A stretch of DNA of 64,000 nucleotides from an uncultured Acidobacteriota bacterium. GTDB taxonomy: Bacteria > Acidobacteriota > Thermoanaerobaculia > Gp7-AA8. The notes under the pieces are model-generated. The model had not been told where the DNA came from. It did no database searches and saw only the letters and a list, made by a program, of their open reading frames with translations. Shown piece after piece: positions 1-64,000 of the stretch (position 1 is its first letter; every line of letters begins with the position of its first letter). The position numbers and the translations under genes were made by a program. The DNA is taken from positions 896,001 through 960,000 of the forward strand of contig CAVUKB010000007.1 in assembly GCA_963741955.1 (NCBI GenBank), in the 5' to 3' direction.

Positions 1-112
1 GAGCGCGTTCCGATCCGACTTCTGCAAAGTCTATCGCGATCTCGAGTTCCCCGGCGATGTCTACGAGCACATCGAGGAGTATCACGAACAGAAGGACTCG
101 GCCTCGGAATGA
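1..112 (+). CDS. 3' end of an unidentified CDS (partial)
   Basis: Open frame from base 2 (SAFRSDFCKVYRDLEFPGDVYEHIEEYHEQKDSASE*) with GC3-rich codons, TGA at 110-112. Confidence 0.5.
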   Translation, partial: SAFRSDFCKVYRDLEFPGDVYEHIEEYHEQKDSASE

Positions 113-157
113 GTGGGCAGCGGGATGGAGACCGAAGCCTGACCGGGTCAGCGGCCA

Positions 158-172
158 TGGCACGATGAAAGC
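158..172 (+). promoter_or_regulatory. possible sigma-54 promoter
   Basis: TGGCACG-atga-AAGC: GG-N10-GC spacing, imperfect -12 element, about 40 bp upstream of ORF 214. Confidence 0.4.
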
Positions 173-213
173 ACGGGATCTGATCGACCGGCAGTTCACA
201 CTCAGGGGGATCG

Positions 214-777
214 ATGCGGTGTAGATGTTTCGTCTTTCTCGTTGGTGCCATTCTCGCGACGACCGGTTGCAGGGAACCGGTCGACAATCCGCCTCCGGCG
301 AATCCGCCTCGTCACATCGCATCACCTCCACCGGAGAACCCGCCACGCGACGTCCCGGTCGATGCGCAGAAGGCCCGGATGTCGCCCGTCGCGGCGATCA
401 CATGGGTCGGCGACTACACACTCGGCAAGTCGCTGAACATGGACGGACGGATTCCGCGAGGGATGACGGATAACGACTTCAACCCCGAGGACGACGTATA
501 CATCGCGATGGAGGTGGGTGCGGCACCGGCCGGGACGAAGATCACCGCGGTATGGTACGAGCCGGATGGCAAAGTGGTGGACGAGGCGACGAAGGTCGTC
601 GAGTCGCGGGAGAACTACATGCATTTCAGGATGCCGCCCAACGGGAAGGAGGGAAAGAAACTCCTGCCGGGAACGTATCTCGTCGCCGTTTACGCAGACG
701 GCACGCTCGTCCATCGGACGGATTTTCACGTCGATCCCGCTTCCGTGGAATCGCCGGAGAAGAAGCCGATCTACTGA
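214..777 (+). CDS. hypothetical lipoprotein
   Basis: Hydrophobic N-terminus ending TTGC (lipobox-like), Pro-rich linker, beta-rich C-terminal domain. Confidence 0.75.
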   Translation: MRCRCFVFLVGAILATTGCREPVDNPPPANPPRHIASPPPENPPRDVPVDAQKARMSPVAAITWVGDYTLGKSLNMDGRIPRGMTDNDFNPEDDVYIAMEVGAAPAGTKITAVWYEPDGKVVDEATKVVESRENYMHFRMPPNGKEGKKLLPGTYLVAVYADGTLVHRTDFHVDPASVESPEKKPIY

Positions 778-836
778 ATGGAGACACCGCTGCGGGGTGG
801 GCCCGGCGCCCCGGAATTACAGTATGATGCCGCGCC

Positions 837-1448
837 ATGACCATCGTTCGTCGCCTTCCTTTTCTCCGTACGCTGACGCGAATCGCGTTGGTGACCGCAG
901 CCGTTGTCCTCGTTTCGTGCGCGACGCCGGCCCCTTCTCCCGAGCCTGCGCCTCTGCCGGAGACTCCGTCCGGAACTGCGTCGGTTGAAACTCCGATCGG
1001 TACCGCGAGAGTGTCCGGATCGTCATTGAACGTGCGGAGCGGCCCGCGCACTTCTGACGGAATCGTGACCACTCTCCGTCGCGGAGAGCACGTGGCGGTG
1101 CTCGAGAAGGAAGGCGGATGGAGCCGCGTGCGTCTTCAGGACGGAACGGTCGGGTGGGCCGCATCGAGATATCTGCGGACGGTGAAGGACTGCCCTCCCG
1201 ATCGCGACTTCCGCGTCGTCGACGCACCGCCGCTCGCGCTCTCCGACGGGACCGGAGGAACGGTGCAGGTCGAGGCGACGGTCGGTCCGGACGGCAAGGT
1301 CAAGTCCGCGCGGATCACGAAGAACACCACCGGCGACTCGGCGCTCGCTGCGGAGGCCGAGAAGGAGATCCGAAGCGCGACGTTCGAGCCTCCGATCCGG
1401 AAGTGTCTTGCGAAGAGCTTCATCTATCTCTACACGAAAACCTACTGA
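837..1448 (+). CDS. SH3b + TonB C-terminal domain lipoprotein
   Basis: Lipobox LVSC; SH3b motif LNVRSGP...GWSRV...GW; TonB_C-like GTVQVEATVGPDGKVKSARI...FEP. Confidence 0.8.
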   Translation: MTIVRRLPFLRTLTRIALVTAAVVLVSCATPAPSPEPAPLPETPSGTASVETPIGTARVSGSSLNVRSGPRTSDGIVTTLRRGEHVAVLEKEGGWSRVRLQDGTVGWAASRYLRTVKDCPPDRDFRVVDAPPLALSDGTGGTVQVEATVGPDGKVKSARITKNTTGDSALAAEAEKEIRSATFEPPIRKCLAKSFIYLYTKTY

Positions 1449-1550
1449 CGCCCGGCTCTCTCTCGTCCTCTTCCGGCGCAGCAGTTTCCACCTCGGCGAC
1501 CAGTTTCGAGCCAGAGGTATTTTTCCGGTGCCTCTGAGGACTCCTGAACC

Positions 1551-3602
1551 ATGAATGCCAGTACTTCCGGTCCGGATCCTTACCATCCTTCGAGCATGGA
1601 GACGCTGATCGGAACCACATCGGAGACGATGCCTCCGGATCTCCTTCCGGTCGTCTGGGCGTTCGAGAGAGGGCGTATTCTCTTCGTCAGCGACACGGTC
1701 GAGGACGCCCTCGGCTTTTCTCCGCAAGAAGTCACCTCGTCCGTTCCCGCCGATCTTCACAGGCGGATCCATCCGGACGATCTCGACCGTCTGTCGGCCG
1801 CCTGCGAGACGCTTCTGCAGGGTGGTCCTTCGATCTCGATCGACTTCCGTTTCTTCCGCAAAGACGGCCGGTGCGTCTGGTTGTTCATGCGAGCCCGGTC
1901 CGTGGTCCGGCCGGACGGAGAGCGGGTGGTTCACGGCGTGGTCTCCGACGTCACGGCACGCAAGGAGCTCGAAAAGAGTCTTCGGGAGAGGATCTCCGAG
2001 GAAGAGCTGGTCGCCTCGATCTCCACTCGTCTGCTCAAGGCGAAAGCAGCCGAGATCGACATGGCGATCAACAGCTGTCTCGAAGAGATCGCCCACCACG
2101 TCGGAGCGGACCGCAGCTCTCTCTACGTCGGCCTTCGAGAAGGAGAGGAGATAATCCGGCCGTATTTCTGGAAGAGTTCCGAGTTGGATCTGAAGGATCT
2201 GAAGATGTCCAAAGGGATGCCCGGACTCCGTGGCTGGGTCGAACGGATTCTGGATCTGAAGTCCGTGTGGGTCGACTCCGCGTCGAGCAGCGTCACGGAT
2301 CCCGAGCGAGCCATTCTCCATCAACTCGGAGTGAGATCTGCGCTTCTGGTTCCTTTCGAGCTCGGTGGTGACTCCGTCGCGGTCCTCGCGTCGAGCTGGA
2401 TCGACACGCCCGCGGAGAGTCATCAGAATCTCTCTATGCTGCTGCGGAAGTTCGTCCGGATCTTCGCCCACACCATGTTGCGGAAGGAATCGGAAGAGCA
2501 GCTCGGTCGCAGTGAACGGCACTTCCGATCGCTCATCGAGGGCTCGTCGGAAGTGATCGCGATCATGGACGAGAGGGGCTACCTTTCGTACGGTTCACCC
2601 TCGATCCGGCGGGTACTCGGATACCGGAGCAACGAGCTGGTGGGTCGTAGCGTCTTCGACCTGGTTCATAGGGACGAGCTCGATCAGGTCCGAAGACGTT
2701 TCGATGTCTGGCTTGCGAGCGACCAGACGAGCTGTCCGTTTGCCTTTCGGTTCCGGCACGCGGACGGGAGCTGGCGCTGTGTGGAAGCAGTTGCCACGGA
2801 CCTGCGCGATGACGAGCAGATTTCCGGAATCGTGGTGAATGCACGCGACGTCACCGAGCGTGTCCTGCTCGAGCGGAAGGTGGAGCAGAACAGCCGGATG
2901 ACCAGCCTCGGTAATCTCGCGGCGACGGTCGCGCACGAATTCAACAACGTGCTGATGGGAGTCCAGACATTCGCGGAGCTGGTTGGCAGGAAGGCGGACG
3001 ACCCGGCGACGGTTCGTCGGGGCGCGTCGCAGATCCTTCGCTCGCTCGAACGGGGAAAGCGTGTCTCCACGGAGATCCTCCGCTTCACCCGTCCGCCGGA
3101 ACCGGTGCTGCGACGAATTGCGGTGCGAGAGTGGCTGGAGGAGTTCTCCCACGAGCTCGAGTCGCTCCTGCCGGGGGGAATCGACCTGCAACTCGACCTC
3201 GCGGCCGACGTGGTGATCGAAGGCGACTGCGTACAGCTCGAGCAGGTCCTTTCCAATCTCCTTCTGAATGCCCGCGATGCGATGCCGGAGGGGGGAGCGA
3301 TCATTCTCAGGCTCGGCCCGGGCTCCCATTCCGATGGAAGCCGGGAAGGAGAGCGCTTCGCGGAAATCTCGCTCTCGGACAGCGGCAGCGGGATGAAGCC
3401 GGAGGTTCTCCGTCACATTTTCGATCCCCTTTTCACCACCAAACGTACCGGCGGAACGGGTCTGGGGCTGGCGGTGGTACACCAGATCATCAGCGCGCAT
3501 CGAGGCAGCATCGCCGTGGAGACCGCGCTGGGAGAAGGTTCCACCTTCCGGCTCCGGCTTCCTCTTGCACCGGAGTCAGCGGCAGAGAGCTCCATGCCGT
3601 GA
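1551..3602 (+). CDS. PAS/GAF/PAS sensor histidine kinase
   Basis: PAS motifs (IHPDD, VHRDE), H-box VAHEFNN, N-box NLLLNARDAM, G boxes DSGSGM, FTTK, GTGLGL. Confidence 0.9.
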   Translation: MNASTSGPDPYHPSSMETLIGTTSETMPPDLLPVVWAFERGRILFVSDTVEDALGFSPQEVTSSVPADLHRRIHPDDLDRLSAACETLLQGGPSISIDFRFFRKDGRCVWLFMRARSVVRPDGERVVHGVVSDVTARKELEKSLRERISEEELVASISTRLLKAKAAEIDMAINSCLEEIAHHVGADRSSLYVGLREGEEIIRPYFWKSSELDLKDLKMSKGMPGLRGWVERILDLKSVWVDSASSSVTDPERAILHQLGVRSALLVPFELGGDSVAVLASSWIDTPAESHQNLSMLLRKFVRIFAHTMLRKESEEQLGRSERHFRSLIEGSSEVIAIMDERGYLSYGSPSIRRVLGYRSNELVGRSVFDLVHRDELDQVRRRFDVWLASDQTSCPFAFRFRHADGSWRCVEAVATDLRDDEQISGIVVNARDVTERVLLERKVEQNSRMTSLGNLAATVAHEFNNVLMGVQTFAELVGRKADDPATVRRGASQILRSLERGKRVSTEILRFTRPPEPVLRRIAVREWLEEFSHELESLLPGGIDLQLDLAADVVIEGDCVQLEQVLSNLLLNARDAMPEGGAIILRLGPGSHSDGSREGERFAEISLSDSGSGMKPEVLRHIFDPLFTTKRTGGTGLGLAVVHQIISAHRGSIAVETALGEGSTFRLRLPLAPESAAESSMP

Positions 3603-3625
3603 AGATGTGACGTTGGTCGCCGCGC

Positions 3626-4783
3626 TCAGGCCGGGAGGCCGTCCGCGTCGTAGACGACCGCTGCGAGTGCAGGGCGCCCATAGTGATATCCCTGCACCAG
3701 GCGGATTCCGAGGTCGATTGCGGCCTCGACGGTCGCCGCAGATTCGACTCCTTCCAGGATCACTTCCGCAGAGAGATCGCGCGCGAGCGAGAGGATGTTC
3801 CGGACGATCTTCACTTTGGTCGGATCCTCTTCGAAGGAGCAACCGAAGTGCTGGCTGATCTTGAGATACGAGGGACGGATGACGTCGAGCATCGGGAAAT
3901 GGGAGTACGCGACGCCGACATCGTCGAGAGCGAGGCGGACTCCGGCATCGCGCAGTGTTCCGAATGCCCGCTCCGCCGCGGCGTGATCACTGAACGACGA
4001 CTGCTCGGTGATCTCGATGACCAGCTTGTCGAGCGGAATCCCGCACTCTCCGGCCTGCTGAATGAGTGTTCGCACCAGGCGGCCGTCGGCCGAGAGTGCC
4101 TTCGGATGGACGTTGAGGAACAGACACCCCCGTTCGACGAGACTCCGGCCATGCGAGAGGCTCTGCATCATGCATGAGAGCTCGAGATCGACGACCCTCT
4201 TTTTCCGGCTCGCGTATTCGAAGAGGGTGTCGGGGGCCGAGATCGGCGATTCGGTGCGAAGGCGCGTGAGTGCTTCGAAGGCGAAGACGCGGACCTGGTG
4301 GGCGTCGTTGATCCGGTAGATCGGTTGGAACACCGGAACCAGGTCGTCACTCACGACGATCTCGTCGAGTACCGGGACGCGCACGACGGGGATCTCGCCG
4401 TCATCGTTCCCCGGCCCTTCCAGGAAGGGCTCCAGCGCGGCAACCTCGAAGGGTTTGCCGAGAAATGCGATGGCCCCGCGCCGCATCGCTTCGGCTTTCA
4501 ATTCGCTCGATGGTTTTCCGGTCATGATCACCACCCTCATGGACGAGGAGCGATCGAGGGCGTACCGGATGAAGTCGAGACCTTCGTAACCGAACATCCC
4601 GGAGAACTGCACGTCGGCGACGATCAGCGAAGGAACGACGCGGTCGAGGATCAGCTCCGCGGACTCGACGTCGTTGCAGGTGATGATGCGTCGGCCGCGG
4701 TTCTGAAGCGCGAGCGCAAGACCCTCCGTGACGGAAGGATCATCATCGATGATCATGATGCAATCGGGATAGCTCTTCTCCAT
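3626..4783 (-). CDS. response regulator with EAL (c-di-GMP phosphodiesterase) domain
   Basis: REC (IIDDD, ADVQ, KPF) plus FEALTR, LNVHP, IEITE, LDDVG, LEGVE, QGY. Confidence 0.9.
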   Translation of the reverse strand: MEKSYPDCIMIIDDDPSVTEGLALALQNRGRRIITCNDVESAELILDRVVPSLIVADVQFSGMFGYEGLDFIRYALDRSSSMRVVIMTGKPSSELKAEAMRRGAIAFLGKPFEVAALEPFLEGPGNDDGEIPVVRVPVLDEIVVSDDLVPVFQPIYRINDAHQVRVFAFEALTRLRTESPISAPDTLFEYASRKKRVVDLELSCMMQSLSHGRSLVERGCLFLNVHPKALSADGRLVRTLIQQAGECGIPLDKLVIEITEQSSFSDHAAAERAFGTLRDAGVRLALDDVGVAYSHFPMLDVIRPSYLKISQHFGCSFEEDPTKVKIVRNILSLARDLSAEVILEGVESAATVEAAIDLGIRLVQGYHYGRPALAAVVYDADGLPA

Positions 4784-4819
4784 TCAATCCCCGTGGCGGC
4801 GAGGCCTGCGTTCCCTATC

Positions 4820-6205
4820 TTACTTCAGCCGGTCGTCACTTTCCCGATTCAGTTTCCGCAACTTGTATCCGATCAGGCTCCGCGAGACGCCGAGGTCGCG
4901 CGCGGCGGCCGCCTGCACTCCATTCGCGCGCTCGAGGGAGCGCCGGATCACCATCGATTCGAACTCCCGCATCACACCGTGGAGCTCCAGGCCCGGAGGA
5001 AGTGATTGGAGAAGCCGGTCGAGGGCCTCGTTCCACGGGGGCTGATTCGAGCGGAGTGGCAGATCCTCGGGGGTGATGCAGTCACTGCGGGCGAGGATGA
5101 CCGCTCTTTCGATGAGGTTTCGGAGCTCTCGGACGTTTCCGGGGAACGCGTACGAGCAGAGGTGTTGAACCGCCTCTTCGGAGAGCCTCACCGGTCGCGC
5201 GTTCATCTCCCGAACCGCCTGCCGGACGAAGAATTCCGCGAGGATCGGAACGTCCTGGAGCCGCTGGCGCAAGGGAGGCACCTCGATCGGGACGACGGCG
5301 AGGCGGTAGTAGAGATCCTCGCGAAAGGTTCCCTCCTTGACCATCGCGGGAAGATCGCGGTTCGTGGCGACGATCACGCGTGCGTCGATGCGACGCGGCT
5401 GAGTCGAGCCGACGCGGACCACATCGCCATCGACGAGAACCCGAAGGAGCTTGGCCTGGAGCGAAGGGGACATCTCGCTCGCCTCGTCGAGAAAGAGCGT
5501 CCCTCCGTGTGCCGCCTCGAACAATCCCTGGCGAGGACGGTCGGCTCCGGTGAAGGCGCCGCGCTCATGGCCGAACAGCTCACTCTCCAGCAGCGTCTCG
5601 GTAACCGCGGCACAGTTCACCGCAATGAATGGCTTCCGGCTGCGAGGGCTCGCCGCGTGGACCGACCGGGCGACCAACTCCTTTCCGCTCCCGGTTTCGC
5701 CCACGATCAGCACCGTCGCATTCGTCGGGGCGACGCGCGACACGAGATCCCGCAGGACGGACATGGCCTCCGAGTCGCCGATCAGAGATCTGCCGCCCGA
5801 GTCGGGCGCCGATCGGCGGAGGAGGAGATTTTCGCGCGAGAGCTCGGTTCGTTCGCAGGCGCGGCGGACGATCATCAGGACGTGATCGGGGACGAACGGC
5901 TTGGGGATGAAATCGAACGCGCCGGCGCGCATCGCCTCCACCGCGAGCTCGACGGTGGCGAACGCCGTGAGAAACACCACCGGCAACGTGGGGTCCACGT
6001 CGCGGCAGAATGCGAGCAGCTCGAGACCTTCGCCGTCCTGCATCTTCTGATCGGTCAATACCAGATCGAAAATGTTCCCGGAGAGCGCCGCCCGGGCATC
6101 GCGAAGACCCGTGGCTTCGGCGACCTCGTGGCCGTCGCTCCGGAGCAGGCTGCGCAGAATCTTTCTCAGGTTGGCTTCGTCGTCTACGACGAGGATGTGC
6201 GCCAT
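4820..6205 (-). CDS. sigma-54-dependent response regulator (NtrC/AtoC family)
   Basis: REC domain, GETGSGKE Walker A, GAFTGA, FPGNVREL, C-terminal Fis-type HTH. Confidence 0.95.
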   Translation of the reverse strand: MAHILVVDDEANLRKILRSLLRSDGHEVAEATGLRDARAALSGNIFDLVLTDQKMQDGEGLELLAFCRDVDPTLPVVFLTAFATVELAVEAMRAGAFDFIPKPFVPDHVLMIVRRACERTELSRENLLLRRSAPDSGGRSLIGDSEAMSVLRDLVSRVAPTNATVLIVGETGSGKELVARSVHAASPRSRKPFIAVNCAAVTETLLESELFGHERGAFTGADRPRQGLFEAAHGGTLFLDEASEMSPSLQAKLLRVLVDGDVVRVGSTQPRRIDARVIVATNRDLPAMVKEGTFREDLYYRLAVVPIEVPPLRQRLQDVPILAEFFVRQAVREMNARPVRLSEEAVQHLCSYAFPGNVRELRNLIERAVILARSDCITPEDLPLRSNQPPWNEALDRLLQSLPPGLELHGVMREFESMVIRRSLERANGVQAAAARDLGVSRSLIGYKLRKLNRESDDRLK

Positions 6206-6208
6206 GAA

Positions 6209-7525
6209 TCAGGTCTCCTGTGGAACCGGTTCGGATGGAATCGTTCCGGTGAGTGGAAGAAGAATCTCGAAAAGGATCCGTCCGGGTTCGTTCGACGCGA
6301 GGAAGAGGTCTCCGTGATGACTCCGGGCGATCGAGCGGGCGATCGCGAGCCCGAGCCCGGTCCCCGCCGGACGGGTGGTGAAGAACGGTTCGAAGATCTG
6401 GCTGCGGATTTCCGGCGGCACCGGCTCCCCGGGATTTTCCACCGCGATCGCAATTCCCTCCGGACGGGCGAGACCCCGCACCACGACCTCTCCTCCGGGC
6501 GGCGTGGCCTCGATCGCGTTGGAGACGAGATTCAGCACCGCACGGTGGAGCTGGTGCACGTCCGCCTCGACGACGATTTCTTCGTCGCAATCGATCCGGA
6601 GCCGGAGGCCGGCCTCGGCCACCTTCCCCTGAGCCAGATCGCGGGCGTATCCGAGTATGGAAACGAGTGGAACGCAACTGCGGTCGGGTGGCGTCTGACG
6701 GGCGTAGATCAAAAAATCCGAGACCAGCCGCTCCAGACGTGTGGCTTCCTGTTCGATGATGGAATCGAGCTCACTTCGCGAGAGGCCGATCGTCTCTCCG
6801 CGACCGGACATGGCGAGAGAACTGAGGATCATCGCGACGGGGTTCCGGATCTCGTGCGCGACCGAGCTCGCCAGCCGGCCGATGGCGGCGAGCTTCTCCT
6901 CCTCCACCAGCCGGTCACGGGTGATCTGCAGCTGCTCGAAACTCTCACTGAGCCGTCTCTGTTCTTTCCGGAGTTGTCTCGACAGAAGCGCGACGACCGT
7001 TCCCACCACGATGTAGATCAGCGCGACATTCGCCGCTTCGAAGTATTCGGTCACCCGAACCGTGAGTGCAGATCGAAAGTAGAGCCACACCTCGAGGATG
7101 GTCAACGCGGTCACCACGGTGATCACCAGCACCAGGCCGCGCGTACGGTAGCGGAATCCGGCGGCGATCACCGGGATGATCATCAGCACGACGTAGTGCG
7201 CATCCTGCAGCCCGCTCGCGCGGGAGAGGAGAAATGCGAAGCCGACGTGCAGCCAGATCGTGACGTTCGCGTATGCCGAAAGGATCCGCCGGCTGGAGGG
7301 GCGTCCGTTCTGCAGACAAATCAGCTCCACCGTCTGCATCAGCACCCGGAAGAGGAGCACCACGAAAAAAAGGCGGCCTGGGGTTCCGAGAGCCGGCACG
7401 AACAGCACGTGCGCGGCGGCGATTCCTGAGAGAACCGCGAGGTTCAGGAGTATCAGGCGCGACTCCTGGCGCCGGAGGGAGACGGCGTCGAAGAGAGCCG
7501 CGACGTCTGGAGTGCGAGAGGTCAT
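6209..7525 (-). CDS. membrane sensor histidine kinase
   Basis: Several TM helices, VAHEIRNP, NLVSNA, FFTTR, GTGLGL; start placed at MTSRTP (7525) rather than the ORF-track start. Confidence 0.88.
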   Translation of the reverse strand: MTSRTPDVAALFDAVSLRRQESRLILLNLAVLSGIAAAHVLFVPALGTPGRLFFVVLLFRVLMQTVELICLQNGRPSSRRILSAYANVTIWLHVGFAFLLSRASGLQDAHYVVLMIIPVIAAGFRYRTRGLVLVITVVTALTILEVWLYFRSALTVRVTEYFEAANVALIYIVVGTVVALLSRQLRKEQRRLSESFEQLQITRDRLVEEEKLAAIGRLASSVAHEIRNPVAMILSSLAMSGRGETIGLSRSELDSIIEQEATRLERLVSDFLIYARQTPPDRSCVPLVSILGYARDLAQGKVAEAGLRLRIDCDEEIVVEADVHQLHRAVLNLVSNAIEATPPGGEVVVRGLARPEGIAIAVENPGEPVPPEIRSQIFEPFFTTRPAGTGLGLAIARSIARSHHGDLFLASNEPGRILFEILLPLTGTIPSEPVPQET

Positions 7526-7698
7526 CGCGTTTGCCCTCGACCGGGAGTCTATCAGGGTCGGTGAATGAATGGGGGGGCGCCGCCGCTGTCGCAGAATTCG
7601 AACGCCCGCGGACCTCGCGTCGAAGAAGTTGGACGTCGGCTGAGTCGGTCCGGAGAAACAAATCGAGTGTTTACTTACGTTTCCGCCGATCGCCGTCA

Positions 7699-7713
7699 CG
7701 GCACGCGCGTTGC
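7699..7713 (+). promoter_or_regulatory. sigma-54 promoter of the rubrerythrin operon
   Basis: CGGCACG-cgcg-TTGC, near-consensus -24/-12; lies upstream of RBS AAGGAGG and divergent from a sigma-54 activator pair. Confidence 0.75.
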
Positions 7714-7761
7714 GCATGGAGCCTCCGAAACGAACCACGAGGTTCGTAAGGAGGAAATGTG

Positions 7762-8409
7762 ATGACGTTTCGAAGAGTAGTGATTCTTTTTTCCATGGCT
7801 GCCCTCGTCGCGGCGACGGTCCTGATGGTCGCCCCCGCGAGCTCCGAAGCTTCGGCCGTTCCCGCGGTGAGCGCGAAGACCATGGCCAACCTGATGGCGG
7901 CATACAACGGCGAGAGCAACGCCCACGCCCGCTATCTCGCCTTCGCCGAGAAGGCGGAGCAGGACGGGAAGGGTGAAGTGGCGAGCCTGTTCCGCGCCGC
8001 AGCGCGCGCCGAGGAGATTCACGCCAGCAATCACGCGACCGTAATCAAGAAGTTCGGCGGCAAACCGGAAGCGAAGATCGAAGACCCCAACGTCGGAACG
8101 ACCGAAGAGAATCTCACCGCTGCCGTCAAAGGTGAAACATACGAGAAGGACGTGATGTACCCGGATTTCATCGCTCAGGCGAAGAGTGAGCGCAATCGCG
8201 ACGCTCTCCGGACGTTCAACTATGCCCGGACCGCAGAGATCGAGCACGCGAACCTCTACTCCAACGCGAAGAAGAATCTGGCCACCCTCGGTGATGCTAA
8301 GACGACCTACTACGTCTGCACCATCTGCGGCTACACCACCACCAATCTCGATTTCACCAAGTGCATTTCGTGTCTGAATCCGAAGGACAAGTACGTGCCG
8401 GTCAGCTGA
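7762..8409 (+). CDS. rubrerythrin family protein with N-terminal signal peptide
   Basis: GESNA, AEEIH, GETYE, AEIEH di-iron motifs; C-terminal CTICG...CISC rubredoxin-like site; about 30-aa signal-like extension. Confidence 0.9.
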   Translation: MTFRRVVILFSMAALVAATVLMVAPASSEASAVPAVSAKTMANLMAAYNGESNAHARYLAFAEKAEQDGKGEVASLFRAAARAEEIHASNHATVIKKFGGKPEAKIEDPNVGTTEENLTAAVKGETYEKDVMYPDFIAQAKSERNRDALRTFNYARTAEIEHANLYSNAKKNLATLGDAKTTYYVCTICGYTTTNLDFTKCISCLNPKDKYVPVS

Positions 8410-8431
8410 GCCGACGAGGAGAGCGGAATCG

Positions 8432-8980
8432 ATGATCGAATTTCCACCCATACCGACCTGGGATGGACTCCATCCCCTGATCATTCACTTTCCCATCGCA
8501 CTGCTGTACTTCGCGCCGATCTTCATCCTGGTCGGAGCGGCCGTCAGGCCGAAGGGTGCCAGGAGCTGGCTGACCGCAGGCCTGATCCTGATGGCCGTCG
8601 GCACCGTTACCGTATTCGTGGCGATCTCCACCGGCGAGTCGGCGGCGGAGCTCGCCGAGCGAAGCGCGCAGGTGAACTCGGTTCTGGAGAGACACGAGAC
8701 GCTCGCGGAGCAGACCGAGATCGTCTTCTCCAGTCTGACGGTGATCTTCGCGGTGATGCTCTTCGCTCCGCGCCTGTTCAAACGGGAACCGGAGCGAGTC
8801 ACAACGACGCTGCTACCCCTCGTGTTTCTCCTCTTCTACGGAGCGGGAATGGTCATCCTGACGAATACCGCGCACAACGGTGGACGCCTGGTACACGAAT
8901 TCGGTGTGCAGTCGCTGGTGGCGTCATCCGGCCCCACCGCGTTTCCGGCGGCTCTTCCGGCTGAAACGGACGAAGACTGA
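8432..8980 (+). CDS. DUF2231-like membrane protein
   Basis: LHPLIIHFPIALL start, four TM segments, conserved His (LERHE, TAHNGGRLV). Confidence 0.8.
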   Translation: MIEFPPIPTWDGLHPLIIHFPIALLYFAPIFILVGAAVRPKGARSWLTAGLILMAVGTVTVFVAISTGESAAELAERSAQVNSVLERHETLAEQTEIVFSSLTVIFAVMLFAPRLFKREPERVTTTLLPLVFLLFYGAGMVILTNTAHNGGRLVHEFGVQSLVASSGPTAFPAALPAETDED

Positions 8981-8996
8981 ACGGTTGCCTTTGTCC

Positions 8997-9030
8997 TCCC
9001 CGGGGTGGCTTCGGCCGCCCCGGGATTTTC
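8997..9030 (+). terminator. intrinsic terminator
   Basis: GC hairpin with TTCG loop followed by a T-rich tract, between convergent genes. Confidence 0.6.
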
Positions 9031-9033
9031 ATT

Positions 9034-11166
9034 TCAATCTACGGCTGGTGATTGCTTCGCGCCTGCAGAGCGTGAGTCGAGGATCCGCGCCTTCAGCTCG
9101 GTCGCGTCGCGCCACGGAGGAAAGACCGCGAGAAGACGGTTCGTCCGTTCGAGCGCCTCCTGCGACTCCCCGAGATCGAACGCCGCATGCGCGCGGGCGA
9201 GTTCCGCGGTGAAGGGATCGTGGAGCTCACCGAGCAGCCGCTCTGCACGTCTGGCGGCGTCTGATCCCCGGTCGAGTGCCCCGAAGAGGGCGAGAACCTC
9301 GGCATCGCCCGGAGCCTCGTGCATCGCCTCGGCCGCGAACCGCGAAGCCTCGGCGCGCCGTCCGAGATGCAGGGCGCAGCGGGCCCGGAAAAAAGCGACC
9401 GACGAGGTCGTCTGACTCGCGCGAACGGGCCGGTAGTCCATTTCGGCGAGTCGCGCGAAGATCTGAGACGCGATCTGCCAGTCGCCCGTCGATTGAAGGA
9501 GCCGCGCGAGGTCGAACAGTCGAGGCGTCGCCGCGCCTTCGCGAATCTCGCGAAGCGACGCCGCCCGGATCAGAGGGAGCGGCGATGAAGGCCGCTCCGG
9601 GACGCTCCAGAGCTCCCGGATCAATCGCAGGCGCGCTTCCGACGGTCGGGAGGAAGCCGCAGCTTCGGGCGAACGGAGTCGCGCCACGGCGTCGAGCCTC
9701 AGCTGAATGGATTCGAGATAGCTCGCCTCGCGCTGCACGTGCCCATGCAGCGAAAGAACGAGCGCGAGGAGAGCCATGGCGAATGACGCCAGTGCCACGC
9801 GACGGAACTGCCGGATTCGAAGCAGCTCGACGCACGAAGAGATCGCGATCCCGCCGAGAATTGCCAGGGCTGGCAGGAGGGACAGCCGCTGCCGGGAGGT
9901 GACGTAGAAGACCACCAGCGGGATCGCGGCGGTGGCGAGGTAGAGCAGCAGCACGGAGAGGTTCCTGCGCCGCCGAACCAGCACCACTCCCGCCGCTGCG
10001 AGTGCGACCACCACCCCGAACGGTATCCACTGTCGGTGCTCTCGAAGCTCCACGTCCTTGAGCATCATCGGGATCAGGTCCCACTCTTCGCGCGAAGAGA
10101 GGGCGAGCCGAAACTTCCGCGCAACCAGGGTCGCGGCGCGTGCGGGGTAGGCGCGGGCGAACGCGAGCGCGCGTTCGATCCAGTAGCGGTTCGATTCTTC
10201 ACGAGTGAGGAGGCGTCCGGAGGCCTTCGACGGTATCAGCCGGAAGAGCACGTGCAGGGTGTCCGGCTCGTCGATGGTCGGCTCGAGCTGATCGATGATG
10301 CGGGGACGCACGCCGGAGTAGCCCGTGGAGAGAGGATTCATCCCCTCGTAGAAGACGGTTCCCGGGTCCATGATCATCGCGCTTCCGGTCATCGCGTGCT
10401 GAATGCCCATCACGATCAGGAGCGGCACGGCCGCGCCTGCGACCAGGCCCCAGGGCAAGCTGCGGAGCTTTGCCTCATTCCCTTCGGAACGTCGCTCGAC
10501 AACGCGCAGCCAGGCGATCCAGCAGAAGACCACCGCCAGAAATGCGAGCGCGGTGGGACGAGCAGCTGCGGAGAGCGCGATCAACGCTCCCGCGAAGGCG
10601 AATCTCCGGAAGGAAAGGTGCGACACCGGCCGGGAATGTGCGAGCAGCACCGTGAGCGCCGCGGTGTCGAGCAGGAGGATCATGGTCTCCGGTTCGACGT
10701 CCGAGGCATTGACCAGCGCCGCTCGGCTGGTGAAGACCAGGAGCATCGCCCCCGCCGCGGCGATTACCCCGCCGAATCTCCATGCGATGACCGCACAGAG
10801 AAGCGCGACCCCACCGAGGGCGAGAACCTGGATGCCTCGAAACTCGTTCTGCGTCGCCCGGAGTCCCTCCAGTGCGGTGACCATCCAGAGATAGAGCGGA
10901 CTGAGATCTCCGAGCCGATCGCGGATCACATCACCCTGCAACAGCCGGCTCGCGAAATAGGTGTACTTACTGAAGTAGCTCTGATCCGTGAGCGAATTCA
11001 GGAGCGCGATTCTCGCGACCGATACGAGCGTCGCGACGAGAGCTCCGATCCAGAAAAGCAATTTTCCCGAGTGGAGCCTGGCGCTCCATCGGGACCGCTC
11101 CGAGGCGGGACCGACACGTTCGACCTGGGCGCTCTCCGAGCTCACGTCGTTGTAAAGCAGGCCCAT
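9034..11166 (-). CDS. GT-C (ArnT/PMT-like) membrane glycosyltransferase with C-terminal TPR-like region
   Basis: Many TM helices, SPLY, ARP, FYEGMNP and FYVTSRQR motifs; helical TPR-like C-terminus; start uncertain. Confidence 0.65.
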   Translation of the reverse strand: MGLLYNDVSSESAQVERVGPASERSRWSARLHSGKLLFWIGALVATLVSVARIALLNSLTDQSYFSKYTYFASRLLQGDVIRDRLGDLSPLYLWMVTALEGLRATQNEFRGIQVLALGGVALLCAVIAWRFGGVIAAAGAMLLVFTSRAALVNASDVEPETMILLLDTAALTVLLAHSRPVSHLSFRRFAFAGALIALSAAARPTALAFLAVVFCWIAWLRVVERRSEGNEAKLRSLPWGLVAGAAVPLLIVMGIQHAMTGSAMIMDPGTVFYEGMNPLSTGYSGVRPRIIDQLEPTIDEPDTLHVLFRLIPSKASGRLLTREESNRYWIERALAFARAYPARAATLVARKFRLALSSREEWDLIPMMLKDVELREHRQWIPFGVVVALAAAGVVLVRRRRNLSVLLLYLATAAIPLVVFYVTSRQRLSLLPALAILGGIAISSCVELLRIRQFRRVALASFAMALLALVLSLHGHVQREASYLESIQLRLDAVARLRSPEAAASSRPSEARLRLIRELWSVPERPSSPLPLIRAASLREIREGAATPRLFDLARLLQSTGDWQIASQIFARLAEMDYRPVRASQTTSSVAFFRARCALHLGRRAEASRFAAEAMHEAPGDAEVLALFGALDRGSDAARRAERLLGELHDPFTAELARAHAAFDLGESQEALERTNRLLAVFPPWRDATELKARILDSRSAGAKQSPAVD

Positions 11167-11271
11167 GGAGGGCGAATTTCCCGAATCGTACCTAACGCCC
11201 GCACCGCCGGGGTTCGGCTCCATCCGTGCCACTGCCGGTATATCCTTGGCGTTCGCAGGAAGGAGGATTCG

Positions 11272-12222
11272 ATGAGTGCAAGGAAGATCATCGCGGTGAT
11301 CGGTGCCACGGGTGCGCAGGGCGGAGGTCTGGTCCGGGCGATTCTGGACGACGACGGAGGCGAGTTCGTCGCCCGTGCAGTCACCCGAAAGCCCGATTCA
11401 GAGAAGGCGAAGGAGCTCGCCCGTCTGGGTGCGGAGGTGGTGGCGGCGGATCTGGACGACGAGGCGACTCTCGTCCGCGCATTCGAAGGCGCGTGGGGCG
11501 CGTACTGCGTGACGAACTACTGGGAGCACTTCTCGCCGGAGCGCGAGAAAGTCCAGGCGGGGAACATGGCGCGGGCCGCGAAAAAGGCCGGAGTCAAACA
11601 TGTGATCTGGTCGACACTCGAAGACACGCGCAATTGGGTGCCGCTCGACGACGATCGGATGCCCACTCTGATGCAGCACTACAAGGTGCCGCATTTCGAC
11701 GCGAAGGGGGAGTCGAACCAGATCTTCCTCGACGCAGGGGTCCCGGTCACCTTCCTCGTGACGTCGTTCTACTGGGACAACTTCATCTACTTCGGCTCCG
11801 GTCCGAAACGGGGAGCGGACGGAAAACTCAGCCTCGTATTTCCGATGGACGACCGCCCTCTTCCCGGAATCGCGGCGGAGGACATCGGCCGTTGCGCCTA
11901 TGGAGTGTTCAAAGGAGGCGCGGAGTGGGTCGGGAAGAGCGTCGGGATCGCCGGCGAGCACCTGAGCGGAACACAGATGGCGGCTGCGCTGACCAGGGGA
12001 ATGAAGGAGGAGGTCGTGTACACGCCCGTTCCTCCCGACGTCTACCGTTCGTTCGGATTTCCGGGCGCTGACGATCTCGGGAACATGTTTCAGTTCAAGC
12101 GCGATTTCAACAGCGATTTCGTGAAGGCCCGTGATCTTTCGCTCTCACGATCGCTCAACCCGCGGCTGCAATCGTTCGAGGAATGGGTGCAGCGCAATGC
12201 GCACCTGATTCCGCGCGACTGA
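11272..12222 (+). CDS. NmrA/HSCARG family NAD(P)-binding protein
   Basis: VIGATGAQGG, VPHFDAK; RBS AAGGAGG upstream of ATG 11272. Confidence 0.92.
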   Translation: MSARKIIAVIGATGAQGGGLVRAILDDDGGEFVARAVTRKPDSEKAKELARLGAEVVAADLDDEATLVRAFEGAWGAYCVTNYWEHFSPEREKVQAGNMARAAKKAGVKHVIWSTLEDTRNWVPLDDDRMPTLMQHYKVPHFDAKGESNQIFLDAGVPVTFLVTSFYWDNFIYFGSGPKRGADGKLSLVFPMDDRPLPGIAAEDIGRCAYGVFKGGAEWVGKSVGIAGEHLSGTQMAAALTRGMKEEVVYTPVPPDVYRSFGFPGADDLGNMFQFKRDFNSDFVKARDLSLSRSLNPRLQSFEEWVQRNAHLIPRD

Positions 12223-12427
12223 AATGCTCTGGCGGGAGAGCGGATCAGCAGACCCGATCCGGACGAATTCCCGGCGCGTCCTCACGGCGACGCCTCGAGT
12301 CGGACGGCTCGGGCCTCACTGTTCCGCTCTCCCACGCGGGCGCGGTCACCCGGGCTCCCCCTCGACAACTCCGGCCTGGGTCACCTCCCGCCGAACCTTC
12401 GTTCTGTCGTGAGACGAACCCTGCAAT

Positions 12428-12456
12428 TTGACAGCGCTATTCATTGTCACCATTCT
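12428..12456 (+). promoter_or_regulatory. possible sigma-70 promoter with TGACA..TGTCA inverted repeat
   Basis: TTGACA-N17-CATTCT upstream of the DUF2339 gene. Confidence 0.4.
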
Positions 12457-12513
12457 TGACTCGTCTCCGCGGACTCGAAGGAGGTCTGGCGGGCCAGGAG
12501 GAGCCGCACTCGG

Positions 12514-15500
12514 ATGGAATCGCTCTTCGGATGCCTATCGCTGTTTCTGATACTCCTTGCCCTCGCCGCACTGGTCGGTGCGTGGATCGTGGTGCTCGGT
12601 GTGAAGTCGCGGGTCCGCGCTCTGGAAACGGAGACGCGTCAGCTCCGTACCGCGAACGAGATCATCAAGGCCCGTCTTCTCGAAGTTTTTTCTCTCCTCG
12701 ACGAGAAATCAGCTGGAGGGTCTGAACCCGGCGGACCCGAGGCGCCGCAATCAGACATCCGCACAGCTTCCCTCCCGGAGGAGGCTCCGGAGGTTCATCC
12801 CGAAGCCGTCGCGCCCCCCGCCGTTCCGGAGACGAGTGCGGCGTTCGAGACGCTTCCCGTCGATGTTTCTGAAGACCTGACCCCCGAGGGGACGGCTCCT
12901 CCGGGTCCCCCCATTGCGGAGAGGGAAGATCGTGCCGCACACGAAGCGGCAGCAGTTCCGCCTCCCGGCGTGCCGCCTCCGGAAGATCAAGGTGGTCCGC
13001 CGAGTCCACCCGTGCCGCCGAAGCCTCACCGGTCGTTCGACTGGGAAAGCGTGATCGGGGTGAACCTTTTTTCGTGGATCGCCGGCTTCGCTCTCGCGCT
13101 CTCGGCGATTCTCTTTCTCCGCTACTCGGTCGAGCATGGCTGGCTGCAGCCGTGGGTGCGGTTCTCTCTCGGATTCGTCACCGGAACCGCGCTTCTCGTT
13201 GCCAATCAGATGAAGTTCGCGCGGCGTTACCGCGTCACCTCGAATGCGCTCGACGCAGCTGGAATCGCGATCCTCTACGCGTCGCTCTTCGCCGCCCATG
13301 CGTTGTGGCATCTCCTCCCTTCCACCCTCGTCTTCGCGCTGATGATCGTGGTCACTGCGATCGCGGTGATCCTCTCCATTCAGCGGGAGTCGATCTTCAT
13401 CGCGCTCCTGGGGCTGCTCGGCGGATTCGCCACGCCGGCGCTCCTCTCCAGCGGTGAGGATCATCCCTTCGGCCTCTTCGGATATCTCCTGATGCTGAAT
13501 GCGGGACTCGGATGGGTCTCGTATCGGAAGCGATGGCCGGTTCTCTCGGCGTTGACGCTCCTCTTCACCACCCTCTATCAATGGGGATGGGTGACGCGCT
13601 TTCTGGAGTCCTCGAAACTGCCGATCGCGGTGGGAGTTTTTCTGGTCTTTCCGATTGTCGCGGTGGCGGGGATCTGGATCGCACGACCTTCCGGCGACGG
13701 AGAGGAGAAGAAGTTCGAGAGTATCGCGGCGTTCAGTTCGGCGCTGCCGCTCGTCTTCGCAGTCTACTTCGCAGCGGCGCCCGCGTACGGCGCACGATTC
13801 GGACTTCTCTTCTTCTTTCTCCTTCTGGTCGACGCCGGACTCGCAGCGATCGCGATCTCCCGCCGCGGTCCCGAGGTGCTCCACCTCCTCGGCGCGCTGA
13901 CCACAGTCCTGACGTTCGGGGTCTGGTGCGCATTTTCGTACCGCTCGGCGGCGTGGCCGGCGATGGTCTTCTGGATTGCGGCATTCGTCGCTCTCTATCT
14001 AATCGCGGACCTGGTCGCCGGCCGCCTTGGCCGGCGCTTCGAAGGGGCCGGAGCACTCGCGGCGTACGCTGCGCCGCTCCTTCTCTTCGTCTTCGCGTTT
14101 CTCGGCTACGCCGAACCGAAGACGGCGGCGCCGGCTCTTCTCTTCTCCGTGCTGTTCGTCCTGGTGGCGGCGAACGCGTGGGGGGCGATCCGGTCGGACG
14201 ATGGGCGGATCTTCCATCTGGCGACAGCGGCTGCCCTGGCAGCCGAGGCCATCTGGTCGGCGAAGCACCTCGCTCCGGCGACACTCACCAGCGCGCTCGT
14301 GATCTATGCGGCATTCGCACTCCTCACTCTTGCGGTTCCGGTCGTCGCGCGACGGCGCGGGAAGGAGCTGAGGCCCGCGATCGCGTCGCCGCTGATGGTC
14401 ATCGGCTCACTTCTGCTGTTGTTCTTTCTGACCGGAGCCGGGGTGGCTGCTGTTTCTCTGGGGGGGCTCGCGGTACTGCTGATCATCGCGAACCTGGGGC
14501 TGTTCGCATCCGGCGCGGCGATCCGCCATCCGCTACTCGCCGCCGTCGCTGCGGTTCTTTCGTGGCTGGTCCTGGTGGCGTGGTGGATCGCGGTACCGCT
14601 TGCTGTCCACCTCGTGCCTGCGCTCTCGGTGATCGCGGGGTTCTCGGTCCTGCTGCTCGGAGCGAATGTCGTTCTGCAGCGGAGTGGCCGGGCGGATGAA
14701 AGGCCGGAATCTCAGCAGACTCTTTACCTCGCGCTCGCGGGACACCTGTTTCTCCTCGTCGTCGCGATGAATCCGTCACTCTCCGTTCCCCCCTGGCCGA
14801 TGCTGGCAGTGCTCGGTGTGATCGACCTCGCGGTCGGCGTCACGGTGCTCTTTCTCGGTCGCGCGAGGCTGCTCGGCGCGGCGATGGTGGCATCGCAACT
14901 CGTGCTGGTGGCCTGGGCGTCGTCGGTCACGGCGGTGCCCTGGCCGCAGGTGGCGGTGTGGAGCGCGCTTGTCGTGGCGGCCTTCGCCGGGGCGTGGATC
15001 TTCGCCGCGGAACGACGTCTCGGAAGCGAGTGCCGGCTCCGCTTCTCCGCGGCTGCCGCGGGTGCCATCCTGATCGGCCACTTCGTGGTGATCGCAGCGG
15101 GTGAAGCAGCCGCGCATCCGACGACGGGAATGGTCACGCTCGCACATGTTCTGCTGCTCGCCGGGATGCTGCTCATTGCCGCGCGCGCATCGATGCACTA
15201 CCTGGCCATCTTCGAAGTCGTGCCGTTCGCGATCGCGATTTTTCTCTGGATGGGCGAGACGTACCAGCCGGCGCAGTGGGGTGGCGAGATGTTTCTCGCG
15301 ACCGTTCTCTATCTCATGTTCATCGCGTATCCGCTGCTTCTCGGCAGGCGCGGGAAGGCCGCGTTCGAACCCGCGCTGGCATCGGCATTCGCATCGATTC
15401 CCTTCTTCTTCTTTGCGCGTACGGAGCTGATGCGACGTGGACTCGGTGATGCGATCGGACTTCTTCCGCTCGCTCAGGCAGCGCTGCTCCTGGCGGTGCT

Positions 15501-16281
15501 CTGGATGCTGCTTCGCATCGAAGAGCCCGGAAAGCGGAACAACGGACGCCTGGCGATGGTCGCGGGGAGCGCGCTCGCCTTCATCACCGTGGCCATACCA
15601 CTCCAGTTGGAGAAGGAGTGGATCACGGTGGCGTGGGCCCTGGAAGCGGCGGCCTTGCTGTGGCTCTTCCTCCGGATCCCGCACCGGGGTCTCCTGTACT
15701 GGTCCGCCGCGCTCTACTCCGTCGTCTTCGTTCGACTGGTTTTCAATCCCGCGGTCTTCGGGTACCACGCCCGAAGCCCGATCGCGATCTGGAACTGGTA
15801 TCTCTATGCGTATCTGGTCGCCGCGGCTGCGTTCTTCGCCGGAACACGACTGCTTGGAAAAACCGGGAAAGATTCGTCGAGCCTCCTGGCGAGGATGCCG
15901 GCTCTTCTCGCGTCCGGAGGCACGGTTCTCCTCTTTCTGTTGTTGAACATCGAGATCGCGGACTACTTTTCGAAGGGTTCCACCATCACGTTCACCTTCT
16001 CGGCGGGGTTTGCCCAGGATCTGACGTACACCGTCCTCTGGGGGGTGTTCGCGGTCGGGATGCTGGTGGCGGGGATCATCACCGGAAGCCGGGGGGCGAG
16101 AATCGCGTCGATCGGACTTCTCCTGGTGTCGGTCTTGAAGGCCTTCCTCCACGACCTGATCCGCCTCGGTGGCCTCTATCGGGTGGGATCGCTCCTCGGG
16201 CTGGCGATCGCGCTCGCATTCGTCGCGCTGCTTCTGCAGCGCTACATTCTGGTCAAGCCGGAGCCGGAGAAGATGCCGTGA
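12514..16281 (+). CDS. DUF2339 large membrane protein
   Basis: WESVIGVNLFSWIAG, LGLLGGFATP, WITVAWALEA, KAFLHDL...LYRVGS; more than 25 TM segments. Confidence 0.88.
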   Translation: MESLFGCLSLFLILLALAALVGAWIVVLGVKSRVRALETETRQLRTANEIIKARLLEVFSLLDEKSAGGSEPGGPEAPQSDIRTASLPEEAPEVHPEAVAPPAVPETSAAFETLPVDVSEDLTPEGTAPPGPPIAEREDRAAHEAAAVPPPGVPPPEDQGGPPSPPVPPKPHRSFDWESVIGVNLFSWIAGFALALSAILFLRYSVEHGWLQPWVRFSLGFVTGTALLVANQMKFARRYRVTSNALDAAGIAILYASLFAAHALWHLLPSTLVFALMIVVTAIAVILSIQRESIFIALLGLLGGFATPALLSSGEDHPFGLFGYLLMLNAGLGWVSYRKRWPVLSALTLLFTTLYQWGWVTRFLESSKLPIAVGVFLVFPIVAVAGIWIARPSGDGEEKKFESIAAFSSALPLVFAVYFAAAPAYGARFGLLFFFLLLVDAGLAAIAISRRGPEVLHLLGALTTVLTFGVWCAFSYRSAAWPAMVFWIAAFVALYLIADLVAGRLGRRFEGAGALAAYAAPLLLFVFAFLGYAEPKTAAPALLFSVLFVLVAANAWGAIRSDDGRIFHLATAAALAAEAIWSAKHLAPATLTSALVIYAAFALLTLAVPVVARRRGKELRPAIASPLMVIGSLLLLFFLTGAGVAAVSLGGLAVLLIIANLGLFASGAAIRHPLLAAVAAVLSWLVLVAWWIAVPLAVHLVPALSVIAGFSVLLLGANVVLQRSGRADERPESQQTLYLALAGHLFLLVVAMNPSLSVPPWPMLAVLGVIDLAVGVTVLFLGRARLLGAAMVASQLVLVAWASSVTAVPWPQVAVWSALVVAAFAGAWIFAAERRLGSECRLRFSAAAAGAILIGHFVVIAAGEAAAHPTTGMVTLAHVLLLAGMLLIAARASMHYLAIFEVVPFAIAIFLWMGETYQPAQWGGEMFLATVLYLMFIAYPLLLGRRGKAAFEPALASAFASIPFFFFARTELMRRGLGDAIGLLPLAQAALLLAVLWMLLRIEEPGKRNNGRLAMVAGSALAFITVAIPLQLEKEWITVAWALEAAALLWLFLRIPHRGLLYWSAALYSVVFVRLVFNPAVFGYHARSPIAIWNWYLYAYLVAAAAFFAGTRLLGKTGKDSSSLLARMPALLASGGTVLLFLLLNIEIADYFSKGSTITFTFSAGFAQDLTYTVLWGVFAVGMLVAGIITGSRGARIASIGLLLVSVLKAFLHDLIRLGGLYRVGSLLGLAIALAFVALLLQRYILVKPEPEKMP

Positions 16282-18296
16282 AGGTGAAGACCATACGGAC
16301 CGGCGCGGCCATCCTGTTCATGCTGATCGCCGGGACGCTTTTCGCGAGCCAGTTCCGGAACGAGAGGATCGTGCTTCCCTCCGGAGAGGGACCGAACATT
16401 CTCGATGTCGACGTCCCGCTCCTTTCCGGGGCGAAGCCGCTTCGTTACGCCGAGGCGAAAGGTAGCGACACGTTTCATCTGCTCGGAGGACTCGAGGATC
16501 TCCGCTTGTTCGACGCCGCAGGAAAGGAAGTGCCGTACCTGGTGGTCCCTCCCGAGAGCGGAGAGGCGCACTGGAAGGAAGGGCGGGTTCTCGACGTCGC
16601 ATCGACGAAGACGACGAGCGGGTTCGAAGCCGATCTCGGCGCGAGCTCGCTCATCGACCGGATCCGCGTCTCCGGTCTCGACGCACCGTTTCTGAAGAGG
16701 TTCCGGCTCGAAGGAAGTGGAGATCGCGAACACTGGACGGTACTGGTCGAATCGGGGACCCTTTTCGATCTACCGGAGGAACATCTGCGGAAGACGGATG
16801 CCTCGTTCCCCGCGGGCGAATACCGGTATCTTCGCGTGACCTGGGATGATCGCTCCAGCTCGAGAGTCGGGAAGCCGGCCTCGGTCGAGGCGCGAGAGGT
16901 GCGCCGTCCGTTACCGCCCCGTCCTTTCGTTCCGGTCCGCTTCTCCTGGCGTGCGAGTGAACCGCGGAAGAGCCGTATCGCCCTGCGTCTGCCCGGACGA
17001 AATCTTCCCGTGACGGCCATCGATATTCAGGTGGCGCGTGGACATGTACTGCGGGACGCGGTGATCACCGAGGCGCGGTTCCGGAGTGGCGAGGTCGCGC
17101 CGGTGAACATTGGCCACGCGGTTCTGCGGCGTGCGGAACGCGGCGAGGACGTCGCACAGGAGCTGAGAATACCGGTGGACCGCCCACACGGGACGGATCT
17201 GGAGCTGCTGATCGAGGACGGGGACAATCCTCCTCTGGCAATCACGGGTGTCGAAGCCGAGCTCGCGCCGCTGCCGCAGATCTATTTCGAAAGCCGTGAC
17301 GGCGCGCCGATCACTGCCCGCTACGGAGAGGGAGACCTTTCGCGGCCGCATTACGACCTCGAGGCCGCGCGTGATTCCGTCGATCTCGCGAATGCATCGC
17401 GGGCGCGCTGGGGTGAGCCGAAATCGATCGCTGCGGTTCCGGAAATGGATGCGGCGATCCGTTCGGCTCCTCCTGCCGGTCCGGTGGTGCACGAAGAAGA
17501 CTTCGGGTACAAGCGAAACATCCCGGCGATCGAGCCCGGGATGATTGCCATCCAGCTGGACCTCGCTGCGCTGGCACATTCGAACGGATTGAAAGACATC
17601 CGGGTGGTCGACGAGAAGGAGAAGCAGATTCCGTACGTCATCGAACGAAGAGGAGAGCCGCTCGAATTCGAGTTTCCCGTCAACCGGGTCGATGACGAGG
17701 ACGCGCGAAGGTCCCGGTACCCGCTGGTTCTTCCGTACGACTCCCTTCGTTGGAAGGGGACGCTGGTGGTCGAGACGGACGCCCCGCTGTTCGAGCGTGC
17801 GGTGACTCTCGTCGCGAGCAACGGCAAGGAGGGACGTGACGACGGCGAAGTGGTGGTGGAGCGAAAGCTGTGGCAGCACACCGAGCCGGAGACCGCGGCG
17901 CCCCCGATCTCGTTCGATGTTCCGCTCGACGGGCATTCCGCATGGGAGCTGACGATCGAGGAAGGCGACAACCCGCCGCTCCCGATCCGCCGGATCCGGT
18001 TACTGTTGCCGAGTTACAGAGTCCGTCTGTTCCATCCTCCCGGTTCGCAGTTGACCATGTTGTACGGAAATCCACACGCGGATGCGCCGCGCTACGATCT
18101 CGAGCTGATGCGGGCGCGCATCGTCGGAATGGACGCGGCGGAGATCACGCCGGGCGAAGAGATCGTGAACGCCGGTCTCGCTGCCGAGCGTCCTGCGCGC
18201 ATCTTCTGGGGCATCATCGTGGCCGCCGCGATCGTTCTGCTGGCGCTGCTGGCGAAGCTTCTGCAGCACTCCGAGCGCCAGCCGAAGCAGTCCTGA
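16278..18296 (+). CDS. DUF3999-like exported protein with C-terminal TM anchor
   Basis: GTG start overlapping the upstream stop; duplicated DLRL..EVPY / GDNPPL / P.YDL motifs; usual neighbour of DUF2339. Confidence 0.8.
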   Translation: MKVKTIRTGAAILFMLIAGTLFASQFRNERIVLPSGEGPNILDVDVPLLSGAKPLRYAEAKGSDTFHLLGGLEDLRLFDAAGKEVPYLVVPPESGEAHWKEGRVLDVASTKTTSGFEADLGASSLIDRIRVSGLDAPFLKRFRLEGSGDREHWTVLVESGTLFDLPEEHLRKTDASFPAGEYRYLRVTWDDRSSSRVGKPASVEAREVRRPLPPRPFVPVRFSWRASEPRKSRIALRLPGRNLPVTAIDIQVARGHVLRDAVITEARFRSGEVAPVNIGHAVLRRAERGEDVAQELRIPVDRPHGTDLELLIEDGDNPPLAITGVEAELAPLPQIYFESRDGAPITARYGEGDLSRPHYDLEAARDSVDLANASRARWGEPKSIAAVPEMDAAIRSAPPAGPVVHEEDFGYKRNIPAIEPGMIAIQLDLAALAHSNGLKDIRVVDEKEKQIPYVIERRGEPLEFEFPVNRVDDEDARRSRYPLVLPYDSLRWKGTLVVETDAPLFERAVTLVASNGKEGRDDGEVVVERKLWQHTEPETAAPPISFDVPLDGHSAWELTIEEGDNPPLPIRRIRLLLPSYRVRLFHPPGSQLTMLYGNPHADAPRYDLELMRARIVGMDAAEITPGEEIVNAGLAAERPARIFWGIIVAAAIVLLALLAKLLQHSERQPKQS

Positions 18297-18416
18297 AGGC
18301 GAGAACAGAGCCTCCCATCCCGCGGCGGGGTCGGGTATACAGTCACCGTGCAGCCGCCGATGGTCTCTCCTCATACCCTATCCAAAGATAGGGGTGTAAA
18401 CCTATCCGAAAGTATC

Positions 18417-18445
18417 TTGACGCTCCAGTGAGCGAAGGTTAGATT
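18417..18445 (+). promoter_or_regulatory. sigma-70 promoter
   Basis: TTGACG-N17-TAGATT; CCCTATC-caaa-GATAGGG inverted repeat just upstream. Confidence 0.6.
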
Positions 18446-18451
18446 CGGCAG

Positions 18452-18549
18452 CAGACACAGACAGGAAGATTGCAAGACAGACGAACCGCATACATCACAG
18501 ATTCGTGTCGCAATCAGGCGACGACAAAGGGGCGTAACGCCCCTTTTTT
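18452..18549 (+). ncRNA. candidate ~100-nt structured sRNA or leader RNA
   Basis: Between the promoter and a terminator (AAAGGGGCG-taa-CGCCCCTTTTTT); interrupted hairpin 18468-18515. Confidence 0.45.
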
Positions 18550-18678
18550 CGTCTGAGGGCTTTCCGGACGCACCTGCTGCGGGAGAGGCGTCCAGTCCAA
18601 TGGCTTCGGATCGGGTACTACAGGAAACGTGTGTCCGGACGAAACCCGGTTCTGACGACTCGAGGAGAAGGCATCCAT

Positions 18679-19884
18679 ATGCTTCCGACAAGACAGGTCA
18701 GAGATCACAGTGAGGCCCCGTTGGTGGATCGGCACATCAGGACGTCCCACGACGAACGTGGAGTTGCTCTGGTGCTGGTGATGCTCGGCCTTTCGGTCGT
18801 GCTGATGGTCCTCCTCTCCGGTCTGGTCATGACTGAATTCTCCGGGAAGACGATCGCGCGCCAGCTCGCATGGCAGGGACAGGCGTTGAACGCGTCACGG
18901 GCGGGACTCAATGAAACGCTCTCCTGGTTCGTGCGGCGGCCGGTTCAACCGGTGACCACGTTCGATCCTCAAAAGGATCTCACCGCCGTTCCGCCGCTCA
19001 ACGAGACGGAGGATCCCACCGTCGGTCTCGTGCGGTCGTACGAGATCTCGGACCGAGGGCGGGTGTGGGGTCGCTACGAAGTCGATAAGTCCGTGGTGGC
19101 CGACGTCAGTGCGCAGCGAGGGAAGTCGCAGCCGGGCACGATCTGGGAAGTGGAGTCGAAGGGAATCATCTACATACGAAACGATGCAGCGAAAGCGCCG
19201 GACGAAGCGCCGAATCGGGTGCTCGCGCACGCGACGATGCGCACCGACATTCAGAGACTGGGGCTGCAGCTTCCGGCGGATTGCGCCCTCTGCGCGGAAA
19301 AGGGGCAGTTCGTCAACGTGGCGGCGACGGCGAGAGTGCGAGGAGGAACGGGAATCGGGATCGCCTACCTTCCGTCGACGGGAACGCCAAAGATCGCCCA
19401 GGCGAGCTCCGTCACCGGCTCCCCGAGACTGAACGCCACGACGGGATCGTTCCAGCTTCAGGACATTTTCGGGGTCACTCAGCAGGAATTGATCGGAATG
19501 GCAGACGTGGTGGTGAAGGACGAGCGTGACCTCCCGGATCCGCTTCCCGACATGTCTCTCGTCGTGATCACCGGAAACGCGACCTTCACTCCGCAGCGGA
19601 GGCTCCTTGGCAGCGGAATCCTGGTCGTACTCGGAAATCTCGTACTCAACCCGCAATCGAACTCGATGTTCAATGGGGTGATCTGGGTCGGAGGCACCTT
19701 CCAGCAGGGCGAGCCTTCGCTGATCGGCGGATCGGTGGTGGTTCGGGGGAATGCCCTCCTCACCGGAGGCTCCGACATTTCGGAGATCGATTACGACCCG
19801 AACATGATCGACCAGGTCAGGCAGCAGATGGGGAACTATCTCTTCAGCCGGATGCCCTGGATTCTGGGTCGGATAGGAGACTGA
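18679..19884 (+). CDS. PilX-like minor pilin/pseudopilin
   Basis: ERGVALVLVM type III signal-like N-terminus, QALNASRAG, C-terminal Gly-rich beta repeats (GILVVLGNL, GSVVVRGN). Confidence 0.75.
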   Translation: MLPTRQVRDHSEAPLVDRHIRTSHDERGVALVLVMLGLSVVLMVLLSGLVMTEFSGKTIARQLAWQGQALNASRAGLNETLSWFVRRPVQPVTTFDPQKDLTAVPPLNETEDPTVGLVRSYEISDRGRVWGRYEVDKSVVADVSAQRGKSQPGTIWEVESKGIIYIRNDAAKAPDEAPNRVLAHATMRTDIQRLGLQLPADCALCAEKGQFVNVAATARVRGGTGIGIAYLPSTGTPKIAQASSVTGSPRLNATTGSFQLQDIFGVTQQELIGMADVVVKDERDLPDPLPDMSLVVITGNATFTPQRRLLGSGILVVLGNLVLNPQSNSMFNGVIWVGGTFQQGEPSLIGGSVVVRGNALLTGGSDISEIDYDPNMIDQVRQQMGNYLFSRMPWILGRIGD

Positions 19885-22800
19885 TGATGAAGAGTCACCA
19901 GAAGGGCATGTCGCTGATCGAGGTTCTCGTCTCGCTCGGCATCCTCTCCGTGATCATCGTGGCGTCCCTCCAGGTGGCGACCACGGTCACCCGAACGACA
20001 CAGAACAACATGCAGAAGCAGTTCGCCACCCAACGAGCGATGTCGATGCTGGAAGAGCTGAAAGGGGTGATTCAATCCGATCAGGGTGCGACCGCGACGC
20101 TTCTGGACGACTATGACGACGGGACGACCAATCGCCCCCTCCTCACCACCCAGAAAGACGTGACCGATCCGGCTTCACCGCAAAGCGGAAACGTACCGCT
20201 CGGCCCCGGTCGCTGGCTCTACGAGCGGCGAATCACGGTGCGGAAGCTTCCCGGCCAATCCAACGATCTCCGCCTGGTCAACGTCACGGTGTACATCAAC
20301 GAAGAGGGAGGGCAGAGACCCCTGGCGGATGTCGCATCGGTACTGAGTACGATCGCGGTGAATCTACCGCCAACCCAGGTGTACGACGTCTATTGCGTCG
20401 CAATCGAGAATGTTCCAGGGTGGTGGGTCTACATGGCGAACGTCGTCCCCTTCGTCCAGGGAGCGATTCAGGATCTTCAGTCCCGGCATCCCGGGCTGCA
20501 GTTCCGCACCCACTGGATCCGCGAGCTCGCGTATGGACGCGATTCCCAGTACCTTCCATACGTCAACGAAGCCCAGGACTCGACGGCGACGATCAATTCG
20601 GTCTATTTCTATCCGGGAACACTCCCCTCCGGTTCGGCCGTCGACAGCTACTACCCACCCGATTTCTTCAACGGACGGATCAATGTCGATGGAGTGGAAC
20701 GCAACGGCTTCGATACGAAGAACCCTTATCCCTATGCGCTCGCCGATCAGTACAACAACGCGATGCGGTATCCGGACGAACTGGCTCTTTTCAACCTCCG
20801 AGTCGCATCGGGGAAGGAACGCGCGGACCAGCCGACTCTCCGCCTCCTTCTCGACGACATGTACATGCATCCGTCCAAGTACCAGAACGCGATCCTGATC
20901 AACCTTCACGGCGAGCTCTTTCCGTTCCCTCCGGTTCGCAACTACTCCGATGCGGCGAAGGATCCTCTGGACGATCCGTACATCCGCGCCGTGACTCATC
21001 CGGAACAGCTGCACTACGCCAATACGGATCCTCTGCGACTTCGTGTGTACGGCTATCACATGAATCGCAGCAACCCCGCGGCGGAACCCGAATGGCTCGG
21101 AGAGAATCGCGCCTCGCCGGAGCCGATCACCCTGGTGCTCAAGGGCATCAACTGGTCGCCGACACCAGCCGACGTGACCGCGATCACCGGAGGGGTCGAC
21201 TTCAATGGTGACGGATCACCGGATCCCTATTCGGCCGACCCGACCTCTTCTTCTCCTCTTCCGGCGGTTGCGCCAACGGGAATGTGGTTCCGCTCGTACG
21301 GCAGCGGGAGCGATACGGTGATCGAGCTGTACAACACTCCGCTCCAGACTCCGTGTGTGACCGCAAAGCACTCCCACACCCTCTGCGACGAGGGTGGACT
21401 GATGGACACGCACCGGCTCTACGGACTGGAGTACATCCCCTCTCCGGTCGAGGATCTGACCGGAAGCGCTGCACCTGCGCCCTTCAGTACGGACCTGACC
21501 TCTGCCGGCGACGGGGAGAAGAACACCGCACGTTGGGTGATCACCATCCCCTCCTACGTCCTGCCGCAGGACGCGACGATCACCATCGAAACGAGAATCG
21601 GGTCCGACATCGGAACCGGGATCCTCTATCCCGTCCCGTCGAAACCAGCTGACCTGTCGCGCACGTACGTCTGGCGAGGCGACGATCTGTGGGCGTTCGG
21701 CGATGCGACTCACGAGCCCCACATTCCGATCACCGAGCAATATCAGATGCTCGGTGATCCGCGCCACAATCCCTATGCTGATCTCAAGCTTCCTCACGAG
21801 GGTTCGGGCTATCCGAACGTGAGCCGTCTCGGAATGGGCTACAACCGATATTTCGACGATTTCCACAACGGCGCAGCGAATCGGGCCGCCTGGTGGCCCG
21901 GGTACTCCTATCAGGCGCCTTTGTTCAGTGGGAAGTGGTACGGAGTGAAGAACAATCCGACCGATACGGATCCTAACGACGACGGGTGGGACACCGGGGC
22001 CGGTCAGATCGACGCAGACGTGCCGAGGATTTTCGAAGTAGTCCGAACGGCCATTCTGCGGGCGAACGCCGTATACACCACCATGACCGGGTTTTCCTAC
22101 TTCTACGTCGGGCTCGGCGGCGAGATCGGCTACGACTCGGCGAACAATTTCCCGAGCTCCATCGCAGTGTCAGAAAAACCCTTCAGCGGTAAGGGCGGCT
22201 GGCGGTTCGAGCAGTCGATCACCAATGACACCATCAACGGCAACGAAGGTGGCGTGAAGTACATCCGGGAGAATACCAGCGGGAATTACTGGTGGTCGAT
22301 GAGCTGGCTGGGAGAGCTCTATCCCGATTCGATGTACGGGGGTGCCAACGGATGGGCGGCAACAGGGAATCTCCCGACCGGAACCGGAAGCGGAACGTTC
22401 ATTCGCGTGCTGAGGAAGAACGTCACGAGCTGGCTTCCCTCAGGGACGACGCTGCAGAGCTCCGTCCATAGAACTCAGGAAGAGGGAAGCACTTCTTTCT
22501 TCTGGAGTGGATCTCCGAACTCCACTTTCCACCACCGTTATCAGGACGGAACGAACGGGACCCTTGCGGCGGACGGTCAGGACATCGCGGCGAACTATCA
22601 GTTCCCGATTCCTCAGAGCATCCCGAACGCCAGGCCTTTCGACATCAATGTGAATGACACGGGGATGAATCCGGATCACTTCCTTCAGCCGGTTTATGGC
22701 GAAGCCCTGACCCTGGAGAAGGAAGCGGAGTTCTACCGCCATTCGACGAACATTCAGGGGAGCAGTCTGATTTCGATGCGACAGCCTTCGAGCGGAGATA

Positions 22801-23351
22801 CCGCATTCGTGGTGGTGAACGGTCTCTCGCCGACCGGACAGTCGGGAGTTGCCTTCATGGCGCGCTGGTCGTTCCTCAGCCTGATCCAGAGCTATCTGAT
22901 TGCGGGACGGTATCCCGGGGGGTCAGGGACGGATGAGCACAGAGTCCGTGAACTGCCGCGGGTGACGATCGCCTCTCCCAACGATTCCATGGAGCTCGAC
23001 GATCCGGCTTCCATCGATGTCCAGTGGAACGTGCAGTGGCTGCGATGGGACGGAAAGAAATACACACCCGGCTATCCTGCCGGATTCGCCGAAGACACCC
23101 CGCTGCAGTTCGTGACCCTTTACAGTCGTGACAACGGGAAGACCTGGCTCTACATGCAGGACGATTCGCCGGCGAATCCCGGTGCGCGCCCTTCGGATCC
23201 CGCGAAGCTGGTGACCGCCACTTCGTACAGCTGGGGCGTTCCCTCGGGGAGTTTCCCGAAGGGTAACTATCTGATCCGGGTCGAGGCCTACCGAGGCAAC
23301 CGGACACTCCACTACTCGTTCCACGAATACCGGGCTTACATCAAGAGGTAG
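19884..23351 (+). CDS. giant (1155 aa) prepilin-type N-terminal cleavage/methylation domain protein
   Basis: QKG/MSLIEVLV motif with E5, followed by a large extracellular region. Confidence 0.85.
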   Translation: MMKSHQKGMSLIEVLVSLGILSVIIVASLQVATTVTRTTQNNMQKQFATQRAMSMLEELKGVIQSDQGATATLLDDYDDGTTNRPLLTTQKDVTDPASPQSGNVPLGPGRWLYERRITVRKLPGQSNDLRLVNVTVYINEEGGQRPLADVASVLSTIAVNLPPTQVYDVYCVAIENVPGWWVYMANVVPFVQGAIQDLQSRHPGLQFRTHWIRELAYGRDSQYLPYVNEAQDSTATINSVYFYPGTLPSGSAVDSYYPPDFFNGRINVDGVERNGFDTKNPYPYALADQYNNAMRYPDELALFNLRVASGKERADQPTLRLLLDDMYMHPSKYQNAILINLHGELFPFPPVRNYSDAAKDPLDDPYIRAVTHPEQLHYANTDPLRLRVYGYHMNRSNPAAEPEWLGENRASPEPITLVLKGINWSPTPADVTAITGGVDFNGDGSPDPYSADPTSSSPLPAVAPTGMWFRSYGSGSDTVIELYNTPLQTPCVTAKHSHTLCDEGGLMDTHRLYGLEYIPSPVEDLTGSAAPAPFSTDLTSAGDGEKNTARWVITIPSYVLPQDATITIETRIGSDIGTGILYPVPSKPADLSRTYVWRGDDLWAFGDATHEPHIPITEQYQMLGDPRHNPYADLKLPHEGSGYPNVSRLGMGYNRYFDDFHNGAANRAAWWPGYSYQAPLFSGKWYGVKNNPTDTDPNDDGWDTGAGQIDADVPRIFEVVRTAILRANAVYTTMTGFSYFYVGLGGEIGYDSANNFPSSIAVSEKPFSGKGGWRFEQSITNDTINGNEGGVKYIRENTSGNYWWSMSWLGELYPDSMYGGANGWAATGNLPTGTGSGTFIRVLRKNVTSWLPSGTTLQSSVHRTQEEGSTSFFWSGSPNSTFHHRYQDGTNGTLAADGQDIAANYQFPIPQSIPNARPFDINVNDTGMNPDHFLQPVYGEALTLEKEAEFYRHSTNIQGSSLISMRQPSSGDTAFVVVNGLSPTGQSGVAFMARWSFLSLIQSYLIAGRYPGGSGTDEHRVRELPRVTIASPNDSMELDDPASIDVQWNVQWLRWDGKKYTPGYPAGFAEDTPLQFVTLYSRDNGKTWLYMQDDSPANPGARPSDPAKLVTATSYSWGVPSGSFPKGNYLIRVEAYRGNRTLHYSFHEYRAYIKR

Positions 23352-23356
23352 CGGCG

Positions 23357-24403
23357 ATGCGACGACGATCGAGGTTGGGTGCTGGAGGTTTCTCGCTGAT
23401 CGAAGTGATGGTCGTGACCGCGATCGTGACTGCGATTCTCATCATGGTCTTCGAGATCATGGAAGATTCGTTTCATACCAGCATGTTCACCGAGAGCCAC
23501 AACGACCTGGCCGTCTTCGGTCAGAGGACCGTGAACCGGCTCCAGGTCGAAGTCGCCCAGGCGAGGATGCTCTTTCAGGACGACGCGACCGGCAAAGAAT
23601 ATCGCGACGCACTCGCTCTTCCTGCGACCCGTCCGGTGTGGTCGGACTCACTCCTTCCGGTCGTCGACCCGGCGCCGGAATTGAACCCGGACAGCGGCTC
23701 CGGCACCGATCGACGCGTCGGCAATTGCCTGCTGGTCGCGAAGCAGCTCTCGCCCGTTCCGCTCGCCTGCGACGATGACGGCGATCCTTCGACACCGGAC
23801 ATCGAATTCGAGGCGGATCGATATCGATTCGACTTCTACTATCTCTCACCCAACCGTTCTCGTTCGTTCGCCGATCAGCCGTACTATCTCGATCTGATCG
23901 AGAGCCGCAGCGTCGAGTACGCGGATTACTTTCAGCTCGAGAGTCTGACCCCGAGCCAGATCGCGCAGCTCGTACCGCAACTCGTCTCGCGCGGAATCGA
24001 GCGGGCATGGGATCCGGGCGAAGCGGTCTCCAGCGCGTTCTATTCGCTGAACGACGCCAGCGACGGCGTCTTCAATCCGCCGATCCGGAATCCCGCGATC
24101 GAGCAGGCACGAACGGACTCCCTCCTTCCGGAGTTCAGGGGGGGACGGGTCTCCGGAGCGATGGATTACTCGGTGGCATTCACTCCCGCTGCTCCGGCAA
24201 AACCGTTCGAGCTGAGGACTCCGATCTCCCGGTATGCCGTGCTCGACAGCGGGATTCCGCAGTTTCCCTCGGGATTCGAGGTGAAGATCGCCGGTCCCTC
24301 GGGAACACGCAAACTTCTCTCCCGGTTGGTTCTAATGTCGCACTATGGAGTCACCAAGTTCGAGTCTCAGGAGTGCTTCGTCACGACTTCGGGACGATTC
24401 TGA
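23357..24403 (+). CDS. prepilin-type N-terminal domain protein (PilW-like)
   Basis: GG/FSLIEVMVV motif. Confidence 0.85.
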   Translation: MRRRSRLGAGGFSLIEVMVVTAIVTAILIMVFEIMEDSFHTSMFTESHNDLAVFGQRTVNRLQVEVAQARMLFQDDATGKEYRDALALPATRPVWSDSLLPVVDPAPELNPDSGSGTDRRVGNCLLVAKQLSPVPLACDDDGDPSTPDIEFEADRYRFDFYYLSPNRSRSFADQPYYLDLIESRSVEYADYFQLESLTPSQIAQLVPQLVSRGIERAWDPGEAVSSAFYSLNDASDGVFNPPIRNPAIEQARTDSLLPEFRGGRVSGAMDYSVAFTPAAPAKPFELRTPISRYAVLDSGIPQFPSGFEVKIAGPSGTRKLLSRLVLMSHYGVTKFESQECFVTTSGRF

Positions 24404-24436
24404 ACCGCGAGCTTGTTCACAGTCACGGAGCCCGAA

Positions 24437-25090
24437 ATGAAAAAAATTCTGATCCTCGCCATGGCCGCCTTCGTCGTCTCTCCTCTCCTCTGGGCATCCC
24501 AGAAGAGTGAGCAGGAACACTCGGCGAAGAGCACCGCAAAAAGCACGGAGAAGAAGGCCACCACGAAAGCCGCGAAGGAATCCGCCGACCAGAGGAAGGC
24601 GGAGGATGGGAAGGAGCTTCCGGAGATCAGGCTCCGCGCCGTGGCGCCCGCATCGACCCAGGCACCGGTGATTTCTCCGAAGGGCGGCTCGTCACTCGTC
24701 GCCGCTGCTGCCGCTGGTAAGAAGCAGCGCGGCAAGAGCCGCATCTCCATCGATGATTCGATGGTCAAGAAGGCCCACGCTGAATTCACCACCACGGATT
24801 CGAAGTACGACCCCACCCGGGAGTACGAGGCGGAGAAGCAGGACCAGGAGCGTGAGGAGCGTCAGAAATCACTCGATCGGGCGCGGCAGGACGAGCAGAA
24901 TGCGCAGCAGGAGATCGCGGCGAAGCAGCGGGGAGAGAAGATCAAGGACCTCGAAGCTCGTCTCGCCCGGCTTTCCGCATCGTATTCGGACGAGGGTAAC
25001 GACCCTGCCGCGACGCAGTACGACGAGATCGAGAAGGAGATGCAGCAGATTCAGAAGGAAATCGAGGATCTGCGGAAGCAGAAGCCCTGA
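24437..25090 (+). CDS. hypothetical secreted coiled-coil protein
   Basis: MKKILILAMAAF signal peptide; charged coiled-coil C-terminus. Confidence 0.75.
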   Translation: MKKILILAMAAFVVSPLLWASQKSEQEHSAKSTAKSTEKKATTKAAKESADQRKAEDGKELPEIRLRAVAPASTQAPVISPKGGSSLVAAAAAGKKQRGKSRISIDDSMVKKAHAEFTTTDSKYDPTREYEAEKQDQEREERQKSLDRARQDEQNAQQEIAAKQRGEKIKDLEARLARLSASYSDEGNDPAATQYDEIEKEMQQIQKEIEDLRKQKP

Positions 25091-25142
25091 CCTCGATCTG
25101 CTGACGTTGATTACGATCCGCAGACTTCCGGGCTAACGCGGG

Positions 25143-26297
25143 CTAGCGCCTCAGGCCACGCGAGCGATACATGTCGGCGTCCGCACGGATGATCGCGTCC
25201 TGGAGCGACCGTTCGTTTCCGTACTCCGCCACGCCCCACGAAAGATGAAGCGGACGGAGTTCACCGGGGTGCAGCGGGAAGACGAGACTCCGGTTGATTT
25301 CGTCGAAACGGCGGGCCGCCGCCCCCGCATCGAGGCCCGGCAGAATCGCCAGAAACTCGTCGCCTCCCCATCGGAACAGGAAATCGTCAGCACGAATGAT
25401 GCTGCGGATCGCCTGTGCGGCGCTCCGGATCGCGGCGTCGCCTGCGTCGTGACCTTCGAGATCGTTGATCTCCTTCAGAAAATCGAGATCGACCATCACC
25501 ACGGTTCCGGCTTCGCCTGCGCCGCTGCTCACTTCGGCCTCGGTGAGCTCGTAAAGTGCGTGACGGTTGAGCGTTCCCGTGAGAGGGTCCGTCAGCGCCT
25601 TCCTGGCCAGCAGATCGTGTGACTGGCGCAACCGCTCCACCTCCGTCCGGAGCTCGGTCTTCGCTTCTTCGGTGATGACCAGAATCATTCCGAAACCGAG
25701 GAGGAGAGTTCCCAAAGCATCCGCAACCGGAGCCCACACCAGGAAATCGAGACGCACCCACGTGCCGTGGATCGAGTAGAGAGGAACGTAGGCGACGAAA
25801 AGTACCGCCAGAAATGCGAGAGAGCTCCGCATCATTTGCCATCCCGCGCTCCGCTCCTCCGGGGCGACTCTCCCCAGCAGACGGAAGGACCAGACGAATG
25901 CGATCGCGGCCACCGCGGCTTCGACGGCGAAGAGGCGGACCAGTCCCGGCGCAACGATGACCATGAGGATCGCCAGGGCTGCACCGAGCGGAATCAGTGC
26001 CGCGTTCTTCCGCCAGGGGAGAGGACGCCGCCGCACCAGCATGCTGAAGCCCGCAGCGAGGAGAAAGGCGAACGACCATTCGGAAAGGAGGAAGACCAAC
26101 CACCACATCCGGTCGTCCGACACGAGATACGCGTGCACCGACAGGAGTGCAACGAACATCGAGCCCCACGCCGCCGCCCACAGCCGGGGATAGATCCGCT
26201 CCGAGCTCTGAGAAGCCCACACCAGCGCCAGCGCGAGGAGCAACGTCCCTCCCGCTTCGAAGGCGAGCGCAGTACCGGAGAAGAGTTGATCGAACAT
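25143..26297 (-). CDS. membrane diguanylate cyclase (GGDEF)
   Basis: About 7 TM helices, TDPLTGTLNR, DLDFLKEIND, RWGGDEF. Confidence 0.92.
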   Translation of the reverse strand: MFDQLFSGTALAFEAGGTLLLALALVWASQSSERIYPRLWAAAWGSMFVALLSVHAYLVSDDRMWWLVFLLSEWSFAFLLAAGFSMLVRRRPLPWRKNAALIPLGAALAILMVIVAPGLVRLFAVEAAVAAIAFVWSFRLLGRVAPEERSAGWQMMRSSLAFLAVLFVAYVPLYSIHGTWVRLDFLVWAPVADALGTLLLGFGMILVITEEAKTELRTEVERLRQSHDLLARKALTDPLTGTLNRHALYELTEAEVSSGAGEAGTVVMVDLDFLKEINDLEGHDAGDAAIRSAAQAIRSIIRADDFLFRWGGDEFLAILPGLDAGAAARRFDEINRSLVFPLHPGELRPLHLSWGVAEYGNERSLQDAIIRADADMYRSRGLRR

Positions 26298-26425
26298 GAC
26301 GCCGAGCCGTATTCGGAGCTCATTGGTGGGACGGTGGGGGAGGAACTACGGTTCCGTTTCCGGAAATGGAAAGCGGGCCCCGGAATCCGGGACCCGCTTC
26401 GAAGAACTTCGAGATTCTCGGGAGA

Positions 26426-27145
26426 TCAGTCGAGCTTGATCGACTTCTTCGTCTTGTCGCGGCGGCTCTTTTCCTTCGCGTTGTACTCGTCCATACAGCT
26501 TCCCTTGTCCACCATCGCGCAGGAGAGATAATCGCTGATCTCGATGATGCAGCCGCGGATCGCTTTTCCGACCGGAGTGTTGTTGTACTTCTCCAGCCCT
26601 CCGCCGAGTCCGTGCGTATATCCGCTCGCGTTCAGGCCATAGCTCGAGGAGCGCGCCTCGACGGTGCGCGTGAACGCGACCTCGCCGGTCGTTGTATCGA
26701 TGACCCGGAGGTCGACCGCCATGTACGCCTCGTCCTTCTTGCCGCCGACGTGGAGTCCCCGGAAGCTCAGACCACCGCCACCACCCTGGGTCTTCTCTTC
26801 GAACGAGCTGACCGTTGCGACGACCAGATACTGCGCTCCGGTCACCTTCCCGATTTTCGCGCCGGTGCTGGCGCTGATCCGTCCGGAAGCCGCGAGATCC
26901 TGTTCGTCGAGAACCGCGTTCAGCTTGTCGCGCTCGACCATTCTGAACTTGTCCGTCGAGGCGAGCTCGTTGGTCAGCATCCCCGCCAGATCGTTCCCCA
27001 CGCCGCCGTACCACCAGCCGGCCGACGTGTCGTTGCGAAACTCCGCGACCGCGAGAGTCGGTTTTCCGGCCGCGGCGCTGATCACCGGAAATGCGAAAAC
27101 GACGACGAGTGAGGCAAGGAGAAGAATCTTCCAATTTCTATTCAT
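26426..27145 (-). CDS. CsgG/HfaB family protein
   Basis: Signal peptide; FRMVERDKLNAVLDEQ, GAQYLV, VDLRVIDTTTGEV. Confidence 0.88.
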   Translation of the reverse strand: MNRNWKILLLASLVVVFAFPVISAAAGKPTLAVAEFRNDTSAGWWYGGVGNDLAGMLTNELASTDKFRMVERDKLNAVLDEQDLAASGRISASTGAKIGKVTGAQYLVVATVSSFEEKTQGGGGGLSFRGLHVGGKKDEAYMAVDLRVIDTTTGEVAFTRTVEARSSSYGLNASGYTHGLGGGLEKYNNTPVGKAIRGCIIEISDYLSCAMVDKGSCMDEYNAKEKSRRDKTKKSIKLD

Positions 27146-27275
27146 GATGTCTCCTGGTGAGATTTCTGTTCGCGGTGATTCTCTCGCGAGATCGTACCCT
27201 GACTTGTGAGATGGATCACCACATTGTAAACCTCCGCTGAACGGAGGTCGATGTCGATTCCGTCACCCGGCCCGG

Positions 27276-28835
27276 TCAGCGCGGCGACGAGACGGGAGCT
27301 CCCAGCCGCGGTTTCGCGCCGGGAAGGATCCCGAGGGGCCGCGGCGCCAGTCTCTCGACCGTCGCACCCTCGTTGCCCTCGACCAGGAGCGCGAGCTGGA
27401 ACGCCCGCACCAGACGGTCCACCCAGCCGCGTGCTTCCCGCTCCTCGAGAGCGCCGAGCTGCTGTTCGATCCCGGCACTTTCCTCGGGAAAATGCCGTTG
27501 GATCCGCTCGAGCATCGGCTTGTGGGCCCCTTCTTTGCGCGCGGCCCGGAGAGTATCGAGGATCAGAATGTTCGTGGTTCCCTCCCAGATCGGCAGGACC
27601 TGCGCATCCCGCAACAGGCGCGGCATGGGCGATTCCTCGATGTAGCCGTTGCCGCCGATCAGTTCCAGCGCCTCGGAGACGATCGGAACCGCCAGCTTTC
27701 CGGTGGTGAGCTTCGCGATCGGAGTGAGGATCCGGAGCAGCAGCGCCGCTTCCGCGTCTCCGCGATCGGCACGTCCGATCGCCTCGACGGCTTCGAACGT
27801 CAGGTACAGCGCTGCGACATGCTCCGCTTCCAGGTCGGCGAGAGTCTCCGCCGCCAACGGATGTTCGACCACCGTCCGCCCGAACGCCCTCCTTCGCTCG
27901 ACGTAATGTTGCGCCTCGGCGATGGCCCGTCCCATCACGGCCACCGAAGCGACGGCATTGTAGAGACGGGAGAGATTCAACATGTCGGTGATCGGTGCGA
28001 ATCCTCCGACCTCCTCTGCAATCGCGTCGGTGAGAGTGACTTCGCCGGTCGGCATGGAGCGGACGCCGAGCTTTTCCTTCAACCGGTCGATGCGAACGCC
28101 GGGATTGTCACGGGTGAGAAGAAGGAACGTTCGAATCCCGCGGGTGCCTGCAGGGCCCCCGTCCGTACGTGCGGTGACCAGCGCTGCTTCCGCATCGACG
28201 TTCGAACAGAACCACTTCAGCCCCGAGAGTCGCCACTGCCCGTCGTCACCACGCCTGGCGATGGCCTCGTTCGCACCGACGTCGGAACCGCCGATGCGCT
28301 CGGTCAGGAACATCGCTCCGGTCCACAGCTCGGGACGATCCTTCGCCGTCAGATGCGGAACCACGCGTTCAATCTGATCGGGAGTTCCGTGCCGCTCGAG
28401 GACGCGCGCGACGCCGTCGGTCATGCAGGCCGGGCAGTAGAGTCCTGCCTCCGCCATCGCGAAGAGATACCCGAGGCCGAATCCGACGAGCTGAACCGAG
28501 TCGGGGTGGTCCCGCCGGACCTGCGGGTCATACTTCATCCCGATCATGCCGGAGCCGTACGCGATCCGCTCCATGGTCCGATACGCGGGATGGTATTCGA
28601 CCCGATCGATCCTTTCACCGCGCGCGTCGAAGCTCACCAGCACCGGCGACTCGCGATCGGCGATCGCAGCGCGCGGCGCCACCTCGACGGCGGCCAGTTT
28701 CCCCATTTCCTCGAACCGCGGTTCTGCCCAGGTGAACTCTTCGGCGCCGAGCTTCCGGAGCAGAATCGCCTGGAGGGTGGGGGAGAGGTGCCAGTAGGAA
28801 TCGGTCAGCGGCGAGGGGATATGCGAGTCGGACAT
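27276..28835 (-). CDS. acyl-CoA dehydrogenase (AidB-like)
   Basis: [39 protein letters not shown]. Confidence 0.9.
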
Positions 28836-28978
28836 GACGGCTCCCTGATGGATATCGTTCGTTTCCCGGATCAATGTATGTTCGTTGTAACGAAATCGCT
28901 AACCAGGATCAACCGCCACCGCGGGGTGGTAAACTCGCGGTCTATCCGATCAATTGATTCGGTAAGAAGGAGGCATCG

Positions 28979-29542
28979 ATGCAACTCATCAGGCGCTCGA
29001 TCCAGTGGGGGATCGTTCCGTTCGCTCTCATCTGTCTGCTCACTCCGGTCCTTGCCTTGGGCGCGGACAAACCCGTCGCGGCAACCAGCGGGGTGCGTGC
29101 CGAGCTGATCGCACACATGCAGACTCTGGAGAACAAGTTCGTGGGTCTGGCCGAGGCAATTCCGCAGGCGAAGTACGACTGGAGACCTGCCCCCGGCGTC
29201 CGTTCCGTATCCGAGGTTTTCGGGCACGTGGCCGGCTCGAATTACATGTTCGCGAAGATGCTCGGGGCCACTCCTCCGGTGGCGGTCAAAGGGGAGAATC
29301 TCGAAAAGGCCATCACTACGCAGAAGGAAGCGGTGGACGCGTTGAAGCAGTCGTTCGCCCTGACGATGGACACGATCCGCAAGATGTCGGACGCCGATCT
29401 GGAGAAGTCGGTGAAGCTCTTCGGACAGGAGATGTCGGCGCGTGCGGTGTTGATCGGCGACATGGGACATCAGAGCGAGCATCTCGGTCAGATGATCGCG
29501 TACGCCCGGATGAACGGAGTCGTTCCTCCCTGGAGCAAGTAG
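28979..29542 (+). CDS. DinB family protein (exported)
   Basis: WRPAPGVRSVSEVFGH, HQSEHLGQ...RMNGVVPP. Confidence 0.88.
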   Translation: MQLIRRSIQWGIVPFALICLLTPVLALGADKPVAATSGVRAELIAHMQTLENKFVGLAEAIPQAKYDWRPAPGVRSVSEVFGHVAGSNYMFAKMLGATPPVAVKGENLEKAITTQKEAVDALKQSFALTMDTIRKMSDADLEKSVKLFGQEMSARAVLIGDMGHQSEHLGQMIAYARMNGVVPPWSK

Positions 29543-29671
29543 CGTCCGCCGGCTCGCCGCCCGAAACGGGGGCGATTCGTTTCAGCAGGTTGGAAGTCTC
29601 GTCCCGCGGTCCGGCTTCGTGCCGGACCGCTTCGTTTCTGCGCGGATGCCGCTTCGGGCCATTGGGGCCAG

Positions 29672-29830
29672 GAGTCTGCGCGGTAGAAACTGTCCTGCTG
29701 CGAAAGCGGATCAACGGTCCAAATCCGCCCGGATTTTCGGCGAGTAGCCACCGCTACGCACCTCAAATCCGAACGAATTTGGCCTCGTTGCTCCGCTTTC
29801 TCGCTACGGACGTTTCTACCGCGCAGACTC
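29672..29830. mobile_element. 159-bp MITE related to the IS1182-family element at 61632-63222
   Basis: 19-bp perfect TIR GAGTCTGCGCGGTAGAAAC, flanked by CCAG/CTAG; near-identical inverted copy at 56031-56189. Confidence 0.88.
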
Positions 29831-29843
29831 CTAGGCGGCCAGC

Positions 29844-30824
29844 TCACCTCACCCGTAGCGCGATCTTGCCGAAGTGCTCGCTCCGCTGCATCATCCGGTG
29901 CGCTTCCGCCGCCTGCTCGAGTGGCATCACCCGGTAGATCTCGGGACGGAGTCTTCCATCCTGGAGCGTGGCCCCGAACCGCTCCACGAACGCCGACACG
30001 ATCGACGCCTTCTCCGTCTTCGAGCGACTCCGCAGGGTCGATCCCATCACGTGCAGTCTTCGCGAGAGGAGAAGCGAGAGATCGAGCTCGCCCTTCCGGC
30101 CTCCCATCCCGCCGATGATCACCAGCTTCCCTTCGACGGCGAGAGAGGCGACATTGCGCGAGAGATAGCTCCCACCGACGTGATCGAGGATGACGTTCAC
30201 GCCGTGGCCTCCGGTCTCCCGGCGCACCGCTTCCGCGAAATCTTCCTCGTGGTAATTGAACGCGGCAGTCGCACCGAGCTGGATCGAGCGATCGCACTTC
30301 TCCCAGCTTCCGGCGGTGACGAAGCATCGGAGCTTCGCCTCGCGACAGAGGATGGTCGCGGCGGTTCCGACGCCGCTCCCCCCGCCGTGGACGAGAACCG
30401 AACCTTCCTCCGGCGGCCGGCCGAGGAGGAACAGATTCAGAAACGCAGTGAGGAAGACCTCGGGCATCGCGCCGGCCTCCTCGTAGGGGAGTGTGTCCGG
30501 AATCCGGATCACGGACCCCGCATCGACGACGACCTGCTCCGCGTATCCGCCGCCCGGCAGGAGCGCCATCACGCGGTCGCCGGCGTGGAAGTCTCGAACG
30601 CCCTCGCCGACGCGCGCGACACGACCGGCGCATTCGAGCCCGAGGATCTCCGATGCACCGCGCGGAGGAGGATAGAGTCCCTGTCTCTGTAGAAGGTCCG
30701 CCCGGTTGACTGCCGTGGCGTGCACGTCGATGAGAACTTCACCGGCTGCCGGTTCGGGGGCTGCAACCTGCCCGATGCGGAGGACGGACTCGTCCCCCGG
30801 CTGGGTGATCACGATCGCGCGCAT
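29844..30824 (-). CDS. NAD(P)H-quinone oxidoreductase (PIG3/zeta-crystallin family)
   Basis: VNRADLLQRQG, GLECAG, HGGGSGVG, GSTLRSR, HFGKI. Confidence 0.92.
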   Translation of the reverse strand: MRAIVITQPGDESVLRIGQVAAPEPAAGEVLIDVHATAVNRADLLQRQGLYPPPRGASEILGLECAGRVARVGEGVRDFHAGDRVMALLPGGGYAEQVVVDAGSVIRIPDTLPYEEAGAMPEVFLTAFLNLFLLGRPPEEGSVLVHGGGSGVGTAATILCREAKLRCFVTAGSWEKCDRSIQLGATAAFNYHEEDFAEAVRRETGGHGVNVILDHVGGSYLSRNVASLAVEGKLVIIGGMGGRKGELDLSLLLSRRLHVMGSTLRSRSKTEKASIVSAFVERFGATLQDGRLRPEIYRVMPLEQAAEAHRMMQRSEHFGKIALRVR

Positions 30825-30853
30825 GAGACGCGATATATCACAACCGGCGGTGT

Positions 30854-31255
30854 TCAGCGCGACGACCGCTCCGGAGGCCGGCGACCGTTCATGCAGTCGG
30901 TCACGATGCGGACGAGCTCGTCCCGGCCCACGGGCTTCTGGAGCAATCCGAAGATGTCGCCCTTCTCGACTCCGCGCACCGTCGATTCCGATGCGCCAGT
31001 GAGGACGATGATCCGGGAGAGGAGGGCGGCATGAAGCGCCTTGATCTCGCGCAGCACCTCGAAGCCATTCATGCCGGGCATCAGGAGATCGAGGAGGATC
31101 GTCGCATACGGTTCGGTGCGGATCTTACGGAGGACTTCATCGCCCGACGCGGCGAAGTCTGCGTCGATCCCCTGTCTGGCCAGCTCGATCCCGATCCATG
31201 TGCGGATCGAATCGTCGTCGTCTGCGACCAGCACCCTCCCGCCGGGACCGCTCAT
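30854..31255 (-). CDS. single-domain response regulator
   Basis: VADDD, LDLLMPGMNG, KP. Confidence 0.85.
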   Translation of the reverse strand: MSGPGGRVLVADDDDSIRTWIGIELARQGIDADFAASGDEVLRKIRTEPYATILLDLLMPGMNGFEVLREIKALHAALLSRIIVLTGASESTVRGVEKGDIFGLLQKPVGRDELVRIVTDCMNGRRPPERSSR

Positions 31256-31349
31256 CGACACCTCCCCGAAGAAACGTTTTCAACGGTGATGCCGACTTCG
31301 GCCGGAGAGTGTCCCGCAGCGCCAATGTGGGGACCCGGGCGGCCTGCGA

Positions 31350-32228
31350 TCAGTCGGTCCGGAGCGCTTCGATCTTCTGTCGCGTCTGTTCCGCGGGAGT
31401 CTTCGCCCCTTTCGTCGCCTGCCGTTCCCAGCTGCCGTACATCGGGTTCGGCAGCACGATCCAGCGCTCTCCCCAGTAGCCGGGATGTCGCGCGGCAACA
31501 TCGCTCTCGTTCGCGGTTCCGGCGGATGAAACGAAATCGCCGATCGAGTCGCCGCAGAGAAGCAGGATCCGGAACTCTCCTGCGATCGCCGCCCGCCGTT
31601 CGCCCTTGTCGCTCGTCGGAGTCCGGCTCAGCTCACCACGGGTGATGACGTTGTCGACGCCTGTGGAAAGAGGAAATCCGGCGGCGAGGAGATTCTGCCG
31701 GGTCGGCCCCTCTTCACTCCGGTTTCGATTGGTCACGAAAAAGACCATCACGCCGCGGCTTGCCGCATAGCGGGTGAATTCCACTGCCCCCGGAAGAGGT
31801 TTCGCTTTCGCCTCCTCCACCCACGCCGTCCACGTGGCGGGATCGAACGCTTTCCCCTCGCGGACCAGGCGCGCTTCGTACGGTGAATTGTCGAGAACCG
31901 TTTCGTCGATGTCGAGGATCACCGCCGGCGGAAGATCCTGGTAGTCGCCGGTCTGTTCGAGCGCAGCAGTCCACGCCGGATCGGCCAGAGCGCGATCGAG
32001 CTCCGTCGTCGCCGCGGCATACGCCTGAACGTAGGAAGCGGCAGCTTCCGGCGCGGTCTGGTACCAGAGCACGCTGTTGAGCAGCGCCGCTGATGGATTC
32101 GCCGGCGCCGCTGCCACCGGAACGGCAGCGGGAGTCGTGACCACGCCGGTGGTGCATCCGCACAGGACGGCGAGGGTGATGGCGACGATCATTGCGGGGC
32201 GGGTGAGGACACCTGGTCTGGCAGTCAT
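31350..32228 (-). CDS. 5'-nucleotidase/acid phosphatase lipoprotein, e(P4) family (HAD)
   Basis: Lipobox LCGC; DIDETVLDNSPY, GDSIGDF, LPNPMYGSW. Confidence 0.9.
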   Translation of the reverse strand: MTARPGVLTRPAMIVAITLAVLCGCTTGVVTTPAAVPVAAAPANPSAALLNSVLWYQTAPEAAASYVQAYAAATTELDRALADPAWTAALEQTGDYQDLPPAVILDIDETVLDNSPYEARLVREGKAFDPATWTAWVEEAKAKPLPGAVEFTRYAASRGVMVFFVTNRNRSEEGPTRQNLLAAGFPLSTGVDNVITRGELSRTPTSDKGERRAAIAGEFRILLLCGDSIGDFVSSAGTANESDVAARHPGYWGERWIVLPNPMYGSWERQATKGAKTPAEQTRQKIEALRTD

Positions 32229-32428
32229 CGGCTCTCCTTCGGGATTCTCGACAGCGGGCAATTGATGCTCCGCGAATCCTACACAGTTTTCTTCCGAAAG
32301 GGCGACAACTCCCGGCCGCCGCCCGGCCATTTCGAAATAGAATCGCCTCCGGCCCGGCTCTCTCACCCCGCCTCCGCAGCAGAGACGGTGTGAGAAGTCC
32401 GGGAGAGCGTCGAAGGAGACCTCATCGA

Positions 32429-35056
32429 ATGTGTGGTGTGATCGGACTCACGACCGGGAAGTATCGAAAAGACCTCGGCATCCTTGCCGCGGAGCTCCTC
32501 AAGACTCTCGAGTACCGCGGCTACGACTCGACCGGCGCAGCGGTGCAGGGTGAGGGTGAAGAGATCGTGCTTCGCAAAGGCGTCGGCGCTCCCTCGGTGA
32601 TGGTCGACAAGCTCGGGATCGTCGCGCTCGGTGGATCGATCATGTGCGGACAGGTTCGCTGGGCGACGTTCGGTTCGGTCGACGAAGTGAACGCACAGCC
32701 GCACGAGGTCCGTTGCAGAACCCACCTGTACGGCGCGCACAACGGCAACGTCACCAACTGCGATGACCTCAAGGCGTGGCTCCTCTCCGAAGGGCATCGG
32801 GTCCTCTCCGACAACGATGGCGAGATGGTGGTCCATGCCGTCGAGCATTATTTCGCTCGTGAGCTCGAGAGGCGCGGCGTCACGACTGACGGCGTCGCGA
32901 GGCGCGAAGCAATGCGCGCTGCGATCGTCGCGGCGAGCGCGAAGCTGAAGGGCTCGTACGCGGCGGTGATCGTCGACCCCGTCTCCCGCGTCCTCTGGGC
33001 CATCAAGGAGGGGTCAAGTCTTTACTTCGGATTCGGACACGACGAAAAGGACGGTGACTTCGCGATCGCCTCGTCGGATCTTTCGTCCGTGCTCAAGCTC
33101 ACGCGCGTGCTCGTTCCCCTCGCTGAGGGAGAGCTCATCGAGTACACCCCCGACTCGTGGCGGGTTCACACGATTCGTGCACGGGGCACTCTCGCCGCCG
33201 GAGCGGCGGTCGAGCGCCAGCCGTCGCGAAGCCGGTTGCAGGCGAAGGACGCCGCTCTTCTTCCTCAGTACGAATCGTTCATGGAACAGGAGATCGCCGC
33301 GCAGGAAGAGACCTGCCGCCGGATCGAGTCGCTCTTCAGCGGAGGATCGGAAGCGTCGCACGCGCTGACTCCCTACCTGCACGCGATCGGCGCTGACGAC
33401 CGCGCCGCGATCCAGAGGACGCTGCAGGAGCTCCGCGATGAATACGACGACAACCGGATCCGGGAGCGCTTCCATGCGCTGATGACGCTCCCGTCGTGGA
33501 AGCGCCTGGTGTCGGGCATTCCTGCCGCGGTCCGGGAAGCGGGGATCGACGCGACCATACCCGAGCTGAGCGAGCGCCTGGTGAGTCTCGAGTCGGGACT
33601 CCTCGCGGATCTGATGGCGATGGCGCGCGACCGCGACGAGCTATTCTCGGTTCGTCTCCTCGATGTGATGATCGAGCGGGAGGAGATGACGGAGTTCGAT
33701 TCGGCGGTGGAGTCGTTTCTGGATGCCTGCGAAGGGAGTCTTCATCGTGGCGGGAGAATCTTCGTCGTCTGCTGCGGCAGCTCGTACCATGCCGCGCTCG
33801 CGGGATCTGTGTTCTTCAACGAGCTCGCGCGCGCGGAGCTGATCCCGGTACTTCCAGGCGAGTTTCGCGGCCGTTTCGCGAGCTCTCTCCGGCGCGACGA
33901 CCTGGTCGTGGCGGTGAGCCAGAGCGGAGAGACGAAGGATCTGGTCGACGTGATGAATCTGGTCATCCGGAGCGGACTTCCCATCCGCCGCGTCGCGATC
34001 GTGAACAACGTCTCATCCACGCTCGGACAGGAGAAGTGCGACACTGTCCTTCCGCTTCGCTGCGGTCCCGAGATCGCCGTCCCCGCGACGAAGAGCTTCA
34101 TGAATCAGATGGCGATGTTCTATTCGCTGGCGATCGCTCTCGGACGTCGGCGCGTCGACAAGCTCGACCTCGCCTCTGCGGCACGAGAGGCTCTGCGCCA
34201 CGAGCTCGAGTCGCGATCGGAGCGGATCGGAGAGCTCTCGAACCTGGTTCGGGAGACGCTCGCCTGCACCGAACAGGACGTGGAAGCCGCAGCCAAGCTC
34301 CTCTTCCTCTCTCCGAGTATGCACATCCTCGCTACACGTCTCCTCGCGCTTGCGAAAGAAGGGGCGCTGAAGATCCGGGAGGTGGTGCTGAATCACACCG
34401 AGGGGTTCGAGGCCTCCGAGTTCAAGCACGGACCGAACACGATTCTCGGCGTGAACACGATCTTCGGGCTGGAGGGCGTGATCCGTCTGACCCGCGCCAT
34501 CGGGCGACGGACCGACGAAGCGCTGCGGCTCGCCGCCGCCGAAGGCCTGCCGTTGCAGTCGGGACGGAAGATCGTCGCTTCACTTTCGGATGCGGTGCTC
34601 GCTCCCGCGACCCCGTTCTCTCTCGATCCACGCGAGCGGGTGATCTTCGATCGGGTGAACGCCGGAAGCGACGGAATCTCCGAGCTCTATCAGGATTATC
34701 CTCTGATCTTCGTCACCGGCCCTGACGAGACGGATGTGAACCTCACGGTGTCGCAGGTGAACACGCACAAGATCCGCGGTGCGGCGTGCGTCATGATCGC
34801 CGAGGAGAATGCGGCGTTGCGGCAGGCGGTGACGAAGCCGCCGGCGGACAACCCCCGCTATCAGTCGGTCTGCATCACCCTTCCGCGGACTGGCGACAAC
34901 CTGATGGTGCTCTTCTCGGCGACGGTGGTGCTGCAGCGGCTCGCGTTGCGGATGTCGCTCCTCAAGCAGTCGTATCTCGAGAAGATCGGCTTCCGTGACC
35001 ACGGCGTGCACCCCGACGTGCCGAAGAATGTGAGCAAGTCGATCACGGTGGACTAG
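32429..35056 (+). CDS. glmS: glutamine--fructose-6-phosphate transaminase-like protein, enlarged (875 aa)
   Basis: MCG start, LEYRGYDS, HNG, SQSGET, EGALK, HGP, C-terminal PKNVSKSITVD. Confidence 0.85.
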   Translation: MCGVIGLTTGKYRKDLGILAAELLKTLEYRGYDSTGAAVQGEGEEIVLRKGVGAPSVMVDKLGIVALGGSIMCGQVRWATFGSVDEVNAQPHEVRCRTHLYGAHNGNVTNCDDLKAWLLSEGHRVLSDNDGEMVVHAVEHYFARELERRGVTTDGVARREAMRAAIVAASAKLKGSYAAVIVDPVSRVLWAIKEGSSLYFGFGHDEKDGDFAIASSDLSSVLKLTRVLVPLAEGELIEYTPDSWRVHTIRARGTLAAGAAVERQPSRSRLQAKDAALLPQYESFMEQEIAAQEETCRRIESLFSGGSEASHALTPYLHAIGADDRAAIQRTLQELRDEYDDNRIRERFHALMTLPSWKRLVSGIPAAVREAGIDATIPELSERLVSLESGLLADLMAMARDRDELFSVRLLDVMIEREEMTEFDSAVESFLDACEGSLHRGGRIFVVCCGSSYHAALAGSVFFNELARAELIPVLPGEFRGRFASSLRRDDLVVAVSQSGETKDLVDVMNLVIRSGLPIRRVAIVNNVSSTLGQEKCDTVLPLRCGPEIAVPATKSFMNQMAMFYSLAIALGRRRVDKLDLASAAREALRHELESRSERIGELSNLVRETLACTEQDVEAAAKLLFLSPSMHILATRLLALAKEGALKIREVVLNHTEGFEASEFKHGPNTILGVNTIFGLEGVIRLTRAIGRRTDEALRLAAAEGLPLQSGRKIVASLSDAVLAPATPFSLDPRERVIFDRVNAGSDGISELYQDYPLIFVTGPDETDVNLTVSQVNTHKIRGAACVMIAEENAALRQAVTKPPADNPRYQSVCITLPRTGDNLMVLFSATVVLQRLALRMSLLKQSYLEKIGFRDHGVHPDVPKNVSKSITVD

Positions 35057-35096
35057 CCCTGGACTAGCCCGCATTTCTCACGCTGTGTTTGCCATG

Positions 35097-35280
35097 GGGG
35101 TGCGGATCATCCGATCCGCCTCGACGATCGTGTTGAGCTCGATGAAGGCAGCGGCTGCGGCTGGACGCGGAGCGTTCGTGGCGTATTGGGAGACCGGCTT
35201 CGCTTCTGCCGAAGACGAGGTTGATGTTGCGGTCGCGTGCGTGCCGTGATCCGTGCGGCGGATCAGAGGATCCGCACCCC
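35097..35280. repeat. 184-bp REPIN/MITE-like element, copy 1
   Basis: Terminal inverted repeats GGGGTGCGGATC..GATCCG; related inverted copy of equal length at 37721-37904. Confidence 0.6.
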
Positions 35281-35300
35281 TCGGGGTGTATTCCACATCT

Positions 35301-36293
35301 CTACGTCTCCCACCGCCGGAAGAAGAGCGCCTCCTTCTTCACCGGCTCGGCCTTCGCGGTGAGGGCCGCCAGCTGCGGCTGCGATAGAGGAGTGAACCCT
35401 TTCGCGATCCGGACGTTCTCCTCCAGCTGGGCGATGCTGTCGCATCCGATGATCACCGTCGACACCGGGAGGGAGAGGGTGTAGCGCATCGCTTCCGGCA
35501 TGGAGAGCGCGCCGAGAATCCGGCCGCGGGCAGGGATCTTCATCCCGATGATCCCCATCTCCTTTTCTACCGCGAGAGGGAGGAGCTCTTCCTGGAAGCT
35601 GAGGTGATGAGGGTCGGCGGCATTCACCGCCATCAGCACCGTGTCGAACGGGAAGCGCCGGATTGCGGAGAGGAGGACGCCGGGATCCGCGTGGCCGGTC
35701 ACTCCGATGAAGCGGACGATCTTCTGCTCCCGCGCTTCGATCAGTGCCTTCACCGCCCCGTCGGGCGCGAAGATCCGATCGATCTCCTCGGGGCGGGAGA
35801 GATTGTGGATCTGCCAGAGATCGATGTGGTCGGTCTGGAGGAGCTGGAGCGACTTCTCGAGAAGCCGCAGTGAACCCTCGCGCGTGCGGTCGTGGGTCTT
35901 CGTGGCGAGGAAGGCCTCGTTGCGGCGGTGCTTCATCACCCGCCCGACGTACTGTTCGCTCCATCGCTTCTCGCCGCCGTAGCGGGCGGAGGTGTCGACG
36001 TAGTTCACACCGAGGTCGAGCGCGCGCTCGACGATGGGGACGGCCACGTCGAAATTGTCGGGCTTCTCGACCGAGGCCTGGCCGCCGAGTGAGAAGATGC
36101 CGACACGGTAGCCGGTGCGCCCGAGATTGCGGGTCGGCATCGCGCCGGAAGTGATGTGGTTGTCGGGGAGTGGCGGCAGGGCCTTCGGTTCACCCGCCAC
36201 CAGATCGCGGGCGAGGAAGCCGACGGTGGCGGCTGCGCCGAGCTTGAGGACGTCACGCCGTTCAATCCGGAACTTCTCGTCGGAGTCGTTCAT
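35301..36293 (-). CDS. aldo/keto reductase with Tat-like signal
   Basis: ERRDVLKLG; RNLGRTG, GVNYVDTS, LATK, DLWQIH, IGVTGH. Confidence 0.9.
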   Translation of the reverse strand: MNDSDEKFRIERRDVLKLGAAATVGFLARDLVAGEPKALPPLPDNHITSGAMPTRNLGRTGYRVGIFSLGGQASVEKPDNFDVAVPIVERALDLGVNYVDTSARYGGEKRWSEQYVGRVMKHRRNEAFLATKTHDRTREGSLRLLEKSLQLLQTDHIDLWQIHNLSRPEEIDRIFAPDGAVKALIEAREQKIVRFIGVTGHADPGVLLSAIRRFPFDTVLMAVNAADPHHLSFQEELLPLAVEKEMGIIGMKIPARGRILGALSMPEAMRYTLSLPVSTVIIGCDSIAQLEENVRIAKGFTPLSQPQLAALTAKAEPVKKEALFFRRWET

Positions 36294-36505
36294 CAGGTCG
36301 CTCCTTCCATGAGCAAGGTAGGGCCGGAGAGGAAGGAGGCGCAAGGGTGAGCGTGAAGAGCGAACGTCCCGTCGCACTCCGGAGGCGTGCGAATCGAACC
36401 GCGATTGACGATCGGCCACGATCCGAACGCCGACCGCGGCGTGCGGCGCCTCCGGGCTGCGTGTACAATTTCTCGACCGAATCGCCGTTCGCTCTGGAGG
36501 TACGA

Positions 36506-37381
36506 ATGAAGCGCATCGCCACATTCATCGCCATCGCTGTTCTCGCTCCGACTCTCGCTCTCGCGCAGACCGACTGGTCGAAAGTCGAGGTGAAGGCGAC
36601 GAAGCTCGCCGGAAACGTGTGGATGCTCCGGGGCGCGGGGGGAAACATCGGCGTCTCCGCCGGGCCGGACGGCGTGCTGATCGTCGACGACCAGTTCGCG
36701 CCGCTCGCGGAGAAGATCCATGCGGCGCTGAAGGAGATCAATCCCGGCAAGCTGAAGTTCGTCCTGAACACGCACTTCCACGGTGACCACACCGGAGGGA
36801 ACGTGGTCTTCGGCCTGGAAGCGCCGGTCATCGCGCAGACGAACGTCCGAAAGCGTCTCGAGGTGCCGGAGGACGTGCACGGAATGCACTTCGACGCGCT
36901 TCCGGAGAACGCGCTTCCGGTGGTCACGTTCGACCGCTCACTCTCGATCCACTTCAACGGAGAAGAGATCGAGGTGATTCATTACCCGCACGGCCACACC
37001 GACGGCGACAGCGTGATCTTCTTCACCGGATCGAACGTGATCCACATGGGGGACGACTTCTGGAACGGGATGTTCCCGTTCGTCGATCTCGAGAACGGCG
37101 GGAACGTCGACGGGATGATCCATGCAGTGGACTCCGCGCTGGAGAAGGCCTCGCCGGGAGCGAAGATCATCCCCGGTCACGGGCCGCTCGGAAGCATCGC
37201 CGATCTCGAGGCATTCCGCAGCATGCTCGTGGAGACGACTCGCATTGTCCGTGGAGAGATGGCCGAGGGGAAGACTCTCGACGAGATGAAGAAGGCCGGG
37301 CTCCCGGAACAATTTCAGAAGTGGAGTACGAAGTTCATCGACACCTCTGCCTGGATCGAAACAATCTATAAAAGAAAGTGA
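36506..37381 (+). CDS. MBL-fold metallo-hydrolase (cyclase-like), exported
   Basis: Signal peptide, THFHGDH, GHTDGD, HMGD, IPGHG. Confidence 0.92.
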   Translation: MKRIATFIAIAVLAPTLALAQTDWSKVEVKATKLAGNVWMLRGAGGNIGVSAGPDGVLIVDDQFAPLAEKIHAALKEINPGKLKFVLNTHFHGDHTGGNVVFGLEAPVIAQTNVRKRLEVPEDVHGMHFDALPENALPVVTFDRSLSIHFNGEEIEVIHYPHGHTDGDSVIFFTGSNVIHMGDDFWNGMFPFVDLENGGNVDGMIHAVDSALEKASPGAKIIPGHGPLGSIADLEAFRSMLVETTRIVRGEMAEGKTLDEMKKAGLPEQFQKWSTKFIDTSAWIETIYKRK

Positions 37382-37489
37382 CATCTATTATCTATTATCT
37401 ATTATCTAAGATCTATTATCATCGTATATTACATTCATTAAATAGATATCAGATAATAGATAATAGATGATCGATGATCGATGTCACTT
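37376..37489. repeat. AT-rich inverted heptamer (ATCTATT) array
   Basis: AAGTGACATC(TATTATC)n ... (GATAATA)n..GATGTCACTT. Confidence 0.75.
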
Positions 37490-37720
37490 GCTTCTTCGTC
37501 TGCACTCCGGATCTCTGCACGATCCGCGAGCGCGTCGCCGCAGAATGAGGTGAATCGCGGGGACGCGCAGGAAGCGCAGCGCGTCCAACCGGTCGCTCAT
37601 CCCGAGGTTCATCGCCGCGGCGAGAAGGACCGTCCTCACTCCGGATCGCGTCTTCGGAAGCATCAGAATCGTCAACCTCGCGGTTCGGCCGACGATTCCG
37701 CAGGCAGCTTCCCCGTGAGG

Positions 37721-37904
37721 GGGGTGCAGATCCTCCGATCTGCCGCGCGAATCGCGTTCGAGCGCAATGAGAGGGCGCCGTCGGCAGAGGCGAAGCCGCG
37801 CTCGCGTGGATCGCGAGTCCCACCGACGCTCCGCGGAGCGCCACAGTCTCCGTCTTCGTCGGTTTCGACCCGATGATCGCGCCGGATCAGAGGATCCGCA
37901 CCCC
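37721..37904. repeat. 184-bp REPIN/MITE-like element, copy 2
   Basis: Same terminal repeats as 35097-35280; internal blocks match in reverse orientation. Confidence 0.6.
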
Positions 37905-38112
37905 TCGGAGATCAGGGCTGATCCCCTCTCCTGGAAAATCGGCGTCACTGAGAGTGTGAAGACCGCAAGTCCTCCCGTCGGATTCCCCTACACCCTCGTC
38001 GGGAATGGCCACATAGCCTTTGCCGCCCCCGCTCTCTAATAAGTAAACAGAAATTCACATAAACGACTGCAGCGGCTGGGTATACGCATCGCCACCTTGT
38101 ACCCGTCGAAAG

Positions 38113-38127
38113 CGGCACGACTCTTGA
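38113..38127 (+). promoter_or_regulatory. possible sigma-54 promoter of the Qrc-like operon
   Basis: CGGCACG-actc-TTGA (imperfect -12), AT-rich tract upstream at about 38036-38065. Confidence 0.45.
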
Positions 38128-38215
38128 CCTTTCCGTCAGTGAACGCGAGCTCCCGGACCGCCCGGGAGCGAGGCGCGAGGCCGGATCGCCCGGCCGGAAA
38201 TTCAGGAGGTGTAAC

Positions 38216-38458
38216 GTGTTCGGTATCGACCTGATGGACCCTGAAACGATGTGGCTGAACATCACCAACGTCGTCCTCGGTGTCGTGACCTTCCTTTGTG
38301 TCGGTGCGGTCCTCTGGGGGATCGGAGCCGAGGTCCTCGCGCGACTCGCCCACCGGGCGGCAGTGTCCCGCCCCCTCGACGACCACGCGTTCGCAGTCCC
38401 CGGACTCGGTCTGACCATGGCCGACGGCGGAAAGAAAGAACACCAGCCGAAGAAGTAA
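38216..38458 (+). CDS. small membrane protein
   Basis: RBS AGGAGG, one TM helix, C-terminal PGLGLTMADGG motif. Confidence 0.75.
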   Translation: MFGIDLMDPETMWLNITNVVLGVVTFLCVGAVLWGIGAEVLARLAHRAAVSRPLDDHAFAVPGLGLTMADGGKKEHQPKK

Positions 38459-38500
38459 CACCATTTCTCACCGGACGCCGTTCGGCGACTGGAGGGGACC

Positions 38501-39526
38501 ATGCAATGCCCGTTTCTGAGGGAATCCCGAGGCAGGTACTGCGACGCGTCGAAGTACCGCAAGCTCATTCTCGACGCAGGGAGCGACGTCACCTCCGAGC
38601 GCTGCTCTTCGCCGGAGTGGGTCCTCTGTTCCGCCGCCCGATCGCAGCCTGGCGCATCCCGCATGCAGTGCCCGTTTCTGAGGGAGCGGAACGTGGAGTA
38701 CTGCGCAGCGGCGGCGGTCCCCAAATACGTACCGGCGAGCAATGCACTCATGTCGCGATGTAAGTCGGACGGTCATCTTTACTGCGAGCTCTATCTCTCC
38801 TTTGCGGATCCCGAGGGGCGGCGGCAGCCGGATCGTGGCGCGCCGCTCCCGGATGACGGAGGCCGGGTTCCCGTGCCGGCCTCTCCCTCCGACTCGCGCG
38901 ATCCGAAATGTGCGCCGCATCCCGGATCCCTCGGACCACCACTGGTCGACGGGATGCCGGTTCCGACGAACCTCGCCTACGCGCCGAACCACATGTGGCT
39001 CTGCATCGCCGAGGACGGCCAGTGCCACGTCGGAATCGACGCGCTTCTGGCGCGCGTGGTCGACTCGGTCGAGAAGATCGACTATCTCCTCACCCGAACC
39101 ACCGGCCGTCCCGTGGCGATACTGACGGTCCGGGGAGTCGACCTGCAGCTGGTCTTCCCGAACCCTCTCGCTTCGGTTTCCGCGAACCTTCACCTCCGTA
39201 CCGTTCCGGAGAGGCTGACCGCCGACCCTTACGGTGCGGGGTGGCTGTTCGAAGGAGAGCAGCCGCAGACGCCGTCTCCACATTCGTTCTCCGGTGAGGG
39301 ATTGATTCCCGGCGCTCTCGCCCCCGAGTGGATCCGCGACGAGTCGGAGCGCCTCTCACACTACGCGCACGACCTCGTCGCGACGCGCGACGAAAGCGGA
39401 GCGACGCTTCTCGCCGACGGCGGGAGAATCGTCGGTCCGCTCGCTCCCGTGCTCGACCGCGAACAGCTCGTGGCGCTCTTCACTGAATTCTTTTCATCCC
39501 CGACGGGATGGCGGAGGACGTGGTGA
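38501..39526 (+). CDS. GcvH-like protein with two N-terminal Cys-rich repeats
   Basis: MQCPFLRE..YC repeated twice; Y.PNHMW, HVGID, DPYGAGW GcvH-type motifs; no ESVK lipoyl-lysine. Confidence 0.8.
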   Translation: MQCPFLRESRGRYCDASKYRKLILDAGSDVTSERCSSPEWVLCSAARSQPGASRMQCPFLRERNVEYCAAAAVPKYVPASNALMSRCKSDGHLYCELYLSFADPEGRRQPDRGAPLPDDGGRVPVPASPSDSRDPKCAPHPGSLGPPLVDGMPVPTNLAYAPNHMWLCIAEDGQCHVGIDALLARVVDSVEKIDYLLTRTTGRPVAILTVRGVDLQLVFPNPLASVSANLHLRTVPERLTADPYGAGWLFEGEQPQTPSPHSFSGEGLIPGALAPEWIRDESERLSHYAHDLVATRDESGATLLADGGRIVGPLAPVLDREQLVALFTEFFSSPTGWRRTW

Positions 39527-40110
39527 CCATTCGATCTCTGATCACGTTCGGGTCCGGCCTGCTGGCTGCGCTCGCATTCGGCTGGATCGCATTTCCGCAA
39601 CTTCTTTACCGAACTGCGGAGCAGCCGGTTCAGTTCAATCACGCGATCCACACCGGCGAGACCGGTGGCCTCGCGTGCGAGGATTGCCACTCGCTCGGAG
39701 AGGACGGCAACTTCTCCGGCCTTCCAACGCTCGAACAGTGTGCCGGCTGCCATTCCTCGGCTCTCGGTGAGACCGCGGAGGAGAAACGCTTCATCGAGAA
39801 GTACGTCACACCGGGACGCGAAGTGCCGTGGCTCGTCTACTCGAGGCAACCCGAAAACGTCTACTTTTCCCATGCAGCGCATCTGAAGCTCGCGAAGCTC
39901 GAGTGCCGGCAATGCCACGGCGCGCAAGGCACGAGCACGCGGCTGCGGCCTTTCGCGGTCGACCGGATCAGTACCTACAGCCGCGACATCGACGGTCCGG
40001 GCATCCTCCTCGCCCGTGACGTCGCGGCTCCCGGGATGAAGATGCACGACTGCGCACGCTGCCATCGCGAACGGGGAGTTCGCGAGGGCTGCCTCACCTG
40101 TCACAAGTGA
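39523..40110 (+). CDS. qrcA: membrane-anchored pentaheme cytochrome c (QrcA-like)
   Basis: Five CxxCH motifs, QPVQFNH, WLVYSRQPENVYFSH; alternative start 39508. Confidence 0.8.
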   Translation: MTIRSLITFGSGLLAALAFGWIAFPQLLYRTAEQPVQFNHAIHTGETGGLACEDCHSLGEDGNFSGLPTLEQCAGCHSSALGETAEEKRFIEKYVTPGREVPWLVYSRQPENVYFSHAAHLKLAKLECRQCHGAQGTSTRLRPFAVDRISTYSRDIDGPGILLARDVAAPGMKMHDCARCHRERGVREGCLTCHK

Positions 40111-40123
40111 ATGGGGTGAATCC

Positions 40124-42253
40124 ATGAAATTCGACCTGACTCGGCGAGACGTACTCCGATTCGCCGGAGGTGCGGTGGCCGGAACGGCCATCTCTCCCGC
40201 CCCCTGGAAGGCGATCGACGACCTCGCGATCTGGACTCAGAACTGGAGCTGGATGCCTCGACCTCCTGAGGGACCTCGAAGCACCAGACCGGTGAGCTGC
40301 GCGCTCTGCCCGGCCGGTTGTGCGGCACAGGCCCGCTGCGTCGGCGGTTTTCCGGTGAGCCTTCATCCTGCAAGCGCCGGCGCTGCGCCACTCTGCCCGC
40401 TGGGACAGACCGCCCATCACCTTCGATTTCATCCGGCTCGACTCTCCCGCCCCACTCGTCTGGTCCGCTACCCCGAGGGGCTCAGGCGCATCCCGGTGCA
40501 GCTCGATGCAGTGCTCGCCTCCGCAGCGGCGGGGACGCGCGCTCGCGGAGGGATGGCCGTACTCGATCTTCGTCCTGAACGAAGCGTCTCGTGGGCGTGG
40601 CGCGTCGTTCTCGCTCGCGTCCCCGGCGGCGGCACGTACATTCCGTCGCCGGGGCGTGACGGGGTCAGCCTCGGTATGGCTCTTGGAACCAATTCCGGAG
40701 ACCTGACCCCACTCGCGCTCGACCTCGAGCATTCCCGAACGATCCTCAGCTTCGGTGCACCGCTGCTGGAAGGGGCGAGTGCTCCGCAACTGCTCGCTCT
40801 CAGAAATGGTGCAGAGCCGCCCCGCATCATTCAGGTCGAACCTCACCGTTCGGCCACCGCACAGATGGCGGAACGCTGGCTCGCGCTCCGCCCCGGAACC
40901 GAGCGCATTCTCGCCCTCGGCCTGGGCCGTCAGCTGATCGCGGCCGGTGCCGTCACTCCGGCAGCCATGGCACGGCCTGACTTCAGCGAGTACGCAGAGA
41001 TCGTGGCAGGCTTCACTCCGGCCCGGGTCGCCGCGCTCACCGGACTCGATCCGAATGACGTCGTCGCGACCGCCCGCGAGCTCGCGACGGCCGGCACGGC
41101 TGCGCTCGTGCTTCCCGGTGAAGATCCGGCGGGTGGCCGATTCGGCGCGACGACCGAGGCCGCGATCCTGGCGCTCGACATCATCCTCGGGACTGCGGGT
41201 CCCGACGGAAGCATCGTGGTTCGAAACGAGCTCCCGGCGCCGGTGGAAGGAGCCGAGCTCGCGCCCGTTCGGGAGCTCGATCGCATTCCGGATCGATCGC
41301 TCGGACTTCTCATCGTCGACGCGTCGGCAGGCGATGCTCCCATCCCCTGGCCCGCGATCGAGCGCAAACTCCTTCGCGGGGCCCGAGTCATCGCATTGAG
41401 TCCGTTCCTCGCCGGTTCGTCCGCGCGCGCCGACTACGTCGTCCCGACCCCCACGTTCCTCGAGAGCGTGGCGGAGGTTCCCGGACCGTACCAGTCGCCT
41501 CGCCCGGAGCTCGCGATCTCTCCCGCGATCGCCGAGCCGGTCCATGGAACGACCGACCCGGCCGCGTTCATCCGCGCCTTTGCCACTGCGAGCGGAATCC
41601 CGCTCGACGGGGAGTGGAGACGGACCGAAGATCTGATCCGGTTGCGTGCCGATCGGATCCAGCGGAGCGGTGAGGGTCGGGTCTCCAGTCCATTCGATGG
41701 GTCTGAGACCGCGGTCCGCGATCTCGGCTCCGACGTGATGTTCGATGCCCTGGTGGCCGGGGCCCGGTGGCGAGGGGAGAAGGGGGCCCTCCCGGCGCCT
41801 CCATCCCTCCTCGGTGGAGAGGGCCCGGCTCTTCGCGCGATTCTGGCGGACGAGCAGATCGAGTCGATGCGGGAGCCGCAGTTCGATCTCACCGTCGTAC
41901 CGCGTGCCTCGCGGGACGTCGCATCCACCGCGGTGGTCTCGCCGCTGATGACGAAACTCTATCGCGAATCGGGACTCCGCCGCATTCCGGGCACCGCCGC
42001 GATCCATCCTGCGACCGCAAAGAACCTCGGGATGAGAAGCGGACGGATGGCGCGGATCGAGACGGCGTCGGGATCGGCTCGGGTACGGATTCTGATCGAC
42101 CGGGCGGTGCTCCCCGGCGTGGTGGAGCTGGAAGTCGCTCCCGATGCTCCGGCACTCGGCGACGGTCCCGCTCGCGGAACGTCGCTTCTGGATCTCTGCG
42201 TCGACGGATCGCTCGGATGGCGTCGTGCGGCGGCACGACTGGTGGAGGGATAA
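40124..42253 (+). CDS. qrcB: molybdopterin oxidoreductase-like subunit (QrcB-like)
   Basis: Tat signal TRRDVLRF, PWKAIDDLAIWTQNW, CALCPAGC...CPLG. Confidence 0.75.
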   Translation: MKFDLTRRDVLRFAGGAVAGTAISPAPWKAIDDLAIWTQNWSWMPRPPEGPRSTRPVSCALCPAGCAAQARCVGGFPVSLHPASAGAAPLCPLGQTAHHLRFHPARLSRPTRLVRYPEGLRRIPVQLDAVLASAAAGTRARGGMAVLDLRPERSVSWAWRVVLARVPGGGTYIPSPGRDGVSLGMALGTNSGDLTPLALDLEHSRTILSFGAPLLEGASAPQLLALRNGAEPPRIIQVEPHRSATAQMAERWLALRPGTERILALGLGRQLIAAGAVTPAAMARPDFSEYAEIVAGFTPARVAALTGLDPNDVVATARELATAGTAALVLPGEDPAGGRFGATTEAAILALDIILGTAGPDGSIVVRNELPAPVEGAELAPVRELDRIPDRSLGLLIVDASAGDAPIPWPAIERKLLRGARVIALSPFLAGSSARADYVVPTPTFLESVAEVPGPYQSPRPELAISPAIAEPVHGTTDPAAFIRAFATASGIPLDGEWRRTEDLIRLRADRIQRSGEGRVSSPFDGSETAVRDLGSDVMFDALVAGARWRGEKGALPAPPSLLGGEGPALRAILADEQIESMREPQFDLTVVPRASRDVASTAVVSPLMTKLYRESGLRRIPGTAAIHPATAKNLGMRSGRMARIETASGSARVRILIDRAVLPGVVELEVAPDAPALGDGPARGTSLLDLCVDGSLGWRRAAARLVEG

Positions 42254-43027
42254 ATGAGCTCCGCGGAAAAACCGAATCATCGCTACGGCATGGTGATCGA
42301 CCTCGATCGCTGCTCCGGATGCGGCGCCTGCGCGACGGCGTGCGCGGTGGAGAACAACGTTCCGCCGGCGCGGCCCGAAGCGAATGACCGCACCGGCCTC
42401 ACCTGGATGCGCGTTTATCGCGCCGAGAACGGCGAAGATCTTGCGGACGGCCGCGGAGTGTTCATCCCCGTCCTCTGCCAGCAGTGCGAGACCAACACGC
42501 CATGCGTGGCGGTCTGCCCGCAGAACGCGGTCGACGTCAGCCCGGAGACGGGGGTGGTGAGTCAGATCCCGGCCCGCTGTCTCGGATGCCGCTACTGCAT
42601 GGCGGCGTGCCCGTTCCACACCCGCTATTTCAACTGGTTCGATCCGAAGTGGCCTGCCGGGATGGAAGCGACGCTGAATCCCGACGTCTCGGTCCGGATG
42701 CGCGGCGTGGTCGAGAAGTGCAACCTCTGTCACGCGCGCTGGCAGGCGGCGAAGGCGAAGGCCGCGGTCGCCGGGAAGCGCGAGATCGATCCCGCGGACT
42801 ACGTCCCTGCCTGTGTGGAGTCCTGCCCGACCCGCGCGATCGTCTTCGGCGATCTCGACGATGCCGGAAGCGGGGTGGCGAAGGCCGCGAAACAGCGGGA
42901 TGCGTTCCGCCTTCTCGCCCGACTCGGTACCGGAACGAAGATTTTCTACCGTTCGCGCCGGCCCTGGGTGCGCCGTCTCGCAGATGGCGACCTCGCACAG
43001 AGGGAGAAGGAGGTGTCTCGTGTCTGA
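42254..43027 (+). CDS. qrcC: 4Fe-4S ferredoxin-type subunit (QrcC-like)
   Basis: YGMVIDLDRCSGCGAC, CQQC..PCVAVCP, CLGCRYCMAACP, EKCNLC..PACVESCP. Confidence 0.85.
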   Translation: MSSAEKPNHRYGMVIDLDRCSGCGACATACAVENNVPPARPEANDRTGLTWMRVYRAENGEDLADGRGVFIPVLCQQCETNTPCVAVCPQNAVDVSPETGVVSQIPARCLGCRYCMAACPFHTRYFNWFDPKWPAGMEATLNPDVSVRMRGVVEKCNLCHARWQAAKAKAAVAGKREIDPADYVPACVESCPTRAIVFGDLDDAGSGVAKAAKQRDAFRLLARLGTGTKIFYRSRRPWVRRLADGDLAQREKEVSRV

Positions 43028-44252
43028 AGCCTTGATCCGACGCGGCGTTCAGCGCTGCTCCCGCGGAAGGTTTCTGGCGTGGCTGGCGCCGTGGGCAGTG
43101 CTGCTGGCGGTTGGCGTCTTCGCGATCGGTCTCTGTCTCGTCGAAGGATTGAACCAGACCAACATGGACAACCGCTTCGCGTTCGGCCTCTGGATCTTCC
43201 TCGACCTGACCGTGATCGCGCTCGGCGCCGGTGCGTTCTTCACCGGCTTCCTCCTCTACATCCTCCGCCGTCACGAGCTGAAGGCGGTGATCAACAGTGC
43301 GGTGGTGATCGGCTTCATCTGCTACTCCGGCGCGGTGCTGGTGCTGATGGTCGACGTCGGCCAGCCCCTGCGTGCGTGGTTCACGTTCTGGCATCCGAAC
43401 GTCCATTCGATGCTCACCGAGGTGACGTTCTGCATCACGTGCTACCTCACGGTGCTGGCGATCGAATATCTCCCGATCATCCTGAAGAACCGCGAGGTTC
43501 GGAAGGTGCCGTCGTATCTCGTCTTCGAGCATCAGCTGCACAAGGCGATGCCGATCCTCGCTGCGACGGGAGCGTTCCTCTCGTTCTTTCACCAGGGATC
43601 GCTCGGAGGTCTGTACGGAGTTCTGCAGGGTCGGCCGTTCGCATTCCGCGAAGGGATCGCGATCTGGCCGACCACGTTCTTCCTCTTCATCCTCTCGGCA
43701 ATCGCGGCCGGACCGGCCTTCGTCCTCCTCACCACCTGGACGGTCTCGAAGATCACCAGGAAGACTCTCGTGAAGCAGGAGGTGTTGCAGCTGCTGTCGA
43801 AGATCTCCGGCTGGCTGCTGATCGTCTACGTCGGGCTGAAGAGCCTCGACACGCTCGGATGGCTGAACGGGACCGCACCGCGGACGGGAATCGTCCCGGC
43901 GCGCTTCTACGGATGGGAGCCATTCGGGAGCTGGATCCTCTTCACCGAGATCGTCCTGCTCGGGCTCGTCCCGGGACTGATGTTCCTGTCACGGCGCACC
44001 AGGGAGAGCACGGGGTGGATGGTCACTGCCTCCGTTCTCGTCTGCGCAGGTGTGGCGCTGAACCGGTTCGTGATGACCATTCAGACTCTCGCGCTCCCGA
44101 CCCTCGAGTTCGATCGTTTCATGCTCTATTTCCCGAGCTGGCAGGAAGTCGCGGCATTCGCCGCAGTGATCGCCTACGGGGTGATTCTCTACTCCGTCTC
44201 GTTCCGTTACCTGACCCTCTTTCCGCAGGAGCGGGAGCTCCAGCAGAGATGA
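43020..44252 (+). CDS. qrcD: NrfD/PsrC family integral membrane subunit (QrcD-like)
   Basis: GVQRCS, TNMDNRFAFGLWI, DVGQPLR, FFHQGSLGG, YFPSWQE. Confidence 0.82.
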   Translation: MSEALIRRGVQRCSRGRFLAWLAPWAVLLAVGVFAIGLCLVEGLNQTNMDNRFAFGLWIFLDLTVIALGAGAFFTGFLLYILRRHELKAVINSAVVIGFICYSGAVLVLMVDVGQPLRAWFTFWHPNVHSMLTEVTFCITCYLTVLAIEYLPIILKNREVRKVPSYLVFEHQLHKAMPILAATGAFLSFFHQGSLGGLYGVLQGRPFAFREGIAIWPTTFFLFILSAIAAGPAFVLLTTWTVSKITRKTLVKQEVLQLLSKISGWLLIVYVGLKSLDTLGWLNGTAPRTGIVPARFYGWEPFGSWILFTEIVLLGLVPGLMFLSRRTRESTGWMVTASVLVCAGVALNRFVMTIQTLALPTLEFDRFMLYFPSWQEVAAFAAVIAYGVILYSVSFRYLTLFPQERELQQR

Positions 44253-44269
44253 GGTCGAGGAGGTATTGA

Positions 44270-45097
44270 ATGTTTCCCGGCATTTATGAATTCAACTGGG
44301 ACGCGCCCCACATCATCTTTCTGGGTGTCTTCTACCTGGTGCTGGTGATCGTCTTCTCGACGCTCTTCATCTCGCTTTTCCGCTCGATTCGCGATTTGCG
44401 GCAGGGCCGCGTCGATGCGATCCGCTGGCACACCGACTTCGAGGATCTCCCGGCCGCCGCGCGAAAGTGCCGGCACGAGATCGTGGGCGACGTCGCCTCC
44501 CGCGTCTGTGTCAATGCGTTCCGGTGTGACCGCTGCGCCGATCACGCCCGTCTCGAGGCGGAGCACCCTTCACGTCCGGGAGCACTGGAGCCGGCGGTGG
44601 CAGGATTCGCTCTCCCTGCGGACCGGCTCTACCACCGCGGCCATACCTGGGTGCGCCCCGAAGAGGACGGGACGATGACCATCGGACTCGACGATCTCGG
44701 GCGGCGACTGAGCGGGGAGCGGGAGTCTTTCGAGCTTCCACGGCCCGGGACGAGACTCCACGCGAACGGAGAAGGATGGATCGTTCGGCAGAGGGGGATC
44801 ACGCTCCGCGTGCAGTCGCCGGTCGCCGGCGAAGTGATTGCAACCGGTGACGCGGGAGACGAGTGGGTACTGAAGATCCGTCCGGAGAGCGACCCGCCGG
44901 AGACGAGACACCTCCTCACTCCGGTAGAAGCTCGCTCGTGGATGCTGCGCGAAGTGGAACGGCTGCAGCTCGCACTCGGATCGGCGGGCCTCGGCGCGAC
45001 GCTCGCCGACGGCGGAACGCCGGTCGAGAATCTCTCCGAGATCATTCCCCCCGACCGTCTCGACGACGTCCTCGGCGACGTCTTCCTCGACCCGTAG
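44270..45097 (+). CDS. membrane-anchored GcvH-like protein with Cys cluster
   Basis: N-terminal TM, CRH..C..C..C..H, YHRGHTWV, IGLDD, SPVAGEV; Gly at the lipoyl-Lys position. Confidence 0.8.
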   Translation: MFPGIYEFNWDAPHIIFLGVFYLVLVIVFSTLFISLFRSIRDLRQGRVDAIRWHTDFEDLPAAARKCRHEIVGDVASRVCVNAFRCDRCADHARLEAEHPSRPGALEPAVAGFALPADRLYHRGHTWVRPEEDGTMTIGLDDLGRRLSGERESFELPRPGTRLHANGEGWIVRQRGITLRVQSPVAGEVIATGDAGDEWVLKIRPESDPPETRHLLTPVEARSWMLREVERLQLALGSAGLGATLADGGTPVENLSEIIPPDRLDDVLGDVFLDP

Positions 45098-45104
45098 ATG
45101 CGGT

Positions 45105-45537
45105 AGCCCCGCAGGGGCGATTGACGGATTCCGGACGGAAAGACCGCGGAGGCAAAGCCCCGTAGGGGCGATTGACAATAGCCCAGGGCGCAGCCCTGGG
45201 GTGACGTGCGGACGAAATCCCTGTTCGACAGCCCCGGAGGGGCGATTGAAAATAGCCCAGGGCGCAGCCCTGGGATGTCAACGGAAAGCTCGCGGTGGCA
45301 AAGCCCCGTAGGGGCGATTGACAGTAGCCCAGGGCGCAGCCCTGGGGTGTCAACGGAAAGACCGCGGAGGCGGAGCCCCGTAGGGGCGATTGACAGTAGC
45401 CCAGGGCGCAGCCCTGGGGTGTCAACGGAAAGCTCGCGGTGGCAAAGCCCCGTAGGGGCGATTGAAAATAGCCCAGGACGCAGTCCTGGGATGACGACGG
45501 AAAGACCATGGTTGCGGAGCCCCGGAGGGGCGATTGA
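45105..45537 (+). repeat. REP array, left (7 units, mostly 72-bp period)
   Basis: AGCCCCGTAGGGGCGATTGA(CAATAGCCCAGGGCGCAGCCCTGGG) at 45105, 45156, 45230, 45302, 45374, 45446, 45518. Confidence 0.9.
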
Positions 45538-45538
45538 G

Positions 45539-45991
45539 TCATCCCCACACGTACTTCGGATCGTATTCGATCCCGTGGACGTCGAGGAACTCCAGAAACT
45601 CCTCCTGAAACGTCTTCGCCTTGTGATGCTTCTCCTGATTACGGATGTACTGCTCGGTCTTCTCCCGCGCGGAGATACTGAGGCTGAACGCGCCGTATCC
45701 TTCCTGCCATGCGAATCCGTGCGCACGGGGAAATGTCTCTTTCACGAACTTCGACGAACCGGCCTTGATCAACTGCATCGCCCTCGCGATGGAAATCTTC
45801 GCGGGGATCGAAAGAAGGATGTGCGCGTGGTCGAAATAGCCTCCGACTTCCAGAGCGCGCATTTCGTTCTCGCGAGCAATGCCTCCGATAAAGGGCCAGA
45901 GTCGCTCGCGAAGGTCTCGCTCGAGAAAGGGTTCACGGTTCTTCGTGCTGAAGATGCAGTGCACAAGACAGCTCGTGAAGGTATGTCCCAT
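45539..45991 (-). CDS. tnpA: IS200/IS605-type Y1 transposase (REP-associated, RAYT-like)
   Basis: HCIFSTK, HuH motif DHAH, WQEGYGAFS, catalytic YIRNQ; flanked by inverted REP arrays. Confidence 0.92.
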   Translation of the reverse strand: MGHTFTSCLVHCIFSTKNREPFLERDLRERLWPFIGGIARENEMRALEVGGYFDHAHILLSIPAKISIARAMQLIKAGSSKFVKETFPRAHGFAWQEGYGAFSLSISAREKTEQYIRNQEKHHKAKTFQEEFLEFLDVHGIEYDPKYVWG

Positions 45992-46011
45992 CGTGGTATC
46001 AACTCCTCGAT

Positions 46012-46277
46012 TCAATCGCCCCTCCGGGGCTCATCGATTTTACACGACGCTTGATGCGACCCCAGGACTGCGTCCTGGGCTATTGTCAATCGCCCCTACG
46101 GGGCTCGGGATGATGGCGATGATTGTATGGGAACCGGCATCCTGACCCCAGGACTGCGTCCTGGGCTATTGTCAATCGCCCCTCCGGGGCTCGTGATGAC
46201 CGGGATGATTGTATTGGGATCGCCATCCTGACCCCAGGACTTCGTCCTGGGCTATTGTCAATCGCCCCTACGGGGCT
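46012..46277 (-). repeat. REP array, right (4 units, 86-bp period), inverted relative to the left array
   Basis: CCCAGGACTGCGTCCTGGGCTATTGTCAATCGCCCCTACGGGGCT at 46061, 46147, 46233, plus a partial unit at 46012. Confidence 0.9.
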
Positions 46278-46326
46278 ACCCCCGACCCCCGACCCCTGAT
46301 CTCTGCTCCCCGCCCCCCCCGGCCCG

Positions 46327-47697
<1,371 letters not shown>

Positions 47698-48261
47698 GAT
47701 CGGGTTCTCCGTCCTGCGAAACGGCGGCGGTGCGTGACGCTGCGAGCGCGTCGTGGAGAAGCAGCTCGCAGTCGCCGCAGAAGCCGTCGCCTTTCGCGTC
47801 GAGTTTCCGGATGTCGGTCGAAAGAGCCATGGTGCACTGCGGGTTCTCGCAATGCGTCAGGCCATAGGCGTGTCCGATCTCGTGCAGCACTTCCTTCCGG
47901 ACACGCAGGAGGAAGAGCGATGGATTCGAGGGAAGACCGTAGAACTCCTGACGCAGCCGGGCGAATGAAAGAATCGCTGCGGGTCCGTCGAGCTGCGCCT
48001 GTCCGTAGACGAACGAGAGCATGGGGATGAAGAGATCGCGTTCGGTCAGGACGAGGAGCTTTTCCGCGGCCGCGGGGCGGCGCGGGATCGCGTCGCGCAG
48101 AATCAGGGTCGAACTGTATTGGGACCGCGCAGGATCGAACGCGTACTCCGGCTCGGGAAGCGGCTCGAGCCGCCGGATTGCGACGCCGAGAACCGACTCG
48201 AGGGACCGCGAAGCCCAGGCCGCTGCATTCGCCTCCACCATTCCTGCCTCCACCACCGCGA

Positions 48262-49902
48262 TCAGACCCACCGCGACTCTTCCAATCCCGTCTTCGCAGC
48301 CGCGGGCGCCGACGGGGTGGTCTCCGCGACGTCGTTCGTGCGCGGCAGCGACACGTGGAACGAGGTTCCTTCGCCGACGTGACTGGTGACCTCGATCTCT
48401 CCGTTGTGTGCCTTCACGATCCCGTACACCACCGCGAGTCCGAGTCCCACCCCTTTGCCTTCTTCCTTGGTGGTGAAGAAGGGATCGAAAATCTTCGAGA
48501 GAAGCTCCGAGGGAATCCCCGCGCCGGTATCGGAGACTTCGAGCAGCACGTGCTCCTCGTCGTGCGAGGTCTTCACCGTCACCTTCCCTCCTCCTTTCAG
48601 CGCCTCGGCGCCGTTCAGGAGAAGGTTGATCACTACCTGCTGGATTTGCGACGGATCGCAGCGAAGCGTGGGGAGCTTCTCGTCCAGCTGCAGGTCGAGT
48701 GCGACGTTCGCGAGCTGCAGTTTGTGCGCGACGAGCGACACGGTGGTCCGGATCACCGCGTTGAGATCTCCTTCGATGTTCTGCGGCTTCGAGCGGCGGG
48801 AAAAGGAGAGGAGATCCGAGACGATCCGGCCGACCCGGGAGGTCTCGGTCGAGACCTGCTCGAGGTAGCGGCGGAACTCGGCGATCCGTGCGGGAGGAAT
48901 GCCGTCGTCCTTCAGGATCCGCTGCATCAGCATGGAGAGATTCAGGACACCGGAGAGAGGATTGTTGATCTCGTGCGCCACGCTGGCGGCGAGCTCGCCG
49001 AGAGACGCGAGACGGTCGGTCTGGATCAGCTTCTGCTGGGCGATCTTGAGCTGCCGGGTCCGTTCCTCGACTTTCGATTCGAGCTTCTGAGTGAACTCCG
49101 CGTTCTGGTCCATCGCGAGCTTGAGCCGCTCGCGCATCAGGTTGAATGATCGCGCCAGATGCTCGAACTCCTCGCTCGAGCGGATCTCGATCGGCTGGTC
49201 GAGCTGCATCTCGCTGATCGACTTCGTCGCCGCGATCAGACGGCGGATCGGCTTGTCGATCACGTTGTGGGTGAAGATCAGGAGGAAGATCACGATCAGC
49301 GTGATCTCGCCGGCGGTGAGGAGGCCGGTGCGGAGCCGGATCGCGCTCATGTCCTCATCGATCCGCGACGCGTCGAGGGTGAGGTCGAGAACGCCGAGAA
49401 CTCTGACGCTGGCGGGGTGCGCGTGGCACGAAGCCTGGCTGCACGAAGGCTCGTTGTAGATGGGGGTGATCATGGCGATGGCGCGGGTGCCGTCGGGACG
49501 GCGGAACATCCGGGCGCGCGAGGGAACGTCGACCTTGACCAGCGGCCTCGCCGCGGCGTGGCAGGGGGAGCAGACCTCCGCACTCTCATCGACGTGAATC
49601 TTCTCCGTCGGAGTGGTGGAGAACATCAGGCGCCCGTCCTTGTTGAACATCCGGATCAGGGAGATCCCCTGCTTGTCGGCGATGGTCTTCATCACCTCGT
49701 AGCTCGCCTGGCGATGGTCGGCGAGCATGGATTGCCAGGTCGCGCTGGTGATGCTGCGCGAGAGCTGGTCGGCGCCGAGGACCATGCTCTCGACCAGCTG
49801 GCGCTCCTGGCTCTTCAGATTGGCGTAGAGCGAGAACGTGGTGACGATCAGGGCGATGACTGCGAGCGCGAGAATCAGCTTCGTCGCGAGGCGCCGAGGC
49901 AC
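48262..49902 (-). CDS. HAMP sensor histidine kinase with periplasmic CxxCH-type motifs
   Basis: CSPCH and CSQASCH between TM helices; VAHEINNP, FFTTK, GVGLGL; GTG start after GGAGG. Confidence 0.9.
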   Translation of the reverse strand: MPRRLATKLILALAVIALIVTTFSLYANLKSQERQLVESMVLGADQLSRSITSATWQSMLADHRQASYEVMKTIADKQGISLIRMFNKDGRLMFSTTPTEKIHVDESAEVCSPCHAAARPLVKVDVPSRARMFRRPDGTRAIAMITPIYNEPSCSQASCHAHPASVRVLGVLDLTLDASRIDEDMSAIRLRTGLLTAGEITLIVIFLLIFTHNVIDKPIRRLIAATKSISEMQLDQPIEIRSSEEFEHLARSFNLMRERLKLAMDQNAEFTQKLESKVEERTRQLKIAQQKLIQTDRLASLGELAASVAHEINNPLSGVLNLSMLMQRILKDDGIPPARIAEFRRYLEQVSTETSRVGRIVSDLLSFSRRSKPQNIEGDLNAVIRTTVSLVAHKLQLANVALDLQLDEKLPTLRCDPSQIQQVVINLLLNGAEALKGGGKVTVKTSHDEEHVLLEVSDTGAGIPSELLSKIFDPFFTTKEEGKGVGLGLAVVYGIVKAHNGEIEVTSHVGEGTSFHVSLPRTNDVAETTPSAPAAAKTGLEESRWV

Positions 49903-50013
49903 GATTCCACCTCCATGGGGCGACTCCCTTCCATAATTTAATCCCTGTTTACGTTTGGGTCCGGTCATCCGAACCGAGCGGATGTGACGCGGAGGAGAAG
50001 ACGACTGCAGAAT

Positions 50014-50281
50014 GGAGAAGACGAATGCAGAATGCAGAGTTCAGAATGAAGAATTGAGAAGGGGAAAGGGTCGAGCCGGGCGGCGTCGAGCGGGGAGGGG
50101 GGAGGGGAGCGACGAGCGGGGAGCGACGAGCGGAGAGGGGGGGAGGCGAGCGGCGAGGCACGATAAATTCAGGCGCCACCGGCGGGCAATTCAGGCGCCG
50201 CCCGTGAAATGACTCCGTTGTCCGTTCTCCCTTCTCAATTCTGAATTCTGAATTCTGCATTCTGCATTCGTCTTCTCCTCC
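50014..50281. repeat. inverted heptamer (CAGAATG/CATTCTG) arrays around a non-coding core
   Basis: About 50-bp arms at 50014-50065 and 50227-50281 are near-perfect reverse complements. Confidence 0.75.
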
Positions 50282-50414
50282 GGTCCGGATCCTCCGATCC
50301 GCCGCGTGAATCAGATTCGCGCGTGGAAGGGGAGCCTGGGGGAGAAGCGGAGCGAATTCGAAATTCGAAAATCCTGCGGAATACCCGCGCCGCCCGCGCC
50401 GTTACTCGGGGTCC

Positions 50415-50443
50415 TTGACGCGAGAGGGCACGACGGAGATAAT
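50415..50443 (+). promoter_or_regulatory. sigma-70 promoter of tRNA-fMet
   Basis: TTGACG-N17-GATAAT followed by a GC-rich discriminator-like stretch. Confidence 0.65.
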
Positions 50444-50518
50444 CCCCCCTCGCGAGCGCGGCCCGGAATCAGTGGGCACGGCGCGGAAGCAACCGGCACC
50501 GCCGGATGTTGACAGTGA

Positions 50519-50596
<78 letters not shown>

Positions 50597-50609
50597 CTGA
50601 AATCGAGCG

Positions 50610-50636
50610 AACGCCGCCGCGAGGCGGCGTTTCTTT
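50610..50636 (+). terminator. tRNA terminator hairpin (repeated in every array unit)
   Basis: AACGCCGCC-gcga-GGCGGCGTT + T-rich tract; the longest T-run follows the last copy (51544-51548). Confidence 0.75.
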
Positions 50637-50697
50637 GCAAAGAGAGGGTCTCGATCCGGCAGAGTTCGAGAGGGGCTCATAATCCCGCAAGGCGGGA

Positions 50698-50728
<31 letters not shown>

Positions 50729-50829
50729 CTGAAATCGAGCGAACGCCGCCGCGAGGCGGCGTTTCTTTGCAAGGAGAGGGTCTCGATCCGGCAGAGTTCG
50801 AGAAAGGCTCATAATCCCGCAAGGCGGGA

Positions 50830-50860
<31 letters not shown>

Positions 50861-50961
50861 CTGAAATCGAGCGAACGCCGCCGCGAGGCGGCGTTTCTTT
50901 GCAAGGAGAGGGTCTCGATCCGGCAGAGTTCGAGAAAGGCTCATAATCCCGCAAGGCGGGA

Positions 50962-50992
<31 letters not shown>

Positions 50993-51038
50993 CTGAAATC
51001 GAGCGAACGCCGCCGCGAGGCGGCGTTTCCTGTTTCAC

Positions 51039-51332
51039 ATGTCACGGGTGAGCCAACAGCCATACTCGTTGTACGTCCTCTGGAGCGAGCGAGGTCGTCG
51101 GTTCTACATCGGAATCAGCGAAGATCCAGGTCGCCGATTGGAGCAGCACAACTCGGACGAGAACAAGGGATGGACGCGTAGGTACGCCCCCTGGAAGATG
51201 GCTCACGTCGAGAGATTCGAAACGTACGCGGACGCGCGGCGGCGAGAGATCGAATTGAAAGCGCAGAAGAGAGGCTGCGGATTTTTCGAGAAGACCGGCC
51301 TCGACCCCACCGAATTCGGGTTGGGCTCATAA
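51039..51332 (+). CDS. small GIY-YIG nuclease family protein
   Basis: YSLYVL...FYIG, RRLEQHN, ARRREIELK; stop codon is the TAA of GGGCTCATAA. Confidence 0.9.
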   Translation: MSRVSQQPYSLYVLWSERGRRFYIGISEDPGRRLEQHNSDENKGWTRRYAPWKMAHVERFETYADARRREIELKAQKRGCGFFEKTGLDPTEFGLGS

Positions 51333-51347
51333 TCCCGCAAGGCGGGA

Positions 51348-51378
<31 letters not shown>

Positions 51379-51479
51379 CTGAAATCGAGCGAACGCCGCC
51401 GCGAGGCGGCGTTTCTTTGCAAAGAGAGGGTCTCGATCCGGCGGAGTTCGAGAGGGGCTCATAATCCCGCAAGGCGGGA

Positions 51480-51510
<31 letters not shown>

Positions 51511-51625
51511 CTGAAATCGAGCGAACGCCGCCGCGAGGCGGCGTTTTTGTTCTCTTTCTCTGGAAATCCACTCGGCCGACACTTCTCGCTCTGCTACGGG
51601 TCCTGATCTGTGCCAGACTGACAAT

Positions 51626-52681
51626 GTGGACGAACCATTCATCGCGCGGTTGGAGCAGAGCTGCGATACGAAGTGGCATGCCATTGACCGGGCCGCCGAA
51701 CGTACGCAGACGGAATTGCGCCGGATCGGAACGGCTCTCGCGAAGTTCGACGATCCTTCGACCTCAATCATCGCAACAGGTTCGTACGGTCGAGGTGAGG
51801 TGACTGGGAAAAGCGATCTGGACTGGATTCTCCTCATCGACGGCCCTTCGGATCCCAACCATCTCAAGCTTGCTCGCGGTATCGAAAGCGAGTTGGCGAA
51901 GATGGAGATCAAGTCTCCTGGACCGACCGGGACGTTCGGCTCCCTGGTCGACAGCCACGAGCTCGTTCATCACATCGGCGGTACGAGTGATACCAACGAG
52001 AATCTCACGAGGCGGGTGCTCCTCCTGACCGAATCGGTGGCGCTCACTCACCCCGAAATCAGGGAACGGGTGATCCGAAATGTCCTCTCTCGGTACGTAG
52101 TTCACGATCGTCCGATCGCCAGCCGCTCCGACCGCAAACCAAGCCGCATTCCACATTTTCTGTTGAACGATGTGGTGCGCTACTGGCGCACGATTGCTTC
52201 GGATTTCGCTTCGAAGATGTGGGAACGAGCGGGAGAGGGATGGGCGATTCGAAATGTGAAGCTTCGATTCTCCAGGAAACTGATCTTCGTAGCCGGACTT
52301 CTAACGTGCTTTTCCGCCGAAATCCTCAGGCCGGTTCCACTCGAGGGTGCTTCAGACGACGAAGCCTTCTTCGTTCTCCTGGCCGACTTCATCCGTGAAC
52401 AGAGCAACCTGCAGCCACTGGAAAAGCTGGCTCGAACGATTCTTCCGTATCCCGAGACGGCCCTGAAAATTCTGGGGCCGTATGATTTCTTTCTTTCGAT
52501 CCTCGATGACGAATCCGAACGGGAGGTGCTTGAAAAGGTCACCTTCGAGCAGGCGCCATCGAATGAGATCTATAATCGACTTCGGGACCGAAGCCAGGAA
52601 TTCCGTGACGGTATCGAGAGGCTGTTCTTCGACGACGATCCGGATTTGCGGCGACTGATTCGAAAGGTGGGGGTGTTCTGA
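51626..52681 (+). CDS. Pol-beta-like nucleotidyltransferase with helical C-terminal domain
   Basis: TGSYGRGE...SDLD motif; RRVLLLTES, LLNDVVRYWRT, NVKLRFSRK. Confidence 0.85.
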   Translation: MDEPFIARLEQSCDTKWHAIDRAAERTQTELRRIGTALAKFDDPSTSIIATGSYGRGEVTGKSDLDWILLIDGPSDPNHLKLARGIESELAKMEIKSPGPTGTFGSLVDSHELVHHIGGTSDTNENLTRRVLLLTESVALTHPEIRERVIRNVLSRYVVHDRPIASRSDRKPSRIPHFLLNDVVRYWRTIASDFASKMWERAGEGWAIRNVKLRFSRKLIFVAGLLTCFSAEILRPVPLEGASDDEAFFVLLADFIREQSNLQPLEKLARTILPYPETALKILGPYDFFLSILDDESEREVLEKVTFEQAPSNEIYNRLRDRSQEFRDGIERLFFDDDPDLRRLIRKVGVF

Positions 52682-53418
52682 TGCGGGGAGTCGGATTCTC
52701 GACCGGGGCTCTCGCGAAAGGCGACTTCGCGAAAGGAGTATCGCTTCAGAATGCGCGTCCCGAACTTCGCGCGATCGAACTGTCCGCTCTGCGAGAGCAC
52801 GAGCTTCCGCAGCTGGCCCTGGGCTTCAGGAATCTCGATCTCACGCGCGCCACGTATATTTCGATCCACGCTCCGAGCAAGCTGCGCGAGTTTTCCGAAC
52901 ACCGGGTCCTGGAGCTCCTTTCCGATCTCCCGGCGAAGTGGCCCATCATCGTCCATCCCGAGATTGTCGAGACACCGGAGCTCTGGCGCACGCTCGGAAG
53001 CCGCCTCTGCCTCGAGAACATGGACAACCGGAAACCGAACGGCCGAACGCTGGAAGAGGTTCGGCAACTCCTCTCCGAGTTCCCGGAGGCATCGTTCTGC
53101 CTCGACCTCGGACACGCCCGTCAGATCGATCCAACCATGGCCACTGCAATGCGGATGGCGCTCGAGTTCGGCGACCGACTCAGGCAGATCCACGTGAGTG
53201 AAGTCGGTCTCCGGGGCGAACATCTTCCGCTCGGCGCGCTGGCGATCTATGCGTTTCAGCTGGTCGCGCCGTTGCTCCCAGCCGAATGCCCGGTGATCAT
53301 CGAATCGGTGGTTCCGGAGGCGGCAATTGAGAGTGAGATCCGGAAGATCCTGGCGCTTTTCGGCAGAGAAGGCGGGTCGAACTGGTCCCTCGAAGAGGCC
53401 GCAGCCCTCGCGAGTTGA
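52681..53418 (+). CDS. xylose isomerase/AP endonuclease 2-like TIM-barrel protein
   Basis: Metal-ligand pattern SIHAP, IVHP, CLENM, LDLGH, QIHVS, IIES; start overlaps the upstream stop (TGATG). Confidence 0.8.
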   Translation: MRGVGFSTGALAKGDFAKGVSLQNARPELRAIELSALREHELPQLALGFRNLDLTRATYISIHAPSKLREFSEHRVLELLSDLPAKWPIIVHPEIVETPELWRTLGSRLCLENMDNRKPNGRTLEEVRQLLSEFPEASFCLDLGHARQIDPTMATAMRMALEFGDRLRQIHVSEVGLRGEHLPLGALAIYAFQLVAPLLPAECPVIIESVVPEAAIESEIRKILALFGREGGSNWSLEEAAALAS

Positions 53419-53506
53419 TTCTCCCGAGATCGCGCCGTCCGCGGAGGCTGCTTTAAACTTTGGTCGCCCGGACGCTCAGGTCGAGCGACCTCGAATTGAT
53501 ACCTTC

Positions 53507-53689
53507 GACGTCGACTCGTTCCGCCCGCTCGATCGCCTCGCGTTCGAAGGGAAGCGCACCAAGGGACAGGTCGAGCTCGACACCGGAGCGGTGGCGCATC
53601 AGAAGGACATGCGTGCGGCGGGAAAACTCGATGGCGTCGCTAAAACGAAGCCGAAGCGGGCGCCGGTCTCGATCAGAGACTCAGCGTCG
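53507..53689 (-). pseudogene. duplicated internal fragment of the nucleotidyltransferase gene at 55172-55744
   Basis: Near-identical to 55394-55583, with a short frameshifting deletion. Confidence 0.85.
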
Positions 53690-53889
53690 CGCTCGCCGCG
53701 ATTTTCGCGAGAGGCAACAGAGACATATATCTCGCGCCCGTGCTCCCAGTTCGCCCTCATCGGCGACTGGATGGTCTTGACCGACGACGCTTCGCTCCTT
53801 CTGTGCGGAGCCTTCGTGGGGAACTCAAGCGAAGAAGGGTCGGGAATGATGAAGCCTGCACCTCGGTGCAACGGCGAAGGCGCGAGCTT

Positions 53890-54501
53890 TCACCAGCCCG
53901 TAGGTTTGTGGATCGCGCCGTTCGCGTCTTCGAGGATGGTAGGAAGCTGCGAGTCGGTCAGCGCCCATTTGCGGACGTCCTTCACGAAGCTTGCGCAGTT
54001 CCGCAATGCGACCGACTGCCTCCGGTGGGGATTGATCACCCCGACCGCCTTCGCGAGATGCTTGCGCACCGCACGAACAGGTGCGACGAGATCAGAATCG
54101 TTCGAAACGATCGCGGCCACGTCGAAGTTGTCCAGGAATCCATCGACGAGGAGCTCCGTCGCGAGATTCACGTCGGAGCCCTTCTCCTTCATGTCAATCA
54201 CCTCGACGGTTCCCTTGCCGCTGGCCAGCGGCCGGCGAACGGGATGGGACTGGAACGACCCGAGAAAGACGTCGATCTCCGGCACGGTGGCGAGTGCGCG
54301 GAGGTAGGTTTGCTGTCGGACTTGCTTGATGGAGTCGGAGGAGGACGGCTTAACCATCGCGGTGAAGTACTTCACTCGCACGACCTCGTTCTTCGGGAGC
54401 ATCGCCTGAGCGAAGCGAAAGAGGTTGAGCCAGCGGTACGGCGTTCCCTTGATGCAGCCGTAGTAGAAGTTGAAACCATCGATGTAGCAGATCGTCTTCA
54501 T
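53890..54501 (-). CDS. NYN domain (LabA/DUF88, PIN-like) protein
   Basis: YIDGFNFYYG, VKYFTA, EKGSDVNLA, SNDSD. Confidence 0.9.
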   Translation of the reverse strand: MKTICYIDGFNFYYGCIKGTPYRWLNLFRFAQAMLPKNEVVRVKYFTAMVKPSSSDSIKQVRQQTYLRALATVPEIDVFLGSFQSHPVRRPLASGKGTVEVIDMKEKGSDVNLATELLVDGFLDNFDVAAIVSNDSDLVAPVRAVRKHLAKAVGVINPHRRQSVALRNCASFVKDVRKWALTDSQLPTILEDANGAIHKPTGW

Positions 54502-54574
54502 GGCCGGAAAAAAGCAGAGGCCGCCGTGAGGCGGCCCCGCGCCCTCCGCCGAAGCAGGAGGGGTGATTGGCCAG

Positions 54575-54603
54575 ATGATATGCCCTTGTCCTATCGGGGT
54601 CAA
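54575..54603 (-). promoter_or_regulatory. sigma-70 promoter upstream of the NYN gene
   Basis: TTGACC-N17-TATCAT on the minus strand. Confidence 0.7.
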
Positions 54604-54680
54604 CGCCGTCGGGGGCATTCTCGCGTCCTCGTTGCATCTTCGGGGGGCCCATGACAGCCCTGAGAAGGAGTGGGTGACGA

Positions 54681-54840
54681 ATGGACCTTTCTCATCGCGG
54701 ACACCTTCACCGGTAGCCTGACGTCCCGCAACGGCGACGAGCAGAAAGCGGTGAAGACCACTGCGGTCGATCTGCAGATCGATCGGTGAATCCGGGGATG
54801 CAGTTCCATCGGTTGAGCAAGCCGAAGAATCCGAATTTCA
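54681..54840 (+). pseudogene. frameshifted N-terminal remnant of a UvrD-like helicase gene
   Basis: FLIADTFTGSL...DEQKAVKTTAVDLQ / NPGMQFHRL..KNPNF resembles from memory the RelE-like N-terminus of defence-island UvrD helicases; stop and frameshift present. Confidence 0.55.
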
Positions 54841-55171
54841 AACTGCGGGGAAATGGGGCCAGGCCTTCGCCTGTCGGTTCGTCCCCCTATGCCGCTGTCG
54901 TAGCGGCACTTCGGTTGTGCTGTATCGGCGCGGAGTGTCCTCCATGGTCGTCCGGAATGGTCGTCTGAGACTGCCAGAGGCGGCGTGTTCACTCGGGACC
55001 TGTTCCACGAGGATCAGGACCCTCGGCATTTCGCGAAATCAGAGGGACCCTCGATCGGCTCGCACGGCCACTTCGACTCGAGTTTCGCGGAGCGGTGTAC
55101 CTCGTCACCCGGCGCGGCTACGAGCCGTTTCAATTCGCGGAGAAGTCGTCTTCGTGCAGGAGAGATCAGCT

Positions 55172-55744
55172 TCAGTGCTTGCGTCGCTTCAGGAGATTCT
55201 GCAGCTCGTCGAAGATCTCAGGCATCTCCAGCACGGCAGAGAACTGGCGAACCCAGCCGCGGATTCGATCGAGATCGAGATCACTGTGACTGTCGACCAT
55301 GCCGGCAATGTCGGCGATGTCCTGCGGGCGGCGGGCCAGTGCCTTCATGATGATGAGGTCTTCGGCCGAGGCGATGGAGATCTCGAGTCCGCGGACGTCG
55401 ACTCGTTCCGCCCGCTCGATCGCCTCGCGTTCGAAGGGAAGCGCGCCAAGGGACAGGTCGAGCTCGACACCGGAGCGGTGGCGCATCAGAAGGACATGCG
55501 TGCGGCGGGAAAACTCGATGGCGTCGCTAATGCGGGGAACGAAGCCGAAGCGGGCGCCGGTCTCGATCAGAGACTCAGCGTCGGCACCGATCACCACCGC
55601 GTCGACGTCCTCGGTCAATCGCGGCTGGCCCTGAAGCCCCGCGGCGACGCCGCCGATGATCGTCGCCTCGAGGCCTTCACCATCGATCCAGCGCATCAGG
55701 TCGGCGAGCGTTGCACGAAGAGGATCAATGGAATCGTCCGTCAC
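55172..55744 (-). CDS. nucleotidyltransferase (DUF6036/AbiEii-like)
   Basis: IIGGVAAG..G.PRLTEDVD, SAEDLIIMK...RPQDIADI. Confidence 0.85.
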   Translation of the reverse strand: MTDDSIDPLRATLADLMRWIDGEGLEATIIGGVAAGLQGQPRLTEDVDAVVIGADAESLIETGARFGFVPRISDAIEFSRRTHVLLMRHRSGVELDLSLGALPFEREAIERAERVDVRGLEISIASAEDLIIMKALARRPQDIADIAGMVDSHSDLDLDRIRGWVRQFSAVLEMPEIFDELQNLLKRRKH

Positions 55745-55971
55745 AGTTTTTCCATTCGGGACCGCAACTGACGCCAGATCTCGCGGACCCTTCGATCACC
55801 CTCGGCACGACGAGAGAGATCGAACAACGACGCCGACCTCATCAGCCGTCCGATTCGCGACAACTTCTCTTCCGGCGTCATCGTCGCCACCGAGCGCTTC
55901 TGGCGAGCATTGGCCGCCTCGAGGCCCTCGAGCCACGTGACCAGCTCCTCGCGATCGACTGGCGGCTGCAT
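55741..55971 (-). CDS. small hypothetical partner of the nucleotidyltransferase
   Basis: 76 aa, MTPEEKL motif, ATGA overlap with the downstream gene. Confidence 0.65.
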   Translation of the reverse strand: MQPPVDREELVTWLEGLEAANARQKRSVATMTPEEKLSRIGRLMRSASLFDLSRRAEGDRRVREIWRQLRSRMEKL

Positions 55972-56030
55972 CGGGTGAGTTTATCACCCGGAGAACCCCA
56001 GGGTCCTTCGGACAACCGGAGACACCCTAG

Positions 56031-56189
56031 GAGTCTGCGCGGTAGAAACGTCCGTAGCGAGAAAGCGGAGCAGCGAGGCCAAATTCGTTCGGATTTGAGG
56101 TGCGTAGCGGTGGCTACTCGCCGAAAATCCGGACGGATTTGGACCGCTGATCCGTTTTCGCAGCAGGACAGTTTCTATCGCGCAGACTC
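56031..56189. mobile_element. 159-bp MITE (second copy)
   Basis: TIRs GAGTCTGCGCG(G/A)TAGAAAC, CTAG on both sides. Confidence 0.9.
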
Positions 56190-56335
56190 CTAGGCCGACG
56201 CGGAAAAATGGGGCCCGGACTACGGGGAAATCGGGCCAGGCCTTCGCCTGTCGGTTCTTCGATCCGATCGAACGCCCTGCGGAGACGCTCACTTGAACCG
56301 CAGGGGAGGGCATCGGCACATCAACTCCCGGAGAC

Positions 56336-56506
56336 TCAGGTCACGAAATCACAGTTCGGCGAGGTGGCTTTCAGGAGAGCGTCAAGCTTCTCGACGGTCG
56401 GAACGGCGTCACCGCGCTCACAGCGGGCGTACGCGTTCCGCGACGAGGCACCGAGCCGCGAGGCGATCTCACGAAGGGATCGTCCGCTCGCGCGCGCGAC
56501 ATCGGC
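56336..56506 (-). pseudogene. XRE-HTH remnant (resembles the C-terminus of HicB-HTH antitoxins)
   Basis: SGRSLREIASRLGASSRNAYARCERGDAVPTVEKLDALL*, preceded by an in-frame stop. Confidence 0.55.
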
Positions 56507-56552
56507 TCCCTACACGCCACCGGCAACGAACGACACCGCGTCTCATCATCCA

Positions 56553-56581
56553 TTGACACCTGACCTGTCACATGTCAAGCT
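56553..56581 (+). promoter_or_regulatory. promoter/operator of the phd-vapC operon (probably leaderless)
   Basis: TTGACA...TGTCAA inverted repeat; TTGACA-N17-CAAGCT ends 7 bp before the ATG. Confidence 0.55.
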
Positions 56582-56588
56582 CATTGTC

Positions 56589-56852
56589 ATGAAGACGATC
56601 AACGCCCTCGAGATGCGTCAATCCCTCGGGAAGGTGCTGCGACAGCTCGAGAAGGGCTCCGGACCGGTGCTCGTGGAACAGCGGCGGCACCCGGTGGCGG
56701 TGCTCATCAGCCTCGAGGACTATCAGAAACGCTTCGCCGATCGCGACGCGGACGAGAAGAGAAAAGAGATCGTCGCGAGGATCCGCGAGTTGAAATTCAA
56801 GGCTCCCGCCGGAGAGACGACGCTCGATCTGCTGAGGAACATCCGGTCGTGA
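56589..56852 (+). CDS. Phd/YefM family antitoxin
   Basis: MKTINALEMRQSLGKVL...PVAVLISLEDY. Confidence 0.88.
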   Translation: MKTINALEMRQSLGKVLRQLEKGSGPVLVEQRRHPVAVLISLEDYQKRFADRDADEKRKEIVARIRELKFKAPAGETTLDLLRNIRS

Positions 56853-57253
56853 TCGTTCTGGATGCCTCCGTCGCGCTGAAGTGGTTCGCGCCGGACGAGC
56901 CGCTCGCGGCAGCGGCGTCGAGAGTTCTCGACGAAGTGGAACGAGCGCCGCAGCAGTTCCTGGTTCCCGACATTTTCATGGCTGAATGTCTCGCGGTCCT
57001 CTGTCGGATGCGCGGCGCCACTGCCGAAAAGGTGCAGGAGGCCGTCGAGCTTCTCGAGTCCCTGGGAATGTCCCACATCCCGGTCGGACACGAGGTGCTG
57101 CAGCTCGCTGCTCGCTATGCGCTGGAATGGAAGTTGTCGGGATATGACGCGATCTACGTTGCTCTCGCATCGCTGAGTGGCGCCACCTGGCTCACCGCCG
57201 ACCAGCGCGCCGCGCGGCGCGTGAAGGTGAACGTTCTGGCGCGGGTGCTCTGA
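56849..57253 (+). CDS. vapC: VapC-family PIN toxin
   Basis: IVLDASVALKW, E, YDAIYVALA, LTAD; GTGA overlap with the antitoxin. Confidence 0.9.
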   Translation: MIVLDASVALKWFAPDEPLAAAASRVLDEVERAPQQFLVPDIFMAECLAVLCRMRGATAEKVQEAVELLESLGMSHIPVGHEVLQLAARYALEWKLSGYDAIYVALASLSGATWLTADQRAARRVKVNVLARVL

Positions 57254-57275
57254 CAACGACGCGAGAACCTCGTAC

Positions 57276-57340
57276 GAGCCGAGCCCAGCCCCGAGCCTCG
57301 AGCCCCGAGCCCCGAGCCTCGAGCCCCGAGCCTCGAGCCT
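57276..57340. repeat. heptamer tandem repeat (GAGCCYC)
   Basis: About 8 units between convergent genes. Confidence 0.7.
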
Positions 57341-57347
57341 CCCGCCT

Positions 57348-57824
57348 CTACCTCTCCGACGCCATCTTCCTGAAGAACTCCTCGGCCCGCTTGTTCGTCT
57401 CCGCGTCCGTCAGGTCCTCTTTCCGCGTGGCGATCCACCAGACGTACCCCTCCGGGTCGGCGACGGCGCCGGCGCGGTCGCCCCAGAACTGGTCGTCGAT
57501 CGGCATCTGCACCTTCGCTCCTGCGCCGACGGCGCGCGCGAAGAGGGTGTCGCTGTCGTTGACGAAGAGCCACAACCCGGCCGCCGAGCCGCCGAAGCTC
57601 TTCGGCCCCTTGCTGCCACCCATGGCGTCGTTGACCATGAACCTCGAGTCGCCGATCTTCAGCTCGGCATGCATGATCTTCCCGTCCGGACCGACGCTGC
57701 GGCTGATCTCCTCCGCGCCGAGCGCCTTCCGGTACCACTCGATCGTCCCTGCGGCATCGTCGAGCGTCAGTTGCGGCGTGATGGTGTGATACCCCTCGGG
57801 GACTGGGCGCGCTGCCTTGGCCAT
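57348..57824 (-). CDS. VOC/PhnB family protein
   Basis: PEGYHTITP, IMHAELKIGDS, QFWGDR, DPEG. Confidence 0.92.
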   Translation of the reverse strand: MAKAARPVPEGYHTITPQLTLDDAAGTIEWYRKALGAEEISRSVGPDGKIMHAELKIGDSRFMVNDAMGGSKGPKSFGGSAAGLWLFVNDSDTLFARAVGAGAKVQMPIDDQFWGDRAGAVADPEGYVWWIATRKEDLTDAETNKRAEEFFRKMASER

Positions 57825-57951
57825 CGAAACTCCTCCCGCAGCGCGGTCATGCAAGTCGAATGCACGAGCTCGTGAGCGCATCGGGAAAAGTTGCCAGGAG
57901 AACCGCGGAAGGCAATATCGTGATGGGTGGAGCCGTTACTGGCACTTGCTA

Positions 57952-57979
57952 TTGACATGATAACCCCAGAGGTTAATAT
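57952..57979 (+). promoter_or_regulatory. higBA promoter with palindromic operator
   Basis: TTGACA-N16-TAATAT with TAACC-N5-GGTTA between the -35 and -10 elements. Confidence 0.6.
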
Positions 57980-57991
57980 GCCTGATCTCGA

Positions 57992-58330
57992 GTGGACTTA
58001 TCATTCAAGAACACGGCCCTTCGGAACCTGTGTGACAGCGACAAGCTGCTGCAGAAGCGCTTTGGAGCCGAAGGCATGAAGAAGATCAGGCAGCGGCTCG
58101 ACGAGTTCAACGCTGCGGAGAATCTCGCTGTGATCGGACTGCTCCCTGGCCCGCGATGCGAGGAACTGAAAGGCAGCCGGACGGGGCAACTCTCGGTCCG
58201 CGCGCACGGAGGCTTTCGCATCATCTTCCGCCCGGCGCAGGAGCCGCCGCCGACCAAACCCGATGGAGGGCTGGACTGGAAGTCGGTCACAGCGCTCCAC
58301 GTACTTTCGATCGAGGACTACCATGACTGA
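57992..58330 (+). CDS. higB: HigB-like (RelE family, killer-suppression) toxin
   Basis: MDLSFKN, RCEELKGSRTGQLSV, RIIF, IEDYH. Confidence 0.85.
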   Translation: MDLSFKNTALRNLCDSDKLLQKRFGAEGMKKIRQRLDEFNAAENLAVIGLLPGPRCEELKGSRTGQLSVRAHGGFRIIFRPAQEPPPTKPDGGLDWKSVTALHVLSIEDYHD

Positions 58331-59414
58331 TTTCCCCAGGACCCAGTACGCCCCCTCGCGGGTCTCCCCGCCGGGAGACACACTCGCCGAGACGTTGGAG
58401 GAGATCGGGATGTCTCAGGCGGAGCTCGCACGCCGGATGGGGCGGCCCACGAAGACGATCAATGAGATCGTCCAGGCGAAGACGGCCATCCTCCCGGAGA
58501 CGGCATTCCAGCTGGAGACAGTACTCGGCATTCCGGCGTCATTCTGGCTGGCACGCGAAACGGCATACCGGACCTGGCTCGCCCAGGAGGCGCGCGACAC
58601 TGCGGATATCGCGCCCGAGACGGTCGAGTGGGCTGGCCGGTTCCCTTGCAAGGAAATGGCGAAACGAGGCTGGATCGAAACGCGCGCGAAGAAGATCGAC
58701 TACGTTCAAGGCCTCTTCTCGTTCTTTGGTGTCGCGTCCGTTTCCGCCTGGGAGGCCACCTGGAACCGGCCGGAAGTCGCTTTCCGCCGGTCACTGACGA
58801 AGGAGGGCAACCGGTTCGCAGTTTCGGCCTGGCTTCGCAGGGGTGAAATCGAGGCAGCGAGCGAGAAGGCAGCGCCGTATGACGCGACCGCCTTTCGGAA
58901 CGCGCTCGAGTACTGCCGCACGTTGACTACGGCGGAGCCGGAGCTGTTCCGCTCGGAAATCGAGAAGGCGTGTGCCAGTTCCGGAGTCACAGTTCTGTTC
59001 GTGCGCGAACTTCCGAGCGCATCCGTCTCCGGCGCTGCACGCTGGCTCACGACGAAGCGGGCGCTGATCCAGCTCACATTGCGCTTCAAGACCGATGACC
59101 AACTCTGGTTCTCGTTTTTCCATGAAGCTGCACACGTCCTGCTGCACCCGAAGAAGGGCATCTTCGTCGACAACGGGCAGGGAACTTCCACGCAGGAAAA
59201 AGAAGCGGATGCGTTCGCGGGCAATATGCTGATTCCAGATGACGCGTTCGACGAGTTCACGCACGTCCGTCCAGTCTCGGCGCAGCGCGTTGAGGCGTTC
59301 GCCGCGAAGCAAGGCATCGCGCCCGGCATCGTCGTTGGGCGCCTCCAGCATGAGCACATCCTCCCCTTCAATCAGCTGAATCACTTGAAGCGGCGGCTGG
59401 CATGGACGGACTGA
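58323..59414 (+). CDS. higA: HigA-type HTH antitoxin fused to ImmA/IrrE metallopeptidase
   Basis: SPPGDTL, MSQAELARRMG, FWL; WFSFFHEAAH, EKEADAFA. Confidence 0.88.
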   Translation: MTDFPRTQYAPSRVSPPGDTLAETLEEIGMSQAELARRMGRPTKTINEIVQAKTAILPETAFQLETVLGIPASFWLARETAYRTWLAQEARDTADIAPETVEWAGRFPCKEMAKRGWIETRAKKIDYVQGLFSFFGVASVSAWEATWNRPEVAFRRSLTKEGNRFAVSAWLRRGEIEAASEKAAPYDATAFRNALEYCRTLTTAEPELFRSEIEKACASSGVTVLFVRELPSASVSGAARWLTTKRALIQLTLRFKTDDQLWFSFFHEAAHVLLHPKKGIFVDNGQGTSTQEKEADAFAGNMLIPDDAFDEFTHVRPVSAQRVEAFAAKQGIAPGIVVGRLQHEHILPFNQLNHLKRRLAWTD

Positions 59415-59591
59415 CCGGCGTCTGCGCACGCTTTTTCGGGATTTCCGAAGCGGAGCTCTGACCCTCGCCTTCCCCCTGACCCTCGCCTTCACTCGCTTTC
59501 ACCTGCCTGAGCCGGCGGACGAAAGCCATAGCCACATACCACCTCCGACCGCCCCCGCCCGGCCCGGCGTTTGCGTGAGATGATGGAGCGT

Positions 59592-61547
59592 ATGGCATCG
59601 ACCTCACCGTTCTCCGCCCTCGGCCTTTCCGACTCGATCGTGAAGACGCTCGAGGCCCTCGGCTACGAATCGCCGACACCGATTCAGGAAAAGACCATTC
59701 CGCTCCTTCTCGCGGGCCGTGACGTCATCGGACAGGCCCAGACCGGCACCGGGAAGACTGCAGCGTTCGCCCTCCCCATCCTCCAGAAGATCGACCCTTC
59801 GCGACGGGAGACCCAGGCGCTCGTGCTCACGCCGACGCGCGAGCTGGCCATGCAGGTCGCCGAGGCCGTTCATTCGTATGCGCACGGGATGCCGGAAGTG
59901 TCGGTTGTCCCGGTCTACGGCGGAGCACCCATCGTGCACCAGCTCAAGCGGCTCCAGCGCGGCGTCCAGATCGTCGTCGGTACGCCGGGGCGGCTCATCG
60001 ACCACCTCGATCGCGGCTCGCTGAAACTCGACTCGATCCGCCTGCTCGTCCTGGACGAGGCAGACGAGATGTTGAAGATGGGCTTTATCGACGATGTCGA
60101 GCGGATCCTCAGCGCGACTCCGCCGTCGCGACAGGTCGCGCTCTTCTCCGCCACCATGCCTGCGGCGGTGGTGCGCATCGCCCAGCGTCACATGCCCGAA
60201 TCCGAGCGAGTCGAGATCGAGCACAAGTCCGTGACCGCGCCGGACATCGAGCAGCGCTTTCTGAACGTCTCGGAAGGGCAGAAGCTCGACGTGCTGACGC
60301 AGATCCTGGAGATCGAAGAGAGCGAGGCCACGCTCGTCTTCCGGCGCACGAAGAACGGTGCCGCCGAGCTGGCGGAGAAGCTGGAGGCTCGCGGCTTTCC
60401 CGCCGAGGCCATGCACGGCGACATGAAGCAGGGGGAGCGCGAGAGCGTGATCCGGAGGCTGCGGGCCGGCACGGTCGAGATCGTGGTGGCGACGGATGTG
60501 GCCGCGCGCGGTCTCGACGTCGAGCAGATCGAGCACGTCGTCAACTACGACATCCCGTACGACGTCGAAGCGTACGTGCATCGCATCGGCCGCACCGGAC
60601 GAGCCGGGCGCAGCGGCATGGCCACGCTGTTCATCACGCCGCGCGAGCGGAAGATGATGCGCGAGATCGAGCGCTTCACCAGGACGCCGATCAAGCCGAT
60701 GAAGATGCCGACCGTGGCCGACGTGGCCGAGCGCAGGGTGGCGGCGCTGAAGGAAACGATGCGCGCGTCGATCCGGGAGGGCGATCTCGATCTCTACGTG
60801 CAGTTCGTGGAACAGCTCGCGGAAGAAGGTCCGTACGATCTGGCCGAAGTCGCGGCGGCCGCGGCGAAGCTGGCGGCGACGGCGCGGCCGATCGCCGAGC
60901 AGCAGAAGTCCGTGCCTGGCCTCTCAGCGGAGACGCCCGTCGCGGAGACATCCCCGGGCGCGCGAGGCGGCGGCGGTCATCGGCGCGAGCGCCCGCCGGC
61001 CTTCCGAAGCGAGCGAGGCCCGGCGCCGCGCGGCGAGCGAGCTCCCACCCGTCGTGGCGCGGAGGGGCGGGTGCGGCTGGTGATGGCGGTCGGCAATCGG
61101 GACGGCATCCGACCGGCGGACGTGGTGGGGTCGATTGCGAACGAGGCGGACGTGCCGGGACGCGACATCGGACCGATCGAGATCCGGGATGAGGTCACAT
61201 TCGTCACCGTACCGGAGCATCGGGCCGAACAGATCCTGGAGCGGCTGGCCGGAGCGCGCTTCCGCGGACAGCCGGTGAACCTCCGTCCCGCGGCCGGCGA
61301 GGACGAGAACGCGCCCGCTCCGCGACCGCGCCGTTTCGCGGAAGACCGTCCGGAGGGGCGGCCGCCCCGGAAGCCGTTTCGCCCGGGAGCGCCGCGCCAC
61401 GAGCGAGGAGCCTCCGAACGAGCCGGCGGCGCGCGAAAAAAGCCGTTCCGCCCCGGCGCACCCGGCGGAAGTCCCGGCCGCGCGAAGCGCGACGAGACCC
61501 CGCGCCGCCCGCCACCGCCCGGCGGCAAAGGCAGCCGGCGCAAATAG
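59592..61547 (+). CDS. deaD: DEAD-box RNA helicase DeaD/CsdA
   Basis: PTPIQ, AQTGTGKT, PTRELA, DEAD, SAT, HRIGRTGR, DbpA-type RNA-binding domain, basic tail. Confidence 0.92.
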   Translation: MASTSPFSALGLSDSIVKTLEALGYESPTPIQEKTIPLLLAGRDVIGQAQTGTGKTAAFALPILQKIDPSRRETQALVLTPTRELAMQVAEAVHSYAHGMPEVSVVPVYGGAPIVHQLKRLQRGVQIVVGTPGRLIDHLDRGSLKLDSIRLLVLDEADEMLKMGFIDDVERILSATPPSRQVALFSATMPAAVVRIAQRHMPESERVEIEHKSVTAPDIEQRFLNVSEGQKLDVLTQILEIEESEATLVFRRTKNGAAELAEKLEARGFPAEAMHGDMKQGERESVIRRLRAGTVEIVVATDVAARGLDVEQIEHVVNYDIPYDVEAYVHRIGRTGRAGRSGMATLFITPRERKMMREIERFTRTPIKPMKMPTVADVAERRVAALKETMRASIREGDLDLYVQFVEQLAEEGPYDLAEVAAAAAKLAATARPIAEQQKSVPGLSAETPVAETSPGARGGGGHRRERPPAFRSERGPAPRGERAPTRRGAEGRVRLVMAVGNRDGIRPADVVGSIANEADVPGRDIGPIEIRDEVTFVTVPEHRAEQILERLAGARFRGQPVNLRPAAGEDENAPAPRPRRFAEDRPEGRPPRKPFRPGAPRHERGASERAGGARKKPFRPGAPGGSPGRAKRDETPRRPPPPGGKGSRRK

Positions 61548-61631
61548 CATGCTTCCCAACAGCCGGCGCGCTCACCGATGCGCCGATGAAGGAGAACGTG
61601 CCGATTCTCGTCCGTTCGATTCGGGAGCTAG

Positions 61632-63222
61632 GAGTCTGCGCGATAGGACGTAAGTTCGGCGCTTCCTGATGATCTCGGGTGACGTCCGCTCGCGAGCGGC
61701 AGAACCGGGCCATCGAAGCGCCTTGGGGTTGATGGAGCCGTTCTCGGGGAGGTGGCAGCGCGAAACACTTGCTCGGCGGGACTTTTCGGGGTTGGATACT
61801 GCTCTGCCGGGGCTATTCGACCGCAACCAGAGCGCTCATTCGCTTCAGATTGATCACCAGGCACACCAGAGCCCATTCGCCGGCAACTTTGCGCGTCCCG
61901 CGGAGACTGAATCGTCGAAAGCCGAGAACGTTTTTGACCCAGCCAAACACCGGCTCAACGATCGCCTTTCGCCGGCGATAGACCGCCTTGCCTGCAGGTG
62001 AGTCCAACTTCTGCTTCATCCGCAGAGTAGCGGGGAGCGTCGTCTCAGCTGCGGTTTCTTTGCCTTCTCGTCCGAGAGAAACATACGCATCGATCTTCTT
62101 CTCCTCCAACTCGATGAACGAGCTTTCCGACTTGTAACCGGTGTCGGCAACAACCTGGTCGGGGCTTGTTTCGCAATTCTGTTCGACCACCTCGACCAAA
62201 GGCACGAGTGATCCGCTGTCCGCCGCAGATTGTGTGATCTCGAATCCGACGATGAGTTGGTTATCGGCATCGACTGCGATCTGCGCGTTGTAGCACTGCT
62301 GAAATCCTTCCTGGGACTTCATGATTCGGCTCTCGGAATCGGTGAAGTTCTCTTGCGCTTTGTCCTCAGGTACGCCGAACTTCCGTTTGAATGGCTTACC
62401 CTTCTTCCTGGCCGGATCATCGTCGCCTTCGGAGCGACCAGCCTTCGTGTCCAGTTCCCGCTGTCGCTGTTCGAGTCGCTCTCGTGCATCTCTGATCTTT
62501 CGGATGCGTGTTTCCCGGCGCTGGAGCTCTTCGGGCAACTCATCCCCGCGTCGATCAACCCCGTACTCGGCATCCTCCCGGGCATCCTCTTCCGCCGCTG
62601 TGGCCAAAATCTCCGCGATCTCCTTCTCGAGCTTCGCTTCTTCCTTCTTCATCCGATCGTAGCTCATCGCCTTGTGCTTGCTGGCATTCGCTCGCACCTT
62701 CGACCCGTCGATTGCGATCCTCCCGAGCGTAACTAACCCTGCCTCCTGAGCGGTCCGAATGATCTGGACCAGCAATGAGCTGAATGCGTCCACGTTTTCA
62801 AGCCGAAAGTCGCAGATGGTCCGATGCGATGGAAAGTTCCCGGCTGCAAGATACCGGACGGCGATATCTTCATCGATCCGCCGGGCAATCTTGCGCGAGG
62901 AGAACGTTCCCGTCAGGTACGAATAGGTGATCAACTTGAGCATCATCCTCGGCTCGTAGGGCTGCTTCCGCCTGCCGTCGCCCTTGTACCGCTCGTAGAA
63001 TGCACTCAGATCAAGCTGATCGATCATGTCGGAAACGAAGTGCGCCAAGTGACCCTCAGGGAGCCACTCGTATGGCGAGGGCGGAAGCAGCAGCGACTGC
63101 TCCGGTCGGTATGGCCTATACGTGGTCGGCATGACCTAATCTTAACATATTATCGTTACTACTAACCATTCACCTTTTATCATGCCGATTTGCCGCGAAC
63201 CGGGTTTCTACCGCGCAGACTC
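61632..63222 (-). mobile_element. IS1182-family insertion sequence (1591 bp)
   Basis: TIRs beginning GAGTCTGCGCG, CTAG on both sides (61628-61631, 63223-63226), lower GC. Confidence 0.9.
61813..63132 (-). CDS. IS1182-family DDE transposase
   Basis: LLLPPS..WLPEGH, SSRKI, IDGSKVRANAS, TDSES, YNAQ, ADTGY, YRRRKAIVEPVFG..K. Confidence 0.93.
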   Translation of the reverse strand: MPTTYRPYRPEQSLLLPPSPYEWLPEGHLAHFVSDMIDQLDLSAFYERYKGDGRRKQPYEPRMMLKLITYSYLTGTFSSRKIARRIDEDIAVRYLAAGNFPSHRTICDFRLENVDAFSSLLVQIIRTAQEAGLVTLGRIAIDGSKVRANASKHKAMSYDRMKKEEAKLEKEIAEILATAAEEDAREDAEYGVDRRGDELPEELQRRETRIRKIRDARERLEQRQRELDTKAGRSEGDDDPARKKGKPFKRKFGVPEDKAQENFTDSESRIMKSQEGFQQCYNAQIAVDADNQLIVGFEITQSAADSGSLVPLVEVVEQNCETSPDQVVADTGYKSESSFIELEEKKIDAYVSLGREGKETAAETTLPATLRMKQKLDSPAGKAVYRRRKAIVEPVFGWVKNVLGFRRFSLRGTRKVAGEWALVCLVINLKRMSALVAVE

Positions 63223-63613
63223 CTAGCCCCCTTCTGCCCGCCTTCGGAGTAACGTGCTCCGACGGCGAGCGCGGAGGCGGCGTCGAGCTGGCGGATCTCG
63301 TCCGGGGATCGTCGAAGTGGTGAAGAAGGTCGCGAGGCCGAGGGGGGAGACCTCGAGGCCTCCGAGTGTTCGCTTCTGCATGGATTCTCCTTTCGTCGCG
63401 CCGCGTCGCCAATTCCGGCGATCGGTATCGTATCAATGCGGGGATGCGAGCGCGCGTCGCATCGGAGGCGGCGGGATTTTTCCGCGACCCCTCCGTGGTC
63501 GAAATGGTGCTCGGGGCCAGGCTCCGGGGGTGGGCGCTTCGCGCCGACGCCCGGCTACCATACCTGACCCCTCCGGGGTCAGGTATCCAGAAGCTCGGCC
63601 ACGGGGATGTGCT

Positions 63614-64000
63614 TCACACTGTGAGGACGCTGATGGTCGGAATGCTCCGCTCGGGCAGCGGGTGGAACCCGGAGACGCGCAGCACCGCATCTCCATCCGA
63701 CGCCAGCTCGTGCTCCGCGACCAGACGCCGCGCGAGCTCATGCGGCTGATCCAGATCGTTCTCGCTCACCAGCACCGGGACCACGCCCCACAGAAGGTTC
63801 ATCACCCGGCACGCAGCGGGGCTCGCCGAGACGGCGAGGACGGGAGCGGCGGGACGCGCCGCGGAGACCATCCGCGCACTCGTTCCTCCCTGGGTGATCA
63901 CGAAGATCGCGCGCACCAGGAGATCGCGCGAGAGTTGCGCGGTCGCCCGAGCGATCGCGTCGCGCAGCGGAATGGGCGCGTGCGCCGGGGCATGATCGCC
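63614..64000 (-). CDS. pyk: pyruvate kinase, C-terminal part (5' end outside the window)
   Basis: AIARATAQLS, AIFVITQGGTSARMVSAARP, LLWGVVP. Confidence 0.8.
   Translation of the reverse strand, partial: GDHAPAHAPIPLRDAIARATAQLSRDLLVRAIFVITQGGTSARMVSAARPAAPVLAVSASPAACRVMNLLWGVVPVLVSENDLDQPHELARRLVAEHELASDGDAVLRVSGFHPLPERSIPTISVLTV

What the first reader, a model, noticed from the sequence alone, without database searches (positions are those of the whole stretch)
50631..50697. The array spacers are 3' fragments of a second, diverged GIY-YIG gene
Seen: the non-tRNA part of the short units reads ttc ttt gca aag aga (g) ggt ctc gat ccg gca gag ttc gag agg ggc tca taa = FFAKR/GLDPAEFERGS*. The intact gene ends ttt ttc gag aag acc ggc ctc gac ccc acc gaa ttc ggg ttg ggc tca taa = FFEKTGLDPTEFGLGS*. 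Many of the differences are synonymous, so the fragment comes from a related coding gene rather than from decay of this copy. The four short units differ from each other only in this segment, while the tRNA-derived 67 bp is invariant. Inference: at least two element variants hit this tRNA, and the short units are 5'-truncated copies that keep only the right end, which is presumably the cis-acting end.
Basis: partly seen in the sequence, partly recalled or inferred. Interest (0 to 1): 0.8.

Follow-up and report, generated by a model that had tools for sequence, protein, structure and literature searches.

The report
Nuclease-gene stumps beside initiator tRNA
The short repeats after this soil bacterium's only initiator-tRNA gene are stumps of a second copy of a tiny nuclease-gene cassette that always sits at that tRNA gene and carries a signature DNA hairpin.

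Summary
Each of the four 132-bp units keeps 52 nt that read as the last 17 codons, with one extra base, of a GIY-YIG gene. The gene belongs to the family of the intact 97-aa gene at 51039-51332 but to another lineage. The peptide GLDPAEFERGS fits the family tail better than the resident gene's own tail, and 0 of 10,000 shuffles reach its score. The tail is conserved in 120 homologues.

The array is a pile-up of one mini-cassette:
- a nuclease gene whose last codons GGC TCA TAA copy the tRNA-fMet anticodon loop;
- a hairpin, ATCCCGC-nnn-GCGGGAT;
- a copy of the local tRNA's T arm, acceptor 3' strand and terminator.

I found the same design in 96 further loci from Acidobacteriota, Verrucomicrobiota and metagenomes. 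Almost all lie at a tRNA-fMet 3' end. It is rare: 2 of 401 sampled genomes of the phylum carry it.

In four loci the hairpin is the start of a group I intron that splits the neighbouring tRNA-fMet. Its stem equals that of the NTS hairpin cut by the Ssn family of single-stranded-DNA nucleases.

How the cassette spreads is inferred, not shown. This scan noted similar cassettes earlier on other DNA.

The parts
50415..50443 (+). Promoter-like site (TTGACG-17-GATAAT) upstream of the tRNA. It is the only such site in 50200-51700.
   Evidence: consensus scan only
50519..50595 (+). Initiator-type tRNA-Met(CAT). It is the only one of that type in the genome.
   Evidence: ARAGORN. Rfam tRNA, 66.9 bits. 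I read the C1xA72 mismatch and the GGG/CCC anticodon stem; that these mark an initiator is recalled.
50566..50632 (+). Segment B: TC, T arm, acceptor 3' strand and a 37-nt tail with the terminator hairpin. This is the first of six identical 67-nt copies. The others are at 50698-50764, 50830-50896, 50962-51028, 51348-51414 and 51480-51546.
50633..50764 (+). Short unit 1 (132 bp): gene stump, hairpin and B.
50765..50896 (+). Short unit 2. It differs from unit 1 at 50773 and 50804-50805.
50897..51028 (+). Short unit 3, identical to unit 2.
51029..51414 (+). Long unit (386 bp) with the intact gene.
51039..51332 (+). 97-aa single-domain GIY-YIG nuclease gene. Its last three codons, GGC TCA TAA, are anticodon stem-loop sequence.
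   Evidence: Pfam PF01541, 3.7e-15. AF2 model, pLDDT 84. Slx1 and UPF0213 are the nearest folds.
51415..51546 (+). Short unit 5. It differs from unit 1 at 51443.
50631..50682 (+). The 52-nt 3' fragment of a second-lineage gene (FFAKR, one extra base, GLDPAEFERGS*). Copies lie at 50763-50814, 50895-50946 and 51413-51464.
50682..50698 (+). Hairpin ATCCCGC-aag-GCGGGAT. Copies lie at 50814-50830, 50946-50962, 51332-51348 and 51464-51480.
   Evidence: It folds as single-stranded DNA.

Best explanation
What is shown.
- Each array unit is a whole copy or a stump of one mini-cassette. The cassette has three parts. First, a 97-aa single-domain GIY-YIG nuclease gene that ends in the anticodon-loop sequence GGCTCATAA. 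Second, a hairpin with the invariant stem (A)TCCCGC/GCGGGA(T) and a free 3-4 nt loop. Third, a copy of the local initiator tRNA's 3' part.
- The four short units carry the last 17 codons of a different lineage of the same gene family.
- The cassette family sits at tRNA-fMet 3' ends in two phyla. It is rare and patchy. It is often tandem, often truncated and often broken, yet intact genes are under purifying selection.

What is inferred.
1. The nuclease and the hairpin are a cognate pair of the Ssn kind. The protein would bind the hairpin in single-stranded DNA and cut a few bases upstream, inside the GGCTCATAA / gene-end region.
2. The cassette enters and multiplies by host recombination, not by a transposase. 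The intact tRNA gene on the left and the duplicated tRNA 3' segment on the right serve as near-universal homology arms. Breaks at the hairpin stimulate copying, unequal exchange and template switching between the repeats.
3. A second-lineage cassette lost most of its gene by deletion between GTTTC in the terminator tail and GTTTC in codons GGT TTC TTT. That stump was then amplified in tandem.
4. The right ends of all units were homogenised.
5. The pseudo-tRNA right end descends from an intron-bearing tRNA-fMet, because its GGCTCATAA-hairpin junction is that gene's exon-intron junction.
For: Fragment and family.
-, as set out under the observation check.

Cassette design across loci.
- 65 of 97 loci have a tRNA-Met(CAT) on the same strand, and no other tRNA type appears in any locus.
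- A tRNA-fMet 3' end lies upstream of the first gene copy in 84 of 93 loci with usable upstream sequence by pattern. Six more were seen by eye.
- There are 102 anticodon-type right ends. 101 have the stem CCCGC/GCGGG and one has the compensated stem CCGGC/GCCGG.
- Loops are 3 nt in 74 and 4 nt in 28, and their sequence varies freely.

The tRNA 3' copy is local.
- 44 of 66 right ends are identical over 30 nt to the neighbouring tRNA, and 8 differ by one base.
- L033 and the third L049 copy are hybrids that change partner within the T arm.

Selfish-element pattern.
- The junction signature occurs in 2 of 401 sampled genomes of the phylum.
- 1 of 60 relatives has a close homologue.
- 69 of 102 gene copies are intact and 33 are not.
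- dN/dS is about 0.17 in 58 unsaturated pairs.

Nuclease type.
- The protein has the GIY-YIG domain only.
- Y12, G25, R33, H37 and E70 are invariant in 38 sequences.
- The nearest solved relatives are UPF0213 proteins and Slx1.

Ssn parallel (PMC11893778, sections read).
- SsnA has 94 aa and one domain. It binds the hairpin repeat CGTCATTCCCGCGMAVGCGGGAATCYRG in single-stranded DNA only, and it cuts a few nucleotides upstream.
- The C after the palindrome is crucial for binding.
- Most ssnA genes are flanked by such hairpins.
- Here the site is CTCATAA-TCCCGC-nnn-GCGGGA-TC. It has the same 6-bp stem, TCAT upstream and C after the palindrome.
- The spacing Y12-Y23-E70 equals that of the mutated SsnA residues Y6-Y17-E64.

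Intron link.
- L058, L074 and L075 score 49-51 bits on the group I intron model. L072 has the same intron by BLAST.
- The intron begins cataa-TCCCGCnnnGCGGGA-tcggt.

Deletion microhomology.
- I read it.
- L049 has an analogous junction (CCCCG-AAC).
Against: - No cleavage, binding or movement has been observed.
- Whether the protein lies in the Ssn clade (cd10448) or in UPF0213 could not be tested.
- 0 of 102 right ends match the published SRM search sequence. The mismatches are CTC for GTC, a spacer one base too long and mostly shorter loops.
- The published motif is not clearly enriched in this genome: 67 matches against 37 on the reversed sequence.
- The gene has no promoter of its own and lies behind four terminator hairpins, so expression is doubtful.
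- An empty tRNA-fMet gene has no such hairpin. An Ssn-like enzyme would therefore not cut empty sites, and drive is unexplained.
- No orthologous empty site was recovered.
- The order and number of units could not be checked. The public contigs of the likely source sample break inside the array.
Confidence: 0.55

Rival explanations
1. Classical homing. The protein is a free-standing homing endonuclease that cuts double-stranded, unoccupied tRNA-fMet genes near the anticodon loop. It is copied in by double-strand-break repair, possibly in partnership with the tRNA-fMet group I intron (collaborative homing). The stumps are aborted repair copies.
For: - Distribution is patchy and many copies are broken.
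- Four of 97 loci have the intron in the adjacent tRNA.
- The right end keeps the exon-intron junction.
- 5'-truncated copies lie left of full copies and 3'-truncated copies lie at right edges, as interrupted repair synthesis would leave.
- Collaborative and intron-less homing are described in the review PMC3984707 (passages).
Against: - The protein has 97 aa and no DNA-binding domain.
- Its fold is nearest to Slx1 and UPF0213, while I-TevI scores only E>1.
- In 55 loci by the stricter upstream count, and in this genome with its single initiator tRNA gene, the neighbouring tRNA is intact and intron-less. The enzyme would cut its own host's essential gene.
Confidence: 0.2
2. Integrase-made accretion. 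The repeated tRNA 3' segments are attachment sites of tRNA-targeting integrative elements. The cassettes are small cargo remnants stacked by a site-specific recombinase acting in trans, and the nuclease plays no part.
For: - Hybrid T arms suggest crossovers in or near the T loop.
- tRNA-fMet is an integration hotspot. 45-nt 3' fragments that start in the anticodon loop occur in many relatives, and they directly precede cassettes in L056, L057, L092 and L117.
Against: - Pfam found no integrase in any of the 8 open reading frames I scanned, out of 35 listed, downstream in 51.6-63.1 kb.
- There are no further copies of the tRNA 3' segment in the window.
- The duplicated segment varies in extent: 28 nt in L031, 67 nt with the species-specific terminator here, and into the gene's 5' end in L035, L037, L041 and L075.
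- The gene, hairpin and anticodon remnant are conserved as one unit across two phyla.
Confidence: 0.12
3. In-place decay. The short units are old duplicates of the resident gene copy that diverged where they lie.
For: All units share the same hairpin loop and an identical 92-nt right end.
Against: - 9 of 27 bases differ immediately next to 92 identical bases.
- 4 of 7 changed codons are synonymous.
- The fragment's peptide scores higher on the family profile than the resident tail does (30.1 against 27.5 bits). That is not expected of a decaying non-coding copy.
Confidence: 0.04
4. Domesticated function. The nuclease-hairpin pair serves the host, for example by limiting recombination or transformation at the initiator tRNA locus, and is not a selfish element.
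For: - The Ssn paper shows that SsnA modulates transformation and suggests domestication.
- Intact genes are under purifying selection.
Against: - The signature is present in only 2 of 401 sampled genomes of the phylum.
- A third of copies are not intact.
- Copy number varies between near-identical loci: L070 has one more full copy than L073 at 99.9% identity.
Confidence: 0.09

Closest known systems
Ssn family of site-specific single-stranded-DNA nucleases with NTS/SRM hairpin repeats (SsnA of Neisseria meningitidis; PMC11893778: abstract and sections 6, 7, 8, 10, 12 and 17 read)
   Same: - A single-domain GIY-YIG protein of about 95 aa.
- The gene is flanked by an oriented hairpin.
- The 6-bp stem TCCCGC/GCGGGA is identical, with TCAT on the 5' side and C after the palindrome.
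- The spacing of the two Tyr and the Glu is identical.
- An IS-like gene-plus-hairpin layout is noted by the authors.
   Different: - The hairpin is welded to a tRNA-fMet anticodon-loop remnant and a copy of the tRNA 3' half, and the gene's stop codon lies in that remnant.
- 0 of 102 sites match the published SRM search sequence.
- The paper's main text never mentions tRNA (0 occurrences).
- Clade membership (cd10448) was not tested.
Free-standing GIY-YIG homing endonucleases in tRNA gene clusters (phage T4/T6 SegB). Recalled, and named in earlier scan notes; the paper was not read here.
   Same: A small selfish GIY-YIG gene lodged among tRNA genes and inherited by recombination with flanking tRNA sequence.
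   Different: As I recall, SegB is a phage protein with an added DNA-binding part that cuts double-stranded DNA. Here there is a bacterial chromosome, a bare catalytic domain, a signature hairpin and a duplicated tRNA half.
tRNA-fMet group I intron with its endonuclease I-Ssp6803I, and collaborative homing of ORF-less introns with free-standing endonucleases (review PMC3984707: passages and reference list only)
   Same: The same target gene and the same place, the anticodon loop. [quoted passage not shown]
   Different: There is no intron in this window. As I recall, I-Ssp6803I belongs to another nuclease superfamily and is encoded inside its intron. Most cassettes here stand beside intron-less tRNA genes.
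UPF0213 (EF2693, BH0048) and Slx1 structure-specific nucleases
   Same: They are the best sequence and fold matches: 1ywl at 4e-9 and Slx1 at TM 0.56-0.62 with 30-34% identity.
   Different: UPF0213 proteins have no assigned target. Slx1 works with Slx4 on branched DNA. Neither is known to be tied to a tRNA gene or to a hairpin repeat.

Membership tests
GIY-YIG superfamily (PF01541) | Match to the catalytic domain above the curated cut-off | tested here: met
   56.4 bits against a cut-off of 22.6, residues 9-78
GIY-YIG superfamily (PF01541) | Conserved Tyr, Tyr, Arg, His/Asn and Glu of the active site (roles recalled) | tested here: met
   Y12, G25, R33, H37 and E70 are invariant and Y23 and N38 nearly so in 38 sequences. 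All are present in the window's protein.
Ssn ssDNA nucleases (cd10448) | Single-domain protein of about 94 aa | tested here: met
   97 aa. One domain plus two short C-terminal helices.
Ssn ssDNA nucleases (cd10448) | Placement in the cd10448 clade, or homology to N. meningitidis SsnA at E<1e-10 | not testable with these tools
   No CDD and no SsnA sequence were available. NCBIfam gave no match. The atlas gave only generic GIY-YIG clusters.
Ssn ssDNA nucleases (cd10448) | Gene flanked by an oriented hairpin repeat | tested here: met
   There are 102 right ends with the hairpin directly after the stop codon. Both flanks carry it in arrays and in the four intron-bearing loci.
Ssn ssDNA nucleases (cd10448) | Hairpin fits the published SRM search sequence | tested here: not met
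   0 of 102. The stem and flank letters are nevertheless the same as in the NTS.
Ssn ssDNA nucleases (cd10448) | Many copies of the motif in the host genome | tested here: inconclusive
   The core within GGATCCCGCnnnGCGGGATCC occurs 33 times in this genome and 0 times in 40 relatives. In five other host genomes the looser core occurs only 0-3 times. The published motif gives 67 matches against 37 in the control.
Ssn ssDNA nucleases (cd10448) | Cuts single-stranded DNA only, upstream of the hairpin | not testable with these tools
   Needs a biochemical assay.
Free-standing or intron-encoded GIY-YIG homing endonucleases (I-TevI / Seg type) | Catalytic domain joined to a separate DNA-binding domain | tested here: not met
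   97 aa and no second domain. I-TevI catalytic domain scores only E 1.3-3.7.
Free-standing or intron-encoded GIY-YIG homing endonucleases (I-TevI / Seg type) | Sporadic distribution with frequent degeneration | tested here: met
Group I intron in tRNA-fMet | Ribozyme core in the anticodon loop | tested here: not met
   The window 50300-51700 gives a tRNA match only. The feature is met in L058, L074 and L075 and in L072 by BLAST.
tRNA-targeting integrative island | Integrase gene next to the duplicated tRNA 3' segment | tested here: not met
   Eight downstream open reading frames gave a nucleotidyltransferase, a Phd antitoxin, IrrE/HTH, DeaD and a DDE transposase, but no integrase.

The most novel reading that the evidence does not exclude
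This would be a minimal mobile element with no transposase. An Ssn-type single-strand nuclease has fused its own recognition site to the initiator tRNA gene. The anticodon loop then serves three roles at once: the 5' flank of the nuclease's hairpin site, the gene's last codons, and a homology anchor. The duplicated tRNA 3' half gives a near-universal arm for recombination into any bacterium. The site originated as the exon-intron junction of the tRNA-fMet group I intron, so the nuclease would be an intron-directed parasite. In this genome the same hairpin core has also seeded 33 REP-like copies.
Probability: 0.2. Interest if true: 0.85.

Novelty: new variant of a known kind. Interest (0 to 1): 0.64.

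Why it matters
If the reading holds, the recently described Ssn nuclease-hairpin pairs are not only scattered genomic repeats. They can also form a compact, horizontally spreading cassette aimed at one of the most conserved genes in bacteria. That would give a natural example of a mobile element that relies on a single-strand nuclease plus borrowed homology instead of a transposase or integrase. It would also tie three tRNA-fMet parasites together: the group I intron, the nuclease and integrative islands. It offers a defined enzyme-site pair (GGCTCATAA-hairpin) for single-stranded-DNA tools. For annotation, it explains tRNA-half arrays that otherwise look like assembly errors or pseudogenes.

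Tried and rejected
- Parent gene: tblastn and blastn of the gene, the spacer and the units against the whole genome found nothing outside the array. Among 97 other right ends the best match to the fragment is 27 of 36.
- Chance similarity was rejected by shuffles.
- Viral contigs held no relative. Plasmids held two weak GIY-YIG hits at 34% identity. NCBIfam gave none.
- Earlier notes by place and by sequence gave nothing.
- Literature: searches for GIY-YIG with tRNA, with initiator tRNA and with Acidobacteria, and for YhbQ/UPF0213, found no description of such a cassette. That it is unpublished rests on these searches and on the Ssn paper's main text only.
- Empty site: the upstream flank of L033 is not conserved in its family. 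Only the tRNA matched, in 37 of 41 genomes.
- Element boundaries from near-identical pairs showed copy-number differences but no clean boundary.
- Public contigs of three runs broke inside the array. They neither confirm nor contradict unit order.
- I could not find a convincing P1 pairing for the intron by hand and dropped the attempt.
- A tRNA-like RNA fold of the gene's 3' end was not conserved between loci when read by eye.
- The REP-like palindromes turned out to lack the TCAT flank, and the published SRM motif is not enriched. Their link to the nuclease stays open.

Full report
**The sequence**

Window 50519-50595 is a tRNA-Met(CAT). It has a C1xA72 mismatch and a GGG/CCC anticodon stem. 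I read these as marks of an initiator tRNA; the criteria are recalled. The genome has 52 tRNA genes. Three carry the CAT anticodon and only this one is of initiator type.

Five units follow the tRNA. They end at 50764, 50896, 51028, 51414 and 51546. Four units are 132 bp long. One is 386 bp long and holds a 97-aa open frame at 51039-51332. Every unit ends with the same 67 nt as the tRNA locus itself: TC, the T arm, the acceptor 3' strand and a 37-nt tail with a terminator hairpin. Before that comes GGCTCATAA and then the hairpin TCCCGC-aag-GCGGGA.

**The observation**

The in-frame peptide GLDPAEFERGS* stands against GLDPTEFGLGS* in the intact gene. Four codon changes are synonymous and three are not. 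FFAKR aligns with FFEKT only after skipping one base.

A position matrix of the tail, built from 120 homologues without the window's own protein, gives the fragment 30.1 bits and the resident tail 27.5. None of 10,000 shuffles reaches 30.1 (best 20.2). The other two frames score -4.8 and 0.3.

It fails. The family consensus is KAQKGGxGFFxKTGLDPxxFxRGS, and 74 of 120 homologues end in GS.

The short units differ from each other at four positions only. All four lie in the gene-derived part.

Long and short units are identical over their last 92 nt. Then 9 of the next 27 bases differ. This sharp step excludes simple decay in place.

The genome holds no other copy of the gene or of the fragment. 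In my sample of 97 other right ends the closest is 27 of 36 identical. That is the same as the resident gene. The parent lineage is therefore real but was not found.

**The protein**

Pfam finds only the GIY-YIG domain, at 3.7e-15. Y12, G25, R33, H37 and E70 are invariant in 38 family members. The AlphaFold model (pLDDT 84) has the domain plus two short C-terminal helices.

The nearest solved relatives are the UPF0213 proteins (1ywl at 4e-9) and Slx1 (TM 0.56-0.62, 30-34% identity). The I-TevI catalytic domain scores only E>1.

The genome has one other GIY-YIG match, in a 643-aa frame that I did not examine.

**The family elsewhere**

- A word-indexed search gave 181 homologues at 56-70% identity among the 120 listed.
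- Species genomes gave 16 loci: 13 Acidobacteriota and 3 Verrucomicrobiota by record title.
- Metagenomes gave 305 relatives, of which 80 were kept.
- Viral contigs gave none.

With the window this makes 97 loci. Of these, 65 have a tRNA-Met(CAT) on the gene's strand, and no other tRNA type is present in any locus.

By pattern, 84 of 93 loci with usable upstream sequence show a tRNA-fMet 3' end within 200 nt before the first gene copy. Of these, 55 have an intact tRNA 5-140 nt away, median 45. Of the nine misses:
- six show the tRNA end by eye;
- L040 and L096 have the reverse order, with a pseudo-tRNA, then the gene, then an intact tRNA;
- L044 is a pseudogene without a tRNA.

After the stop codon I found 102 right ends of the form GGCTCATAA-T-CCCGC-n3-4-GCGGG-A-TC-T arm. 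101 have the same stem. One (L045) has the compensated stem CCGGC/GCCGG. Loops vary freely, with 74 of 3 nt and 28 of 4 nt.

GGCTCATAAT is nearly invariant at the DNA level. The third base of GGC is C in 97 of 102. Elsewhere in the gene synonymous sites are saturated (median pS 0.78). This piece is therefore constrained as DNA, not only as codons. My filter fixed the last five bases of this piece, but not GGCTC.

The T arm that follows is the local one. 44 of 66 right ends equal the neighbouring tRNA over 30 nt, and 8 differ by one base. L033 and one L049 copy are hybrids, with a foreign 5' strand and a local 3' strand of the T stem.

Eleven right ends carry a second copy of the same hairpin in place of the T loop, always with a different loop sequence.

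**Life-history signs**

- The junction signature occurs in 2 of 401 evenly sampled genomes of the phylum.
- Only 1 of 60 relatives has a close homologue.
- Of 102 gene copies not cut by a contig end, 69 are intact and 33 are not. Of the 33, roughly six reflect start offsets in my test, ten are 3'-truncated tandem copies and fifteen have frameshifts or stops.
- Intact genes are under purifying selection, with dN/dS about 0.17 in 58 unsaturated pairs.
- Arrays are common. L070 and L073 are 99.9% identical over 1,548 nt but differ by one full copy.
- Short units that keep only the gene's end also occur in L047/L049 and L085. In L049 the junction lies in a CCCCG-AAC microhomology. In the window it lies in GTTTC, shared by the terminator tail and the codons GGT TTC TTT of relatives such as L046.
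- At right edges the array often ends in a copy that keeps only the first 23-40 codons.

**The intron link**

In L058, L074 and L075 the tRNA-fMet upstream of the gene is split in the anticodon loop by a group I intron of about 235 nt. The Rfam scores are 49-51 bits at E about 1e-10, which is at or just under the 50-bit gathering score. L072 has the same intron by BLAST.

That intron begins cataa-TCCCGCnnnGCGGGA-tcggt. The right end of every cassette therefore equals the first 30-36 nt of this exon-intron junction, joined directly to the T arm. No cassette has the intron core after the gene. The window has no intron.

**The Ssn link**

- SsnA is a 94-aa single-domain GIY-YIG protein.
- It binds the hairpin repeat CGTCATTCCCGCGMAVGCGGGAATCYRG in single-stranded DNA only, and it cuts a few nucleotides upstream.
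- The C after the palindrome is crucial for binding, and the bases just upstream matter for cutting.
- 71% of homologues have such a motif nearby.
- The authors note that the gene-plus-hairpin layout looks like an insertion sequence.

The cassette's site has the same 6-bp stem, TCAT upstream and C after the palindrome. The Tyr-Tyr-Glu spacing (12, 23, 70) equals that of the mutated SsnA residues (6, 17, 64).

Against membership, 0 of 102 sites fit the published search motif. I could not test the protein's clade.

**Mechanism**

I think the cassette is a selfish nuclease-hairpin pair that lives on host recombination. The intact tRNA gene and the duplicated 3' segment are its homology arms. Nuclease-made breaks at the hairpin promote copying, unequal exchange and truncation. 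The four stumps are a second-lineage cassette that lost its gene by microhomology deletion and was then amplified. All of this is inferred; see the Against line for the objections.

Classical double-strand homing, integrase-made accretion and a domesticated role remain possible, with the weights given under the rivals.

**Novelty**

The nuclease family and its hairpin principle are in print. I found no description of a cassette welded to the initiator tRNA, with its stop codon in the anticodon-loop remnant, its intron-junction origin and its stump arrays. Earlier notes of this scan describe like cassettes in other phyla.

Noticed in passing
G000:C1:167558-168340, C7:1207208-1207650, C6:27349-28240 and about 30 other places (outside the window): This genome has 33 copies of the palindrome GGATCCCGCnnnGCGGGATCC, with variable loops, inside REP-like tandem repeats of 213-435 bp. 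40 relatives have none. The core equals the cassette's hairpin, but the TCAT flank is missing.
   Followed up: partly
L037, L041, L046, L051, L062, L064, L083, L089, L092, L102, L114, L115: A second copy of the same hairpin replaces the T loop of the pseudo-tRNA right end. Both T-stem strands still match the local tRNA, and the loop sequence is always different. This suggests repeated, independent insertion of the hairpin. L037's copy has an imperfect stem and is not among the eleven perfect-stem cases counted in the report.
   Followed up: partly
L056/L060, L057, L092, L117 (upstream of the gene); many genomes: Fragments of the tRNA-fMet 3' end, 45 nt long and starting in the anticodon loop, stand in front of some cassettes and elsewhere in relatives. 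They look like attachment-site scars of integrative islands that use the same tRNA gene.
   Followed up: no
L035, L041, L066, L069, L070, L072, L073, L075, L037: Arrays often end on the right in a copy that keeps only the tail and the first 10-40 codons. Several breakpoints lie next to the CAGCACAA (Q-H-N) codons.
   Followed up: partly
L042:1313-1440: In an Opitutia genome the short unit carries a copy of the native downstream flank, not a gene stump, in front of the GGCTCATAA-hairpin.
   Followed up: no
L058:947-990: After the gene there is an inverted copy of the cataa-hairpin-T-arm piece, so the gene is bracketed by inverted repeats.
   Followed up: no
L048, L074, L075, L096 (tails after the tRNA): The terminator hairpins of tRNA-fMet in several Terriglobia contain (G)GTCCCGC...GCGGGA(CC). 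In L075 the second arm is less clear. Isolated intergenic GATCCCGCnnnGCGGGATC hairpins also occur in other hosts (L127-L130).
   Followed up: partly
window 49990-50300: Upstream of the tRNA promoter there are two long inverted A/T-rich repeats (gaatgcagaatgcag... and ...ctgcattctgcattc) around G-rich runs.
   Followed up: no
window 51000-51352 against the flanks: In the contigs of run X1 the piece that covers the intact gene has word depth 15, against 7.6-9.1 for the unique flanks. This is a weak hint of more than one copy, or of other strains.
   Followed up: no
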